Virus record (IMG/VR): IMGVR_UViG_3300025087_000057 | Origin: an uncultured virus (IMG/VR IMGVR_UViG_3300025087_000057) | Taxonomy: Duplodnaviria > Heunggongvirae > Uroviricota > Caudoviricetes | Direction: 5' to 3' (one strand) | Length of the DNA stretch: 64,000 bases | Part shown: in pieces, positions 1 to 64,000 of the stretch | Layout: each line of letters starts with the position of its first letter | How positions within the stretch are numbered: the stretch's first letter is position 1 | The notes under the pieces: generated by a model | What the model was told of the DNA's origin: nothing | The model's input: the letters and a program-made list of their open reading frames with translations, nothing else | The model's database searches: none | Program-made: the position numbers and the translations under genes

Positions 1-370
1 AACTGCACGTCGATTGTTCGCCCTGGGACTCGGTGGAACAATCGACGTGCAGTTTGTTGGGCTGGAAGTCTTTGGCGAACTTCTCAAACAGCTTGGTATC
101 ATCTGGCTTCCGTTCAATCGGGCCATAAACAAACGGCTGTTTCCGCTCCAACTCGGCGAGGCGGGTGTCCACGTCCTTTGCTTGTCGATATAAACCTTCG
201 ACTAAATCAAACCGTAATTTCTTGGCATCCAATATTTCCGCGATGTGTTCAAGTCGTTCCATAATACCAAGTAACAATCTATCTTTATCATTGGGAAGCC
301 ACGGAGAGAGATTCCCTTCCTCAATTCTTAGAAATGGGAAATCGTTTGTATTAACATAATATTCCATCAT
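1..370 (-). CDS. hypothetical protein, runs off the left edge
   Basis: Open frame read manually from the ATG at 370/367 (MEYYVNTNDFPFLRIEEG...), with no stop before position 1; overlaps the stop of the upstream ORF. Confidence 0.65.
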   Translation of the reverse strand, partial: MMEYYVNTNDFPFLRIEEGNLSPWLPNDKDRLLLGIMERLEHIAEILDAKKLRFDLVEGLYRQAKDVDTRLAELERKQPFVYGPIERKPDDTKLFEKFAKDFQPNKLHVDCSTESQGEQSTCS

Positions 371-552
371 TCCCCCAATATCTCATATAAATCATTTTCT
401 AATTTATCTAATTTTTCTCTTGTTTCTTTAAATTCTATCCATTTTTGTGCTAAATCTTCAGGTAATTCATCAACATCAATATAATCCTCAAATGAAAGAT
501 AATAAAATCCACCTTCTTCAAGAGAAATTTTTAAAAAGTCTTTTTTAGTCAT
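367..552 (-). CDS. small acidic hypothetical protein
   Basis: 61-aa ORF in a tightly packed minus-strand run. Confidence 0.65.
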   Translation of the reverse strand: MTKKDFLKISLEEGGFYYLSFEDYIDVDELPEDLAQKWIEFKETREKLDKLENDLYEILGE

Positions 553-564
553 TGTCTCTCACTT

Positions 565-1020
565 TCAAATTTTGTGAAACCATTTTATCCATTCCTCTAA
601 TTTTTCACCGTATTCTATTAGAAAATCTTTTCCAAACAAATACATCAATGATTTTTTATCATCTCCTCCTTTGATGATTCTTATATATTTATAAGTAAAT
701 ATCAAATGTTGTAAGATATCAACACTAAACGAATAGATTTCTCCACCGATGGAGATAAACCAATAATCGGCTTCAGTCGTCTGAATGCCAGAAGGTTTTG
801 TATTGTATTCAAACTCTATTGCTACATTATCAGTATATCCAGACATAATATCATTTTTTATCTCTATCGGGATAGTTATATCCCCTTTTATTACCACCAT
901 ATCATAACTTCTGGAATTTATCAATCTAGCGTGAATTTGGTTGTCGATAAATATCTCAAGAATTTTATTCTCAAGATATTGACCATCTTTTAAATCTTTA
1001 TTAAAATCATAATGTGTCAT
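565..1020 (-). CDS. PD-(D/E)XK-fold endonuclease-like phage protein
   Basis: YD...IEIKND and NVAIEFE...PSGI.TT.ADYW motifs typical of restriction-like phage nucleases. Confidence 0.6.
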   Translation of the reverse strand: MTHYDFNKDLKDGQYLENKILEIFIDNQIHARLINSRSYDMVVIKGDITIPIEIKNDIMSGYTDNVAIEFEYNTKPSGIQTTEADYWFISIGGEIYSFSVDILQHLIFTYKYIRIIKGGDDKKSLMYLFGKDFLIEYGEKLEEWIKWFHKI

Positions 1021-1068
1021 TGTATTACCCTAAAAAGAATTCACATAACAAGAGAATGACCACAATAA

Positions 1069-2193
1069 TCAATGAAAATCAGTATTATTTTTTAACAATA
1101 AATACTCAGGATTTATATGTTTTAAGACCATTCTGCCACATCTTCCCGTTTTTTCTATTAGCGTTTTAATAACAATTCCTTCTTTAAGCGGTTGTTCCTT
1201 TGAAATTTCCGAACCCTTATTAAAAAATTCGTCTAACAACTCTGGGTTCCATGGTCCTATGTATAATGTATGAGGTAAAATAAAATCTACATTCATAACA
1301 ATATTATCAATATCATAAAACATGTCTCCAAAATCACCATCACTTAAATAGTGTGGTTCTTCCCCGTTTTCATAAACCATAATATCAAAAACCATTAAAC
1401 CTCTTTTGTTTTTCATTCCGTATGTATATCCGTTTTGAATACCATCACCAAAAATTTCCCCATAGATTACACATCCCATGGGAATAGCTTTTTTCAAATT
1501 ATATTTCTCTACCGCTTCTAAATAGACATTATTCGAATAGTAATGTTTTCGACGATTTGAAAATAACTGTAACTGTACATTATGAGAGCCGAAGACAAAC
1601 TCGTATTCAGGAAGAATGTTAAAGAATTTTTTTATCTTTTTCCACCATGTATTCGCTATGGTTGGAACCCATCCGGCTCTAAAGTTGGTTCCATGTACTT
1701 TTTCGGTGATAACAACCATCTCCCCATCAAAAATGTTAGGATAGTTTTTGATGTTCTCAATATCGGTATATTTTCTAAAGAGAGGATGGGTTTTTTTCTT
1801 GCTGACTTGGTATCCACCCTTCATGGTAATAGAGACAGTCGGTTCAAATTTAGTAATACCCAGAGTTTTAGTTACATCAATCCCCTCTTCTCTGGTTGTG
1901 ATTTGAACCGTATCCAAGTCAACTAAGATTCCCTGAGAAATAACACCCCTGAGTTTGATTGTCCTGACTCTACCTTTATCCAACTTTATTTTGGCATTGC
2001 CAAGGATTTTTTCTTCCAACTCAGGGGTGAGAATGGCATCAATCGGGATATAGACAGCAATATCTCCCGATTTGAATTGCCCCTTTCCAACAATACAAAC
2101 CCATCCTCTTATATAAGCCACTTCCAAACGGTCGGCATTCGGATGTGGTTCGATTCTATCGATTGAGACTGTTTCTACTTTAAGTGTTGACAT
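1069..2193 (-). CDS. ATP-dependent RNA ligase, DRB0094/Rnl5 family
   Basis: N-terminal HPNADRLE OB-like domain, motif I TEKVHGTN, YGEIFG, VFDI, EGIVIK, LKHINPEYL. Confidence 0.9.
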   Translation of the reverse strand: MSTLKVETVSIDRIEPHPNADRLEVAYIRGWVCIVGKGQFKSGDIAVYIPIDAILTPELEEKILGNAKIKLDKGRVRTIKLRGVISQGILVDLDTVQITTREEGIDVTKTLGITKFEPTVSITMKGGYQVSKKKTHPLFRKYTDIENIKNYPNIFDGEMVVITEKVHGTNFRAGWVPTIANTWWKKIKKFFNILPEYEFVFGSHNVQLQLFSNRRKHYYSNNVYLEAVEKYNLKKAIPMGCVIYGEIFGDGIQNGYTYGMKNKRGLMVFDIMVYENGEEPHYLSDGDFGDMFYDIDNIVMNVDFILPHTLYIGPWNPELLDEFFNKGSEISKEQPLKEGIVIKTLIEKTGRCGRMVLKHINPEYLLLKNNTDFH

Positions 2194-2334
2194 TGCATCA
2201 TCCTTATGTAAATAATATTATTGTTGCTGAGATTATCACAAACAATGTTAAAATCACATAACATCCGGCGATTATTTTCATAGCTATTGATAAACTTTGT
2301 GCTGTTGCTAAAAAATCTTCGAATTGTTGTGGTG

Positions 2335-2805
2335 TCAATGTGTCCCCAAATAATTTTTCATTGCTTTTAAATATTTTACGCGACTATAAAAAGGCATTTC
2401 GAAAATTGGGTTTAAGAAATTTTCCACATCTTGTGAAATTTCTAATTCTTCCGCTCTCTCAAAAGCAAAAATTAAATCTTTTATCATATTTTCAGTGGCA
2501 AATCCATATTTATAATCGGCTATATCATATTTGACTATACCACTAGACCCGTATTTATTGATATATTGGAAAAGAGGACTATGACCCTTAATGGCATCAC
2601 TAAACCGATGTCTATAGCTAGGAATACCCATTCTTGTGGTAGCCTTGTCAATCCCAATCTGTTTATTTCCATTGTCTTTTTTAGAAACAAAGGATAGTCC
2701 AAAACGATAGAGAACTATTCCCCTTACTGTGGTATTACTACTATAAGTATCATAAACCAATGTGGCAAGTAACTTGCCTTTAGTCTTGAAATGTTTTATT
2801 TTCAT
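2335..2805 (-). CDS. hypothetical protein
   Basis: 156-aa ORF with GGAG SD. Confidence 0.7.
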   Translation of the reverse strand: MKIKHFKTKGKLLATLVYDTYSSNTTVRGIVLYRFGLSFVSKKDNGNKQIGIDKATTRMGIPSYRHRFSDAIKGHSPLFQYINKYGSSGIVKYDIADYKYGFATENMIKDLIFAFERAEELEISQDVENFLNPIFEMPFYSRVKYLKAMKNYLGTH

Positions 2806-2829
2806 TTTTACTCCATTGGAATATATTTA

Positions 2830-3309
2830 TCAAAAATATGAGCTAAAAATTTTTTCTATATATTCTTCTTTATCGTTTGATTTTACAAAACATTCGGGAC
2901 ATACTAAATAAGTGTCACCACCATCGTTCTCCTTAAAAACCATATATCTTTTCTTGTGGATGAAGCATTTCTTAAAAGGATTATTTTTGCGTATATATAA
3001 TTTTCCATTTTTATTTAATAAATTGAAATCATAAAACATTTTATAGGTATTCTTACTAATACCCCAGTTCAACAATTGTTTTTCGTAAACAAATGACTTA
3101 ATTGGCGTATAGAGAAAAAGGGGATAAAAACTCAGCCAAATTGTGGAAATACTTGTTATTAGAGATATGTTTATAAAAATACTACAATCTTGTTGATTGA
3201 CAAGGGCAGATAACCACATTAATCCAAATACAAAAGTAAATAATAGTCCAAACGTTAACAAAAACAGGCTTCTATTAGTCCAAGTTTCTCTTATTCTTTT
3301 ATACCACAT
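2830..3309 (-). CDS. membrane protein with C-terminal CxxH/CxxC motifs
   Basis: Two hydrophobic segments; CFIH...CPEC. Confidence 0.6.
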   Translation of the reverse strand: MWYKRIRETWTNRSLFLLTFGLLFTFVFGLMWLSALVNQQDCSIFINISLITSISTIWLSFYPLFLYTPIKSFVYEKQLLNWGISKNTYKMFYDFNLLNKNGKLYIRKNNPFKKCFIHKKRYMVFKENDGGDTYLVCPECFVKSNDKEEYIEKIFSSYF

Positions 3310-3574
3310 TTATTTTTACCCTCTTTCTTCTCCTATAAAAAATATACCATGGTATTAAAGCAAGAACAATTATATTTAAAGGTTCTCGGCATATCAATTC
3401 TTCCCAAAAAATTACATTATAGACTATCGGGAAAAGAACCATCCCAATAAAAAGAAAATATTTCCACATTCTTTTCATAATATAACCAAGAGTCAAAACT
3501 CCACCTATAACAATAATAACAACAAAAGAAATAATTCCAATTATTGTATTACTTATCCATTTCAAAAATCTCAT
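3299..3574 (-). CDS. small membrane protein
   Basis: Three hydrophobic segments and a basic C-terminus. Confidence 0.6.
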   Translation of the reverse strand: MRFLKWISNTIIGIISFVVIIVIGGVLTLGYIMKRMWKYFLFIGMVLFPIVYNVIFWEELICREPLNIIVLALIPWYIFYRRRKRVKINVV

Positions 3575-3774
3575 TATTTTTTCCCCTTATTAATTTCTTC
3601 TTTCATTTCGTTATACAATGAAACAAGGCGTTTTTTAATAAAGTTAAATAATCCAATAATTTTGACTCGATTAGCATAGATTATTGATACAATAAGTATC
3701 CCAAGTCCAATTTTAGTGTACAGACTTTTGATTTGAGACATGTTTGTTCCCTTGTTAAATTTTGTTTTTTTGTA

Positions 3775-3836
3775 TCAAGGAGACAGGACTCGAACTTCAA
3801 TCCTTCTGGATTGCGGACTACTTATCCTACCCCTCG
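3775..3836 (-). pseudogene. degenerate tRNA-like element
   Basis: Acceptor CGAGGGG/CTCCTTG, D-like GGAT/GTCC, hairpin CAATCC-AGAA-GGATTG and T-loop TTCGAGT; variable loop and most of the 5' T-stem strand are absent; promoter motif directly upstream. Confidence 0.45.
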
Positions 3837-3839
3837 TTT

Positions 3840-3856
3840 CTATATACATTATACGC
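3840..3856 (-). promoter_or_regulatory. phage promoter motif copy (GCGTATAATGTATATAG)
   Basis: Matches the copies at 6651-6665, 11720-11734 and 11805-11820. Confidence 0.55.
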
Positions 3857-4310
3857 TTATCTTATTATTTTTATTCATTTTTATATATCTATCAGATAAA
3901 ATAATTGAACCAGCGACAGAGACATTCAATGAAAAATCGTAAAGTGTTGGGATATAAACAGTTGGATATATATTAGTAATTTCCTTAGGGATACCATAAT
4001 CTTCGGCTCCCAATAAATAAATCCCCTGTTCGGGATGGATAAAATTAGAAAGAGAATGAGAGGTTTCTGTTTTTTCGATACAAATAAGCCGTGAATCTTT
4101 GGGAATACTGTTTTCAAAAGTATTAAAATCATGATAATCAAAAAGAGGGATACTCAAATAAGCCTTACTGGTATCGGTTTTGTGATTTTTATATCGATTG
4201 CCAATTGTGAAAATAAACGAAGCTCCAAAAAGGTGTGCCGACCTCCACAATGTTCCTATATTTTGTGGAAACTTATTTCCTATGATTCCAATTCCGCAAT
4301 AACCTCTCAT
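3849..4310 (-). CDS. SpoU/TrmH-family RNA 2'-O-methyltransferase
   Basis: NIGTLWRSA, LGAEDYGI and SLNVSVAGSI SPOUT motifs. Confidence 0.9.
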   Translation of the reverse strand: MRGYCGIGIIGNKFPQNIGTLWRSAHLFGASFIFTIGNRYKNHKTDTSKAYLSIPLFDYHDFNTFENSIPKDSRLICIEKTETSHSLSNFIHPEQGIYLLGAEDYGIPKEITNIYPTVYIPTLYDFSLNVSVAGSIILSDRYIKMNKNNKISV

Positions 4311-4329
4311 GACTTAACCTTTTTATATA

Positions 4330-4402
4330 CAGGTAGGGAAAGATTCGAACTTTCATTCTTCAGTTTTGGAGACTGATATTCTACCAATTTAATTACCTAC
4401 CT
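4330..4402 (-). tRNA. tRNA-Trp(CCA)
   Basis: Cloverleaf; anticodon arm TCAGT-CTCCAAA-ACTGA; T-loop TTCGAAT. Confidence 0.88.
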
Positions 4403-4407
4403 ATTTT

Positions 4408-4584
4408 TTATGGTTGAGAACTTTCAAATTCACTTTCTTTAATACAAAAAAGATGTTCAATAGGATATTTAATTCTTTCTTCACCATTCTCAACACAAAA
4501 CAAATCACCTTTAGTATAGGTTGATTTTGCATTTTTAAATACTATTGGTTGGGATGCTCTTTGAAACCAAATTTTTACTACCAT
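4408..4584 (-). CDS. small hypothetical protein
   Basis: ORF between tRNAs with GGAG SD; start moved to MVVKIWF to avoid overlapping the tRNA. Confidence 0.6.
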   Translation of the reverse strand: MVVKIWFQRASQPIVFKNAKSTYTKGDLFCVENGEERIKYPIEHLFCIKESEFESSQP

Positions 4585-4604
4585 TATACACTCCTTTTTA
4601 TTTA

Positions 4605-4678
4605 TCCCCACAGGTGGATTCGAACCACCATTGGAGGGTGTTTAAGACCCTTGCCTCTACCTGTTGGGCTATGTGGGG
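4605..4678 (-). tRNA. tRNA-Leu(TAA), short variable loop
   Basis: Acceptor CCCCACA/TGTGGGG+A; anticodon arm AGGGT-CTTAAAC-ACCCT. Confidence 0.85.
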
Positions 4679-5100
4679 GTTGTTTTTTTGGGTTTTACTT
4701 TTGTGGTACAAAACCCATTAAAAATGCCGTTACATTTTCTTGAACAGAAAGTATTTTTATAACCTTTTAATAATGGGGATTGATTTGCATATCTTTCAAA
4801 TTTTATTCCACAATTTTTACAAATAAATATTTTTGTTGTTCTGCCGTTTGGATATCTTATTTTTCCATGAAGTCTTGCATGCTCTTTTCTTTTCATGATT
4901 TTTATATTTTCTGGTCTATTATCATGTTTGTCGTGATTTATATGATGAGCAACTTCATCATCGTTTAGCAATCTTTTTATTTTATTTTCTGCAATAATGC
5001 GATGGGCAAGTACGTATCCATGTATATCGGCTTTTGGGTGTTCTGGAACAACTCCATATAAATACTCGCCTTTTTTAACAATTTTTTTTATAGTCCACAT
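4669..5100 (-). CDS. free-standing HNH homing endonuclease (HNH_3-like) with C-terminal Zn finger
   Basis: YVLAHRIIAE...VAHHINHDKHDNRPENI; CKNC...FCSRKC. Confidence 0.85.
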   Translation of the reverse strand: MWTIKKIVKKGEYLYGVVPEHPKADIHGYVLAHRIIAENKIKRLLNDDEVAHHINHDKHDNRPENIKIMKRKEHARLHGKIRYPNGRTTKIFICKNCGIKFERYANQSPLLKGYKNTFCSRKCNGIFNGFCTTKVKPKKTTPT

Positions 5101-5102
5101 AT

Positions 5103-5270
5103 TTATGTTTTCTCACCAGACTGAGCTACGAGAGATTGTTCCCTGTCTTCCCTTTTTTGATTACGACGAATCCATCTATTCCAATAGGTTTTGTACCATC
5201 TATTCCGTCTTTCTGGGAATCGACCATCACCGTTATATGCCCATCGAATATGTTTTCTACGTTTTTTCAT
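5103..5270 (-). CDS. small Arg/Lys/Trp-rich peptide (55 aa)
   Basis: Manual translation MKKRRKHIRWAYNGDGRFPERRNRWYKTYWNRWIRRNQK...; below the ORF-track cutoff. Confidence 0.45.
   Translation of the reverse strand: MKKRRKHIRWAYNGDGRFPERRNRWYKTYWNRWIRRNQKREDREQSLVAQSGEKT
5111..5134 (-). pseudogene. tRNA 5'-half remnant
   Basis: TCTCTCG-TA-GCTCAGTCTGGTGAGA (acceptor 5' strand plus D-arm) ends just before the HNH start. Confidence 0.5.
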
Positions 5271-5277
5271 AATTTTG

Positions 5278-5388
5278 TTTCCCCAACAGAACTTGAACCC
5301 GTAGTCGATGGATTAGTAAACAAATTTTAATTTATTAATACTTATGCAATTAGAAATCCATTACTTTATCCAATTGAGTTATGAGGAA
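5278..5388 (-). tRNA. tRNA-Arg(TCT) with ~37-nt intron at position 37/38
   Basis: Acceptor TTCCTCA/TGGGGAA; D-loop TTGGATA (A20); ATGGA-TTTCTA[37 nt]A-TCCAT; T-arm ACGGG-TTCAAGT-TCTGT. Confidence 0.75.
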
Positions 5389-5916
5389 TTATATTGATAT
5401 AATATAAAATCTATTGTCCATCCCTATATATTTGTCTAAAAGACCTAAAACACTATTCCACGAAAGTTCCCCATTTCCACAACCTGGTCTTGGGATAATT
5501 ATTTTTTTCCATTCATTTATGTCGGCTAAATAAATAATCTGCCTTAAAGACCTTTCTATAATTTCTAAAGTAGCTTTAGCAGCCCAACCTGGAACTATAT
5601 CACCACATTGGAATTTATCAGCCATGTGTTTTACCACATTGCTTTTATCTTCATAACAAATAGTTTGTCTTGGTTTTACTGGAAAAGAATAAATAGAATA
5701 TTTATTATATTTAATAAGTGGAAAAACGCTATTCCCAAAAAGAGAAATTCCCTGTCCCAAAATAGCCTCAAGATTTTGTCCCGGATATAATTTAACGGCT
5801 TGTTTGGCTACTCCCCTACCCATAACCCCATTTCCATTGGCTTTTACGAATCCATTAGTTGTGACACAAATTACATCGGCTTTTTGTTGAAAAATATTTC
5901 CAGAAATAAGATGCAT
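5389..5916 (-). CDS. macro domain (ADP-ribose binding/hydrolase) protein
   Basis: GNIF...ICVTTNG...VMGRGVAKQA...FPVK...IPRPGCGNGELSW; start moved to MHLISG. Confidence 0.85.
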   Translation of the reverse strand: MHLISGNIFQQKADVICVTTNGFVKANGNGVMGRGVAKQAVKLYPGQNLEAILGQGISLFGNSVFPLIKYNKYSIYSFPVKPRQTICYEDKSNVVKHMADKFQCGDIVPGWAAKATLEIIERSLRQIIYLADINEWKKIIIPRPGCGNGELSWNSVLGLLDKYIGMDNRFYIISI

Positions 5917-5936
5917 TTTCCATTCCTTTATAAAAG

Positions 5937-6022
5937 AGGAAGGTGTAGGATTTGAACCTACGGGGGTTGTTAACCCCAATAGTTTTCAAGACTATCGCCA
6001 TAAACCACTCGGCCAACCTTCC
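5937..6022 (-). tRNA. tRNA-Ser(TGA)
   Basis: ATAGT-CTTGAAA-ACTAT; long variable arm GGGGTT-AAC-AACCCC. Confidence 0.9.
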
Positions 6023-6030
6023 ATAATTAG

Positions 6031-6114
6031 CGGAAGGGGAAAGAATCGAACTCTCAGGCCAAATACATGGCCACAGATTAGCAATCTGTTGCATTACCAT
6101 TATGCTACCCTTCC
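6031..6114 (-). tRNA. tRNA-Ser(GCT)
   Basis: ACAGA-TTGCTAA-TCTGT; long variable arm; G73. Confidence 0.9.
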
Positions 6115-6116
6115 AA

Positions 6117-6247
6117 TGACAGGAGAAGGATTTGAACCTCCGAAGCTTGCGCGACAGATTTACTGAAGTAATTCATTACAGTCTGTTGCCATTACTGAAG
6201 AGGTGATAACTTCTTCCGTTGTTCACTAACCACTCGGCCATCCTGTC
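6117..6247 (-). tRNA. tRNA-Tyr(GTA) with two small inserts (D-loop 34 nt, anticodon loop 16 nt)
   Basis: Removing 6193-6226 and 6160-6175 restores GGCCGAGTGGTTAATGGC and ACAGA-CTGTAAA-TCTGT; acceptor GACAGGA/TCCTGTC+A. Confidence 0.8.
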
Positions 6248-6261
6248 TAATTCTTATTTAT

Positions 6262-6429
6262 TTGAGCAAAGTGGCAGGACTCGAACCTGCAAAAGGACTT
6301 TCTTGGTGGCATTTATTAGTTCCTCGGCCTTAAGGAATCCTTGCGGACGGCTTAGAGCAAGTAAGCCTACATCGCCACATCGCCGGTATTTCAACTTATC
6401 ATAGCGTTTACATTCCGCCACACTTTGCT
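6262..6429 (-). ncRNA. tRNA-ended ncRNA with a ~110-nt multibranch domain replacing the anticodon/variable arms
   Basis: Terminal stem AGCAAAGTG/CACTTTGCT; D-like GCG-GAATGTAAA-CGC; T-arm GCAGG-TTCGAGT-CCTGC; three internal hairpins. Confidence 0.65.
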
Positions 6430-6435
6430 TTTTTA

Positions 6436-6534
6436 GGAAACAGAAGGAGTATAGTATCTCATATAAGCCGATATCAAGCTTCCACCCCTTTGATACAGGC
6501 TTGTGGCTACCCTTTTATACCCCTAACCTGCTCC
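6436..6534 (-). ncRNA. rod-shaped structured RNA candidate with a central bubble
   Basis: Pairings GGAGCAG/CTGTTTCC, AGGGGTATA/TATACTCCT, AAGCC/GGCTT, TATCAA/TTGATA; no ORF. Confidence 0.45.
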
Positions 6535-6547
6535 ACCACGAATTTTT

Positions 6548-6651
6548 TGGCAAAGTCTCAACAGATTCGAACTGTTCATGCAACCAGCACTATCCCGGAT
6601 TCGAACCGGATGGGGTAGCTAACCCTCTTCGACCATCTCGTTGACTTTGCC
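6548..6651 (-). ncRNA. tRNA mimic with two D-like and two T arms
   Basis: 9-bp terminal stem GGCAAAGTC/GACTTTGCC+A; T-arms TCCGG-TTCGAAT-CCGGG and AACAG-TTCGAAT-CTGTT. Confidence 0.7.
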
Positions 6652-6665
6652 TATATATTATACGC
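6651..6665 (-). promoter_or_regulatory. promoter motif (GCGTATAATATATAG), probable +1 at the ncRNA 5' end
   Basis: TATAAT lies 5 nt upstream of the terminal stem; motif shared with three other sites. Confidence 0.6.
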
Positions 6666-6703
6666 TCAAATTACATTTTTCACTTATTTTTTTATAAAAA
6701 TTA

Positions 6704-6775
6704 TAGCTCTGCTGAGAATCGAACTCAGGTCGTAAGATTGAAATTCTCACATCCTATCCACTGGACGACAGAGCC
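6704..6775 (-). tRNA. tRNA-Glu(TTC)
   Basis: TGAGA-ATTTCAA-TCTTA; acceptor GGCTCTG/CAGAGCT. Confidence 0.88.
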
Positions 6776-6776
6776 A

Positions 6777-6852
6777 TGGAACGGTGACAGGGATTCAAAC
6801 CCTGACCCTCAGTTTGGAAGACTGACATGCTATCGTTAAACACCATCACCGC
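6777..6852 (-). tRNA. tRNA-Gly(TCC), CCA encoded
   Basis: TCAGT-CTTCCAA-ACTGA; acceptor GCGGTGA/TCACCGT+TCCA. Confidence 0.88.
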
Positions 6853-6854
6853 GA

Positions 6855-7070
6855 CTACATTTGTTTTAAAAACTTATCTCTTTCGTCAATATCTAAAAAT
6901 TGTTGGATAATTACAACCGCTTGTTGTAAACCTAACCCAATACCTCTATTAACACCATGTAGAAAAATTGCTTTTTCTTTTTCATCAAGATATTCTGGTT
7001 TCTTCTGAAGATAGTTTTGACTGATTTTTTTCGTATCATCAAGTATTTCTTTTAATTCTTGATTTGTCAT
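6855..7070 (-). CDS. hypothetical protein
   Basis: 71-aa ORF within the tRNA array. Confidence 0.6.
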   Translation of the reverse strand: MTNQELKEILDDTKKISQNYLQKKPEYLDEKEKAIFLHGVNRGIGLGLQQAVVIIQQFLDIDERDKFLKQM

Positions 7071-7202
7071 TTTTTCTTTCTTTTTTGCTTTTTATTTTTG
7101 GGGTCTAATTTATTTGTTTTCCCAGGTTCGTCACTATACGTTTTTTGTCTCCTGCCCTTATTGGCCGGAATCTTCTTTTGTTTTTTATCTCCCATTTTTA
7201 CC

Positions 7203-7553
7203 TCAACTATATAAATATTCTAAAATAATCTTAGCATCATCAATATTGATTTTACCGTCTTTATTTAAATCAAGACGATTAAACCAATTAGCGACATCAT
7301 TAAGGTCAACTAAGTTATCTCCATCGCTATCAAATGATTTAATAAAATTAACCAAAAAAGTAAAATCCTTAAGATTTACCGTTTCATCTTGATTAACATC
7401 CACGTCATTTTTTAAAATTTCCATCATCTTCCTCTTATATAAAAAACTTATTTCTTTTGATTCGCAAGATTTACATATTGGTAAATTATGAGAACAACTA
7501 CTTTCCATCTCTTTATGGCAAACAAAACATAGTTTGAGCAACGGTTTAAACAT
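7203..7553 (-). CDS. Zn-ribbon plus EF-hand/dockerin-like Ca-binding protein
   Basis: CFVC...CKSC, then loops DVNQDETVNLKD, DSDGDNLVDLND, DLNKDGKINIDD. Confidence 0.7.
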   Translation of the reverse strand: MFKPLLKLCFVCHKEMESSCSHNLPICKSCESKEISFLYKRKMMEILKNDVDVNQDETVNLKDFTFLVNFIKSFDSDGDNLVDLNDVANWFNRLDLNKDGKINIDDAKIILEYLYS

Positions 7554-7797
7554 ATATATTTATTTCCAAATCTTTTGGTTCAATTTTAAATATTTCCTTA
7601 TTTTTTTGCACCAATATAATAAAGTCCACCTTAGAACTGTCTACTAATCTGGCATTTAGATACTCTTGTCCAAATTTGGATTTTAATTTGTAACCTATTT
7701 TTACTTTATAACTTTTTGGTACATTGTCAAGTTTTGTATCAGACGGAAAATGATGAGTAATCATTGGTTTCCCATTGCTTTGTTTTGTATTTTTCAT
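7546..7797 (-). CDS. hypothetical protein
   Basis: 83-aa ORF in operon. Confidence 0.55.
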   Translation of the reverse strand: MKNTKQSNGKPMITHHFPSDTKLDNVPKSYKVKIGYKLKSKFGQEYLNARLVDSSKVDFIILVQKNKEIFKIEPKDLEINIYV

Positions 7798-7798
7798 T

Positions 7799-8002
7799 TT
7801 ATTTCCTTATTATATCCAATTCATCACAAAAAATTATTGAAATTGCATTATTAATATCTCCCCCCATCCGAGTATAATCATCACCGCCATCAATAAATAA
7901 ATTTTTACATTTGCACCATCTAAAATCATGTCGGTAAAATGAAAAAATTCTATCGTGACATTTGGGACATTCTATTCCATATTTAATGGGTTTATTTAAC
8001 AT
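7799..8002 (-). CDS. small Zn-binding phage protein
   Basis: CPKC...RHDFRWCKC...IDGG.DY.R motif, widespread in phages. Confidence 0.7.
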   Translation of the reverse strand: MLNKPIKYGIECPKCHDRIFSFYRHDFRWCKCKNLFIDGGDDYTRMGGDINNAISIIFCDELDIIRK

Positions 8003-8586
8003 TATTGCCTCAAATCATAAGTATAAATATGTTTTCCTAAAGTATCTAAATAATATGCAACACCCAATTTAAGCATACTCTTTAGTTTTTCTGCAAATGG
8101 TTTTAGTTTCCCTTTATATTTTGTTCTAATGGCTTTATCGTGAAAAGTTTGTCCATTAAAGCGAATTACTTTTCCTGGTTTTGTCATTCCAAGGTATTTA
8201 AAATTAGAGGCCTTATAAATAGTCCCTACATGACCATAAGTAGCATCAGCATATGAAATAACCATTTTAATGTTCGTGTTTTTTTGGAGCCATTTTAAAG
8301 TCTTTCCTATAAAATAACTTTCAGTATTTCGCGGGGTATTATCAATACAACATAACCTTCTTAATTCAATTATATCTTCCTGTTTATTAACATATCTTTT
8401 CCATACATTAGCCATTGCTATTTTACCATATACCATGGCTCCTATTAAAGCATCTCCATCATATAAGCCAAAACAATAATCACTAATAATACCATTCATA
8501 TTATGGGAATAATGCCACAACTCTATAAAATTAGAAATTTCTTTTCTAGTACATGGCTTAACTGTGTATGTCCTAACCTTTCCCAT
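8002..8586 (-). CDS. Mom-like GNAT acetyltransferase (DNA modification)
   Basis: HYSH...IELRRLC...RNTESYFI...ISYAD...GHVGTIYKASNF.Y.G; start moved to MGKVR. Confidence 0.85.
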   Translation of the reverse strand: MGKVRTYTVKPCTRKEISNFIELWHYSHNMNGIISDYCFGLYDGDALIGAMVYGKIAMANVWKRYVNKQEDIIELRRLCCIDNTPRNTESYFIGKTLKWLQKNTNIKMVISYADATYGHVGTIYKASNFKYLGMTKPGKVIRFNGQTFHDKAIRTKYKGKLKPFAEKLKSMLKLGVAYYLDTLGKHIYTYDLRQ

Positions 8587-8614
8587 AAATACCCTTTTAA
8601 TAAAAAATTTTAAA

Positions 8615-8681
8615 CGGGAGCAACGGGATTCGACCCCCTGACGTGACAGGCCAGTGGTTGTATCCATTTAACTATGCCCCC
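8615..8681 (-). pseudogene. tRNA-Asp(GTC) pseudogene
   Basis: CTGGC-CTGTCAC-GTCAG intact; variable loop and part of the 5' T-stem deleted (GTCAG-GGGGTCGAATCCCGT). Confidence 0.7.
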
Positions 8682-8950
8682 TCGGAATCTTCACAAGATT
8701 CATAAAACATATATCCACATTTATTACATTCTATTCTTAATGTATCCCTATGTTCCATTGGTTCAAGTTCCATTTCTTTAGGAATATCCACAACTGTAAA
8801 ATGTCCCATTGGTTTAAGTTTTATTTCTTTAGGAATATACACAACTGTAAATTGGTCGTCGCCCTCTATACAATTGGGATATTTTATAAACCTTGCTTTA
8901 CCACATTTAGGGCATTTGGTAATTGTTTTATATCTTTCCACTTCCCCCAA
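8672..8950 (-). CDS. Zn-ribbon protein with a 17-aa internal duplication
   Basis: CPKC...CNKC; FTVVYIPKEIKLKPMGH / FTVVDIPKEMELEPMEH. Confidence 0.6.
   Translation of the reverse strand: MGEVERYKTITKCPKCGKARFIKYPNCIEGDDQFTVVYIPKEIKLKPMGHFTVVDIPKEMELEPMEHRDTLRIECNKCGYMFYESCEDSEGA
8751..8852. repeat. 51-bp tandem duplication (2 imperfect copies)
   Basis: 8751-8801 and 8802-8852 share ATTTCTTTAGGAATAT.CACAACTGTAAA. Confidence 0.85.
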
Positions 8951-9269
8951 ACTCCTCTCTGTATTTTGCTTTTTTAGTTATCTTGTACAAAATCAAATAA
9001 GGAAACCAATGCCAAAATGTAATCGTAAAATATTTTCCATATTCCTGTAATTCCTTTCTTTGGATATAATGTTGAACAACATCATCAATCATCAACCATC
9101 CCCCAAATCCCAACAAAAAAATTACAAGCCACTCGTACCATCCATTCATCGAGAGATTAAAAAAAATCATAACAAAACCAATTAAACACAATATCATTCC
9201 AGTAAAGAAATGATGAGATTCAAAAGAACTAAATTTAGTTCTGCCTATTGTATAATATCTATAATACAT
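8928..9269 (-). CDS. membrane protein
   Basis: HHFFTG...GGWLMIDD..QH; 2-3 TM segments. Confidence 0.65.
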   Translation of the reverse strand: MYYRYYTIGRTKFSSFESHHFFTGMILCLIGFVMIFFNLSMNGWYEWLVIFLLGFGGWLMIDDVVQHYIQRKELQEYGKYFTITFWHWFPYLILYKITKKAKYREEFGGSGKI

Positions 9270-9513
9270 TAGTTATTGCTCTTTTTAGAATTTAATAACG
9301 CTTCAGCCAAAATCTTTGGATGAATATTTTTTAGTTTAGCCATTTTCTTGATGTTGTCAATCAATTTCATAAAATTATCCCTTCAAAAATAATAAAATCA
9401 ATTAAAGCAACTAATAGTAAGTTTTCATTTTCTTTGTTGATTGTTAATGTCTCTGATAGCATATAAAATTATTCCTATATACATTATACTTAACACAAAT
9501 GGTATTAAAAAAA

Positions 9514-9586
9514 CAGGGGAGAAGGGAATCGAACCCCTATCTGGAGAGTCAAAGTCTCCTGTTATATCCATTTTCACTACTCCCCT
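9514..9586 (-). tRNA. tRNA-Gln(TTG)
   Basis: GGAGA-CTTTGAC-TCTCC; acceptor AGGGGAG/CTCCCCT. Confidence 0.88.
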
Positions 9587-9587
9587 A

Positions 9588-9663
9588 TGGTCTGGGCAAC
9601 AGGACTTGAACCTGTAACACTTTGGTCCCAAACCAAAGACTCTACCATTTGAGCTATACCCAG
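9588..9663 (-). tRNA. tRNA-Pro(TGG), CCA encoded
   Basis: TTTGG-TTTGGGA-CCAAA; C1-G72, A73. Confidence 0.9.
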
Positions 9664-10086
9664 TTAATTGAAAAAACCAAAATCTATAATCGCAGCCGGA
9701 GCTACGCAGTCCTGAGTTGTCTTAAAGATAACATTAGAAATGGGTGACCAATTGATAATTTCATCACCAACCCTCATGGCAAAATAATAAGTTTGATTAC
9801 ATTCTAAATTAATTGTAGTTGTCCATGATTCTGATGTCCCGGCAGGAAGAGGAATAAGGGCGGTACAACCGGGAACTTGAGTAGCACTTAAAAATGCTGT
9901 ACTATCGGCCAATGAATTCTTTCCATATCGAATGTCGTAATGGGAAGCGGTTCCGGTAGTACCATCATCTCCACTTGCCGTCCATACAAAAGTCAATTCT
10001 ACATTCTTGGTTTGTGCGTTACATGCTATATTAAACAACACCAACGCACTGATAACTAAAAAAAATACAGTCAAACACTTTCTCAT
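9664..10086 (-). CDS. secreted fibronectin type III-like protein
   Basis: Signal peptide (…ACNA/Q); WTASGDDG.TGTA..YDIRY and YYFAMRV.DE..NWS.ISN. Confidence 0.75.
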   Translation of the reverse strand: MRKCLTVFFLVISALVLFNIACNAQTKNVELTFVWTASGDDGTTGTASHYDIRYGKNSLADSTAFLSATQVPGCTALIPLPAGTSESWTTTINLECNQTYYFAMRVGDEIINWSPISNVIFKTTQDCVAPAAIIDFGFFN

Positions 10087-10105
10087 TATAAATCCTTTCT
10101 TTTTA

Positions 10106-10178
10106 AGCCCTTGACAGGAATCGAACCTGTTGTATCCTGTTTACAAGACAGGTGCTTTGCCGATTAAGCTACAAGGGC
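10106..10178 (-). tRNA. tRNA-Thr(TGT)
   Basis: CCTGT-CTTGTAA-ACAGG; acceptor GCCCTTG/CAAGGGC. Confidence 0.9.
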
Positions 10179-10182
10179 AATT

Positions 10183-10257
10183 TGGTGGAGTCGGAGAGAA
10201 TCAAACTCTCAATCTTCTGCTTGCAAAGCAGGTGCTTTCTCGTTTAGCTACGACCCC
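10183..10257 (-). tRNA. tRNA-Ala(TGC), CCA encoded
   Basis: G3:U70; CTGC-TTTGCAA-GCAG. Confidence 0.88.
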
Positions 10258-10266
10258 GTTACTTTA

Positions 10267-10337
10267 TGGCAGGGATGGGATTCGAACCCATGAACTCGGC
10301 GTATGAGACCGATAAGTTACCGTTACTTCACCCTGCT
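10267..10337 (-). tRNA. tRNA-Met(CAT), initiator-like
   Basis: TCGGT-CTCATAC-GCCGA; A1xC72 mismatch; A11-U24. Confidence 0.82.
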
Positions 10338-10578
10338 AAACTTCATCAATAATATCCTCTGAAAATTCTGACGGAAATTCATCATTATCCTGAGTGTATG
10401 CATAAGCATAGTAAAACTCATACGTAATATCTGCAACGGACTGTTCTCCACGAAGAAAAACTTGAAGAGCATCTAACAAAATATATGTATCTATTTTGGC
10501 ACACTCTGTCATAAGATGTCCATTAAAGTACAACGCTTCCCATTCATCCCCCTCAACAATTTTGACTTCCAATATCAT
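10336..10578 (-). CDS. acidic hypothetical protein
   Basis: 80-aa ORF. Confidence 0.6.
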   Translation of the reverse strand: MILEVKIVEGDEWEALYFNGHLMTECAKIDTYILLDALQVFLRGEQSVADITYEFYYAYAYTQDNDEFPSEFSEDIIDEV

Positions 10579-10799
10579 GATGGCAGACTCACTTTCCGAA
10601 TCTCCATGGATTCCAAAAGAGGCTCATTTTGCCAATTCTTCTGTAACTTTTTGGCATCAGGTATTGAATCAAAAAAAGCCGTTGAGCCATAAAATTCTTT
10701 TACCTTAGTTTTTTCCGTAGGAATCAGGGGAAGCCAATAAGAGTCCCCACTCTTGAACACTCCCCAAACTCCATACTTTTCGAATAAGTTTTTCTTCAT
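10575..10799 (-). CDS. hypothetical protein
   Basis: 74-aa ORF with AAGGA SD. Confidence 0.6.
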   Translation of the reverse strand: MKKNLFEKYGVWGVFKSGDSYWLPLIPTEKTKVKEFYGSTAFFDSIPDAKKLQKNWQNEPLLESMEIRKVSLPS

Positions 10800-10815
10800 A
10801 AATTCCTTTCTTTTA

Positions 10816-10888
10816 TATTGGGAGAGGGATTCGAACCCTCACTGGATAGGGTCTAAGCCTATTGCCTCTACCGTTGGGCTACCCCAAT
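10816..10888 (-). tRNA. tRNA-Leu(TAG), short variable loop
   Basis: ATAGG-CTTAGAC-CCTAT; A73. Confidence 0.85.
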
Positions 10889-11698
10889 AATATCTCCAAT
10901 GTTACTTGACCCAAAACTAAACTGTAGTCCATTTCCATGGTGACACATGCTTGCCACCATTTGCAATAAAGAATCAGCCTTTTTATAATCAATCTTAGAT
11001 GGTAAAACTGATTTTTCTCTTATATTTTGTAAATCACTGAATCCATTTTCGGCCAACTCTTTTACTTCTTCCAATGAATATTTCCCCTCTTTGATATCCA
11101 TTAAAAATTGATGGTCATTATCTCTAAAAATTTTAACTTTTCCGGTTTCAAGAATTTCTTTTCCCATTGTTAGCAAACGGACTAAATGAGAGGCATTCTT
11201 CGTATCGTAGCCATATCTTTCAACAAGAGCCTTTCTTTTTTCTCCCATATATCCCTCTCTATGGCCGTGTTGCATTTTTTGTAATTGAGAGTAGGCATAT
11301 CCACTAAAAGCCTGATAAATTCCATCAGTATAAAGGAACTCTTCTCTGTGGTCAATTAATATTTGCCCTGCTACTGTAATTGTTTTATAAAATTCTCTTT
11401 CATTCCATAACAAAGAAAATATATTAGGGTTACATTTCATTAACAATCGAAAAAACTTTTTTACCTCATACGAAACGATGTCATTGGGGTTATCTTTTGT
11501 TGGCAATTGTTCATATTGTTCTATTTTATTTAATCCATAATAATAAGATACCGGAGCCGAAAATACCCCAATCCAATCAATATCGTCAATACCATGCTCA
11601 TCCATTGAGGGTTTATAAAGTCCATGAGCAATACTTCCCCTTAAACAATACAACAAGTGTCTTTGCCCAATTTCTTCTTCTAATTTTGAGTCTATCAT
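10868..11698 (-). CDS. YcgL/Nuc-transf family (pol-beta-like) nucleotidyltransferase
   Basis: GSIAHG...DDID..GVF; KCNPN; YDTKNASHLVRLL. Confidence 0.85.
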   Translation of the reverse strand: MIDSKLEEEIGQRHLLYCLRGSIAHGLYKPSMDEHGIDDIDWIGVFSAPVSYYYGLNKIEQYEQLPTKDNPNDIVSYEVKKFFRLLMKCNPNIFSLLWNEREFYKTITVAGQILIDHREEFLYTDGIYQAFSGYAYSQLQKMQHGHREGYMGEKRKALVERYGYDTKNASHLVRLLTMGKEILETGKVKIFRDNDHQFLMDIKEGKYSLEEVKELAENGFSDLQNIREKSVLPSKIDYKKADSLLQMVASMCHHGNGLQFSFGSSNIGDIIGVAQR

Positions 11699-11699
11699 C

Positions 11700-11845
11700 T
11701 TTCCTCTGTTTTTATGGTTCTATATATATAACGCACAAAAAAGAATAATATGCCAAAAAAAATGAAATTATTTCTAAAAAATGGTCATTTTTTGTGTTTT
11801 TTTTGCGTATTATAGTATAGGACACAAAAATGGTAAGGAGGTTTT
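11700..11845. promoter_or_regulatory. divergent promoter region at the strand switch
   Basis: Back-to-back motifs GCGTTATATATATAG (minus, 11720-11734) and GCGTATTATAGTATAG (plus, 11805-11820). Confidence 0.65.
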
Positions 11846-12349
11846 ATGAAGAAAGTGCTTATCATTGCTTTTGTTATGGTTTTAGGCACGATTTTTGCTA
11901 CAAATTTATATTCTCAGACTAACCCATTAGGTAACAGTGCTTTTGCTGGTGGTGGTTACGATAGTAATGCCGGATTTATTTTTAATGCCGGATTGGGTCA
12001 AAAAGTTAGTAGTTTTCTGTGGACATTTGAAACTTTTGATATTGCCCTTGATAAAGACCTTGGGGCTGATTTGGCGGCTATGACAAGTCTTAATTTTATA
12101 GACCCCAAACTGGCTAATTTAAAGGTTGGTCTATTGGCAAGCCCAGGCGTTAATTGGGTTGCTAACGGGGAAACAGATGAAAATATTGATTATTTAGCTT
12201 ATTTCCGAGGAGCCGGGGGTATTATTGCAATTTATAACTTTACCGAAAGAATCGGTGTTATGGCGTTGAGTAAATATAAATTTGCCCTGAAGGATAATCA
12301 ATATGAAAAACAATGGGCTGTTAGAGGAAACTTAGTGGTTAATTTTTAA
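11846..12349 (+). CDS. secreted small outer-membrane beta-barrel-like protein
   Basis: Signal peptide, amphipathic beta-strands, C-terminal ...VRGNLVVNF. Confidence 0.6.
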   Translation: MKKVLIIAFVMVLGTIFATNLYSQTNPLGNSAFAGGGYDSNAGFIFNAGLGQKVSSFLWTFETFDIALDKDLGADLAAMTSLNFIDPKLANLKVGLLASPGVNWVANGETDENIDYLAYFRGAGGIIAIYNFTERIGVMALSKYKFALKDNQYEKQWAVRGNLVVNF

Positions 12350-12448
12350 GGGGCTAAATGGTGTCGATTTGGGTGTTGTGACTCTTTGGGAGTTTGCCTG
12401 ACAAGGCGGTAACACCCGAAGACCTCGGTTCGATTCCGAGTAGCTCCA
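12350..12448 (+). ncRNA. minimal tmRNA-like RNA (tRNA-like domain only)
   Basis: GGGGCTA/TAGCTCC+A with G3:U70; stemless D-region ending TCGA; 11-bp helix; GAC linker; T-arm CTCGG-TTCGATT-CCGAG. Confidence 0.8.
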
Positions 12449-12455
12449 TTTTATT

Positions 12456-12578
12456 ATGAAAACAAAAAAAACAAAACAAGAAAAACAGTTTGAAAAAATT
12501 GTTAAAGAAATTAAGAAAAAAAAGAGTAAAAAAGAAGAAAAACAAGAATTCCGTAATCTTATAAGGGAATTCGAGTAA
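12456..12578 (+). CDS. Lys/Glu-rich 40-aa peptide
   Basis: Manual translation MKTKKTKQEKQFEKIVKEIKKKKSKKEEKQEFRNLIREFE. Confidence 0.4.
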   Translation: MKTKKTKQEKQFEKIVKEIKKKKSKKEEKQEFRNLIREFE

Positions 12579-12618
12579 TTTTTACCCATTTTTGTGTAAT
12601 TGGAAGTCTACTGTATAC

Positions 12619-12639
12619 GGTGGGGAGAAATTCCCCACC
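12619..12639 (+). terminator. GC-rich hairpin
   Basis: GGTGGGGA-GAAAT-TCCCCACC; similar hairpins at 38955 and 59737. Confidence 0.45.
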
Positions 12640-12660
12640 ATTTAAAATTAGGAGAAAAAT

Positions 12661-12936
12661 ATGGATTTAACACAATTAGTACCAGTCATTATTTCGTTTT
12701 TATCTGGCCCCGTTATTGCCCCTATCGCGGAATGGATTAAATCAAAAATTCCAGAGGGGTCGCCGCTAAAAACTTTGGGAGTTGTCTCTATTTTGAACGC
12801 TTGTGTTGTAGTAATTCTAATGCTTAGTTTTGGTTTAGAACTAAACCTTTTGAATATTTTATCTCTTGCTTTTGGAACAAGCTCAACTGCCCAATTATCG
12901 CATGTTATTAAAAAGAATGTGGCAGAGAAAGAATAA
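12661..12936 (+). CDS. holin-like small membrane protein
   Basis: Three hydrophobic segments, charged C-terminus. Confidence 0.5.
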   Translation: MDLTQLVPVIISFLSGPVIAPIAEWIKSKIPEGSPLKTLGVVSILNACVVVILMLSFGLELNLLNILSLAFGTSSTAQLSHVIKKNVAEKE

Positions 12937-13200
12937 CGTTATATATAATATTATATATAACATTAATTAACGTCAGTCTCTGGAGTACTATATATTACGT
13001 TATTCATCATAGTAGTCGTCAAGTCTCTAAAGAAGTCGTCAAGTCTATGAATATTATTTTCTTAATTTACGTCTTCTTAGAAATTAATATTAATAAAATA
13101 ATATTCTCGACGACTCCATTTTTTAGGAACGTTTGATAAAAGGGAAGAACAAAATTAACATTCTGTTGTTAGTTGAGTAATTAGTAGAAATTTTGCAAAC
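12937..13200. other. candidate replication origin / regulatory region
   Basis: 24-bp perfect palindrome at 12938-12961; AGTCGTCAAGTCT direct repeats at 13014 and 13034; AT-rich tract. Confidence 0.4.
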
Positions 13201-13959
13201 ATGAGGAAGGGAAGTTTTATGTTACCACCTATCAGCATTATTATGCCAGTATATAATCAACGTAAACATCTTCTTGAGGTTGCCGCGCGGTCGGCTATCA
13301 ATCAGATTGGGGTCGAGGGTGAACTTATTATTATTAACGATGGTTCTACAGACAATTGCATGGAAGTCCTTAATTTTGTACCATCGAGCAGTAATATAGA
13401 AATAAAAGTTATAAGTAGAGTTGAAAATGGTGGTGTTGCCGCCGCATTAAACGATGGGATTAAGGCTTCTCAAAATGAATATATTGCATGGTTGCCTTCC
13501 GATGATTATTTTATGCCTGAAAAAACATTGGTTCAATTATCTAATATGATAGAAGCAAAAACTTTGTTTTCTTTTACTGCCTTCCATCAACTGGTTTGGG
13601 AAAATGGAGTTCTTACTGAAGTTCAGGCAGTTCCCACCCCCTACCCATCGGGAAAAATTGGGGCAGTCCAGTTACATCAAGCATTATTAAATCGATTTCC
13701 TTCGTGTTTTCTTAACGGGGCATCAATTATGGTACATAAAGAAGTTTTTAATAAGGTTGGTTTGTTTGATGAGGATTTAAAATATACCCAGGATTACGAT
13801 ATGTGGTTAAAAATAACGGAATATTATGACACTTTTGTTAATGCTGACGCTTTAATGGTCAAAAATATCCACGACAATCAGATGGAATTTATCTTTAAAA
13901 ATAAGACCGAACAAAGAGCAATAGAAGAGGGGATTTTAAAAAAGAGGTATTTATCTTAA
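13201..13959 (+). CDS. glycosyltransferase family 2
   Basis: ISIIMPVYN...IINDGSTD...WLPSDD...QDYDMW. Confidence 0.92.
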   Translation: MRKGSFMLPPISIIMPVYNQRKHLLEVAARSAINQIGVEGELIIINDGSTDNCMEVLNFVPSSSNIEIKVISRVENGGVAAALNDGIKASQNEYIAWLPSDDYFMPEKTLVQLSNMIEAKTLFSFTAFHQLVWENGVLTEVQAVPTPYPSGKIGAVQLHQALLNRFPSCFLNGASIMVHKEVFNKVGLFDEDLKYTQDYDMWLKITEYYDTFVNADALMVKNIHDNQMEFIFKNKTEQRAIEEGILKKRYLS

Positions 13960-14924
13960 TGAATGTTGCTTTTATTTCCGATAAAGATGGAGGAGGAACC
14001 TTGGGGCATTATTCTTCCTTGATTAACAAGTTTACTTCTCATCATAGCGACTGTATTGTTAATTACAATCCGTATCAATTTAAAGTAGATTATGAGAGTA
14101 GGGACTCAGATAACGGCAAAATAGGTACAATATGTCGGTATATTTTAACAAATGCTGACATTTTGGTTTTTAACAATGGCTATGAATCGGTTGATTTCGC
14201 ACAACGGGCATTTGAGTGGAAATTTGATGTCACTCAAAAAAACTTTTTCTTTTATGGTGATATAAATTACTTTGAGGAAAAAAGAAAATATAACCTAAAA
14301 GTTCCCGTCCTTACTACTCAATACATTATTAAGAATTTCTTTGATACATATGTTTACGAGGCAGACAAAACTATTTATATTCCAATTGCTATTGATACTG
14401 GTTCCGCTAATTATAATAACAAAATAAAATATGCCAATAAAATTGGTATTGTTCATGCTCCCGCAAGTCGTCAGAATAAAAATACCGAAGGATTTCTTTC
14501 AGTTAATTCATATGTAGAAATGTTTTTTGATAGTGCAACTTTTGATATTATAGAAAATGTTTCTTGGAAAAAGTCTTTATCAGATAAAAAAAAATATCAA
14601 ATCGGAGTTGACCATATTAATCCCAATTATGGGTATTATGGCATAAGTTCACTGGAAAATTCCGCCATTGGATTATTTAATTGTGTTAATCTCCCAATAG
14701 ACGAGGCAATTTATTTATGTAGTATGGTTGAATGTGATATTATGCCATGGGCATTTACATCTGATGAAGGAGCTTTATATGAAGTTGTTGGTGCATATAT
14801 TAAGAGTCCCGAAAGCCTTTTTCAAGACAGGGTAAGAACGAAGAAATGGTTTGATGAATCATGGGATGGCAAAAAAATTATCAATAAAGTAATGCAAGCT
14901 ATGGAGGAAAGATGTACGATTTAG
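13959..14924 (+). CDS. GT-B fold glycosyltransferase-like protein
   Basis: IVHAPASRQNKNT...GVDHI...YGISSLENSAIG; paralogous to 15280-16302. Confidence 0.7.
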   Translation: MNVAFISDKDGGGTLGHYSSLINKFTSHHSDCIVNYNPYQFKVDYESRDSDNGKIGTICRYILTNADILVFNNGYESVDFAQRAFEWKFDVTQKNFFFYGDINYFEEKRKYNLKVPVLTTQYIIKNFFDTYVYEADKTIYIPIAIDTGSANYNNKIKYANKIGIVHAPASRQNKNTEGFLSVNSYVEMFFDSATFDIIENVSWKKSLSDKKKYQIGVDHINPNYGYYGISSLENSAIGLFNCVNLPIDEAIYLCSMVECDIMPWAFTSDEGALYEVVGAYIKSPESLFQDRVRTKKWFDESWDGKKIINKVMQAMEERCTI

Positions 14925-15283
14925 ACCCCGATGGAGATTTTGGTTTTAATAAATATCAACAAAAGGCTCATGAAACTGCTGAGTATCCAAATATATATGT
15001 TGGGGGACATCCTTCTAATTATATTTATGCTGCCATGGGATTAGCGGGAGAGTCAGGTGAACTAATTGAAAAATTAAAAAAGGTTGTTCGTAACAAGAAT
15101 GGTCTTGTTGCGGAGTCTGATTTATTTGATATTAAAAAAGAGGTTGGGGATGTTTTGTGGTATCTGTCTGAATTATGTACCTGTCTTAATCTTAGTCTGA
15201 AACAAATAGCAAGAGAAAACATTAAAAAGTTATCTGATAGAAAAAACAGGGGTGTTATCAAATCGGAAGGGGATAATAGATGA
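14912..15283 (+). CDS. MazG-like NTP pyrophosphohydrolase
   Basis: GLAGESGE..EKLKK...KEVGDVLWY...NIKKL.DR. Confidence 0.9.
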   Translation: MYDLDPDGDFGFNKYQQKAHETAEYPNIYVGGHPSNYIYAAMGLAGESGELIEKLKKVVRNKNGLVAESDLFDIKKEVGDVLWYLSELCTCLNLSLKQIARENIKKLSDRKNRGVIKSEGDNR

Positions 15284-16302
15284 ATATACTTTGGGTAGGA
15301 GCAGTCGATGCAAGTGGAGCCTGTATGGCTTACTGCAATGCTATCAATAAAGGTGGTGAACATAATTGCCGTTTAGTGACTCAATTCGAAACAAGGGGAT
15401 TTGATAGCGATATTGTTATACAAAGAGATATGTGGTCGATTCCCGATGGGAGAACAAAAGAGGATAAAATAGAGGAATTTAAAAGTTTGGTTGAAAAGGC
15501 TGATGTAGTTATTTTTAACGCTGCTCTTTTCCCTGGTATTGGGTCTTCCTATTCCCAGGTTGTATCAGATACATATGAAATGCAATGGTACGGTATCAAT
15601 TGGTATGATTATATTGATAAAAAGAAATTTTTTGTATTTTTTTCTGGTTCTTGTTCTTTAAGGGGAAATTATCAGTATTATATAGATTTGCACACTAAAT
15701 ATAATATTCCTATTATTACATGTCAGACAGATGTATATAAAAATATTAAAAATTTAGCCGAAAATATTACCTATCTTCCAAACTTGATTAATAATAATCA
15801 TCCTCGCTATTTAAGAACTCCTTCTTATGAAGAAAAAATTCATATCGTACATTCTCCCACTGACAGAAGAGTAAAAAACACCAGTGAATTCACGAGGGTT
15901 TGTCGTAGATTAAAGAGGGAGTTCGATTACTTAGATTTTTCTCTTATTGAAAATAAAGGCTATAATGAATCTATTGTTATTAAGCAAAATAGTCAAATAG
16001 GTTTTGACCATATGCAGGGATATTATAGTTTGTCTTCTGTGGAAAATGGTTGTTTGGGATTGATTAATGTGGTGGGGTTATCTGAATGGGGCATTGAATT
16101 TATTGAGGATAGTATCGGGGGAGGCTCTCTTCCTTGGGTTACCCCAAGAAATGAAGAAGAACTTTATGCAAATATAAAATATTTAGTTGAAGATAGAGAA
16201 AGGTTATACCAATTAAGACTACAATCGTATAATTGGCATCACAAATATTGGAGAGATGATATTCATATTAAAAAGTTAATTAATGTTCTGGGGGGGAAAT
16301 GA
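15280..16302 (+). CDS. GT-B fold glycosyltransferase-like protein
   Basis: IVHSPTDRRVKNT...GFDHMQGYYSLSSVENGCLG. Confidence 0.7.
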   Translation: MNILWVGAVDASGACMAYCNAINKGGEHNCRLVTQFETRGFDSDIVIQRDMWSIPDGRTKEDKIEEFKSLVEKADVVIFNAALFPGIGSSYSQVVSDTYEMQWYGINWYDYIDKKKFFVFFSGSCSLRGNYQYYIDLHTKYNIPIITCQTDVYKNIKNLAENITYLPNLINNNHPRYLRTPSYEEKIHIVHSPTDRRVKNTSEFTRVCRRLKREFDYLDFSLIENKGYNESIVIKQNSQIGFDHMQGYYSLSSVENGCLGLINVVGLSEWGIEFIEDSIGGGSLPWVTPRNEEELYANIKYLVEDRERLYQLRLQSYNWHHKYWRDDIHIKKLINVLGGK

Positions 16303-17108
16303 AAGTTATAGGTATAGCACAAGTTTATAATGAAGCTATTAATTTAGAAAGATTTCTTAAATATTATAAAGAAATTTGCGATGATATTATCTTACTCGAT
16401 GATGCTTCTACTGATAATACAGTTGAAATAGCAAAAAAATATACCGATAATGTTATTTCAAATAAAGAAAATAGATGGAAACATCAAATGGAAACTTTTA
16501 ATAAAGATTTCTTATTGCAAGAAGCCAAAAAAATGGGGGCAGAATGGGTTGTAAATTTTGATGCTGATGAAATTTTTGAAGCACAGTTTAACAGAGAAAA
16601 ATTAGATAAGGCAATTGATTGGGCGGAGTTTTCAATAAAAAGAGGAATTCCTACTTATTCATATGGAGCAGCGTGGATTAATTTGTGGTTGTCGGAAGCC
16701 TATTTTAGAGTTGATGGAGGGCTTACTATGGTTTCTCCTCCAAGAATATATAAGGTTTTAAGCGATGCCAAAATAGAAACTGTTGGAGGATTACATAGAA
16801 GGTTGTGGCCTTCATATGCGGACAATCCATATCAATTACCATTTAACTTATTACACTATAGTTCAGCTTCTCTGCCGGGAGTTATTTATAAAATTACTCG
16901 TTATTATAAGTTGGGTAAAAAATTTCCCAATATTGAGATGGCCAAACAGCACTATATTTATAATTTATTAAAAGGAACGCAGATTGCAAAAGTCCCCCCC
17001 CTGTGGTTCCCCAATGAACTAAGACCAATATATAGTCCCATTAATTTAAGTGCTCTTCATAATGAAATATCTAACGCTATTGAATATATGATGGAGAATG
17101 AAAAATGA
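16299..17108 (+). CDS. glycosyltransferase family 2-like
   Basis: VYNEA...LLDDASTD...FDADE...LLHY. Confidence 0.85.
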   Translation: MKVIGIAQVYNEAINLERFLKYYKEICDDIILLDDASTDNTVEIAKKYTDNVISNKENRWKHQMETFNKDFLLQEAKKMGAEWVVNFDADEIFEAQFNREKLDKAIDWAEFSIKRGIPTYSYGAAWINLWLSEAYFRVDGGLTMVSPPRIYKVLSDAKIETVGGLHRRLWPSYADNPYQLPFNLLHYSSASLPGVIYKITRYYKLGKKFPNIEMAKQHYIYNLLKGTQIAKVPPLWFPNELRPIYSPINLSALHNEISNAIEYMMENEK

Positions 17109-18196
17109 AAATACTTTTAGACAGTATGTCAAGACGATTCGGGGATACCTTAACTGCTCTTCCTTTTACTTCTTTATTTAGAGAGAAATTTGGCAAAGAT
17201 GTTCATATAACATTTGGAAGTAGTCCATATGAATCAGATATTGAGTTTTATCGACATATTTCGACTATTGATGATGTTGTTTTAGGAACTCTATATAATC
17301 CCTCTGGGCGTGGATACGATATGTCTTTTGATATAATTTTAAGAACATCTTTTGATGTTGATGTAAAATTTTCACCACATAAAATTTTTGGAGAACTAGA
17401 TACAAAAGAGGGATGGGACATATGTATGAAAAATTACCCTATAAAATTTTTATATTACAACAAATCACACAAATTTCCTAAAACAAAAAAAAGAATTGGT
17501 CTGTTCGTTAATTTTCCTAGAAAAGATATTTCTATCCCAGTTGAAATTGGAGTTTATCCCGTTAACCTATGGCAACAACTTATTAATATTCTTAATAAAA
17601 AATATCACGTTTATGTTTTTACTGGGATGATGGAACCAGACTATAACTTCGACAATTGCCATAATCTTGGAAAACTAAAAGCCTGTGACGAATTAAGTGT
17701 TACTTCAAATATGGATATCGTAATCGGAACATCTTGTGGTTTTATGGATATGGTAGCAACTTTCGCAGATATTCCCAAAATAGTTTTAAGTAGTTGTGAA
17801 GAAGATGAAACATGTGTTTGGTCTGGAATACCCGATAAGTGTACCTTACCACAAAATAGATATAATTATTTTATTTCACCGAGGGATGATATGTATAGTT
17901 TTATTAAGCCATCGAAGGGAGCCAGATTAGTTGAATGGTATTATCAACATCTTCTAAAAAAAATGCCATTGATTAGAAATATGAGAAGTTTAAGTGGAAT
18001 TGACCCATTAATCATATCAGAACATATTGACTATCTTTTAAGTGGTGGAAAATCCGTAGAATGGTTTGTAGAAGGACATGTTTGTGATACATGTAAACTA
18101 AAAAAAGACTTTAATCAGTGTTCATATGTTTATAAGCCCTCTTTAAAGGATGGAAGTTATTATAAAGGAAATTGGGATGGATATAACACAAGATAA
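17105..18196 (+). CDS. GT9 (heptosyltransferase)-like glycosyltransferase
   Basis: RFGDTL...P; IVIGTSCGFMDMVA...IPKIVL resembles the GT9 DSG.MH.A motif. Confidence 0.6.
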   Translation: MKILLDSMSRRFGDTLTALPFTSLFREKFGKDVHITFGSSPYESDIEFYRHISTIDDVVLGTLYNPSGRGYDMSFDIILRTSFDVDVKFSPHKIFGELDTKEGWDICMKNYPIKFLYYNKSHKFPKTKKRIGLFVNFPRKDISIPVEIGVYPVNLWQQLINILNKKYHVYVFTGMMEPDYNFDNCHNLGKLKACDELSVTSNMDIVIGTSCGFMDMVATFADIPKIVLSSCEEDETCVWSGIPDKCTLPQNRYNYFISPRDDMYSFIKPSKGARLVEWYYQHLLKKMPLIRNMRSLSGIDPLIISEHIDYLLSGGKSVEWFVEGHVCDTCKLKKDFNQCSYVYKPSLKDGSYYKGNWDGYNTR

Positions 18197-18295
18197 AAAT
18201 AGTTTAGAGATAATAATCACTGAGTTAAAACAGAAGATAGGTGATTTAGAAAAGAGAATAGAAAAAATAGAGTATTTTTTTAAGGGTCCAAAATC

Positions 18296-19249
18296 ATGTT
18301 AACCCACATTTTTATTATTACAATATGTTCATATTTAATAACCCTATTGGAAAGAAGAGCGACATGGGATATTGGCCATCAGGCAATTGGGATTGGGGCT
18401 GTTAATAGAGTGGTAAATAATGAAGCGGGTATGCCTACTCAACATCGTCCATTGTCGTATTTACTTATGCATATTTTGAGATTAAATACTATAGATTGGC
18501 AAATGGGAGTCGTCTATCTTCCTCATAGGAAAATTCACATTCATATAAAAGCAGATACAATAAATCAATACTATATCTTAAAATTTTTTCTAATATTGGG
18601 TTCATCATTGACCTTTTACTGGTATCTGTGGATACTGTGTTTTAACCCATTGGTGGGGTCATTATTGTTTCTTTTGTTTGTATCGTTTGGGTTTATGTTT
18701 GATTATATAGACTGTTATCTTGATATTATTTTTATTGGATTAGTTTTAATTGGAATTTTAAGTAATTTCCCTATGTGGATAATTGGCCTTGTGATTTTGA
18801 TGGGGTCATTAAATAGAGAAACGATTGTTGTTGTTGTTCCATTTGTTTTTTATTACTATGGATTACCCTATGGTATTGCTTTAACAGGAACATTTTTGCT
18901 TGGGAGATTTTTAATAAAAAAGATGTATCCACGGAAATATAAAATCAGTTTCGTTGGATGGGATGTTTATAGGGATATAAAAAATATTTATAAAGGAATA
19001 AATTCTCCAAAAGAAACTTTTATAAATGAAGTTTGGGGAGGGGTTGTTTTTGTATTACTTTACATCTCTTTATTTTTTATAAATGAGAAATTTACAATAA
19101 TGCCTATAGAAATACGCAATATCATATCCGTTGGATATATAATTTTTGGTATTTTCATAATTTTAATATCAATTCCCGGTGACATCAGAGAAATAAGAAT
19201 ATATTACCCAACTTTATATGTTGTTATACCACTATTAATGTCTTTATAA
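18296..19249 (+). CDS. polytopic membrane protein, GT-C-like
   Basis: About 9 TM segments; QHRPL loop, NRET motif, EIRIYYP; located inside the GT cluster. Confidence 0.55.
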   Translation: MLTHIFIITICSYLITLLERRATWDIGHQAIGIGAVNRVVNNEAGMPTQHRPLSYLLMHILRLNTIDWQMGVVYLPHRKIHIHIKADTINQYYILKFFLILGSSLTFYWYLWILCFNPLVGSLLFLLFVSFGFMFDYIDCYLDIIFIGLVLIGILSNFPMWIIGLVILMGSLNRETIVVVVPFVFYYYGLPYGIALTGTFLLGRFLIKKMYPRKYKISFVGWDVYRDIKNIYKGINSPKETFINEVWGGVVFVLLYISLFFINEKFTIMPIEIRNIISVGYIIFGIFIILISIPGDIREIRIYYPTLYVVIPLLMSL

Positions 19250-19259
19250 TGGAGGAAAG

Positions 19260-19496
19260 ATGCAAACAATAGGAGAATTAATAGATAAATTGACAATAGC
19301 GAATATTCGGCTATGGCATCTGGAGGATATACGTAGAAACAAAAATTTGACAAATGATGAAAGGTTAAAGGCGTGTGATTCTGTTTCTGTTGTTAATAAG
19401 CAAAGAAATAATTTGATTGATGAGATAGACAAATGTATTGACGATGCTATCCATAATGGAGAAGCACCAGTTTTTTTGAAGAATAAACTTTATTGA
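19260..19496 (+). CDS. DUF4254-like small helical protein
   Basis: TIGELIDKLTI.NIRLWHLED...NKQRNNLIDEID. Confidence 0.6.
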   Translation: MQTIGELIDKLTIANIRLWHLEDIRRNKNLTNDERLKACDSVSVVNKQRNNLIDEIDKCIDDAIHNGEAPVFLKNKLY

Positions 19497-19506
19497 AAGG
19501 AAAGTA

Positions 19507-20457
19507 ATGGCTAATATTGTTGTAACAGGAGCGTTGGGGACTTTGGGTTCACCGTTGGTTAGAAAACTTGTTGAAGATGGGCATAATGTTTATAGTATAG
19601 ACCTTATGCATAGTGGTAGACCAAATTATATTAGAGCCGATGTTGGTGATTTTAGAGAAATTTCGAATGCTTTTATGGCGATAGAAAGTTCTCTTGTAAA
19701 ACAGGGAAAGGGACATATAGATTTTGTCTATCATCTGGCGGCTGAATTTGGTCGTATCAATGGAGAGATGTATTATAATAAAGTATGGGAAACAAATGTC
19801 ATAGGAACTAAAAATATTCTTGAACTACAAAAGTTTGGGCTTTTTGATAAACTTATTTTTGCGAGTTCCAGTGAGGTTTATGGGGAAACGGAAGTTAATC
19901 CCATTAACGAAAGCTCTTTTGGCAATCCATTAGTAGTTCCACATAACGACTACGCTATTTCAAAAGCAGTTAACGAGATGCAAATTATAAACCATCGTAA
20001 ACGTAATGAGTTGCCAGTAATGACAATCAGACTCTTCAATGCTTATGGGCCGGGAGAACATTACCATCCATTTAGAAGTGTTGTTTGTCTGTTTTGTTAT
20101 TATGCGTTGAATGGACTTCCTTATAATGTTTATGAAGGTTATCATAGGGTTTTTATGTATGTTGACGACTTGATTCCCACCTTAGCCAGATGTGCTGGAC
20201 TATTTTCAGATGGACTTACTATTAATATTGGTGGTGAGGAATATCGTTCCGTAAAAGAAATGAGTGATATTGTTCTTAAGACTATCGGTATCGATGATTC
20301 TAAGGTTAACTATCTTCCTCTTGATAAGCACAATACCGTTAACAAAAGGCCCGACATAACACTTGCTAAAGAAATTTTAAAGCACAACCCCTCTACCACT
20401 CTTGAAGAAGGTATTCCAAAGACTATCGAGTGGATGAAACGTGTTTACAACATATAG
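19507..20457 (+). CDS. NAD-dependent nucleotide-sugar epimerase/dehydratase
   Basis: TGALGTLG, HLAA, SSSEVYG, YAISK, RLFNAYGPG. Confidence 0.92.
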   Translation: MANIVVTGALGTLGSPLVRKLVEDGHNVYSIDLMHSGRPNYIRADVGDFREISNAFMAIESSLVKQGKGHIDFVYHLAAEFGRINGEMYYNKVWETNVIGTKNILELQKFGLFDKLIFASSSEVYGETEVNPINESSFGNPLVVPHNDYAISKAVNEMQIINHRKRNELPVMTIRLFNAYGPGEHYHPFRSVVCLFCYYALNGLPYNVYEGYHRVFMYVDDLIPTLARCAGLFSDGLTINIGGEEYRSVKEMSDIVLKTIGIDDSKVNYLPLDKHNTVNKRPDITLAKEILKHNPSTTLEEGIPKTIEWMKRVYNI

Positions 20458-20463
20458 GTAAAT

Positions 20464-21558
20464 ATGAAGAGAGTATGTTTAATAATCGGAGCGAGGCCAA
20501 ACTTTGTTAAAGCGGCCTCGCTTTATAAAGCATTTCAGGAGTATCCCGAAATAAAATTAACAATTGTTCATACTGGGCAACATTATACTGAAGTTTTGTC
20601 AGATGATATTATAAATCAAATTGGACTTAAGGTTGATGTTAATTTGAATGTTTATTCATCTCTGTATTCCGATTTAATAACTGCAATTGATAAGTATTTA
20701 TCTAAAAACGAGTTTGACATGATGATTATTTTGGGTGATGTTAATTCTTCTTTTGCAGGAGCATACGTAGCTAAAAACAGGGGAATTCCATTGGCTCATG
20801 TAGAATCTGGATTACGTTCTGGTTTATGGTATATGCCTGAAGAATTAAATAGGTTTCTTATAGATGCACTATCTGATTATTTATTTTTTACAAATGTAAG
20901 TGCGATGGGAAATGTTTCTGACGAATTTGTTGACAAGAAAAAATTCTTAGTTGGTAATATTATGATAGACACATTAGTAGCGATGGAATCGTATATAAAA
21001 GAATCGGAATATAATGGGGAAGATTACGCAATAGCTACTTTCCATAGGAAGGAAAATATCAGTACGAAGGAATCTATATTAGAGATATTAGACTTATTGA
21101 AAAGTATAAAAAAAATAATTCCTGTAAAATTTTATGTTCATCCACATTTTACTGTTAATATGTCAAGGTTTTTAACATCAACAGAACTAGAATATTATAG
21201 AGATGGCAACTTAATGGAATCTATGTATTCTCCGATTTCATATTTGGACTTTATTAAAGAACTCCATCATTCAAAATTTGTTATTACGGATTCGGGAGGA
21301 GTACAAGAAGAGTCATGTATTATGAATAAACCCTGTCTTGTCTATAGGAAAAATACAGATAGACCTATTACAATTTTACTTTCTGGAACCGTTGTTACTC
21401 AGAATTTTGAAAAAATCATTGAATTTGCAAAAAAACAAAATAATATTCCAATCAATAAGAGCTGGGATAGCAAAGCCAAAAATCATATGTGGGGAGATGG
21501 TCAGGCAGGAAAAAGAATAGCAAAAATTATTAACGATATACTAAAGGAAGGGAAATGA
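20464..21558 (+). CDS. wecB: UDP-N-acetylglucosamine 2-epimerase (non-hydrolysing)
   Basis: GARPNFVK, HTGQHY, HVESGLRS, MPEELNR, TDSGGVQEE. Confidence 0.92.
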   Translation: MKRVCLIIGARPNFVKAASLYKAFQEYPEIKLTIVHTGQHYTEVLSDDIINQIGLKVDVNLNVYSSLYSDLITAIDKYLSKNEFDMMIILGDVNSSFAGAYVAKNRGIPLAHVESGLRSGLWYMPEELNRFLIDALSDYLFFTNVSAMGNVSDEFVDKKKFLVGNIMIDTLVAMESYIKESEYNGEDYAIATFHRKENISTKESILEILDLLKSIKKIIPVKFYVHPHFTVNMSRFLTSTELEYYRDGNLMESMYSPISYLDFIKELHHSKFVITDSGGVQEESCIMNKPCLVYRKNTDRPITILLSGTVVTQNFEKIIEFAKKQNNIPINKSWDSKAKNHMWGDGQAGKRIAKIINDILKEGK

Positions 21559-22529
21559 ATAAAAAAAGAATTACATTTTTATGTCCTAAGAGTCAGGACT
21601 CATTTTTATTGCCGATTATTGAGTATTTCACTAAACATAATGAATATAAGGCGATTCATTATCATGGGGGTGACGACCAAGATTTCTATAAAACACTTCA
21701 GAGTTCTGATATTGCATGGTATGAATGGGCCAATCAAGATGTTGTTAATATTAGTAGAGGACCGAGATATAGTAAGCAAATATGCCGATTACATAGTTAC
21801 GAATTCTTTGAAGGACTACATTTACAAATTAACTGGAATAAATTTGATAGACTTGTTGTTGTTAACGATAGCTTAAAGGAACTTATTTTGGGGGGTATTC
21901 AAAATATGATTCCTCCATTAAAAATTTCTCCTGATTTTATAGAAGTTATTCCAAATGGGGTGGATGTTAGTAAATTTAATTTTAATGAAAATAAAACATA
22001 TAACAAGAAAATAGCCTTTATCGGATTTGTTAATCATAAAAAATCACCCGACTTGTTAATCCAATGTTTTAATGCTATCCATAAACTTGACCCTGAATTT
22101 ACATTTCATATGGCAGGTTTATACCAAGACCCAAGAACTCTTCTAACTTTTAGATATCTTGAAAAGTATCTTGATTTTCCTATTAATTACGATGGATACA
22201 TTGAAGATGTTAATGATTATTTCGCTGATAAAGATTATGTTATATCAACATCTTCATTTGAATCGTTCCATTATTCTATTGCCGAGGGCATGGCTTCAGG
22301 ATGTTTTCCATTGGTCTATAATTGGTTTGGTTCGGATAATATTTACCCAAGGGAGAATATTTTCACAACAACTAATCAATTGGTTTCTATTGTTGAAAAA
22401 ATAAATAACAGTAATCCAAATGAAATTATGGAACAAAGAAACAAGGCAAGAAAATATATTGTTGATAATTTTTCACTTGACGGCCAACTAAAAGATATAG
22501 AAAGATTATTTAAAAATATTTTGGAGTAA
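21555..22529 (+). CDS. glycosyltransferase family 4
   Basis: IPNGVD...KK...ESFHYSIAEGMASG (EX7E). Confidence 0.88.
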   Translation: MNKKRITFLCPKSQDSFLLPIIEYFTKHNEYKAIHYHGGDDQDFYKTLQSSDIAWYEWANQDVVNISRGPRYSKQICRLHSYEFFEGLHLQINWNKFDRLVVVNDSLKELILGGIQNMIPPLKISPDFIEVIPNGVDVSKFNFNENKTYNKKIAFIGFVNHKKSPDLLIQCFNAIHKLDPEFTFHMAGLYQDPRTLLTFRYLEKYLDFPINYDGYIEDVNDYFADKDYVISTSSFESFHYSIAEGMASGCFPLVYNWFGSDNIYPRENIFTTTNQLVSIVEKINNSNPNEIMEQRNKARKYIVDNFSLDGQLKDIERLFKNILE

Positions 22530-22531
22530 AA

Positions 22532-23221
22532 ATGAAAATAGCAATAGTAGGAAGCGTATATAAAGATATCAACATTTTTAATAAAATTATTTTAGAAACA
22601 GATTGCGATGCTGTTTTATGTACAGGCAATGTTGGTATTAAAAATCATATATTGGCTCCATATATAAGTGGAGAAAAGGTTTTTAAGAAATTCATTTATG
22701 TTGTTCCTGGAATTATCGAAGATTTTAATCTTGTTGATAGTATAGTTAATCGAGAGATTGTTATTCCCAATTTTTTCATATTCAAACAGGGTCAAAAAAT
22801 AGACATATCTCATAATGGAGAAACAGTTGGAGTTACTGGATTTGGGAAAGGGTTTAGTCCTGTAAGTTATACGAAAGATATATTAGAGGGGAAAAGAATT
22901 CGACATTTTAACAAAACAGAAATGGAAGAACTTAAAAGAAATCTTGCGACAAATATTATTTTAATGCACGAACTTCCAAACCAATGGCTTGGTAATAGTA
23001 TGAATTTTTCCGATGATACTTTTGTTTTGTTACAAAATACCCTGGCTCTTTATCTTTTTTGTGGAAAGTATGAAAAATGGTTGTTATATAGACATAAAAA
23101 TGGGATAAATCATTCAACCTATTTAACCTTTTTGCCAAAAGCTAATTCCGATTATGGGATTCTCGATACAAAGAAGTGGAGTTTTAGCAGTATTAGTATA
23201 GTAAAAAACGAGGGAGCATGA
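22532..23221 (+). CDS. metallophosphoesterase-fold protein with degenerate metal ligands
   Basis: Motif spacing preserved (KIAIVGSVY, LCTGNVG, VPGIIED, LMHELP, FCGKYE) but most D/H/N ligands are replaced. Confidence 0.6.
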   Translation: MKIAIVGSVYKDINIFNKIILETDCDAVLCTGNVGIKNHILAPYISGEKVFKKFIYVVPGIIEDFNLVDSIVNREIVIPNFFIFKQGQKIDISHNGETVGVTGFGKGFSPVSYTKDILEGKRIRHFNKTEMEELKRNLATNIILMHELPNQWLGNSMNFSDDTFVLLQNTLALYLFCGKYEKWLLYRHKNGINHSTYLTFLPKANSDYGILDTKKWSFSSISIVKNEGA

Positions 23222-23374
23222 AAACACAAACAGTAAAGCCGATACCTAAAGAAGTCAATGTTATTGTTGAAGCATTGAATAGATTAACTGAAGCAGTTAA
23301 TAAGATATATAAAGAACTAAAAAAGAACAATGAAAAAATCAACGATTATACCCCCGTTGATTAAGGAACAATAA

Positions 23375-33513: not shown

Positions 33514-34967
33514 TGATAGTAACAAAAAATGTTGGTATTTCAATTACCAGAGAATTGGCAACTGGCGTTAAAGTTCCCAATACCGTAAAGCCTCCAATGA
33601 ACTTTTTGCATGATTCGAAAGATTATGAAATGAGTTTCTCGAATGACATAAAAAGAACAATGGAGTTATGTGATAAAATATATAAGCATGAAGCAATCAT
33701 AGGCAATGCTGTCGATATTCTCGTTGAATTCGCAACCACAAAACTGTGGGCAGAAGATACCGGGAACGAAGAGTTAAATAAAATTCTGAACTTTTTCAAT
33801 AACAATGTTAATGATGGATTAACCGGACAATCCCCCGGAATGTTTGCATTGTTCGAGAAATTATTCACCGAATATCTTGTTTTCGGTAATGTCTTTCCAT
33901 ACGCATATTGGCAACAGGTACAAGTAGAAGGTATAAAGAAACCGTTTTCAATACCTACATCTATTACATTATTAAATCCTCAGCATATTCAAATCCCAAG
34001 CGAATCGGTCGCTTTTGGAAATGAAGTTCTATATTTTACTCCAGATTACAATACTATGCAAGTTTTGAGGTCTGACGGAAGAAGTTATCCAGAATACATG
34101 AAATTAAAGAAGTCGTTGCCCAATAACATGATAAGAAAATTAAAAAATCAACGAAGTGATAAATTAATGCTTGATTCAAGATTTGTCTCACATATCAAGA
34201 GAAAGGGGAGGGACTATAGTGGATGGGGAATCCCATTTATTTTAAGAACCTTTACGGCTTTATCGATTATTAAAAAAATAAGAAAACTGGATGAATCAAC
34301 AATAGAAGGTTTAATGAATTTACTTGTTTTGTTTAAGGTCGGAACTGACGAATTCCCGGCAAGTCCTGAGCGCGTAGCCGCTTTAGCTTCTCTATTATCC
34401 GAACAAAAGGCCTCAACTCAGTTGGTTTGGGCGCACGATTTAGATGTTTCGACACATGGCCCCGATGGTAAGGTTCTCGCGTTTAAGGATAAATATGCCG
34501 AAGCATACACCGAACTGAAGAGAGGACTTGGTGTCCCTCCTGGACTTTTGGGTGAACCACAGCAGGTTCGTTATGAAGATTTGCTTGCCATGACAGAGAG
34601 ATTGAACACAATAAGAAGAATTGGGTTGACGTGGTTACAGCACAGTATTTATAACAAGATTGCCATACAAAATGGATTTACTGATATTATGCCGAATCCG
34701 AGAATGGCAAGAATGAATCTGTCGAATAGTGATTCATTGAAGACTCATATAATGAACTTCTATGATAGAGGGTTAATTGACACCGACACTGCCCTAACTG
34801 AAGCTGGATATGATTACGACTCTGTTGTTGATGCTAAAAAAAGAACAAAGAAAAATGACAAACTTTTCCAACCACCACAATTACCTTGGGCTGGACAAGA
34901 TAATAAACAAGGTTTCAAGAATGACAACCCGGAGAAAACAAACAAAAGAAACTCAGATGAGGAATAG
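33504..34967 (+). CDS. portal protein
   Basis: Follows TerL; 487 aa; YLVFGNVF, WGIPFILR, GLGVP. Confidence 0.85.
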   Translation: MDIMIVTKNVGISITRELATGVKVPNTVKPPMNFLHDSKDYEMSFSNDIKRTMELCDKIYKHEAIIGNAVDILVEFATTKLWAEDTGNEELNKILNFFNNNVNDGLTGQSPGMFALFEKLFTEYLVFGNVFPYAYWQQVQVEGIKKPFSIPTSITLLNPQHIQIPSESVAFGNEVLYFTPDYNTMQVLRSDGRSYPEYMKLKKSLPNNMIRKLKNQRSDKLMLDSRFVSHIKRKGRDYSGWGIPFILRTFTALSIIKKIRKLDESTIEGLMNLLVLFKVGTDEFPASPERVAALASLLSEQKASTQLVWAHDLDVSTHGPDGKVLAFKDKYAEAYTELKRGLGVPPGLLGEPQQVRYEDLLAMTERLNTIRRIGLTWLQHSIYNKIAIQNGFTDIMPNPRMARMNLSNSDSLKTHIMNFYDRGLIDTDTALTEAGYDYDSVVDAKKRTKKNDKLFQPPQLPWAGQDNKQGFKNDNPEKTNKRNSDEE

Positions 34968-35349
34968 TATGACCCGAAAGGATACAATAAAAGAATTAGA
35001 CTCTTTATGTCTAATTGATAAAGATAACAAAAGTTTTGGTATTATGGGAAGCCATAAATTCCATGTTTTGAATAATTTATTGACATCCAAAGATTGTCAG
35101 ATAATTGAAATGGTGGGGATGAATGGCGGTAAAGAAATAGACGTTGGTAAACATATTCATGAAAAAAGCACAGAAATTTTTTATCAATTATCTGGGACAA
35201 CCTACTTTCACGATGGAACACATATAAAAGAGGGAGAAATAAAGTTAATATCTCCAAATGAACAACATAATTTACATATTCAAGGAAATGGTTCTGTTGT
35301 TATTATTATCCATCCGGTAGATGAAAAATTAAGATTATTAACTTCATAA
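34957..35349 (+). CDS. cupin-domain protein
   Basis: HIHEKSTEIFYQLSG...ISPNEQHN. Confidence 0.75.
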   Translation: MRNSMTRKDTIKELDSLCLIDKDNKSFGIMGSHKFHVLNNLLTSKDCQIIEMVGMNGGKEIDVGKHIHEKSTEIFYQLSGTTYFHDGTHIKEGEIKLISPNEQHNLHIQGNGSVVIIIHPVDEKLRLLTS

Positions 35350-35358
35350 GGGGGTGAA

Positions 35359-35676
35359 ATGGGTGATGATTTAAAGGAGTTGAGTGCTAAATGTTCTGAA
35401 CTGTCCTCAATTTGTAGTGATATGAAAGCACAACTAAGAATGCTTAATCCTGCCGATTTAATAGAATTTAAAGGTAAAATTGTTAATGCTCTTGCCCATT
35501 TTGATAGTGATTTAGCTTCTTTGGAGAAAAGAATGACAAAGAATGAAACCGAGATAGCAAGCAACAAAGAGAGTATTGCTATTTTAAAAGCTAAAATTGG
35601 AATAGTTGGATTTATTTCTGGGTTATTTGCCGGAGGAATAATTAACGCAATTTTATATTTAATATTTAGGGTGTAA
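35359..35676 (+). CDS. coiled-coil protein with C-terminal TM (XhlA/holin-like)
   Basis: Heptad region plus C-terminal hydrophobic helix. Confidence 0.55.
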   Translation: MGDDLKELSAKCSELSSICSDMKAQLRMLNPADLIEFKGKIVNALAHFDSDLASLEKRMTKNETEIASNKESIAILKAKIGIVGFISGLFAGGIINAILYLIFRV

Positions 35677-35788
35677 TTTGTTGTTATATATAGTGTTATA
35701 TTAAACAAAATGATTATGTTAAAAAAAATGGGGAATATTTAATAAAAAATAAGTATTTGTATTAGAGATACAATTTAATGGAGTAAAA

Positions 35789-36502
35789 ATGATTATAGCC
35801 GACAAAATTACCCATTTCATGGGTTCGAATGTAGAAATTTATAGTAAGCCTATTAGTGAAGCCGGAGAAGCTATTGCCAGAAAAAATCATACCGAAGATT
35901 TAATGTATCTGAAATTTGAATTATTACATGCTAATACTAATCGCAATAAAGACGAATTTTTAAAAGATGAATTAAAAGCTGCTTATCAAACACTGGTTGA
36001 CAAACCGATTAACTGGGAGCATCGCCCCAACGAAATAATCGGTCATGTTTATTCGGCTGATTATGTTGAGTATAAACCGGAGGCTGAAGCCAGTTCACCA
36101 GTAGATACTAAAACCGATGTTGTTGTTTGTGAAGGTGTTGTTTATAAATATAAAATTCCCACAAGAGCTATGGAAATCCAAAGACGTTATGCTGAGAAGA
36201 AACTTTTCTATTCCATGGAAACGTATTTTGAAAAAGCTAAATGTTCTGAGTGTGGAAAAGAATTTGAAGATAGTATTGACTATTGTGAACACTTGACAAC
36301 AAGATTCGAAAGAGGTAGTACAGCAAGGAGACAGTTAATTGGTCTATTATTCGGTGGTGCTGGTTGTGTTAAAAATCCAGCCGATGATGCAAGGGGATTA
36401 ATTGTAGCTTCTCAAAGGACTAATTCAATTATATCATTAATCGATATTCTTGGTGATAGATTTACTGTTGAAGATTATTTCGAATACATTAAAAAACAAT
36501 AG
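35789..36502 (+). CDS. prohead maturation protease-like protein
   Basis: NRNKDEF...KPINWEH...IIGH...YSME...CSEC...F.GAG.V.NPAD. Confidence 0.75.
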   Translation: MIIADKITHFMGSNVEIYSKPISEAGEAIARKNHTEDLMYLKFELLHANTNRNKDEFLKDELKAAYQTLVDKPINWEHRPNEIIGHVYSADYVEYKPEAEASSPVDTKTDVVVCEGVVYKYKIPTRAMEIQRRYAEKKLFYSMETYFEKAKCSECGKEFEDSIDYCEHLTTRFERGSTARRQLIGLLFGGAGCVKNPADDARGLIVASQRTNSIISLIDILGDRFTVEDYFEYIKKQ

Positions 36503-36511
36503 GGGTTTATT

Positions 36512-37336
36512 ATGATAAATAAAATAGATGAAAAATATAGGAATGTTTTATTAAAGTATGTTTCACCAGTTGGTGAAAAACCTGTTTTTGGTGATAATAT
36601 TAATGGAATTTTTTCTATAGATACGAAAGAAGCGATAACCGCTTCTATAGAAGGACTGTTAAATGATGCTAATGTTCTGAAGATTTATTCAAATACCGAA
36701 AGGTTGGAAATTTTTAGAAACATTATAGAGGCATCTTATGATATGGGAAATGATATAACCGATATAATAAAGGAAGTTTCGAAAGGAGGCTTTACAGTGA
36801 AGGTATACACAGAAGAAGAAATGCAAGCCAAAGCCAAAGAACTTGCTGATTCTATGTTTGAGGAAAAACTGAAGAGTACGGCTAAAGAAGATACCGAATC
36901 TTTGTTTACCCAAAAACTCGATGAAGTCAAAGCTCAGGTGACGGCACTTGAAAAGAAAAATTCTGATTTAGAACAGAAGGTTGCAGATGCAGAAAAAGAA
37001 AAACAAGATATTTTAGCAGAGCAAAAAAAGCAAGAGACAATTGCCAAAAGAACTCTTGAGCTGAAAGCACTTGGTTTTGATTTCGAAGCTAATAAAGAGA
37101 TGGTTGCAACCTACCTTACTTCTAATGACGGAGACTATGAAAATTTCAAAAAGATTATAGCTAAGATTGCCGCCGATACCGCTAATGATATAAAGGCTAA
37201 AGCTGAAGCTGAGAAGGCAAAGCTTGGTAGTGATGGCGACTTGGCTGCGGCATCGACCATTGTTCCTAACAATGTTAGTGATGCAGGTGAAGGTGTTTTT
37301 GATAAAATTATGAAAGAAAAATTGAAAATAAAGTAA
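36512..37336 (+). CDS. capsid scaffold-like coiled-coil protein
   Basis: Glu/Lys/Ala-rich coiled coil between protease and capsid genes. Confidence 0.6.
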   Translation: MINKIDEKYRNVLLKYVSPVGEKPVFGDNINGIFSIDTKEAITASIEGLLNDANVLKIYSNTERLEIFRNIIEASYDMGNDITDIIKEVSKGGFTVKVYTEEEMQAKAKELADSMFEEKLKSTAKEDTESLFTQKLDEVKAQVTALEKKNSDLEQKVADAEKEKQDILAEQKKQETIAKRTLELKALGFDFEANKEMVATYLTSNDGDYENFKKIIAKIAADTANDIKAKAEAEKAKLGSDGDLAAASTIVPNNVSDAGEGVFDKIMKEKLKIK

Positions 37337-37356
37337 CTTGAAAGGGGTGAAGATAA

Positions 37357-38034
37357 ATGTTAGAAGTAAAAGTTCCCGGTTTTAGAAATGGGTACAGTTA
37401 TAAAGCTGGCGAAGCTCTATTAATGGGTACAGTTGGATATATTTCTGGTATTGATTCAAGTGGATATTTTTTAATTAAAGCTCCTAGTACATCAACAACG
37501 GCTGCTTTAACTATTTATCCGTTTAAGAAGTATACAGATGATAATGAGGGCAGTGATACTGCTTCTGCTTACGAATCTATTCCTAGTGGCTCCGGTCTTG
37601 TCGTTTTTGAGGGATTTGGAGAATATGTAACAGATAAGTTCGTTCATACTGGTCTTGTTAATACAAGTTCAACTCAGTTGTTCCACGATTCTGCTCAGTA
37701 TGCATCAATGACATCTACGGCACATTATACTACATATGGAACAAAAATGAAATTCCTGTATCCGTGTATTACTGCTGGAAAGCTTGGATATTTAGCTGGT
37801 ACATCGACCAACGCTGGATTTGCTGACGCTGCTTATACTGGTACTCAAATAAAGCCATCATGGAATAAGAATTTTATTCTTGTTAGACCTTATTCTGGAA
37901 TGTATATCAATAACTCAAAGATTGCGTTCAGAACAGTGCCGTCGTCACCAGTTTGGGGTGGAATGTATGTTAGTAGCACAAATGCTGCTAATGGTAATCC
38001 TACCTTAGAAATGTCACCATATTATAACAGTTAA
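37357..38034 (+). CDS. capsid decoration/cement protein candidate
   Basis: Lies directly upstream of the MCP; Gly/Ser/Thr-rich. Confidence 0.5.
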   Translation: MLEVKVPGFRNGYSYKAGEALLMGTVGYISGIDSSGYFLIKAPSTSTTAALTIYPFKKYTDDNEGSDTASAYESIPSGSGLVVFEGFGEYVTDKFVHTGLVNTSSTQLFHDSAQYASMTSTAHYTTYGTKMKFLYPCITAGKLGYLAGTSTNAGFADAAYTGTQIKPSWNKNFILVRPYSGMYINNSKIAFRTVPSSPVWGGMYVSSTNAANGNPTLEMSPYYNS

Positions 38035-38059
38035 TATTAATTTGAAGGAGGTTGTTTTA

Positions 38060-38947
38060 ATGGACATTAAAGATAGACAAGCATTGGCAAAAGCATTTGC
38101 AGAAGAAGCTGCGAGTGCTATGGAAACTCCCGAAACAAGGGAAGCCTTTGCTACGAAGATTGTTAAATATCTTCGAATGGACGTTCAACAGCGCGACCTT
38201 GCAGAATTAATGTTGACTAAGGATTATTTTGAACTTGGACAAACGCCGGAATATACTGAGTTTGCCGGACTGAAAGCCCACTGGCATGAGCCGGGGTCAT
38301 ATGCACCAAGAAGTGCCATGACTCGTAAGGTTTTTACTGTTCCGACAGACATGATAAGTGTCCATCCAGAATATGAATTAGGGCAACTTAAATCTGGTCG
38401 CTACGGAACGATTTTAGACCAAATGGATTCAGCGAGAGATGAAATCCTCGGAGCTACCAATGCTCTTGTTTTTAACACTATTAAGGGGTCGATTGTGTCT
38501 GGTGATGCTAACTATTTCGCCGCAAGTGGACAGGTTACATTAGCGGCACTTGACCAAGCTATTAGTTGGGTTAATGACCACTCTAATGGTGTTAAGGCTA
38601 TTGTCGGAAGGCGTAGCAGGTTGGATAAGATTCTTGGTTTGAATACAACCAGTGGTCCTTATTCTGATAGAATTTTGGACGAAATCATGAGAACCGGAGT
38701 TTTGTCAATTTATAAGGGTGCTCCTGTTATTGGACTACCTCAATACTACGACGGTTTCGGTCAAGCTACAATATCCCCTGACGATATTATCGTTCTTGGT
38801 GATAATGTTGGCCGTTATGTTGTAAAAGAGGAAGTTCAACAAATGAACGATATCGACATTGATACACTAAATTGGCATATGCATGTGTGGAGTAGACTCG
38901 GTTGCGCGATTTTCAAGCCCGAAAGAGCTGCACGTATTTATATGTAA
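38060..38947 (+). CDS. major capsid protein (HK97 fold)
   Basis: Position, ~295 aa, GVLSIYKGAPVIGL and terminal WSRLGCAI strand; strong SD. Confidence 0.8.
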   Translation: MDIKDRQALAKAFAEEAASAMETPETREAFATKIVKYLRMDVQQRDLAELMLTKDYFELGQTPEYTEFAGLKAHWHEPGSYAPRSAMTRKVFTVPTDMISVHPEYELGQLKSGRYGTILDQMDSARDEILGATNALVFNTIKGSIVSGDANYFAASGQVTLAALDQAISWVNDHSNGVKAIVGRRSRLDKILGLNTTSGPYSDRILDEIMRTGVLSIYKGAPVIGLPQYYDGFGQATISPDDIIVLGDNVGRYVVKEEVQQMNDIDIDTLNWHMHVWSRLGCAIFKPERAARIYM

Positions 38948-38954
38948 TTTTAAA

Positions 38955-38970
38955 GGGGGAATTATCCCCC
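38955..38970 (+). terminator. hairpin after the MCP gene
   Basis: GGGGG-AATTAT-CCCCC. Confidence 0.45.
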
Positions 38971-38990
38971 ATTATTAGGAGGAATGGAAA

Positions 38991-39611
38991 ATGGACGAGA
39001 AGAAAAGAGGAAGACCGAAAGGAAGTAAAAATAAATCAAAAGATAATCAAACATCTGTTGAAGTTACGCAACAGGAAAATAACAAGAGAATTGTCTTAAG
39101 ACCAGTCAATGAAAGTGGTCGATTTATTAATTCCGAAGGCGTTCTATATGAAGAAAAAGTTTTTTATAGCTTTAAGAATAGATTAAAAGGTGCATTTTTT
39201 TATAAGGGTGATGACGGTTCCGATAAAAAAATCGATGGACTAACAATCAGAAATGACATTACCCCAAGAGAAAGAGAAGATATTACCGGATGTCACGCAT
39301 TTCAAGAAGGTTTTATAGTAGAGTGGGCTGATGATACTGTTAAGCCTACGAATTATAATGCCATGAGTGACAGGCAAATAGATGCAGTTATGAAAGAGTA
39401 TGGTTTATTAGAAGATAAAGATAAATTCAAAAACTATATTAACAGTATGACATCTATTTTTTCTCTTGAATATTTTAGGGACAAAGTAAAAGATACTTTA
39501 CCGGGTTCGATTATAACATATATTGACAGTCGCATTGGCGAATTAAGAGAAGCTGAATATGCGAAGTTAGCTGTCAACAAAAAAGAATATAAACAAGGTT
39601 TAAAAAAATAG
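38991..39611 (+). CDS. hypothetical protein with N-terminal AT-hook-like motif
   Basis: KKRGRPKGSKNK. Confidence 0.65.
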   Translation: MDEKKRGRPKGSKNKSKDNQTSVEVTQQENNKRIVLRPVNESGRFINSEGVLYEEKVFYSFKNRLKGAFFYKGDDGSDKKIDGLTIRNDITPREREDITGCHAFQEGFIVEWADDTVKPTNYNAMSDRQIDAVMKEYGLLEDKDKFKNYINSMTSIFSLEYFRDKVKDTLPGSIITYIDSRIGELREAEYAKLAVNKKEYKQGLKK

Positions 39612-39625
39612 AAAGGAGATTATAG

Positions 39626-40249
39626 ATGGCAGCTACTTGGGAAGTTACTGGTATCGCTGGAGATAGTAATACCGCTACTGCTGGGGCTGTTAGGGTTCCC
39701 ATTAATGCTACGTCAGCAATTGCATTTGGTGGTGGAACGAGGGGAACCGCATTATTAACGGCAATTCAAAAAGATGAAGTCGCGATGTCGATGCATATTT
39801 GCGATGCCGCATCAGAATCTGCTCATGATAGATGTGCTAGTCCTCATATGCATGTAATGGCATATGCAGCAACGGCAGGATATTGCTATAATGATACCGT
39901 ATACGAAGCTATTTCGGTAGCATCTCCTCCAGCAGCAAGGGGTATTGAGTTTAGATTTGGATTTGATTCAGACGTTGAAATTACAGCATGTACAATTCAT
40001 GCTGGAACTGGTGCTAATGTTGATGGTATGACTGAAAATTGTGGAATTTATTTTTGTGAAAGAAGCAATAGCAGTGCAGTGTGTGGGCAAGTTACATGGA
40101 GCAGAGCTTTTTACGGAAGTGCCTTAAGTCTACATCCATTTTCAACGGCAGCAAATTCAAGAGATTGGTATGTTGGAATTTCATTAAAAGCAACCGCAGT
40201 TGGTTTTGAGTCTGATAATAAAATTAAAATTGAAGCAACTTATCAATAG
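39626..40249 (+). CDS. putative virion structural protein
   Basis: Ala/Gly/Thr-rich beta protein in the head module. Confidence 0.55.
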   Translation: MAATWEVTGIAGDSNTATAGAVRVPINATSAIAFGGGTRGTALLTAIQKDEVAMSMHICDAASESAHDRCASPHMHVMAYAATAGYCYNDTVYEAISVASPPAARGIEFRFGFDSDVEITACTIHAGTGANVDGMTENCGIYFCERSNSSAVCGQVTWSRAFYGSALSLHPFSTAANSRDWYVGISLKATAVGFESDNKIKIEATYQ

Positions 40250-40257
40250 GTGGTAAT

Positions 40258-40458
40258 ATGGATGAAACAAAAGGCGCAAAGCCCCTTGAAATAGTTGGTT
40301 CCGTATCTGTTTCGATTATGTCAGATGGGGTGTATTTATCATTTAGAGAAGAGCCTAAAACTGATGATGGTTGGGCGTCAACGGTTAATCTTCCATTTGC
40401 CATATATGAAAAATTTAAAGCTAATAAAGTAAAAATAACTGTTTCGAAGGCAGAATAG
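40258..40458 (+). CDS. hypothetical protein
   Basis: 66-aa ORF with SD. Confidence 0.55.
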   Translation: MDETKGAKPLEIVGSVSVSIMSDGVYLSFREEPKTDDGWASTVNLPFAIYEKFKANKVKITVSKAE

Positions 40459-40466
40459 GGGGGATA

Positions 40467-40757
40467 ATGGTTGGTTTTGTAACATTATTATCGAGTACTG
40501 ATGCTCAAACAGCATTCCCTTCTGGTTCTCATATTAAAATTAATGGGATATACCCATATCGATTGGTTGGTACAGCAGAAGCAACGGCATCGTTCTATAA
40601 CGCTAGTGATGGTTTGATATATTTCTATACGGCGTATCAAAACCACCCTACTATTCCTATTACATTCCCCAATGGAGTAGAAACAAATGGTTTTGTTGTT
40701 AATACCGGAACCAACATAGGATGCACGATAGCGGTTGAATTTTTATACGCAAACTAA
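40467..40757 (+). CDS. small putative virion protein
   Basis: 96-aa beta-rich ORF. Confidence 0.55.
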   Translation: MVGFVTLLSSTDAQTAFPSGSHIKINGIYPYRLVGTAEATASFYNASDGLIYFYTAYQNHPTIPITFPNGVETNGFVVNTGTNIGCTIAVEFLYAN

Positions 40758-40824
40758 AAACGAGAAAGTATGCAGAAATCTCCTATTTGAACAAATGAAA
40801 TATAAATAGGAGACTTTCTCTTAT

Positions 40825-41298
40825 TTGGAGGATAGGATGAATAATAAGTGGATGGTGAGTTTGTCTGACGGTCAGACAATCGTTGAGACAAAACTTATCA
40901 ACAACGGAAACAAGCTGAGTCCTTGGTTGCAATTATTGAATTACTTAAGGAAAAATAAGGACAAAAAAATCCTAAGTATTCAGGTGGTAATAAATGGGAA
41001 AATTTATAATACTCCACGACTGCAACATAAAACTAATGCTAAGTTTGTTGATTCCGATAAACCAGATAGACTATGGTGTTCTAAAAAAGCATCACAGATA
41101 TTTGTAGGGGGATGGACTTATTCATCTTCTTACGGTTTATCTTATCGTTTTGGTGACTATCGACATTATTTGTGGATAGACGAAAAAACAAACGAAACTC
41201 ATACCGAAATAGTTCCAATCAAGGGTCACAGAGAAGAAGTAATAGAAAAATTCTATGACGAGGTAGTTGGTAATGAGTGCGACATTTCAACTATATAG
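40825..41298 (+). CDS. hypothetical protein
   Basis: ORF with GGAGG SD. Confidence 0.65.
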   Translation: MEDRMNNKWMVSLSDGQTIVETKLINNGNKLSPWLQLLNYLRKNKDKKILSIQVVINGKIYNTPRLQHKTNAKFVDSDKPDRLWCSKKASQIFVGGWTYSSSYGLSYRFGDYRHYLWIDEKTNETHTEIVPIKGHREEVIEKFYDEVVGNECDISTI

Positions 41299-41776
41299 AG
41301 ATTATGGTGAAAGTCTTCACTCTTCCAGTAATACCAACTGGGTTGTAAATTTACTTAATGTAGATAGTGTTAATTGTATTTCAACAAATTACCCAATAGC
41401 CAGACCCGATGATGGAACTATTAAAACTTCATATGAAGCTTGGACATATTTTTATATGACCAAAGCTCCCCAGACGAGATGTGAGAACTTCAAATTCTGG
41501 GGTCCCTCAGATAATGTAGCCCAAGGAGTAACTCTTTGGTGTTCTGCAATTCCCCGCGCAAGCGGACAAACCCCATCATTAACATCTTTAATATGCGTAA
41601 CTTCCGCAAGACCGCACAATACCCCAGGTACATCGGTACTTTTGAATGGAAATTGCAGTGGTGTTGGAAGTCCCTCTGGTTATTTGGTTTTACAACTTAG
41701 AGTAGATAGCTCTGCTAATATAGGTCAAATAACCGGGGACACTATGGTTATGCATATCTCGTATGACGAATCATAG
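41267..41776 (+). CDS. putative virion structural protein
   Basis: SYEAW...NFKFWG...YLVLQLRV...YDES pattern. Confidence 0.6.
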   Translation: MVMSATFQLYRDYGESLHSSSNTNWVVNLLNVDSVNCISTNYPIARPDDGTIKTSYEAWTYFYMTKAPQTRCENFKFWGPSDNVAQGVTLWCSAIPRASGQTPSLTSLICVTSARPHNTPGTSVLLNGNCSGVGSPSGYLVLQLRVDSSANIGQITGDTMVMHISYDES

Positions 41777-41796
41777 TCTCTCCACAAGGAGAGTAT

Positions 41797-42126
41797 ATGG
41801 GTCATAATTCAATCTATGAATGGAAAATTCTTAAAAAGGATGGTTCTATAGTTACATCTGATGGGAAAATTCTTTCTAATGTTAATCATTCTGAAATTGA
41901 ATCGATTTTATTCTATCCTTTTACGTATAGATTCCCATCAATATATTATAAAACAGAAGGAAGAAAAATAATTCATTTTACCAGAGTTTTTTGTAATATT
42001 ACCAATGGAGAGGTCGACAGGGTACTTTACGTATTCGGAGTTGATGGTGATGATATTGATGTTATTGAGTATCCTTCTGGTAACTCATATAAGGTTAAAA
42101 GAATAGAGGATATAGACAATGTATAA
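41797..42126 (+). CDS. hypothetical protein
   Basis: 109-aa ORF. Confidence 0.6.
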   Translation: MGHNSIYEWKILKKDGSIVTSDGKILSNVNHSEIESILFYPFTYRFPSIYYKTEGRKIIHFTRVFCNITNGEVDRVLYVFGVDGDDIDVIEYPSGNSYKVKRIEDIDNV

Positions 42127-42742
42127 TATAGAAGAAATTAAAAATACAATAATTTGTGATGATTACAATAATGTGGTCGAGTCGATTCCAGATAATTGGG
42201 GACATTTGATTATCAGAGATTTTGATGCTCCATTAATCTGTAACAGTAATTACAAAATTTTTGACTATTTAATTAACGAGATAAACAATATTGTAGTCAA
42301 ATGGACGTCTAAACTTATTAATGGATGTTTCTTTGTTTTTATTTTACCACAAGATTTTAGTGATGAAAATAAATATTGGAGTTATGTCTCAAATATTTCG
42401 GCTATATTTGATATGAATAATATTGTTTTACATGCTCATCAGAAAAATGCTCCAAACGGAAGACAAATTATAGTTGGAAGGAAAGGTAAAAAAACAAGAA
42501 AATATATATTTAGAGATGTAAATCTTTACGATGATACTACATATTATAAAGATGGATTGTTTTACCTACCTGTGGTAAAATTAGTTTGCGACATGACTGG
42601 TATTTCCGAAAATATTGTTGACCTTGGTTGTGGTGGGGGAACGATTTGCTTGGCAGCGAAGAAAGAGGGAAGAAATTTCATAGGGATAGATAATATAGCA
42701 GGAAACGTAAAAATATCGAGGAATAGGTTAAATGAGATATAA
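42119..42742 (+). CDS. DNA N4/N6 methyltransferase-like protein, catalytic motif degenerate
   Basis: SAM motif VDLGCGGGT...GRNFIGID present; DPPY position reads IRDFDAP. Confidence 0.6.
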   Translation: MYNIEEIKNTIICDDYNNVVESIPDNWGHLIIRDFDAPLICNSNYKIFDYLINEINNIVVKWTSKLINGCFFVFILPQDFSDENKYWSYVSNISAIFDMNNIVLHAHQKNAPNGRQIIVGRKGKKTRKYIFRDVNLYDDTTYYKDGLFYLPVVKLVCDMTGISENIVDLGCGGGTICLAAKKEGRNFIGIDNIAGNVKISRNRLNEI

Positions 42743-45700
42743 AATAGGGACATATAAAAGATGGGGTCATGCCGACTACTTTACCATTGGAGATAGTCTT
42801 TCTGGTGCTAATTACGGTGGATTGGGTCATAAATTTACCGGGAGAGGGAAAGAATTATACGGTATTTATTATGGGTATTACAATATAAACACAGCAAGTA
42901 AAACAACCAGTTATTTAAATTGGTGGTTAGCTTCTGTGACTGGGAGTGGAACCCCTGGTACAATCTTGGGGTCAAGTGGAGCTATTGCATTAGGAACGGA
43001 AGATGCTTGGAATTTTAGAGATATACCGAATAGTGCTGGAACTGGTCATGTTACACTAAATAGTGGTGTAAATTATTGTGTTTATTGTACTCTTGGGGCT
43101 GGATGGGGAACTAAGTCTGCTCATTATACAACATATTTTTGTAAACAACCTTTGGCAAATGGTATTATTCATGTGTCATCTGGGGAAAGTTGGATTGCTA
43201 CTACTGACCCTAACTTTGATGGTATTACAACTCCACCTTATTCACTGTCTCCTACATGGTCAGATAGAAATGCCATGTGGCCGATTATGTGTAGAAATAC
43301 AGATGAATCCCTCTATGGTCACGGATATTTAGATGAATACCAAGTAACTGAATCACAAGTTACGGATTATTTCCCAGTTTTTTATAATGATACCAATCGT
43401 AAGGTTGTCGGGGCTGGCTATTCTTATTGGTATGGAGCCACTAACTTTACTAATGTGGGAGATTTAAGATTTAGAATTATTGAGGGACGAGATAATACCG
43501 ACCCAACTGATATTGTTGGTACGTCATTTACTATTAAACACTCCGCTTATTTTAATAATCTTTCTTCGGCATATGTTTCAACATCGTTAAGTGAAGCATC
43601 AATATACCCGGCTTCTGGTGGAATTTTGCTTGAAGCTGGTAAATGGTATACAGTGGGGTTCTATTCATGCAGTGCTTATCCAACAAGAATAGGGGGGACT
43701 GATGCCCATATTTATTCTCAACTTGCCACTACTTTAACTTATGATAGTGGAAATTCATATGTATACAAAAAATCAACTACCACAAGGAAAACTACTCATG
43801 ATTTTCCTTATTATTTAGAAGTTGAAGATTATTATTCTTTAGCGTCTGTATACGGATATGTTTATTATTCCGATTATACAAAACCAATACAAAATGGACT
43901 AATAGATATATATTATAGTGGAGAACTACAAATGACAACAACATCTGATGCGTCTGGGTATTATGAAGCCATTGCATCAACAGGTGGAATAACTCTTATC
44001 CCAAGGAAATATGATTTTGATTTCAATCCACAATATTATAATATTAATTTACAAAACAAAACAGAACAATTAATTTATGCAAGTAGTCAATCTAAGTGGT
44101 GGAGCTATAGTAGTCCCACTGGGAAGGGTTCTTTATTTGCTTTTAGAGATTTAATATCCTTCACATCAAACCATGGAACAATTCCAAAGGGATACACCGT
44201 TAAAATAGAATTCCCCACTGGATATCAGGAAAGATTTGCCACTTCTGCATATTTTAATGAATCTATTCAACACTCCATGGGACAAGGAATTATTTACTGT
44301 GATGGTAAGATACATGCATGTTATTTGGCTACTGGGGCAGGAGTAAGGGTCGCAACAAAAGACGAAACAACTAAAGAAATAACAGTTAATCGTATTTTTT
44401 CTAAGTCCGGCGTTGCTGTTTGGGATACCCATTACTATCCTAATTTAGTATCTAATAAAAATAATTATATATATGTTGGTGTTGCTGGACATAATTCCGG
44501 TAAATTGGATTTGTTAAAAAGCGTTAATCCAAATGATTTATCTGTAATGGAGTCTTCTGTTGATTTACTTTTTACTGACAATAATGCGTATCCAAGATTT
44601 AGATGTGATAATAATAATTGGATTAATTGTTTATTCAGATGGTATGTTGGTGGTGATGCTGGTCTAAAAATGGTAAGATTTAATGAAGATGTTTCTACGG
44701 TCATCCCAATGGGTTATGTCGCTTATTATGATAATGCTGAGGCTGCGGGAAATGCATCTATTTACATATGTGGTTTTAAAATTGACAGCGATAATGTCAT
44801 TCATTGCGCTTTTAATTATTTTGATAATTATTTAATTAAAAATACCAGTCGTGCGATTGGGTATATGTATAGCCCACCAAACGTAAATGGAATTGCTACT
44901 CCTGGCTATTATTGGTTTAACGCGAAAGGACATACTTGTTCGATATCTACTGGTCATGGATATACTGACCTATCAAGTGTTTTGGGTTTCATGGATGATG
45001 GAGAAAACCCAGAGTACAATCCTTTTGTAATTTATTCTTGGGATAGTTCTCAAACCTATTACAATGCCAAAAAATATTATCACGGAAATACGGAATCCAT
45101 GTTTATTCACCCCAATAAAAGAATAAACAATGGAATTCATAATATTCATATGCCGTATTTTACGTTTCATGCTTATCCTAATATAGATGCTGGTGGAAAT
45201 GATATTAATAGAGAGGTAGAGGGATTTTTGGCATATTATGACCCAGAAAGTGAATTTGCTCAAACCGGAGTTGTTGGTGAAGGATGGGTTGTTAGTACCG
45301 TAACACATACAGCAAAAAGTGTTAATGGAACTGGCCAATTAGCATGGAAGGGTCGACATTGGGGGGGTATGGCTATTGACAATACCCCAGAAATACATAT
45401 TTATGGGTTCATTAAACCTTCTGGAAAAAACTGGTTTGGTGGTGAGTTATGTGAATGGACTTCTGTTGATGATGGTGCAACATGGAAACATAAATTAATT
45501 ACAAATAACTCTGGTTATGGAATTGGAATGTTGTCGGTAAAACCAGATTTTTCAAATGATTCTATAGAATTGGTGTATGGGCGCGGATATGATATTATGT
45601 ATTATTCTGATGTAAAAAAATACGACAGGATAAGAGAAGATGGCGAAGATATAAGGGTAGTTTATTCGGGTGCTTCATCCAATGCGATAGAATTGTCCAG

Positions 45701-45848
45701 ATTAAACGATTTTATGGGAATGACAAATACTAATTTATATTTTACAATACAACACACAATACCAGCGAATACTCAATATGATACTGCTGGTAATTATTAT
45801 ATATACTACGGTAGATATGATACCACAGATGCGAGTGGGCAATTTTAG
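42732..45848 (+). CDS. large virion appendage protein with BNR-repeat propeller and DUF2341-like elements
   Basis: DTHYYPNL, AYPRF, SVDDGATW Asp-box; DGEDIRVVY...YYIYYG. Confidence 0.65.
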   Translation: MRYKIGTYKRWGHADYFTIGDSLSGANYGGLGHKFTGRGKELYGIYYGYYNINTASKTTSYLNWWLASVTGSGTPGTILGSSGAIALGTEDAWNFRDIPNSAGTGHVTLNSGVNYCVYCTLGAGWGTKSAHYTTYFCKQPLANGIIHVSSGESWIATTDPNFDGITTPPYSLSPTWSDRNAMWPIMCRNTDESLYGHGYLDEYQVTESQVTDYFPVFYNDTNRKVVGAGYSYWYGATNFTNVGDLRFRIIEGRDNTDPTDIVGTSFTIKHSAYFNNLSSAYVSTSLSEASIYPASGGILLEAGKWYTVGFYSCSAYPTRIGGTDAHIYSQLATTLTYDSGNSYVYKKSTTTRKTTHDFPYYLEVEDYYSLASVYGYVYYSDYTKPIQNGLIDIYYSGELQMTTTSDASGYYEAIASTGGITLIPRKYDFDFNPQYYNINLQNKTEQLIYASSQSKWWSYSSPTGKGSLFAFRDLISFTSNHGTIPKGYTVKIEFPTGYQERFATSAYFNESIQHSMGQGIIYCDGKIHACYLATGAGVRVATKDETTKEITVNRIFSKSGVAVWDTHYYPNLVSNKNNYIYVGVAGHNSGKLDLLKSVNPNDLSVMESSVDLLFTDNNAYPRFRCDNNNWINCLFRWYVGGDAGLKMVRFNEDVSTVIPMGYVAYYDNAEAAGNASIYICGFKIDSDNVIHCAFNYFDNYLIKNTSRAIGYMYSPPNVNGIATPGYYWFNAKGHTCSISTGHGYTDLSSVLGFMDDGENPEYNPFVIYSWDSSQTYYNAKKYYHGNTESMFIHPNKRINNGIHNIHMPYFTFHAYPNIDAGGNDINREVEGFLAYYDPESEFAQTGVVGEGWVVSTVTHTAKSVNGTGQLAWKGRHWGGMAIDNTPEIHIYGFIKPSGKNWFGGELCEWTSVDDGATWKHKLITNNSGYGIGMLSVKPDFSNDSIELVYGRGYDIMYYSDVKKYDRIREDGEDIRVVYSGASSNAIELSRLNDFMGMTNTNLYFTIQHTIPANTQYDTAGNYYIYYGRYDTTDASGQF

Positions 45849-45856
45849 GAGGGAAT

Positions 45857-46543
45857 ATGGATATAGCATCATCAAACCCACATAATGCAATGGTTTTATT
45901 TGAAAGTTTTGAGGAGTATACTACAGGAAGTACTCCACAGTCATGGAGTGGTGTAAATAATTGGTATGGTGATGGCGACCAGTGCGATTTTTATATTGTT
46001 GATAGTATTGTTGACCATACCAATAAAATATTTTCAGGAGATAAAAGTGTTAGAAGCGTTGCTGGAAGTGCCGATTTAAAACATGATTTAAATTCAGTAT
46101 CTGATGTTGCCGTAAGAGTAGGTATATGGAATGAAGGAGCCTCTAATGTATCTAAAACAGCTATATTAAAATTAGAAAATGATAATGGTAATTATATACA
46201 TTTTGGTTTTAGATTACATCTTACAGAATCAACTGGATATAGATTCAAAAGTAACGCTACTGGAGGTTCATGGCTGGAAGTTGCAAGTGTTAATTCAAAC
46301 TATAAACAGTATCATGAATTAACGATTTATGTAAGTAGTACCAATGGAACAAGCATATGGACGGAAAGTGGTAATTTAATTTTTTCAAATATTGATTCAG
46401 AACAAATGACTATTGGATACGGGAAGATGGATTTACATACAATTACCAGTGTCGCTCTTAGTGATAGCGGCAGTAATGGTATTTTTGATTTTTTAAGAAT
46501 TTATAAAACATTCTCAACACCCAATCCATTTCAGGTAATATAG
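45857..46543 (+). CDS. lectin/beta-sandwich virion protein candidate
   Basis: LFESFE...FDFLRIYK pattern. Confidence 0.5.
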   Translation: MDIASSNPHNAMVLFESFEEYTTGSTPQSWSGVNNWYGDGDQCDFYIVDSIVDHTNKIFSGDKSVRSVAGSADLKHDLNSVSDVAVRVGIWNEGASNVSKTAILKLENDNGNYIHFGFRLHLTESTGYRFKSNATGGSWLEVASVNSNYKQYHELTIYVSSTNGTSIWTESGNLIFSNIDSEQMTIGYGKMDLHTITSVALSDSGSNGIFDFLRIYKTFSTPNPFQVI

Positions 46544-46544
46544 A

Positions 46545-49325
46545 ATGTCTGATTCTTTTGTTAATAAAATAGACAGAATAGGACTCAATAAAGGGTTTAT
46601 TATCAAGACACAAATTCTTGGTAATAGAGAAAAAACTTTTGTACTTAACACCACAATTGCGTCAGGGAAGAGTGATAAAAGATTTATTGTCTATAAAACA
46701 AAAGATATTTCAAATAATTATAGTAATATAATATTCCTTTCGAGATATTTTTCAAGTACAACAAGAAATATTATCAATGTAACAAAAGATTTTATATATA
46801 CCGATAAAGATATTATATTCTGGGGACAGGAAAGATTAGATTCCTCGGTATTTTCTATATTTATTTCAAATGATATTTCAAATACAACAAGGTCTATTTC
46901 CCATCATGGTTATGATATATCGACAGATACAAGACAGTTGATTTATCATACCAAAAATATTGATTACTCGAATCGTGATTTAATTTTTAATACAAAAGAT
47001 ATATCGAGTATTACAAATGATATCATTTATCATGGTTTTGATATTTATTCAGTAACGCGTAATGTTATATTTAATTCGTTTTATATTACCAATTCTTCAA
47101 AAGATATTATATTTTATGCCAAAGATATATCAAACACAAATCGTTCTGTAATATTTTTATCATCAGACCATTGTGATGATAGTAGAAGTGTTTTATTCTT
47201 ATCAAACGACCATATAAATACATCAAGACAAATTATTCATCATGGATTTGATGTTGAAAATACCACACGAAGTATTGTTAATTTAACAAAAGACTATGAA
47301 TCAGCTAATCGTAATGTTATATCGTTAACTAACGATTTTATCAATACCAATAGAAATATAATTCACCATAGTTTTGATGTAGATTATAAAACTGCTGATA
47401 TCATATTCGGCTGTTTCTATCGTAATTCGGTTAATAGAAGCCTGATATTTAATGTAAAAGATATTTCGGAATCTATTAAATCTACTATATTCGCAACAAA
47501 AGACTATGTAATATCGACAAGAAATGTGTCATTCTTGTCAAATGATATCGTTAACACAACCATAAATATTATCAATTTAACCAGTGATTACAAATCTTCG
47601 ATATCTCAGGTAATATTTACATCAAATTATCATTTGTCGACAACAAGAGATATTATATTTAAAACAAAAGATATCAAATCTTCTAATATAAATGTTATTT
47701 ATCACACTAAAGACGATGTTAATTCATCATGTTCAATTTCTTTTATATGTAGATATAATTATGGCACAACAAGACCGTTAATATTCTTGTCGAAAGATGT
47801 TTATAGCGAGACAAGAAGTATAATTTACCTATCTAACGATTACATTACATCAACTAAAAATGTAATTTATCTGTCTAATGATATTGAATCAAGGAATATT
47901 TCAATTATATCCAAGGTTCAGGACGTTGAATTATCTTCTCGAAACATAATCTTTATATGTAGATATACCTATGGTAATGCCAGTTCAATGGTATTTGCCA
48001 CAAAAGACAAACTGTCATCACTTAAAAATATTGTGTACATATCAAATGATTATATATCAGATTCGCGTAGTATTATTTATAAGACAAAGGATGTTAGGTC
48101 TGGAATTAGTGATGTCATTTATCTTACGAAGGACTACAAAAATACATCAAGAAATCTTATTTATAATTCAAAAAGTAGTGTTTTTTCGACAAGAAACATT
48201 GTCTATAAAACTGGCGATATTGAATCACAAAGTGTTTCAGTTATATCTAAAGTTAAAGATATTGAATCGTCAACCAAAAATATAATATTTATATGTAGAT
48301 ATACAAGTAACGATAACCGTTCATTAATATTTCGTGCCAAGGATACATCATTATCACCAAGAAATATTGTTTATGTGTCAAATGACTATATTTCAAGTTC
48401 AAGTGATATTATTTATAGGACAAGCGATACTAAATATGAAACAGCAAATGTTATTTATACTACAAAAGATTATATAACGTCATCGATAGGTATTATATAT
48501 AGTTCAATAAGTGGTGTTTCTGCGACAAGGAATATTATTTATAGAACCTGCAATACAGACTACGAAACAATAGCCGTTATATATAAGTCATATGATTTAC
48601 TTAATGCATCAAGGTTTATTATTTATATCTCTTCATACGTTTATGGTGAATCAAGAGATATTATATTTAAATCACATGAGCCATTAACAACAACACGAAG
48701 TATCGTTTTTAATCAAAAAGACTTAAGTGGTGTTTCTCGAAGCATTATTTATATATCTGGATATACGGAATCTAATACTGTTGGAATTATTTTCAAAACA
48801 AAAGATTTCCAAGATTCAGATAGAAGTATTATTTATATCACAAGAGACATAAATAATGTTTCAAGAAATATTATTTTCACATCTGGAAGTCTATATAACA
48901 CAACAAGATACACAATATTTAAGGGAATGGATTATATAAGCACAACAAGAGTGATTACATTCTTAGTTAAAGATTATCTATCAGAGACACTTGAAATTAT
49001 TTTCAATACCTATGATTTATACAATACCGACAGACAATTTATTTTCATTACAGGTGATGTAAATTATTCTGATAGATATATCATATTCAATTGTGGTGGT
49101 ACAGATGTACAAAGATATGTTATCTTTAAGTGTATTTACTATGGAGCCGGAGGTGGTGAAATAGTCGATTATACAACCGATACTCCGTATATAAGACCAC
49201 ATAAACAAATTAAGAAAATAATTGAACATATAGACATACATAATACGATGGATACCTATCCATACGAACCGAAAGTTCCATCAATAACAAAACACATTAG
49301 AATAGAGGATTTGATAGATGAATAG
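46545..49325 (+). CDS. 14-aa repeat fibrous protein
   Basis: More than 50 repeats of approximately [TS]R[NS]II[FY]xxKDxxxx. Confidence 0.75.
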   Translation: MSDSFVNKIDRIGLNKGFIIKTQILGNREKTFVLNTTIASGKSDKRFIVYKTKDISNNYSNIIFLSRYFSSTTRNIINVTKDFIYTDKDIIFWGQERLDSSVFSIFISNDISNTTRSISHHGYDISTDTRQLIYHTKNIDYSNRDLIFNTKDISSITNDIIYHGFDIYSVTRNVIFNSFYITNSSKDIIFYAKDISNTNRSVIFLSSDHCDDSRSVLFLSNDHINTSRQIIHHGFDVENTTRSIVNLTKDYESANRNVISLTNDFINTNRNIIHHSFDVDYKTADIIFGCFYRNSVNRSLIFNVKDISESIKSTIFATKDYVISTRNVSFLSNDIVNTTINIINLTSDYKSSISQVIFTSNYHLSTTRDIIFKTKDIKSSNINVIYHTKDDVNSSCSISFICRYNYGTTRPLIFLSKDVYSETRSIIYLSNDYITSTKNVIYLSNDIESRNISIISKVQDVELSSRNIIFICRYTYGNASSMVFATKDKLSSLKNIVYISNDYISDSRSIIYKTKDVRSGISDVIYLTKDYKNTSRNLIYNSKSSVFSTRNIVYKTGDIESQSVSVISKVKDIESSTKNIIFICRYTSNDNRSLIFRAKDTSLSPRNIVYVSNDYISSSSDIIYRTSDTKYETANVIYTTKDYITSSIGIIYSSISGVSATRNIIYRTCNTDYETIAVIYKSYDLLNASRFIIYISSYVYGESRDIIFKSHEPLTTTRSIVFNQKDLSGVSRSIIYISGYTESNTVGIIFKTKDFQDSDRSIIYITRDINNVSRNIIFTSGSLYNTTRYTIFKGMDYISTTRVITFLVKDYLSETLEIIFNTYDLYNTDRQFIFITGDVNYSDRYIIFNCGGTDVQRYVIFKCIYYGAGGGEIVDYTTDTPYIRPHKQIKKIIEHIDIHNTMDTYPYEPKVPSITKHIRIEDLIDE

Positions 49326-52300
49326 ATATATTTTTATAATTATAATGGTGATGGTTTTATCAACTACATCACATTCATACCCCACATTTACAAAATTTTA
49401 CGAAAGACCAGACACAACCTATATAACATCTTTGCCTTATACAATAAGCCAAAGTAATAGATGTTATGTTGTTGATGGAAGCCTAAGAAGCACCTCCCCT
49501 GGTGCTGCAATTACAATAAGTGGAGCATATAATATTTTACTTACCGGAAGTGACAGTGTTACTATCGATACTATATATGTTGGCATAGGAGCGTCCAATC
49601 AAGCATATGACAGTACCGACGGGATAAGAATAATGACAAATGCAGATGGGATAACAATTAGATATTTAGCAGTTGTAAATGATGGTTGTTTGGGTGATAC
49701 TAATAGTTATGCAGATACAGCATTCGCAACATCTGCGATTGATGCGACATCAAGTGATTCATTATTTATGACTAATTGTTATTTTGAATCAAATGGATGG
49801 AGTGCATTAATGAGGCATGACCCCGCATATCCGTTGGATAGTGCCAAATATTTAGCAAGATTTGGAATTATAGCTCCAACCATTGATTTGAATGGATGTT
49901 ATAATGTTGTGATGGAAAGTTGTGTTGTTGATGGCAACCAAATGGGTATGGAGAGAAGAGATTATTATGAAATGTCGGCGATTTCTGTGGAGGTTACTCC
50001 ATTAGCTAATTTTGGTATAGGGGATTCATCTTTGTATATCACTAATTGCAGGGTATTTTCAAGAAATGTTGGTATTTCATATGGAAAATGGGGAAGCTAT
50101 AGTTCATTATTGTCGGCTAAAGACTGTTATTTCGAAACCGATGAATTAAACGAAATTAGACCGCACTTTATGCATGATTCATCTAACATGTATTGTGGAA
50201 ATGCAAACTCTTTTAATATAGTAATGTACGGTTCCGCATCTGGATATATAAGAGGATGTACTCTTGTTTGTGGAGATAGTTTAGCTGGTGCAAATGGAGG
50301 AATTATGGCAGAGGGAAGTCCCACTGATGTGGGAAGCCTTGATAGTGCTTTAATAATAGAAGATTGTGTTATACGTTTAAACCATGGATATGATACACGT
50401 TATGGTACTGGAATTAATGCCAAGGCAATTAAATTCAGGCAACAAAATGTTGACAATTTATGGATTATAATGAGAAATAATAAAATATATGGGTATACAA
50501 GTTATACAAACGATACCGGTAATCCAACAGGATATGGTCCTATCGTTACAGCAGTATACGCAGATACCAGATTTACAAAAGGATATTTTTTATTTGAGAA
50601 TAACCTAATAAGAGTAATGACATTAGATACTAATCTTTTTACGGTAGATGCTGCTTACGGAGAGGCTCGATGGCCGAGAGTCAGTGCCTATACTTTTGTG
50701 GGTGGTTCTACGTGGGGAGGTATTACTTTTGAGTTTAAAAATAACAGAATAGAAACAAATGGTGCTTATGTTATTTTCGGTGCTTATGATGCTACCATGT
50801 CTGGGCTATCGGAAGCTCTTCAGGGAGATACTATTCAATTGTTAACCAATAGCGATACCGGAGAGGCAAGAGATATGTGGCCCGCTTTAGTAGCATTTTG
50901 GGATGAAAATACCGCTAATGCAAGCTATGATAATGTTGTTCTTGACGCTTATATTGTCCCCCCACACGACACTCTTTGGCACTCCGTTGTATTCAGGTCT
51001 GGAATTCCACAACCAATGGATGTAACATTTAAGAAAACATTTATATTGACATGTATTGGACCCACTGGCGATTCTCTTGAAAATATCCAAGTCTATTGTA
51101 TAGATGCACAGGGAGATACGGTTATTGACGCATTGACCAACGCCAATGGTCAAGTAATAGATACGGTTAATACATATTATGACCAGGATAACAGAAGTCC
51201 GTTAGTAGATATAAATTATAATCCATTCATATTTAAGGCAATTGGTTCTACCTCAGAGGTAACTATTAATCTTGATTTAGATACAAATTCAAATGTTAGT
51301 AATATAAATTTGAATTTTTCTGCATATTCAATCATGTATGAACATACATCAATTTATGAATATTTGATGACAGATAGTTATACTCCATATACAACTGGAA
51401 TAAAAACAAGATTAGACAGTTTGGGTAATGCCCATAGCACAACACTAAGAATGTGGGATTATCGAACAAATACCGCATCGACATATTCTTGGGCTGGATG
51501 GAGAACCGCACGATTTGATAGTACATCAAGTCATCAACATGGATGGATGAAACCACAGCCAAACAATGATTGTTATAATTTTTCTGGTAATAATATGTTT
51601 ATTGAACATATTAATACATATTTTTGGAATATAGGGATGTCAAAAGACAGCATTAAGGGTGGATTTTTGCTTGTTGATACAGTTAAAGACGAGGTTGAGG
51701 ATACTCTTATAGATATTACTGATTTTGATATGTTAATTTTTGGATTTGGCCCACCTATATGGTGTGGTGAAAATGACGGTGATGACCAAATGTCTGCGGC
51801 TAATATAGCCACAAAAAGAACAGAAGCATTCAAATGGAGAGATTCTGCGTTAAATTACCCTGATATCCAATTTGTATATGAACTGCCAAATCCTATTATG
51901 TATGGTACTACAGAAGGAAACAGAATGAGCGAAACTGAAATAGAAAATCAGTTTTGGTTCAACACATTTTGGTTAGACACACTTGAGGATACTGCTAATT
52001 ACCCTAATTTTCATACAATATCACTTTTTGATATTTTGGTTGAAAAAAGTCAAGATAGCACTAAATATGGTTTTATAAAAACTATATATGAAAATAATGC
52101 TTATCATCCAAATGCTGTTGCTGGTGATACCGCTAAAGAATATATGATTGATATGTGGTTACCAGAAATAATATTCACAGAAGGAGAAACTCCTTCTCCA
52201 ACATACGACCAAACTTTAACAATTATTGATACCAGTGAGACATTTTTTACTGTTCAAGATATTTATACTGGAACAGTAGATTCGTTAAAAATATTTTGGG

Positions 52301-52791
52301 ATACCGATTCTGATGTATTCGATGGCAGTAGTTATCTCGATGAAACATCTTTATCAACTCCAGATACATTATTTGCGACATCATTAATTGTAAATACTCA
52401 ATATTATTTCAGAGTTCTATTGTTTGATGGAGCAGTAACAGATACTTCGTCCTTGGGAAATATAACAACCCATGTTTACGACCAGACGATAACTATAATA
52501 GATACAACAAATTCGACTTTTAAAATACAAGATGCTTATACTGGTATAGCCGATTCTCTCGTATTATATTATGACACAGATAGTTCTGTGTATAATGGAA
52601 GTACCAAAAAAGACATAACAACATTGGAGACACCGGATACACTAACGGCCACTGGTTTAATACAAAACACAAAATATTATTTAAGGGTAATGTTGTTTGT
52701 TGCTCCTATTGTAGACACATCGGCAATAGATAGTGTTACCACTTTGGATATAGAATCAACAACAAGATATTTATTAAAACTTAAAAAATAG
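49318..52791 (+). CDS. secreted multidomain protein (beta-helix, alpha/beta domain, two FN3-like repeats)
   Basis: Signal peptide; pectin-lyase-like repeats (TNCYF, TNCRV, RGCTL, ENNLI); HPN motif; two C-terminal YY(F/L)RV repeats. Confidence 0.7.
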   Translation: MNRYIFIIIMVMVLSTTSHSYPTFTKFYERPDTTYITSLPYTISQSNRCYVVDGSLRSTSPGAAITISGAYNILLTGSDSVTIDTIYVGIGASNQAYDSTDGIRIMTNADGITIRYLAVVNDGCLGDTNSYADTAFATSAIDATSSDSLFMTNCYFESNGWSALMRHDPAYPLDSAKYLARFGIIAPTIDLNGCYNVVMESCVVDGNQMGMERRDYYEMSAISVEVTPLANFGIGDSSLYITNCRVFSRNVGISYGKWGSYSSLLSAKDCYFETDELNEIRPHFMHDSSNMYCGNANSFNIVMYGSASGYIRGCTLVCGDSLAGANGGIMAEGSPTDVGSLDSALIIEDCVIRLNHGYDTRYGTGINAKAIKFRQQNVDNLWIIMRNNKIYGYTSYTNDTGNPTGYGPIVTAVYADTRFTKGYFLFENNLIRVMTLDTNLFTVDAAYGEARWPRVSAYTFVGGSTWGGITFEFKNNRIETNGAYVIFGAYDATMSGLSEALQGDTIQLLTNSDTGEARDMWPALVAFWDENTANASYDNVVLDAYIVPPHDTLWHSVVFRSGIPQPMDVTFKKTFILTCIGPTGDSLENIQVYCIDAQGDTVIDALTNANGQVIDTVNTYYDQDNRSPLVDINYNPFIFKAIGSTSEVTINLDLDTNSNVSNINLNFSAYSIMYEHTSIYEYLMTDSYTPYTTGIKTRLDSLGNAHSTTLRMWDYRTNTASTYSWAGWRTARFDSTSSHQHGWMKPQPNNDCYNFSGNNMFIEHINTYFWNIGMSKDSIKGGFLLVDTVKDEVEDTLIDITDFDMLIFGFGPPIWCGENDGDDQMSAANIATKRTEAFKWRDSALNYPDIQFVYELPNPIMYGTTEGNRMSETEIENQFWFNTFWLDTLEDTANYPNFHTISLFDILVEKSQDSTKYGFIKTIYENNAYHPNAVAGDTAKEYMIDMWLPEIIFTEGETPSPTYDQTLTIIDTSETFFTVQDIYTGTVDSLKIFWDTDSDVFDGSSYLDETSLSTPDTLFATSLIVNTQYYFRVLLFDGAVTDTSSLGNITTHVYDQTITIIDTTNSTFKIQDAYTGIADSLVLYYDTDSSVYNGSTKKDITTLETPDTLTATGLIQNTKYYLRVMLFVAPIVDTSAIDSVTTLDIESTTRYLLKLKK

Positions 52792-52799
52792 GAGAAAAA

Positions 52800-54875
52800 A
52801 TGAAACGTCTATTTTTACTTTTAGCAACTTTAATTATGTTGCCAATTTTTTCGTATGCAACAGATTTTACATTGGGAGGGGGGACAGAGGACTGTAATTC
52901 TGTTACCATCAGCGCAATTGTACCAGATTCAAACTATAATGTTGATGTATATTTGAGAGTTAATGCTGCGGCCAATAACCCCGGTAGGGCAAGAGCCATT
53001 ATTTATTGGCCGACATTAAATGATTCGCTTGGTGCTGGAATTATTGTATCATCATGTTCTTTATTTGTTGATTATCAAGGGGGAACAAATGATACATTGG
53101 AGTTTGGTATTTATGGTATTTTACAATCTTGGGTGGAAACTGAAGCAACATGGAATAGCTATTCAACTGGGAATACATGGAACACTGCTGGTGCTGATGG
53201 AAGTGGAACAGATAGAACTGCAACCATATATGATTTACATACTGGCTCACAAGATACAACATCAACCGGATGGTATGCCTTTGATATAACCGAATTAGCA
53301 CAAACATGGGATAATGGTGCTGGTATATACAATGGAACCATGATAGCTGTAAGAACTGGTATGGGGGGATATGATGCCTCAACATTCTGGGCAGATGAAT
53401 GGTCAACAACAACAAGTAGACCAAAAATTAAAATTTCTTATTCGGCTGCAAATAATCATGTTCTTACGGTTGTAGACACAAACGATGTCTCTTTTACTGT
53501 AAGCGATAACTATACGGCAGGTGGAACTCCCGATTCGATGATTCTTTTTTACGATTTGGATTCAAGTGTTTACGATGGTGATACAACCCTACATACCTCT
53601 GATATAACAGACCCAGAAGAATTAACCGCCACTTCATTATCAGATAATATGTTATATTATTTCAGAACGGTATTTTATATATCCACATCTGCCGATACAT
53701 CAGAACTTGGGAGTATTACAACATTAAACACCCCATCTCACGAGCTCTCTGTTGTGGATACAAATTTAACGACATTTTCAGTAAGGAATAATTATAATGC
53801 CAATGATGTAGACACACTTTGGCTATTATGGGATACCGACGCCGACACCACAGGAAGCGATACCGCTTATATTACTACTGGGATTACGCAACCAGATACA
53901 CTTCAAGCAACAGGATTAACCGCCGCTACTGAATATAATTACTGGTTTATGTTACATGACCAACTCGGTAGAAGTTTATCAACCATGGGAACCATTACAA
54001 CATGGGCAGGTGATTCATATCCACCTGATTCCATGACCACTTTTACAATACTGTATTTATTAAGTCTTGGTTCAGATAGTTTAAGAGCTACATTGGGAAC
54101 CGTTGACTCTGCTGATTATACGAGATTAATTATTCAATACGGAACTACTATCCCAACTGATACAAACTCTGGAACAAGATGTGTTAACGCAGGGTCATGG
54201 GAAGATACAACTATTAACATAATATTTGATGCCGATACTTCGACTTGGGCATATTTTTCTGTGTTTGTACTTGATGAACAGAATAATGTTTCCGACAAAA
54301 CTGTGGATAGCGTTTATATTCCTGCATATACTGGTGGAGGAAGTTGTGATGTAACAGAATTAACAGCAAAAGTAGATTCATTATTAGGGGCAACATTCAG
54401 AGTTGGTTATGAATATATGATGGCCTCTGACACCACTGGTTTATTTACTATTACGGAAGCAAGGCTTGATTCTATGTTAAATGCCAATTTTAGGGTTGGA
54501 TATGCATACATGATGGCTTCCGATACCGAGAATATTATTTCTAATCTTGTCAATTATGACCTGACAACATTTGTTGATTCATCTGCTTATATGTTCGGGA
54601 ATGTAATGGTAATTGCAGGTGACAGTTCATTATGGGCAAGCACCGCCAACATGAGAGATAGTTTACAAGCAGAAGGGTCTTATTTGTATTATTTGGCATT
54701 AGCTCAAAGTGCTTTTCCAAGTGGAAAAAAAGTTTACTATCCGAATGACGGAACCGCTTATAAAGATAGTGTTGTCTATTTAGATAATCTTGATGTTGCT
54801 AAAATGGTTGTTAGGTTTTATCATAGCAATAATCAAAATGTTTTAGACACAAGTACCACAGTATTACCAGAATAG
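52800..54875 (+). CDS. secreted DNRLRE-like domain plus FN3-like repeat protein
   Basis: Signal peptide (…FSYA/T); WVETEATWN...W..AG, WYAFDIT, RPKIKISY; FN3 repeats homologous to those of the previous gene. Confidence 0.7.
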   Translation: MKRLFLLLATLIMLPIFSYATDFTLGGGTEDCNSVTISAIVPDSNYNVDVYLRVNAAANNPGRARAIIYWPTLNDSLGAGIIVSSCSLFVDYQGGTNDTLEFGIYGILQSWVETEATWNSYSTGNTWNTAGADGSGTDRTATIYDLHTGSQDTTSTGWYAFDITELAQTWDNGAGIYNGTMIAVRTGMGGYDASTFWADEWSTTTSRPKIKISYSAANNHVLTVVDTNDVSFTVSDNYTAGGTPDSMILFYDLDSSVYDGDTTLHTSDITDPEELTATSLSDNMLYYFRTVFYISTSADTSELGSITTLNTPSHELSVVDTNLTTFSVRNNYNANDVDTLWLLWDTDADTTGSDTAYITTGITQPDTLQATGLTAATEYNYWFMLHDQLGRSLSTMGTITTWAGDSYPPDSMTTFTILYLLSLGSDSLRATLGTVDSADYTRLIIQYGTTIPTDTNSGTRCVNAGSWEDTTINIIFDADTSTWAYFSVFVLDEQNNVSDKTVDSVYIPAYTGGGSCDVTELTAKVDSLLGATFRVGYEYMMASDTTGLFTITEARLDSMLNANFRVGYAYMMASDTENIISNLVNYDLTTFVDSSAYMFGNVMVIAGDSSLWASTANMRDSLQAEGSYLYYLALAQSAFPSGKKVYYPNDGTAYKDSVVYLDNLDVAKMVVRFYHSNNQNVLDTSTTVLPE

Positions 54876-54884
54876 TAGGTTAAA

Positions 54885-55667
54885 ATGGGTATTGATGATT
54901 TTTCTCCAACTCCAGGTTGGGATTGGGATTTCCATCCAGTTTTTATGGATGGAACTCTCGATAGTGAAAATAAAAATATAATATTTATCGTTAGTGATTA
55001 CACTAAAGATGATTCAAATCCATCAAGAAATATAATATTTAATGTCAAAGAAAATTCCAATGACAACAAAAATATTATATTTGTCGGTAAAGATGTATAT
55101 AATTACGACAGAAATATTATATTCGAATCAGCTTACCTTTACAATATATCAAGAAACATAACATTTATAACAAAAGATTATAATAATACAAACAGAACAA
55201 TAATATTCAATTCTGGTGAAATTGATAATACCTCAAGAAACCTAATATTCCATGGAAGTGATATTTCTAATGTTGACAGAACAACTGTATTCACTGTTAA
55301 GGATACCGAGAATATAAGTAGAGATATTATATTTGTTTCTTGGATTTTTGAGAATGTATTAAGTAATGTAATTTTTCATACTAAAGACATTTCAAATGAA
55401 ACAAAAAATATAATATTTACGGGAACATATCCCCACATAGAAGTCGATGTTATTTTTAAGACCAAATCAACTGATTCAGGCACAAGCAATATTATATTAA
55501 TAACGCAAGACTTACATTATACAGCTCGTTCTATTATTATGAACACAGTGGAGGGAGATAGTGCGACAAGAAATATTATATTTCGTGGAAGAGAATTTTT
55601 GGCCGGAGGTGGTATTATTGTGGTTCCAAGGCATAAGAATATGAGAAGAAAAAGAAAAGTACTATAA
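54885..55667 (+). CDS. 14-aa repeat protein, paralog of 46545-49325
   Basis: About 15 RNIIF-type repeats; AGGG motif and basic tail. Confidence 0.75.
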   Translation: MGIDDFSPTPGWDWDFHPVFMDGTLDSENKNIIFIVSDYTKDDSNPSRNIIFNVKENSNDNKNIIFVGKDVYNYDRNIIFESAYLYNISRNITFITKDYNNTNRTIIFNSGEIDNTSRNLIFHGSDISNVDRTTVFTVKDTENISRDIIFVSWIFENVLSNVIFHTKDISNETKNIIFTGTYPHIEVDVIFKTKSTDSGTSNIILITQDLHYTARSIIMNTVEGDSATRNIIFRGREFLAGGGIIVVPRHKNMRRKRKVL

Positions 55668-55763
55668 ACGGTTGTTATTCAAGATGTTATGTTGATAATT
55701 TTGTTATTAAATGTTTTTTAGGCTAAAAACCCTAAAAAATATGTATATAGAGTAGGAGGTAAT

Positions 55764-56570
55764 GTGAATTATAATAATGATGGACTGCAAGTTATATTAT
55801 TAGACAAAGCGGAAACAATTTATAGGGAATTCCGCGATGCCGACAATCAAAAAACTGACCCGGTTTCTCCTATAGTCAGAGTATACGACCCTTCTGGCGT
55901 AAGGGTTGTTTCGGCGGCTCCGACTAAAGAAACAACTGGTGTCTATTACTACACCATGTCTCTTGCCTCTTCTTATGCAGAGGGAATTTATCAGGCATAT
56001 TGGGAAGGGACAATTAATGGTCAGTTCGTTACCATGGATGTTCCCCAATATCTGGCCGTTCAAAAAGTTCCATGGCAGATGGGGTTGTCTTCAGAACTTG
56101 TTAATTCTGTAAGAAGGATGATAGGGGATACCAATCCGAACAATTATAGGATATCAACCCAAGATATTTATTTTTATATAGCTGATGCTGTCGATGCCGT
56201 TCAGATGGAGTATAACATGGGATATACGGCAACCGTAACACCAACCTCTCTTTCTATAGTAAAATCTGACGGAACTGCGCCAACGGCTTTAGCGAAATCA
56301 TTATTTAAGATAAAGTGTGCCGAGATTATCTTAACCGGAGTTTTATTTGATGTTTTATTCGATGGAGCTAATATTAACGTAGCTGATATTAGAATCAATA
56401 TGAGAGATACCATATCAGGAAGAAAGTCTTTAAGGGATTCTCTCAGAAGTGAATTTAGTGCCATGTTAAAACAAATAAAAATGAATGCTTATTCAGGTGG
56501 TTCAATCGTAGACAATTATGGATATAATAAATATGGAGCATCATATGTTACCCCCGGAGACACTCCATGA
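55764..56570 (+). CDS. head-tail adaptor with N-terminal Ig-like domain
   Basis: VYDPSG...TGVYYY...GIYQAYW, then VRRMIGD. Confidence 0.6.
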   Translation: MNYNNDGLQVILLDKAETIYREFRDADNQKTDPVSPIVRVYDPSGVRVVSAAPTKETTGVYYYTMSLASSYAEGIYQAYWEGTINGQFVTMDVPQYLAVQKVPWQMGLSSELVNSVRRMIGDTNPNNYRISTQDIYFYIADAVDAVQMEYNMGYTATVTPTSLSIVKSDGTAPTALAKSLFKIKCAEIILTGVLFDVLFDGANINVADIRINMRDTISGRKSLRDSLRSEFSAMLKQIKMNAYSGGSIVDNYGYNKYGASYVTPGDTP

Positions 56571-57046
56571 GTAAAGATTCCATAGAAAGAACTTTCATAA
56601 GACAGGTCACTGGATTAATTGATGAATACGGTAAACCGATAGAAATACAATTTCACAGTTCATATAATTGTTCTTATTGTACGGTTAATCCGATTACTCA
56701 TGAAAGTTTAAATCCTTATTGTACAACCTGTAATGGAACCGGAAAATATACTGTTTCAACATCCTATTATATAAACGGAATTGTAAACAATTTTATAGGT
56801 AATCCTAATTTTATTTTATATGGCAATGAAACTTATAACCTAATTCCAGAAGGTAGAGCAAGAGTTACCTGTTGGTTAAATGATGTTTTAGTTGATGACC
56901 ATTCTACCGGGGGAAAGACGTATCTCGATAGTGCCGATGCTGTTGTTATTTATAATAACACTTATACTGTAAAAAATTATCAAAGAACAGGAATAAACAA
57001 GGCAAGAGTTGCTGTAATTAATCTTGAATTAAAGGAAGGGGATTAG
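56567..57046 (+). CDS. head closure/neck protein
   Basis: CSYC...CTTCNGTG Zn motif; position. Confidence 0.55.
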   Translation: MSKDSIERTFIRQVTGLIDEYGKPIEIQFHSSYNCSYCTVNPITHESLNPYCTTCNGTGKYTVSTSYYINGIVNNFIGNPNFILYGNETYNLIPEGRARVTCWLNDVLVDDHSTGGKTYLDSADAVVIYNNTYTVKNYQRTGINKARVAVINLELKEGD

Positions 57047-57047
57047 A

Positions 57048-57251
57048 ATGAATGGAGAAATGGAAAATGTTGTTTTCCAGAGTATGGAAAATATGAAGAA
57101 TATAGCGTTAAAAAATATATTAAATATGGTTGACGTTATTTTAGACCCAGAGGAAAGATTCAGCAGGAGAAGAGAAAAACTTCGCAAAACAATAATGGAT
57201 GAGATTAACAATCTCTACCGTTACTTTTTGGGGGAGCAAAGTGAGCGTTAA
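57048..57251 (+). CDS. small conserved phage protein
   Basis: LRKTIMDEINNLYR. Confidence 0.55.
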   Translation: MNGEMENVVFQSMENMKNIALKNILNMVDVILDPEERFSRRREKLRKTIMDEINNLYRYFLGEQSER

Positions 57252-57828
57252 AATAACCAGTGGTGGGAGACACGCAAAAGTTCAAGTTGAACTTGGTAAG
57301 TTGGGTAAGTTTGCCGAAATTATAAAAGAAAAGTTTAATTCCAGAGACAGCAATGCCATGGGAGGGTTTCTTGATACATTCGGGAAGAAGATTGTTAGTG
57401 CTGTTGTTGAAAGATATGTCATGACAGCCAGCACTTCTGAAGATATGATGAAAAGAAGAATGAAATTGTATGGCTCTATAAATCCTTTAGATGGATTACT
57501 TGGAAGACAGATAAACTATTCCGAATATTCAAAAATTGACAATGGATGGGAATTAATTATAGGCAATCCGACTTTATATCCACTTGGTCAGGGGGCTCCT
57601 TTTTATTCTATTTTCCAAGAGGGTGGAACCAAAGGGTCACCTATGACCCCATATGTTTTGGGGCAAAAAATAGATAAGGCAACGGGAACGATTGTCAATA
57701 TTATGCATCCAGGATTACCAAACAGGGAATTTTTATTAACTGGATTTATTTTTGGATTACAAAATGTTGGGAATGATATTAGTGCTGAGATAAAAAGATG
57801 GATTAATGAGGCGAGTAACATAAAATGA
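57241..57828 (+). CDS. tail completion protein (HK97 gp10-like)
   Basis: APFYSIFQEGGT...MHPGLPNREFL; GTG start. Confidence 0.6.
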   Translation: MSVKITSGGRHAKVQVELGKLGKFAEIIKEKFNSRDSNAMGGFLDTFGKKIVSAVVERYVMTASTSEDMMKRRMKLYGSINPLDGLLGRQINYSEYSKIDNGWELIIGNPTLYPLGQGAPFYSIFQEGGTKGSPMTPYVLGQKIDKATGTIVNIMHPGLPNREFLLTGFIFGLQNVGNDISAEIKRWINEASNIK

Positions 57829-58316
57829 AAATAACCAATAGTGCAAAAATGTCTATTATATATTACATCATGGAACTTATGGAAGACTTCGGATTTGTAC
57901 ATGGGAGATATACCGTTATTGACTCCTATCCGAACATTCAAACCGATTCTCCTGTATTCCCTTTAATAACAGTCGGGAGTCCGTACAGGTCTTCTGTCCC
58001 TGTTCAATTAAGTTCAAGACCATGTATAGAGATAAGGGTTGCAATAGATGTTTTTGCTAATAGCGAAGCACAGAAAAGTGATATAGTTGATTTGTTACAA
58101 GAAAATATTGTTGATAAATATTTGACTGTATACAATTTTAGTACTGGATTCCCTTCTGCGGTTGGTGTTTATACCGGAATATCGAATTATGGTAAGATGC
58201 TTGTTAAGGGATTTTCGTCTGTTGATATGCCATCATCTAAATTTGAAAAAATAGAACAAGAAAAATATCACGAAATGATAATAATAACAATACAATTACC
58301 AATAAATAGCCTTTGA
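57825..58316 (+). CDS. tail terminator
   Basis: FPLITVG...IDVFANS; position before the tail tube. Confidence 0.65.
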   Translation: MKITNSAKMSIIYYIMELMEDFGFVHGRYTVIDSYPNIQTDSPVFPLITVGSPYRSSVPVQLSSRPCIEIRVAIDVFANSEAQKSDIVDLLQENIVDKYLTVYNFSTGFPSAVGVYTGISNYGKMLVKGFSSVDMPSSKFEKIEQEKYHEMIIITIQLPINSL

Positions 58317-58330
58317 AAGGAGGAATTGGA

Positions 58331-59731
58331 ATGACCGAAAATATCAAATACACAAGGGTTGCACTTACCATTGATGGTGTTCAAGCCCATCGTGTACAAA
58401 ACCTAGGAAGCTCTGGAGATATTCCCACCGAAAAACTAAAGGAATTAACTAATAGAGGTTCTACAGAAATTAGAACAAGTCTTCCTGCAATCAATGTTAC
58501 TATAGATACCAACGATATCGGTTCTACCGACACACTGGCGTTAGTTTCCGATAAGATGATAGATAAAACATTGGCTACGGAGACAAATGGCCCAAGGGGT
58601 GGGTTTTTCAGAAATTATATTAAAAATGCTTCATCTAATGCTACCGAGAGAACAATTACCGCAGATGATTTGCTTGATTGCTATTGTGATTTTATGATTC
58701 CTATTACTGAAGACGGAACCAACATCACAAGGGCGGCTTGGATTCATCGTGCCTCGATTAGTGGTTTATCGTGGAGTTATGATGTTAATGGATACGCATC
58801 CGAAAACTATTCGTTCACTGCCGATAACAAAAGGTGGTTCTTGAATGACTGGAAAGTTGCCAGAGTTTATAAACCCCACAATGTGGCTCAGAAGCATTCC
58901 GGTGATGCTACTACCCAAACTTGGAATAATATGGCATCGGCAGTTCCTGATGGTTCAAAAATTCTTTATTATTGTAAGAACGAACATATTTATAGAAACT
59001 CAAAAGCTGGATACGGAAGTGGAACAGTTGAAATTTCCACCGCAGGAACATACAATGGTGTTGTTCATGCTGGTCAGATATGGGTTTCAACAAGTGGTGT
59101 TACACTAAACACCGCAGCTTCAACTGACGATGTTTACTTCGTATATGTTTGTACTGCCGCCGCAGCTTCGGCATGGGCAGAGGGAACAAAAGGCACAAAG
59201 GGTGTCGGTTACGATATCGTTTCTACATCTGGTTCTTTCGGTGGTATTACAAGAGAATACTTAGCAGCCTACTTATATAACACAGGTGGTCCTATCGGTG
59301 ATACGGCTCTTCCATCAGAACCTACCTTACGTTTACAATCTGTTAATATCGATTATTCTGCTACCGATGAAGAGTTGGTTCAGTTATCATACAAACGTAG
59401 ATATGGTTATAGTAGGATTGACCCCGTTTTTACAATTACTGTTTCTGCTAATGATTCAGATTTAGATATGTTCGCAAGAGCTTGTGCTACTTCTGATGCT
59501 TCAGCCAAGACCATTAGTATGGATGATTTCACAAGAACCAATAAATTGGTTGTTAAAACCTATAAAGATGAAAACAGAACACAACTTGTCAGAACCATGA
59601 CAATTTCTGATTTAGCGGTGTCGAGTGAGAATTGGAATGTTAGTGTTGGAGGTAACGCATCACAAGAATTTACATTCACTGCCGATAACATTTCTGTTGT
59701 TGGTAATGACGTAAGTTTAACTGGATATTAA
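58331..59731 (+). CDS. major tail (tube) protein with insertion domain
   Basis: Internally duplicated halves (RVQNL/RLQSV; ENYSFTADN/QEFTFTADN); followed by a hairpin. Confidence 0.7.
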   Translation: MTENIKYTRVALTIDGVQAHRVQNLGSSGDIPTEKLKELTNRGSTEIRTSLPAINVTIDTNDIGSTDTLALVSDKMIDKTLATETNGPRGGFFRNYIKNASSNATERTITADDLLDCYCDFMIPITEDGTNITRAAWIHRASISGLSWSYDVNGYASENYSFTADNKRWFLNDWKVARVYKPHNVAQKHSGDATTQTWNNMASAVPDGSKILYYCKNEHIYRNSKAGYGSGTVEISTAGTYNGVVHAGQIWVSTSGVTLNTAASTDDVYFVYVCTAAAASAWAEGTKGTKGVGYDIVSTSGSFGGITREYLAAYLYNTGGPIGDTALPSEPTLRLQSVNIDYSATDEELVQLSYKRRYGYSRIDPVFTITVSANDSDLDMFARACATSDASAKTISMDDFTRTNKLVVKTYKDENRTQLVRTMTISDLAVSSENWNVSVGGNASQEFTFTADNISVVGNDVSLTGY

Positions 59732-59736
59732 AAATA

Positions 59737-59753
59737 GGGGGGAATAACCCCCC
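59737..59753 (+). terminator. hairpin after the major tail gene
   Basis: GGGGGG-AATAA-CCCCCC. Confidence 0.45.
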
Positions 59754-59772
59754 ATTATAACGGAGGAAAGTA

Positions 59773-60504
59773 ATGGACGGGAAAAACGATAATTCCGGTA
59801 TTATGGCAAAGGTAGAACAGGAATTGCTTCAAAAATTCAGAATTATTCATTTATCAAAATTCAAAGATAAAGAAAATTTTGATGTTTATATTCATCTACC
59901 TAATGTTGAAGAACAAACATTAATATCTGATTATTATTCACAAATCTTCAATAATCTTTTAATTGACCCCAATAATAAATTACTTACAGAAAAAAGAATG
60001 GTAGAAGTTCTTAAAGAAAAGGGGATATGGACTAAGAGAGATGACGAAGAAATGGAGAGCCTAAGAAAGCAACTTACCAATCTTGAGATTGATATTCTGG
60101 AATACAAAAGACATAATAATAACAAAGAAGTTATTGAAAAATTTGAAGAAGATTATAATAATCTTAGAAATAAAGTCATAGACAAGGCTATGCAAAAAGA
60201 GGGGTTTTTATCACATACTATTGATAAAAAAGCTGAATCTAAATCAAGAATGTATCAAATAGTCCTATGTGTTAAAGACTCCGATGGAAATCAATTATGG
60301 AAAACGATAGATGAACTTGGGAAAGAAAATAGTACCGCAGGTGTCGCAGAGATAATCGCTGAAAGTCAATTGTTTTACAGTGGCTTAAGCAAGGAGGTAC
60401 TACAGTGGCTCCCGAAGCGATTATTCGAACAGGATGATACTTCGGGAGCGATACCCTTGGAAGAATTGCAAGAAAACCAAGATGGCAAAGAGCCTACAGT
60501 ATAA
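59773..60504 (+). CDS. tail assembly chaperone (G-like)
   Basis: Between tail tube and tape measure. Confidence 0.65.
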   Translation: MDGKNDNSGIMAKVEQELLQKFRIIHLSKFKDKENFDVYIHLPNVEEQTLISDYYSQIFNNLLIDPNNKLLTEKRMVEVLKEKGIWTKRDDEEMESLRKQLTNLEIDILEYKRHNNNKEVIEKFEEDYNNLRNKVIDKAMQKEGFLSHTIDKKAESKSRMYQIVLCVKDSDGNQLWKTIDELGKENSTAGVAEIIAESQLFYSGLSKEVLQWLPKRLFEQDDTSGAIPLEELQENQDGKEPTV

Positions 60505-60764
60505 GTGAGGCTCTCCACTCTCCGATGTTTCCGGGGGCTGTTTCTCAATGGAGTGAGGAACAAATAATCTTTGTCCATCTTTGTGGGTATTACCACAATA
60601 TAATGAATGAAGACAAGAAACCCGATGATTATACATTTGCTCATGATGTTTTGTTAGAAAGATGGGTTGATAATAAAAAGAAACAGGAAAAGAGCAAAAA
60701 AGGGAACGGAAGACAGGGAAGACATAGTGCTTCCAATCACGCTGAAATTATAGAATTTGGGTAA
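60438..60764 (+). CDS. tail assembly chaperone second part (T-like), -1 frame
   Basis: The -1 frame is open from 60438 and overlaps the end of the previous ORF. Confidence 0.55.
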   Translation, partial: YFGSDTLGRIARKPRWQRAYSISEALHSPMFPGAVSQWSEEQIIFVHLCGYYHNIMNEDKKPDDYTFAHDVLLERWVDNKKKQEKSKKGNGRQGRHSASNHAEIIEFG

Positions 60765-60769
60765 TGAAT

Positions 60770-63700
60770 ATGGCAGATTTGACACAAATGATTCGATTTA
60801 TTTTTCAGGCTGAAAACTCCGAGGCTGTTATCTTAAAGTTACAACAAATAGAGGGAGCTGTCGGTAGTTTTGCCGGAATTGTCGGGGCAGACTTAAATAA
60901 TGCTATTGATAGAGTTATTATAGGTGCGAAAAAACTTGCACATGGGCTTGGTAAGGGAGAGGGTATATCAGAAGCTGCCCAAAAAATAAAAGAATTAAAA
61001 ATTCAATATATGGAACTCATTGCCGTATTTAATAAAAATAAAGGCAACGCCGCTTTCCCCAAAGAACAGATGATTGATAAAATATATCAATTATCATCAG
61101 CTATCAATAAAGCAGAATCAAATTTTGTAAAAATATCAAAATCAATGATTTCAGCAAGAACTGACGCCGAAAAAATAGGTACATCGTTTGCCACAGCCGG
61201 GACAAAAGTAAGTGGATTTAGGGGTATGGTTAATGAGGCAAGGGCTTCATTGGAAAAAATGGGTGGTGCTCAAACTAATCTAAATACAAGTCTTGATAAT
61301 GCTATTGGAAAATTAATTAAATATCGTCTTACTTATTTAATTTTCAGAAAAGCCGTCGACGCTGCCAAAGAATCATTAGAAACATTTGCTACTGTTAATA
61401 CTCAATTAGCTCAATTAGAAAAAGTATTAGACCCTGCCACGAGTAATATCGAAGAATTAAGAGATGCTTCATTTGCTCTTGGAGAAGAATTTTCTGTTTC
61501 CGCAGAAAAGGTTTTAAAGGCTTTTGTTATATGGGCGCAGGTAGGTCTTTCTCAACAAGAGGTACTGGAAGCAACAAGAACTACTCTTGTTGGTGTTAAT
61601 GCAATAGGTTTCGATACCGTTGAAATGACCGAAGCATTAACCTCTGTTATGTTTACATATGGTATAGAAGTCCAAAATACTATGCAATATGTAAATGAAT
61701 GGATGAGAGTTCAAGCCAAATTCCCAACTTCTGCACAGGATTTAGCAGGAGCATTAAAGGCTGTTGGTTCGGCTGCAAAAGAAGTCGGCGTAGATTTAAC
61801 TGAATTAAGTGGATATGTTGTAGCCATAAATGCCATTACAAGAAAATCAGGTACTGCTATCGGTCAATCACTAAAAACAATGTTTGCTCGTATGGTTAAA
61901 CCTGAATACATAGCATTATTACAAGACGTTGGTATCGCGGTCAAGGCTAATGCAGATGAATTTAGGGATATTGATGACGTTTTAGATGAACTTTCTGAAA
62001 AGTGGAGCACTCTTACTGGTGTCCAAAAAACAAATATAGCTCAACAGGCTGGTGGAATAAGAAGATATGTAGATTTCTTGGCTTTGATGGATGCCTATGC
62101 ATTAAAACAACAAGCTATCGTAGAGGCTCATCTTACTACTGATGAAGCTTTTAAGGCTTCAGATATAGAAGTTGCCACTTATACCAAACAGATGGAAGCA
62201 CTAAAAGTCACTATGTCTGATTTCGGAGAAGTGTTTGGTAAAGAATTGGCTGTAGGGATTATTGATGTTATTCAATCTTTAGCGGCAATATTAAAAATCC
62301 TTAAACCACTGGCTCCTTTGTTTGGTGCTATTATTAGGGTTGGTGGTTCAATGGCATTGATTTTTGGTACAATAAAAATAGCTGCTGCTGCATGGGGATT
62401 GATTCAAAGGCAGGTTACTATAGCATTAGCACAATCAACTGTTGCGGTATCAAGTCATAGTGCTGCCGTGTTGGGATTAGCAGGAGTCACTACTACTGCT
62501 ACTGGTGCAAATATCGGATTTGCTGCATCAATTAGGGCAGTTATGGGAGCACTTGGTCCTATAGCACTTGCTCTATCTTTAGTAGGTGGAGCTATTGCTA
62601 CATATTACTCATTAGCAAGAGACTCTAATGAAACATTTAGAGCCCATGCTAAATACACCCAGATAGATATAGAAGCTTTAACAAAAAATATAAAAGCAAG
62701 AAGAGCTCAGAACGATATTATTGACGAATCTGTTTCTCAATTTGAAATTCTTGCAAAAAAATATCAAACTTTAAAATCATTAGGTAAAGACATCACAGAA
62801 ACAGAAAAACAAATGAGTGTACAGGGAGATTTACTAAGTAGTATTAATACCGATTTGGCTATATCGGTTGACAGAATTATACGTTCTTTGGATGTAGGAA
62901 AAATAGCATTTGACGCATTATACGAAGCAGCAACAAGAACGAAGGGAATAAATCAATCTTTAGCCAATGAAAATGAAAAAATATTAGCATCTAATAAAAA
63001 AGTTTTCGAACTAACTTATGATACTAAAAAAGCTTCACTAGAAGCATCTATAAACGGTTTACAAAAAGCAGAAGAAGATATCATCAAAGCTATTGAATCT
63101 CCTGATATTTCTATATTAAAAGACAGACCCGTTGCATTAAATATAGACGATATGAATGATGCCGCAAAGGAACTATTAACTTTTAAATTAAAGTTCCTAA
63201 AGGAATTTTCTCCCTTTTTGTCAAAAGCAGAAGTAGACGAAATTAACGGAAGATTTGATGAAGTCGGAAAGGGAATAGAAACATTTGCATCTGATATAAG
63301 CTATGTATATAAAACACTTAATCTCCAAGATTATGAAAATTTACCATTAGAGGAATTATTTAAGGTTGACCCAAATACAGCAATAAAAGCAGAGGAAACA
63401 ATTAAAAAATTTAAATCAGATGCAATAATTATGTTCGGTGATTTATATACGGGTGTTTCAGATAAATATAAAGAAGATTCAGAGGCTTTGGATAAATTAA
63501 TAAAACAAAAGAATATTTTCGCTTCTTTGGAGGCTATAGAAGCTCCAACAGCTATCCCAACAAAATTTTATGAGATACCATTAAGTGGATTAGATGAATT
63601 AAAAACAAAATTGCAACAAACTGTCGGTGATGTTCAATTGATGGGAGATTCTGTTGGTAGATTAATCAAATATAATGAACAAATGGGGAGTTCAGCCAAA

Positions 63701-64000
63701 GAAACCGCCTCATCTATTGCCTCTTATTATAAAGCAGCTTTAAAGACATTCACAAATGTGGTTGACGATATAAATACCAAAAAAATAGAAATTGGATTTA
63801 TTGCCGAAGAGTTTGAAAATAAATTTATATCAGATTATATGGCATCTAATAGAGTTCTTGATTTCGAAAAATTAAAAGGATTATTTAAAGACCTTGACGG
63901 TGTTGTCGCTGGTGCTAATGTAAGATTGAATGTTCTTAATGAAATGGCCGCAATGTTTTTTCCTATCATTTTTAATGGGATTAACATGGCACTTGTGGGA
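60770..64000 (+). CDS. tape measure protein (TP901-type core), truncated at the window end
   Basis: MADLTQMIRFIF...; TRKSGTAIGQSLKTMFAR, LDELSEKW, IAQQAGGIRRY; follows the chaperones. Confidence 0.9.
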   Translation, partial: MADLTQMIRFIFQAENSEAVILKLQQIEGAVGSFAGIVGADLNNAIDRVIIGAKKLAHGLGKGEGISEAAQKIKELKIQYMELIAVFNKNKGNAAFPKEQMIDKIYQLSSAINKAESNFVKISKSMISARTDAEKIGTSFATAGTKVSGFRGMVNEARASLEKMGGAQTNLNTSLDNAIGKLIKYRLTYLIFRKAVDAAKESLETFATVNTQLAQLEKVLDPATSNIEELRDASFALGEEFSVSAEKVLKAFVIWAQVGLSQQEVLEATRTTLVGVNAIGFDTVEMTEALTSVMFTYGIEVQNTMQYVNEWMRVQAKFPTSAQDLAGALKAVGSAAKEVGVDLTELSGYVVAINAITRKSGTAIGQSLKTMFARMVKPEYIALLQDVGIAVKANADEFRDIDDVLDELSEKWSTLTGVQKTNIAQQAGGIRRYVDFLALMDAYALKQQAIVEAHLTTDEAFKASDIEVATYTKQMEALKVTMSDFGEVFGKELAVGIIDVIQSLAAILKILKPLAPLFGAIIRVGGSMALIFGTIKIAAAAWGLIQRQVTIALAQSTVAVSSHSAAVLGLAGVTTTATGANIGFAASIRAVMGALGPIALALSLVGGAIATYYSLARDSNETFRAHAKYTQIDIEALTKNIKARRAQNDIIDESVSQFEILAKKYQTLKSLGKDITETEKQMSVQGDLLSSINTDLAISVDRIIRSLDVGKIAFDALYEAATRTKGINQSLANENEKILASNKKVFELTYDTKKASLEASINGLQKAEEDIIKAIESPDISILKDRPVALNIDDMNDAAKELLTFKLKFLKEFSPFLSKAEVDEINGRFDEVGKGIETFASDISYVYKTLNLQDYENLPLEELFKVDPNTAIKAEETIKKFKSDAIIMFGDLYTGVSDKYKEDSEALDKLIKQKNIFASLEAIEAPTAIPTKFYEIPLSGLDELKTKLQQTVGDVQLMGDSVGRLIKYNEQMGSSAKETASSIASYYKAALKTFTNVVDDINTKKIEIGFIAEEFENKFISDYMASNRVLDFEKLKGLFKDLDGVVAGANVRLNVLNEMAAMFFPIIFNGINMALVG

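Follow-up and report, generated by a model that had tools for sequence, protein, structure and literature searches.

How does a bacteriophage come to carry a tRNA-Tyr gene that is interrupted twice, and how could such a gene still provide a tRNA? According to PMC4033280, the introns of bacterial tRNAs belong only to the self-splicing groups I and II, and for the inserts that have been reported in phage tRNA genes since 2019 neither the removal route nor the origin is known. The tRNA-Tyr gene considered here lies at 6117-6247 on the minus strand of the window, the whole 64,000-nucleotide stretch of DNA that we analysed, and the window is contained in a 117,395-bp virus record whose termini overlap by 126 nt. 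This record is probably a complete circular assembly; its own classification, linear and 68% complete, is at odds with the terminal overlap. Its bacteriophage hallmarks include DnaE, DnaB, DnaG, RuvB/RuvC, sigma-70, SpoVG, terminase and tail genes, of which DnaE, DnaG, sigma-70 and SpoVG point to a bacterial host, and the genome is contained in metagenomes from groundwater and soil; none of the 12 runs listed for it is an RNA run, which has no bearing on expression. Elsewhere in the genome, ribonucleotide reductase (with an HNH domain) and DnaE each carry an intein (window 23375-26323; L100 644-4609), and the cluster of glycosyltransferases and sugar epimerases at window 13201-22529 is unusually extensive for a 117-kb phage.

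Removal of 34 nt (6193-6226) and 16 nt (6160-6175) from the minus strand of 6117-6247 leaves 81 nt, which ARAGORN identifies as tRNA-Tyr(gta); this call and the intact cloverleaf agree with the preliminary description of the locus, according to which the two deletions yield a canonical 81-nt tRNA-Tyr(GUA). The interrupted 131-nt gene is missed by ARAGORN at default settings and has no Rfam tRNA match at E<=10. All 21 stem pairs of the product are formed (19 Watson-Crick, two G-U), and it has a 7-nt anticodon loop, U8, A14, G15:C48, G18G19, A21, U33, A37, a standard T-loop, A73 and a 12-nt variable arm. The exons show no sign of decay and together carry what characterizes a bacterial tRNA-Tyr: the cloverleaf, the GUA anticodon, G1-C72, A73 and a long variable arm. 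Exon 1 (6227-6247, minus strand, as are all parts of the gene) comprises the 5' strands of the acceptor and the D-stem and the D-loop up to the target TA (6228-6227). Exon 2 (6176-6192) comprises the 3' strand of the D-stem, the 5' strand of the anticodon stem and the anticodon GUA, with its target TA at 6178-6177 corresponding to U35-A36, and exon 3 (6117-6159) comprises the 3' strand of the anticodon stem, the variable arm, the T-arm, the 3' strand of the acceptor and A73, with no CCA encoded.

Where exactly do the inserts begin and end? The D-loop insert has three equivalent junction registers and the anticodon-loop insert five, 37/38 being among the latter. Comparison with insert-free relatives, which had been suggested as a check, settles one of the two lengths: at two of 11 loci, an intact phage tRNA-Tyr has the same 17-nt middle exon running directly into the 3' strand of the anticodon stem, and because these two genes continue without a gap the anticodon insert is fixed at 16 nt. 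The D-loop length is not fixed in this way, as D-loop lengths vary among intact tRNA-Tyr genes and tRNA shape alone permits 34-36 nt; we chose 34 nt because it fits the TA repeat that is common to both inserts.

Do the inserts belong to a recognized class of intron? A strict bulge-helix-bulge, in which 3-nt bulges at the two junctions flank a central helix of 4 bp, fits none of eight registers (three for the D-loop, five for the anticodon loop), with at most two of the four central pairs formed, in agreement with the earlier statement that none could be folded at this locus. The inserts had also rightly been judged too short for group I or group II introns: they measure 34 and 16 nt and match none of the Rfam introns at E<=10, and the catalytic RNA core of group I introns is given as ~100 nt in PMC4033280. 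Neither insert folds better than its shuffles (z -0.65 and +0.35), and the cloverleaf stems form around the inserts, with -31.4 kcal/mol for the constrained and -35.6 kcal/mol for the free fold. The suggestion of a non-canonical splicing route for this tRNA-Tyr is plausible. Its counterpart, that loop inserts shield the tRNA from host nucleases, found no support of its own; shielding would require splicing anyway, because an unspliced anticodon loop of 23 nt presumably could not decode.

A repeat occurs in four dispersed copies in the phage genome, and the 34-nt insert is one of them. The other three lie outside the window, none of them in a tRNA, at genome positions 10788-10823 (minus strand), 17912-17947 (plus strand) and 113175-113210 (plus strand), the last with a ribosome site and short ORF downstream of it on the same strand. 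Including the flanking TA, each copy is 36 nt long, with pairwise identities of 30-33/36 and 28 invariant columns; an nhmmer profile retrieves the four with E 1.5e-11 to 1.9e-10, the next match having 0.35. The element forms an imperfect dyad over the whole 36 nt, with arms that start TA-GTGAAC and TA-CTGAAG and a variable centre, and the D-loop insert represents its full length, a 32-nt core and the repeated TA (6194-6193); its dyad mismatches outnumber those in two of the remaining three copies. At the junctions, all four long copies have a repeat of exactly TA and the short one (TA register 6161-6176) has a repeat that contains TA, and TA stands at both ends of all five. The 16-nt insert retains the TA, TGAA and the last 8 nt of the element, 18 nt being missing, and only four of 234,776 genomic 14-mers, itself included, match the element ends as well as its core does. 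It thus appears to be an internally deleted copy in which both ends were kept. Both inserts have TGAA at or next to their start and end in CTTCAGTA, which, with the rarity of the 14-mer, confirms the kinship already noticed between them. The shared ends had been taken as a recognition signal; the sharing stands, its specificity for tRNAs does not, as three more TA-bounded copies lie outside tRNAs. With dispersed non-coding copies in differing flanks (four full, one short) and terminal inverted repeats, the family has the makings of a MITE. TA duplication is typical of IS630/Tc1-type elements, and MITEs are usually far larger than the 32- and 14-bp cores found here, a core of 14-32 bp being very short for transposase synapsis. 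Altogether, the inserts are very probably a TA-targeting mobile mini-element and not bulge-helix-bulge introns.

Why do two copies sit in one tRNA gene, and both in loops? The mature tRNA has two TA dinucleotides only and both are occupied, so the loop positions need no special explanation. Under uniform insertion, the chance of two insertions in any one tRNA gene is ~1e-3, and local hopping, local copying or selection is therefore needed. No copy lies within an ORF, although 88% of the TA sites do, which implies that the element is not generally spliced from mRNA (probability ~2e-5 if mRNA splicing rescued such copies). Two of the non-tRNA copies are intergenic; the third contributes a stop codon, and the ribosome site after it is preserved. 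Relative to the nearest ORF each of the three runs antisense, while both tRNA copies are sense, a contrast that is weak with five copies. The antisense orientation is nonetheless not what an RNA route would favour, in which protein-spliced tRNA introns spread by reverse splicing, as has been proposed for Thermoproteales, and the non-tRNA copies are strays. Such an origin would suit the presence of related inserts at two positions in one tRNA, one of them compatible with 37/38, and similar introns at different tRNA positions are reported for archaea in PMC4033280. With no bulge-helix-bulge, EndA or reverse transcriptase and with a bacterial host, however, we consider it very unlikely.

Searches outside this genome used the short form of the element only for IMG/VR and GTDB genomes, with no loci in either, and for JGI metagenomes, where six loci were all identical to the phage genome itself. 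Among 11 related virus records there was no real match (one with three mismatches has no TA at its start, and nhmmer gave none in eight stretches), and none of significance in plasmids and cultured phages. An autonomous partner with the same ends was found neither in the phage genome nor in the collection scans, which again used the short form only. None of 78 viral tRNA-Tyr loci has an insert that ends in CTTCAGTA, and 12 loci picked out by a D-loop pattern as insert-bearing tRNAs proved not to be tRNAs. Comparison with the intact tRNA-Tyr genes supports an empty site for the anticodon insert only; none was seen for the three non-tRNA copies, and homologues of the genes flanking the copy at genome 17912 are absent from the related loci examined. 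No close relative was found by capsid protein alone or in prokaryote genomes, and alignment gave 11 distant loci. In the literature covered, outside of which lie most subscription papers and bioRxiv supplements, we found neither this element reported nor any phage tRNA with two interruptions.

Inserts of other kinds also occur. In other phages, tRNA-shaped genes have anticodon-loop inserts of 18-45 nt unrelated to the element (L007 607-858, L074 297-416, L087 2412-3489, L131 3187-3290 and L132 15412-15517). A non-coding stretch of high conservation, which has a T-loop-like hairpin and is not a tRNA-Tyr, occurs at L081 ~2900-3200 and at ~50 similar viral loci. Within the window, a tRNA-Arg(UCU)-like gene (5278-5388, minus strand) has a 37-nt AT-rich insert in its anticodon loop, with a TA-containing repeat of 5 nt at its borders. 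We did not accept this insert as a reversed copy of the element, with shuffle p values of 0.0015-0.04 in eight uncorrected comparisons and no HMM match.

The tRNA-Tyr gene is embedded in a minus-strand tRNA cluster with 12 ordinary tRNAs and ends 2 nt before a tRNA-Ser. A sigma-70-like promoter match (6448-6477, minus strand; 10/12 consensus) stands upstream of the run formed by a tRNA-like RNA, Tyr, Ser and Ser; it is a consensus match only, seven such sites having been found against 5.9 expected by chance. The tRNA-shaped RNA directly upstream of tRNA-Tyr (6264-6428, minus strand) contains a large insert: its 8-bp acceptor includes an extra pair of the His type, its D- and T-arms are normal, and ~100 nt of hairpins replace the anticodon arm. 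It has no convincing match in Rfam. Further structured RNAs are a minus-strand one at window 6548-6651 (z -2.26; no Rfam match), in which an acceptor-like stem of 9 bp is accompanied by two T-loop hairpins, and a miniature tmRNA-like RNA of ~100 nt at window 12350-12451 (plus strand; Rfam 49.8 bits, z -4.88), which has a tRNA-like domain and could not accommodate a tag ORF. A similar miniature tmRNA-like RNA adjoins the tRNA cluster of relative G001 (L127 713-823, minus strand).

Has the gene been maintained since it was interrupted? The only strain comparison, one low-depth contig from another study (run X8; 247 nt, depth 3), spans 6158-6404 without gaps and contains both inserts. It differs from the phage at three of the 34 positions of the long insert and at none of the 213 others (Fisher p=0.002); unchanged are 40 exon bases, the 16-nt insert, the 16-nt spacer and, in the upstream RNA, 141 nt (6264-6404). 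Set against the 40 exon bases, the long insert gives p=0.09 and both inserts together p=0.17. One of the three changes is the state of all three other copies, one is that of a single copy and one is new; the return to the state of the other copies implies that the insertion predates the split and that both lineages have diverged since. Other X8 pieces differ from the phage at 10/205, 9/151 and 26/152 bases. All eight changes listed for two neighbouring ORFs fall at third codon positions; the piece with 26 changes has many at first and second positions and possibly derives from a less closely related virus, and the X8 pieces may belong to different strains. At divergences of 5-17%, zero changes in 40 exon bases have a probability of 0.13 to 0.0006. 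The sequences thus modestly favour retention of the exons, and it may also be that this segment is simply little diverged, its 16-nt spacer also being unchanged.

These data weigh on the possibility that the gene is a young pseudogene, in which the same TA-targeting element disrupted a dispensable tRNA-Tyr, a second copy did no further harm and nothing is spliced. The other three copies are found only where they would be harmless without splicing, the inserts fold weakly, and 158 ORFs and six-frame searches gave no splicing nuclease. In addition, the nearest relative by capsid (60% identity, incomplete record) has 12 clustered tRNAs with no tRNA-Tyr beside its two tRNA-Ser, and the gene may be dispensable on this account; four more distant virus records carry an intact tRNA-Tyr. 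However, a pseudogene would not be expected to keep its exons undecayed while the long insert changed in both lineages, the probability just given for unchanged exons counts against it, and the short insert lost 18 nt yet kept both of its ends. We therefore regard a pseudogene as somewhat unlikely.

Could the gene instead have been retained in its unspliced form, as a tRNA-shaped shell that signals processing within the tRNA operon or draws off host anti-tRNA nucleases as a decoy? The acceptor and T-arm are intact, the stems tolerate the inserts, tRNA-Ser follows almost immediately, and this phage and its relatives carry other insert-bearing tRNA-shaped RNAs. Neither function would need an intact anticodon, D-loop or Tyr-type variable arm, yet all of these are kept, unchanged where X8 covers them, and retention without splicing seems unlikely to us. 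Finally, the element might be excised from the phage DNA during infection, which would restore the gene. A 2-bp self-complementary repeat around a dyad would be suited to staggered-cut recombination, but 16 bp are too short to loop out, no recombinase was found, and no deletion or joint at the locus is seen in any of four DNA runs, of which one covers it fully, one partly and two (X7, X10) barely, in contigs that drop rare variants and with X2 possibly being the source sample. A switch at the DNA level is, in our view, very improbable.

Which enzymes could then act on the precursor RNA? The phage encodes RtcB (PF01139, E 3.5e-72), an Rnl2-type ATP-dependent RNA ligase that is a candidate sealing enzyme (1069-2193, minus strand; PF09414 and PF21189) and the RNA-repair nucleotidyltransferase RlaP (10868-11698, minus strand; PF10127). 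With a SpoU methylase and a macro domain, these make up a set for RNA repair and modification, located at L098 4883-6037 (genome coordinates) and, in the window, at 3849-4310, 5389-5916 and the two intervals just given. RtcB, Rnl2 and RlaP are treated as ordinary phage RNA-repair genes in PMC7824862, according to which RtcB joins cyclic-phosphate/5'-OH ends and Rnl2-type enzymes 5'-phosphate/3'-OH ends; such genes are common in phages, and their presence proves nothing for splicing of tRNA-Tyr. A search for an EndA-like nuclease was unsuccessful: PF01974 is absent from the six-frame search, and we rejected one candidate, a PD-(D/E)XK-fold nuclease adjoining the Rnl2-type ligase (ORF 565-1020, minus strand). 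Among the matches listed for its model (pLDDT 96) are RecU, Hje/Hjc, I-Ssp6803I and restriction enzymes, and its predicted fold most resembles that of Holliday-junction resolvases and not that of EndA. Transposase, recombinase, reverse transcriptase, GIY-YIG (PF01541), RNase III and EndA were not found in the 158 ORFs, nor were these families in any of nine six-frame family searches, the controls of which worked.

The best explanation that we can offer, although somewhat less likely than not, combines a mobile element with RNA excision, such that the inserts would be spliced from the tRNA-Tyr precursor. A tiny non-autonomous 32-bp imperfect inverted repeat would have been inserted at TA in DNA, leaving TA on both sides, by an enzyme of the host or one formerly present that the phage does not encode. 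A full copy would have entered the TA of the D-loop and a second copy that of the anticodon, the latter being shortened to its two ends later on, and the gene would have stayed useful through removal of the element from the precursor RNA. In this RNA the element ends may pair, through UA, a purine-purine mismatch, and UGAA with UUCA. If both UA repeats were cut at an identical position, with a 2-nt stagger, exactly 34 and 16 nt would be removed, and the exons could be sealed by the phage RtcB or by the Rnl2-type ligase, depending on end chemistry. A 2-nt stagger is that of RNase III products, although the stems here are short for RNase III.

What appears to be new is an interrupted phage tRNA whose inserts have an identifiable mobile origin, a dispersed TA-bounded mini-element, with splicing as a candidate route for their removal. 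With 131 nt, two inserts, an exact predicted product and two candidate ligases in the same genome, the tRNA-Tyr gene offers a very small test substrate, which bears both on the splicing of phage tRNA inserts and on RtcB-dependent excision of inverted-repeat elements in prokaryotes. If nothing is spliced, the element would still be an unusually small mobile element, and phage 'tRNA introns' could then be element insertions.

How does this gene compare with known systems? Lak megaphages have tRNA introns described as 'enigmatic' and non-self-splicing, also in tRNA-Tyr(GTA) (Devoto et al, 2019, PMC6784885), and our phage shares with them phage tRNA genes, tRNA-Tyr(GTA) included, that are split by inserts of this kind. 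The Lak inserts that we examined are ~80-115 nt long, single, located in the anticodon loop and with tRNA-like T-arms, whereas ours measure 34 and 16 nt, interrupt a single gene twice, once in its D-loop, and are members of a repeat family that extends outside tRNAs. Several short related inserts at canonical and non-canonical sites are also reported for Thermoproteales, with their multi-intron genes and transposed bulge-helix-bulge tRNA introns (PMC4033280); our phage differs in having no bulge-helix-bulge, no EndA, a bacterial host and TA-bounded intergenic copies. MITEs, which occur in prokaryotes and phages according to PMC11602168, are likewise non-coding, dispersed and mostly intergenic, with inverted ends, TA on both sides and no transposase of their own, but here no parent IS was found and two copies lie inside an intact-looking tRNA. 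Palindromic repeats of 20-50 nt that spread in trans are described for REP with TnpA-REP (PMC8266576) and for the NTS/SRM-Ssn hairpin repeats (PMC11893778), and our element is similar in this respect. We rejected an assignment to either: none of the five copies has the GTAG/CGTC tag beside the hairpin, there is no Y1 gene, and TnpA-REP is reported to cut at CT or CA, not TA (PMC8266576); the SRM consensus is found in none of the five copies, and the GIY-YIG Ssn gene is absent (no PF01541).

The proposed logic comes closest to the SOS splicing of DNA transposons, in which pairing between the inverted ends of the RNA is combined with excision of the element and ligation by RtcB (PMC12779559). 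SOS splicing is demonstrated there for animal mRNA, depends on AKAP17A and CAAP1 and lacks precision, whereas here a phage tRNA would be concerned, exactness would be required and the process is a proposal. A bacterial or archaeal version of SOS splicing is named as an open test by the authors of PMC12779559. By analogy, the inverted-repeat element, 16-34 nt in length, could be an exact phage tRNA intron today and its excision a prokaryotic counterpart of SOS splicing, which is possible but doubtful; the ends can pair and RtcB is present, the pairing being weak. A nuclease other than the rejected EndA candidate would then cut the UA repeats, RtcB or the Rnl2-type ligase would seal the exons, and the 16-nt copy would represent the minimal signal. 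With sense copies in the tRNA and antisense copies elsewhere, only one strand would be a substrate of this nuclease. Should this reading hold, the gene would be a snapshot of the birth of an intron from a DNA element.

What the first reader, a model, noticed from the sequence alone, without database searches (positions are those of the whole stretch)
12350..12448. A 99-nt tmRNA reduced to its tRNA-like domain, with no tag ORF or pseudoknots
Seen: acceptor GGGGCTA/TAGCTCC with G3:U70 and A73, an unpaired D-region AATGGTGTCGA, an 11-bp helix TTTGGGTGTTG/TAACACCCGAA, a GAC linker and a T-arm. These are the hallmarks of the SmpB-binding tRNA-like domain (TLD) of tmRNA, in one-piece order. The helix closes only ~31 nt, with two small hairpins (GACTC/GAGTT; GCCT-GACA-AGGC). 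Established: bacterial tmRNAs carry a few hundred nt with the tag reading frame here, while tag-less tmRNAs are known mainly from jakobid/oomycete mitochondria. Inference: a phage TLD-only RNA could titrate host SmpB or engage stalled ribosomes without adding a degradation tag. I recognise no smpB in the window.
Basis: partly seen in the sequence, partly recalled or inferred. Interest (0 to 1): 0.88.

Follow-up and report, generated by a model that had tools for sequence, protein, structure and literature searches.

The report
Phage tag-less mini-tmRNA gene
This large, tRNA-rich phage carries a real 99-base gene for only the alanine-accepting, tRNA-like end of the bacterial ribosome-rescue RNA (tmRNA); the type is already published for one mycobacteriophage, is common but almost never annotated in phages, and probably competes with the host's rescue-and-tag system.

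Summary
Window 12350-12448 (+) has a 7-bp acceptor with G3:U70 and A73, a stemless D-region, a 12-pair P2 helix over a tandem G.A/A.G, a 31-nt two-hairpin cap, and a T-arm. Rfam tmRNA matches at 49.8 bits (cut-off 47, E 1e-16), with 286 model positions (the mRNA-like domain and pseudoknots) missing.

It is not a decaying deletion. The one sister phage found (terminase 65% identical) has a 108-nt tag-less copy at the same spot. Of its 12 P2 pairs, 8 changed on both sides and none is broken.

It belongs to a large phage family:
- P2 positions 3-9 pair in 621 of 679 cells, against 34-46% when the partner is shifted.
- A model built from 15 such RNAs, without ours, scores ours at 52.7 bits and the published DS6A 'TLD only' tmRNA at 57.1.

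The kind is in print (PMC4131195, PMC11915505), and this scan found it before on other DNA. No smpB is in the 117-kb record.

Most likely it is a tag-less competitor of host tmRNA for SmpB. This is a new member of a known kind, of moderate interest.

The parts
12350..12356 (+). acceptor stem, 5' strand (GGGGCTA), G3 of the G3:U70 pair
   Evidence: aligned to RF00023 positions 1-7
12357..12367 (+). stemless D-region AATGGTGTCGA. The GG..TCGA motif is typical of the tmRNA TLD. The final GA forms the tandem G.A/A.G with 12421-12422.
12368..12378 (+). P2 helix, 5' strand (TTTGGGTGTTG)
   Evidence: All 12 pairs are kept in the sister phage, 8 of them changed on both sides.
12379..12409 (+). 31-nt cap in place of the roughly 290-nt mRNA-like domain. 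It holds two small hairpins (GACTC/GAGTT; GCCT-GACA-AGGC), has no conserved reading frame, and is not conserved in shape in the sister copy.
12410..12420 (+). P2 helix, 3' strand (TAACACCCGAA)
12421..12423 (+). GAC: the GA partner of the tandem non-Watson-Crick pairs, plus the C linker
   Evidence: linker C in 81 of 97 family members
12424..12440 (+). T-arm (CTCGG TTCGATT CCGAG)
12441..12448 (+). acceptor stem, 3' strand (TAGCTCC, with U70) and discriminator A73; CCA is not encoded
11846..12349 (+). Context: a 167-aa ORF with a signal peptide and no Pfam or PHROG match. Its TAA stop directly abuts G1 of the RNA, so the two are probably co-transcribed and the RNA is released by RNase P (inferred).
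   Evidence: The sister phage has a 164-aa signal-peptide ORF 3 nt upstream of its copy, with no significant sequence similarity.
12456..12578 (+). Context: a 40-aa lysine-rich ORF 7 nt downstream, followed by a GC hairpin at about 12616-12640
   Evidence: The scan's terminator rule did not call the hairpin.
4329..10889 (-). Context: an array of 12 tRNA genes on the opposite strand, interleaved with RNA-repair-type genes (RNA ligase, phosphatase, RlaP nucleotidyltransferase)

Best explanation
Window 12350-12448 (+) is a functional phage gene for a 'TLD-only' (CDS-less) tmRNA. It is a 99-nt RNA that keeps the alanine-accepting, SmpB-binding tRNA-like domain of tmRNA and replaces the tag message and pseudoknots with a 31-nt cap.

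Inferred pathway:
1. It is transcribed with the upstream ORF.
2. RNase P cuts it out at G1, it is trimmed at the 3' end, and the host enzyme adds CCA.
3. Host AlaRS charges it with alanine through G3:U70 and A73.
4. Host SmpB (and EF-Tu) binds it.

Because it has no resume codon, it occupies SmpB and stalled ribosomes in place of host tmRNA. Proteins made from broken or non-stop mRNAs during infection are then not given the degradation tag.

Shown here: the RNA's architecture, its conservation and covariation, its family membership, and the absence of a phage smpB.
Inferred: processing, charging, SmpB binding and the effect on tagging.
For: - Rfam tmRNA matches at 49.8 bits, above the gathering score of 47, E 1e-16, end to end, with the middle 286 model positions deleted.
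- The sister phage (terminase 65% identical) has a 108-nt tag-less copy in the same position, after a signal-peptide ORF. Between the two copies, 8 of 12 P2 pairs, 1 of 7 acceptor pairs and 1 of 5 T-stem pairs changed on both sides, and none is broken.
- Family covariation over 97 unique sequences, in an alignment anchored on invariant motifs rather than fitted to the structure: P2 positions 3-9 are canonical in 621 of 679 cells (91.5%). Shifted partners give 34-46% and partners taken from other sequences give 49%. Acceptor pairs 5-7 are canonical in 93-94 of 97 with 4-6 pair types. T-stem pairs 1-3 are canonical in 96 of 97.
- Model R1, built from 15 other phage mini-TLDs, scores ours at 52.7 bits and the published DS6A TLD-only tmRNA at 57.1.
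- In a scan that left the acceptor free, all 13 hits with a perfect 7-bp acceptor (of 31 unique hits) had G3:U70 and A73. This argues that chargeability is selected.
- No SmpB, Pth or RF-1/ArfB gene is in the record. None of the 121 ORFs flanking 64 family loci belongs to such a family. The RNA must therefore work with host factors.
- In print (passages read): the DS6A sequence is 'little more than the TLD', and a similar molecule strongly inhibits tmRNA, perhaps by titrating SmpB (PMC4131195). PMC11915505 states that the DS6A form inhibits endogenous tmRNA in E. coli.
- A Logan contig from another sample covers 12219-12453 with 0 differences.
Against: - There are no data on expression, processing, charging or binding for this RNA.
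- The Rfam score is only 2.8 bits above the cut-off.
- The unconstrained minimum-energy fold (-43.0 kcal/mol) is not the TLD fold (-39.1 kcal/mol when constrained).
- CCA is not encoded, and no CCA-adding head domain was found in the record.
- Only one sister phage was found, and the host is unknown.
- The 95-sequence family set was collected with a pattern that fixes G1-G4 and CTCCA, so it says nothing on G3:U70. The unbiased sample is small: 13 sequences. Two further hits with 6 of 7 acceptor pairs lack G3:U70, and 16 hits have no acceptor at all.
- The experimental paper behind the inhibition claim (Mao et al. 2009) is not held. I saw it only as cited, and the two citing papers describe the experiment differently.
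- Conserved Ala identity fits a ribosome-entering rescuer at least as well as a passive sponge.
Confidence: 0.6

Rival explanations
1. It is a productive tag-less rescuer rather than an inhibitor. Ala-TLD with host SmpB and EF-Tu enters stalled ribosomes, accepts the nascent chain (adding one Ala, or several in repeated rounds), and frees ribosomes through drop-off or a host release factor. This raises ribosome recycling while host mRNAs are being destroyed.
For: - The AlaRS identity set was conserved in 13 of 13 unbiased family members with a full acceptor, in the sister copy and in DS6A.
- The phage invests heavily in translation upkeep: 12 tRNAs, an RNA ligase, a phosphatase and a RlaP nucleotidyltransferase.
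- Recalled, not checked here: isolated TLD with SmpB accepts peptidyl transfer in vitro, and jakobid mitochondrial tmRNAs lack a message.
Against: - No Pth or ArfB-type release factor is in the record, nor next to 64 family loci.
- Without a phage SmpB, extra TLD can only displace host tmRNA from a limiting protein.
- The only reported experiment, seen as cited, found inhibition 'whether or not chargeable' (PMC4131195).
Confidence: 0.25
2. It is a cis-acting tRNA-like punctuation and stability element. The structure exists mainly as an RNase P/Z processing site that separates and stabilises the flanking mRNAs.
For: - The stop codon of the upstream ORF abuts G1 (0 nt; 3 nt in the sister), and the next ORF starts 7 nt after A73.
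- No convincing promoter lies between them.
- In some family loci the RNA sits between the prohead protease and capsid genes.
Against: Any tRNA-like fold would serve as a processing site. Here the tmRNA-specific D-region, the tandem G.A/A.G and the Ala identity are conserved. Only 14 of 64 family loci have tRNA neighbours, and contexts vary.
Confidence: 0.07
3. It is a decoy for host defence. The RNA draws off nucleases or sensors that act on tRNA or tmRNA (for example systems with SmpB-like domains), rather than acting on trans-translation itself.
For: - Defence systems with SmpB-like OB folds, predicted to bind tmRNA-like RNA, are described (PMC11090510, passages).
- The phage carries a tRNA-repair gene set.
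Against: Nothing in the window or in family neighbourhoods links it to a defence or counter-defence gene. This is pure inference.
Confidence: 0.05
4. It is a decaying remnant of a full-length phage tmRNA, an assembly artefact, or an attP-type fragment of the host tmRNA gene.
For: Earlier notes of this scan report cases where sister phages carry the full-length gene at the same spot. 3' fragments of tmRNA genes do occur in viral contigs: several of the 16 acceptor-less hits look like these.
Against: - The sister copy is also short and its stems are kept by compensatory changes.
- Both the 5' and 3' halves are present and intact.
- A contig from another sample spans it unchanged.
- The short form is a large covarying family.
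Confidence: 0.03

Closest known systems
'TLD only' / CDS-less tmRNA of Mycobacterium phage DS6A (JN698994, 28478-28557; Hudson, Lau & Williams 2014, PMC4131195; PMC11915505)
   Same: - Phage-encoded and in one-piece order.
- GGGG.../...CTCCA acceptor with G3:U70 and A73, a stemless GG..TCGA D-region, tandem G.A/A.G, a P2 helix closed by a short cap, and a T-arm.
- No tag frame and no pseudoknots.
- Both match the same family model R1: DS6A 57.1 bits, ours 52.7.
- Neither is annotated or called by standard tools.
   Different: - Ours is 99 nt against 80.
- P2 has 12 pairs against 7.
- The cap is a 31-nt two-hairpin branch rather than a 19-nt loop with one small hairpin.
- G+C is 54% against 70%.
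- It lies in an unrelated, large, tRNA-rich phage from groundwater or soil metagenomes with an unknown host.
- It sits on the strand opposite the tRNA array, directly after an ORF.
Bacterial one-piece tmRNA (Rfam RF00023)
   Same: The tRNA-like domain aligns end to end and scores above Rfam's gathering threshold.
   Different: It lacks the mRNA-like domain (resume codon, tag frame, stops) and all pseudoknots: 286 of 374 model positions are deleted.
Message-less organellar tmRNAs (jakobid mitochondrial mt-tmRNA; Mallomonadaceae plastid forms of about 65 bp, PMC11915505)
   Same: They are reduced to a tRNA-like domain with no tag frame and depend on an SmpB encoded elsewhere.
   Different: They are organellar, vertically inherited and the only tmRNA in their compartment. 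Ours is a phage gene that coexists with, and presumably competes with, a full host tmRNA. I did not compare sequences.
Full-length phage tmRNAs (Bxz1-like mycobacteriophages, Bacillus phage G, Melnitz and pelagimyophages; PMC4131195, PMC9004378)
   Same: They are phage-borne ssrA-type genes.
   Different: Those encode a tag peptide. This one cannot.

Membership tests
tmRNA (RF00023), full molecule | tRNA-like domain: 7-bp acceptor with G3:U70, A73, stemless D-region, T-arm | tested here: met
   49.8 bits against a gathering score of 47
tmRNA (RF00023), full molecule | mRNA-like domain with a resume codon, tag reading frame and stop | tested here: not met
   286 model positions are deleted and only 31 nt lie inside P2. 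ARAGORN finds no tmRNA or tag. The only GCN-stop (GCC-TGA) is not conserved in the sister copy.
tmRNA (RF00023), full molecule | pseudoknots PK1-PK4 | tested here: not met
   There is no room for them. The cap folds as two small hairpins.
tmRNA (RF00023), full molecule | binds SmpB, is alanylated, acts on stalled ribosomes | not testable with these tools
   Biochemistry is needed. No phage smpB was found.
Phage TLD-only (CDS-less) tmRNA, DS6A type | one-piece TLD whose P2 helix is closed by a short cap without a tag frame | tested here: met
Phage TLD-only (CDS-less) tmRNA, DS6A type | matches the same sequence-and-structure profile as the published DS6A molecule | tested here: met
   R1 was built without either sequence. 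DS6A scores 57.1 bits and ours 52.7; the window's true tRNAs score 26.9 or less.
Phage TLD-only (CDS-less) tmRNA, DS6A type | maintained by selection: covariation, and a short form in relatives | tested here: met
   sister copy
Phage TLD-only (CDS-less) tmRNA, DS6A type | inhibits host tmRNA tagging | not testable with these tools
   Known only from statements in PMC4131195 and PMC11915505. Mao et al. 2009 is not held.
tRNA (RF00005) | D-stem and an anticodon arm with an anticodon | tested here: not met
   ARAGORN makes no call. tmRNA is the best family of the tRNA clan at this place. There is no D-stem, and a 12-pair helix with a branched cap stands in place of the anticodon arm.
mt-tmRNA (Rfam mitochondrial tmRNA family) | scores best against, or above threshold for, the mitochondrial model | tested here: inconclusive
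   In one search two lower-scoring matches of the same clan were suppressed and not named. RF00023 was the best.

The most novel reading that the evidence does not exclude
The RNA is not a passive sponge. It is one member of a phage-wide, tag-less ribosome-rescue device with hundreds of unannotated members. Charged with alanine, and with host SmpB and EF-Tu, it would enter ribosomes stalled on mRNAs broken during infection or by host defence nucleases. It would take over the nascent chain without adding a degron, so that phage proteins escape tagging while ribosomes are recycled. Such RNAs would also be natural ligands for defence systems that carry SmpB-like domains.
Probability: 0.25. Interest if true: 0.7.

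Novelty: new member of a known kind. Interest (0 to 1): 0.4.

Why it matters
Trans-translation is the main bacterial ribosome-rescue and protein-tagging pathway. A phage RNA that mimics only its entry module is a cheap way (about 100 nt) to take over or blunt that pathway.

The literature I could search names one such phage molecule, DS6A.

This member adds three things:
- a long-stem, branched-cap variant;
- a pair of diverged sister phages that show purifying selection on the short form;
- a setting in a phage with a full tRNA and RNA-repair toolkit.

It gives a defined, testable RNA for asking whether phages inhibit tagging or run their own tag-less rescue.

Tried and rejected
- blastn of window 11000-14000 against cultured phages found no match.
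- Relatives sought with the RlaP protein and the major head protein: none found. The terminase gave one sister and only relatives of about 31% identity among cultured phages, so no host could be named.
- My narrow DNA pattern in viral contigs gave 0 hits because I set the first gap too small, so it could not even match the sister. The corrected pattern in metagenome contigs returned only the window's own contig and one unrelated 105-nt member on a 1,164-bp contig.
- A MAFFT alignment of ours and the sister misaligned the D-region and P2, so the fold_alignment counts for P2 are not usable. I used motif-anchored offsets instead.
- The MAFFT alignment of 86 family members staggered the 5' ends and was not used for pair counts.
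- In the acceptor-free scan I set the gap too long (33-42 where the typical value is 28-33). It therefore sampled only the longer members: 41 loci, 31 unique.
- Sequencing runs: no RNA holder is listed. When laid, the contigs from X1 and X4 gave only 21-nt side matches to another record, and X8 gave nothing. Only X7 gave short contigs across the gene.
- Searches of the record for Pth, RF-1/ArfB and the PolyA_pol head domain found nothing.
- Flanking-gene survey of 64 family loci: 14 of 121 ORFs had any Pfam match and none was related to trans-translation.
- Micro-tag idea: GCC-TGA in the cap. Rejected as not conserved in the sister and buried in a hairpin.
- Literature searches found no paper describing a widespread phage TLD-only family. 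Mao et al. 2009 is not held, one search was malformed, and I consulted no supplements.
- Our-findings look-ups by place and by sequence returned nothing for this genome.

Full report
**Observation.**
- Acceptor 12350-12356 GGGGCTA pairs with 12441-12447 TAGCTCC, giving G3:U70. The discriminator A73 is at 12448.
- The D-region 12357-12367 has no stem.
- An 11-bp helix, 12368-12378 / 12410-12420, extends by a T.G pair to 12 pairs. It sits on a tandem G.A/A.G formed by the GA of TCGA and the GA of the GAC linker.
- A 31-nt cap (12379-12409) holds two small hairpins.
- The T-arm is at 12424-12440.
- CCA is not encoded; TTT follows.

Rfam's tmRNA model RF00023 matches 12350-12451 end to end at 49.8 bits (gathering score 47, E 1.2e-16 for the window). 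Of its 374 positions, 286 are deleted and replaced by 16 inserted bases. ARAGORN finds 12 tRNAs, all on the minus strand at 4329-10889, and makes no call here. The 102-nt stretch folds far better than shuffles (z -4.88). The unconstrained optimum (-43.0 kcal/mol) is not the TLD fold (-39.1 kcal/mol when constrained).

**Setting.** The window is part of a 117,395-bp linear virus record, estimated 68% complete.
- Minus strand: a tRNA array mixed with an RNA ligase, HNH endonuclease, phosphatase, Mom-like protein and a RlaP nucleotidyltransferase.
- Plus strand: a 167-aa signal-peptide ORF whose TAA stop abuts G1 of the RNA, then the RNA, then a 40-aa lysine-rich ORF. Further on come glycosyltransferases, MazG, ribonucleotide reductase, a sliding clamp, a sigma factor, terminase, portal and the major head protein.
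- No convincing promoter separates the ORF and the RNA, so co-transcription followed by RNase P release is the simplest reading. This is inferred.
- The record holds no SmpB, Pth, RF-1/ArfB or PolyA_pol head domain.
- The host is unknown. The best cultured-phage terminases are about 31% identical, and the DNA occurs in groundwater and soil metagenome runs.

**Is it a decaying deletion or an artefact?** Only one relative of the phage could be found, through the terminase (65% identity). The RlaP and head-protein searches found none. That sister record has an RF00023 match of 49 bits. The gene is 108 nt to A73 and again lies directly after a signal-peptide ORF of similar size (3-nt spacer). The two ORFs are not detectably similar.

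I compared the two RNAs by offsets from invariant motifs.
- P2, 12 positions: 4 pairs identical, 8 changed on both sides, 0 broken.
- One acceptor pair and one T-stem pair also changed on both sides.
- The caps differ in length (31 against 39 nt) and in predicted shape, and they share no reading frame.

The short form is therefore old and under selection for its stems, not for its cap. A 244-nt Logan contig from another sample of the same study covers 12219-12453 with no difference. This is weak support against an assembly loss.

**A family.** The strict pattern (GGGG, 5-8 nt, GGNNTCGA, 35-65 nt, GGTTCGANTCC, 6 nt, CTCCA) cannot match a full-length tmRNA.
- 95 sequences are unique. 86 are 76-82 nt and 9 are 85-106 nt.
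- The same pattern hit only 44 loci in one genome for each of 185,579 prokaryote species. These are spread over many phyla and lie mostly on MAG contigs.

Pair counts over 97 unique sequences, including ours and the sister, were anchored on TCGA and the T-arm so the alignment is not fitted to the structure.

| Element | Canonical pairs | Control or note |
|---|---|---|
| P2 positions 3-9 | 621 of 679 (91.5%) | shifted partners 37.8%, 34.0%, 46.1%; partners from other sequences 49% (max 53%) |
| Acceptor pairs 5-7 | 94, 94 and 93 of 97 | 4-6 pair types |
| T-stem pairs 1-3 | 96 of 97 each | |
| First two P2 positions | 2 and 5 of 97 | i.e. G.A and A.G, as in tmRNA |

A covariance model built from 15 of these sequences, without ours, gave the following scores.

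| Sequence | R1 score (bits) |
|---|---|
| DS6A published 'TLD only' tmRNA (JN698994 28478-28557) | 57.1 |
| Metagenome member L128 | 52.9 |
| Ours | 52.7 (E 2.3e-10) |
| Sister | 44.8 |
| The window's real tRNAs | 26.9 or less |

The DS6A region carries no annotation in its GenBank record. Rfam scores DS6A at 43.2 bits, below threshold, and several family members at 44-72 bits. ARAGORN made no call at 61 of 64 unique family loci and proposed a longer tmRNA at 3. 14 of the 64 loci have tRNA neighbours within 1.5 kb.

**Alanine identity.** The first pattern fixes the acceptor, so I ran a second scan that left it free. I set the gap too long, so it sampled only the longer members: 41 loci, 31 unique.
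- 13 have a perfect 7-bp acceptor, and all 13 have G3:U70 and A73.
- 2 have 6 of 7 pairs and lack G3:U70.
- 16 have no acceptor. Several of these look like 3' fragments of tmRNA genes.

The sister and DS6A, both found without the pattern, also keep G3:U70 and A73. The sample is small, but it argues that chargeability is selected.

**Mechanism.** No protein partner travels with these RNAs. Of 121 ORFs flanking 64 loci, 14 have any Pfam match and none concerns trans-translation. The RNA must therefore use host AlaRS, SmpB and EF-Tu.

The best-supported reading is a tag-less competitor of host tmRNA. It binds SmpB, and probably stalled ribosomes, but cannot supply a tag, so tagging is suppressed during infection.

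This matches what is in print for the DS6A type. [quoted passage not shown] PMC11915505 (passages) says the DS6A form inhibits endogenous tmRNA in E. coli. I could not read the primary paper.

The conserved Ala identity keeps alive the bolder variant, a productive tag-less rescuer. I put that at about 0.25. Cis-processing, defence-decoy and remnant readings are less likely, for the reasons listed under rival explanations.

**Comparison and novelty.**
- It works like, and is a member of, the phage 'TLD-only / CDS-less tmRNA' type known from DS6A.
- It is not a full tmRNA, since it has no message and no pseudoknots, and it is not a tRNA.
- It differs from DS6A in its longer P2 (12 against 7 pairs), its branched 31-nt cap, its lower G+C, its unrelated phage, and its position outside the tRNA array directly after an ORF.
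- My literature searches found only the DS6A mentions and no description of a widespread phage family. I consulted no supplements.
- This scan has noted the same kind on at least eight other genomes. Two of those notes reported full-length genes in sister phages. Here the sister is short too.

**Verdict.** This is a new member of a known kind, with interest 0.4.

Noticed in passing
window 5278-5388 (-): A tRNA match (RF00005, 38.7 bits) of 111 nt with a 39-nt insertion in the anticodon loop. ARAGORN does not call it. It may be an intron-bearing tRNA inside the phage tRNA array.
   Followed up: partly
window 1069-2193, 5389-5979, 10868-11698 (all -): RNA ligase, phosphatase and RlaP nucleotidyltransferase genes are interleaved with the 12 tRNA genes. 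This looks like a tRNA/RNA-repair toolkit.
   Followed up: partly
window 23375-26323 (+): The ribonucleotide reductase large subunit (982 aa) has HNH-endonuclease matches at about residues 364-480. This suggests an intein or an inserted homing endonuclease.
   Followed up: no
L125 2-1486 (-) (sister phage): The gene just downstream of the sister's mini-tmRNA is a RecA-like protein interrupted by a large insert with an HNH-like motif (intein-like). In our window that position holds only a 40-aa lysine-rich ORF.
   Followed up: no
window 12347-12350; L125 about 1611-1617: The stop codon of the upstream signal-peptide ORF touches G1 of the RNA (0 nt; 3 nt in the sister). RNase P release would leave that mRNA ending at or just past its stop codon, which could itself make it a trans-translation substrate.
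   Followed up: no
L011/L038, L059, L082: ARAGORN proposes 324-396-nt tmRNAs with tag peptides that end at the same 3' end as the mini-TLD. These could be nested genes or false calls; I did not resolve which.
   Followed up: no
L041, L007, L035, L017: In one group of viral contigs the mini-tmRNA lies next to the structural genes: in L041 between the prohead protease and major capsid protein genes, beside the capsid gene in L007 and L035, and beside the protease gene in L017. That places it inside the late structural operon.
   Followed up: no
L063 1501-1602, L112 301-403: Two long-cap members share a cap with a GCT-AAA-...-TAG micro-frame of 2-4 codons. This could be a vestigial or minimal tag frame.
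   Followed up: no
window 10183-10257 (-): The phage also encodes its own tRNA-Ala(UGC) with an encoded CCA, whereas the mini-tmRNA lacks CCA. 3 of the 12 tRNAs end in an encoded CCA.
   Followed up: partly
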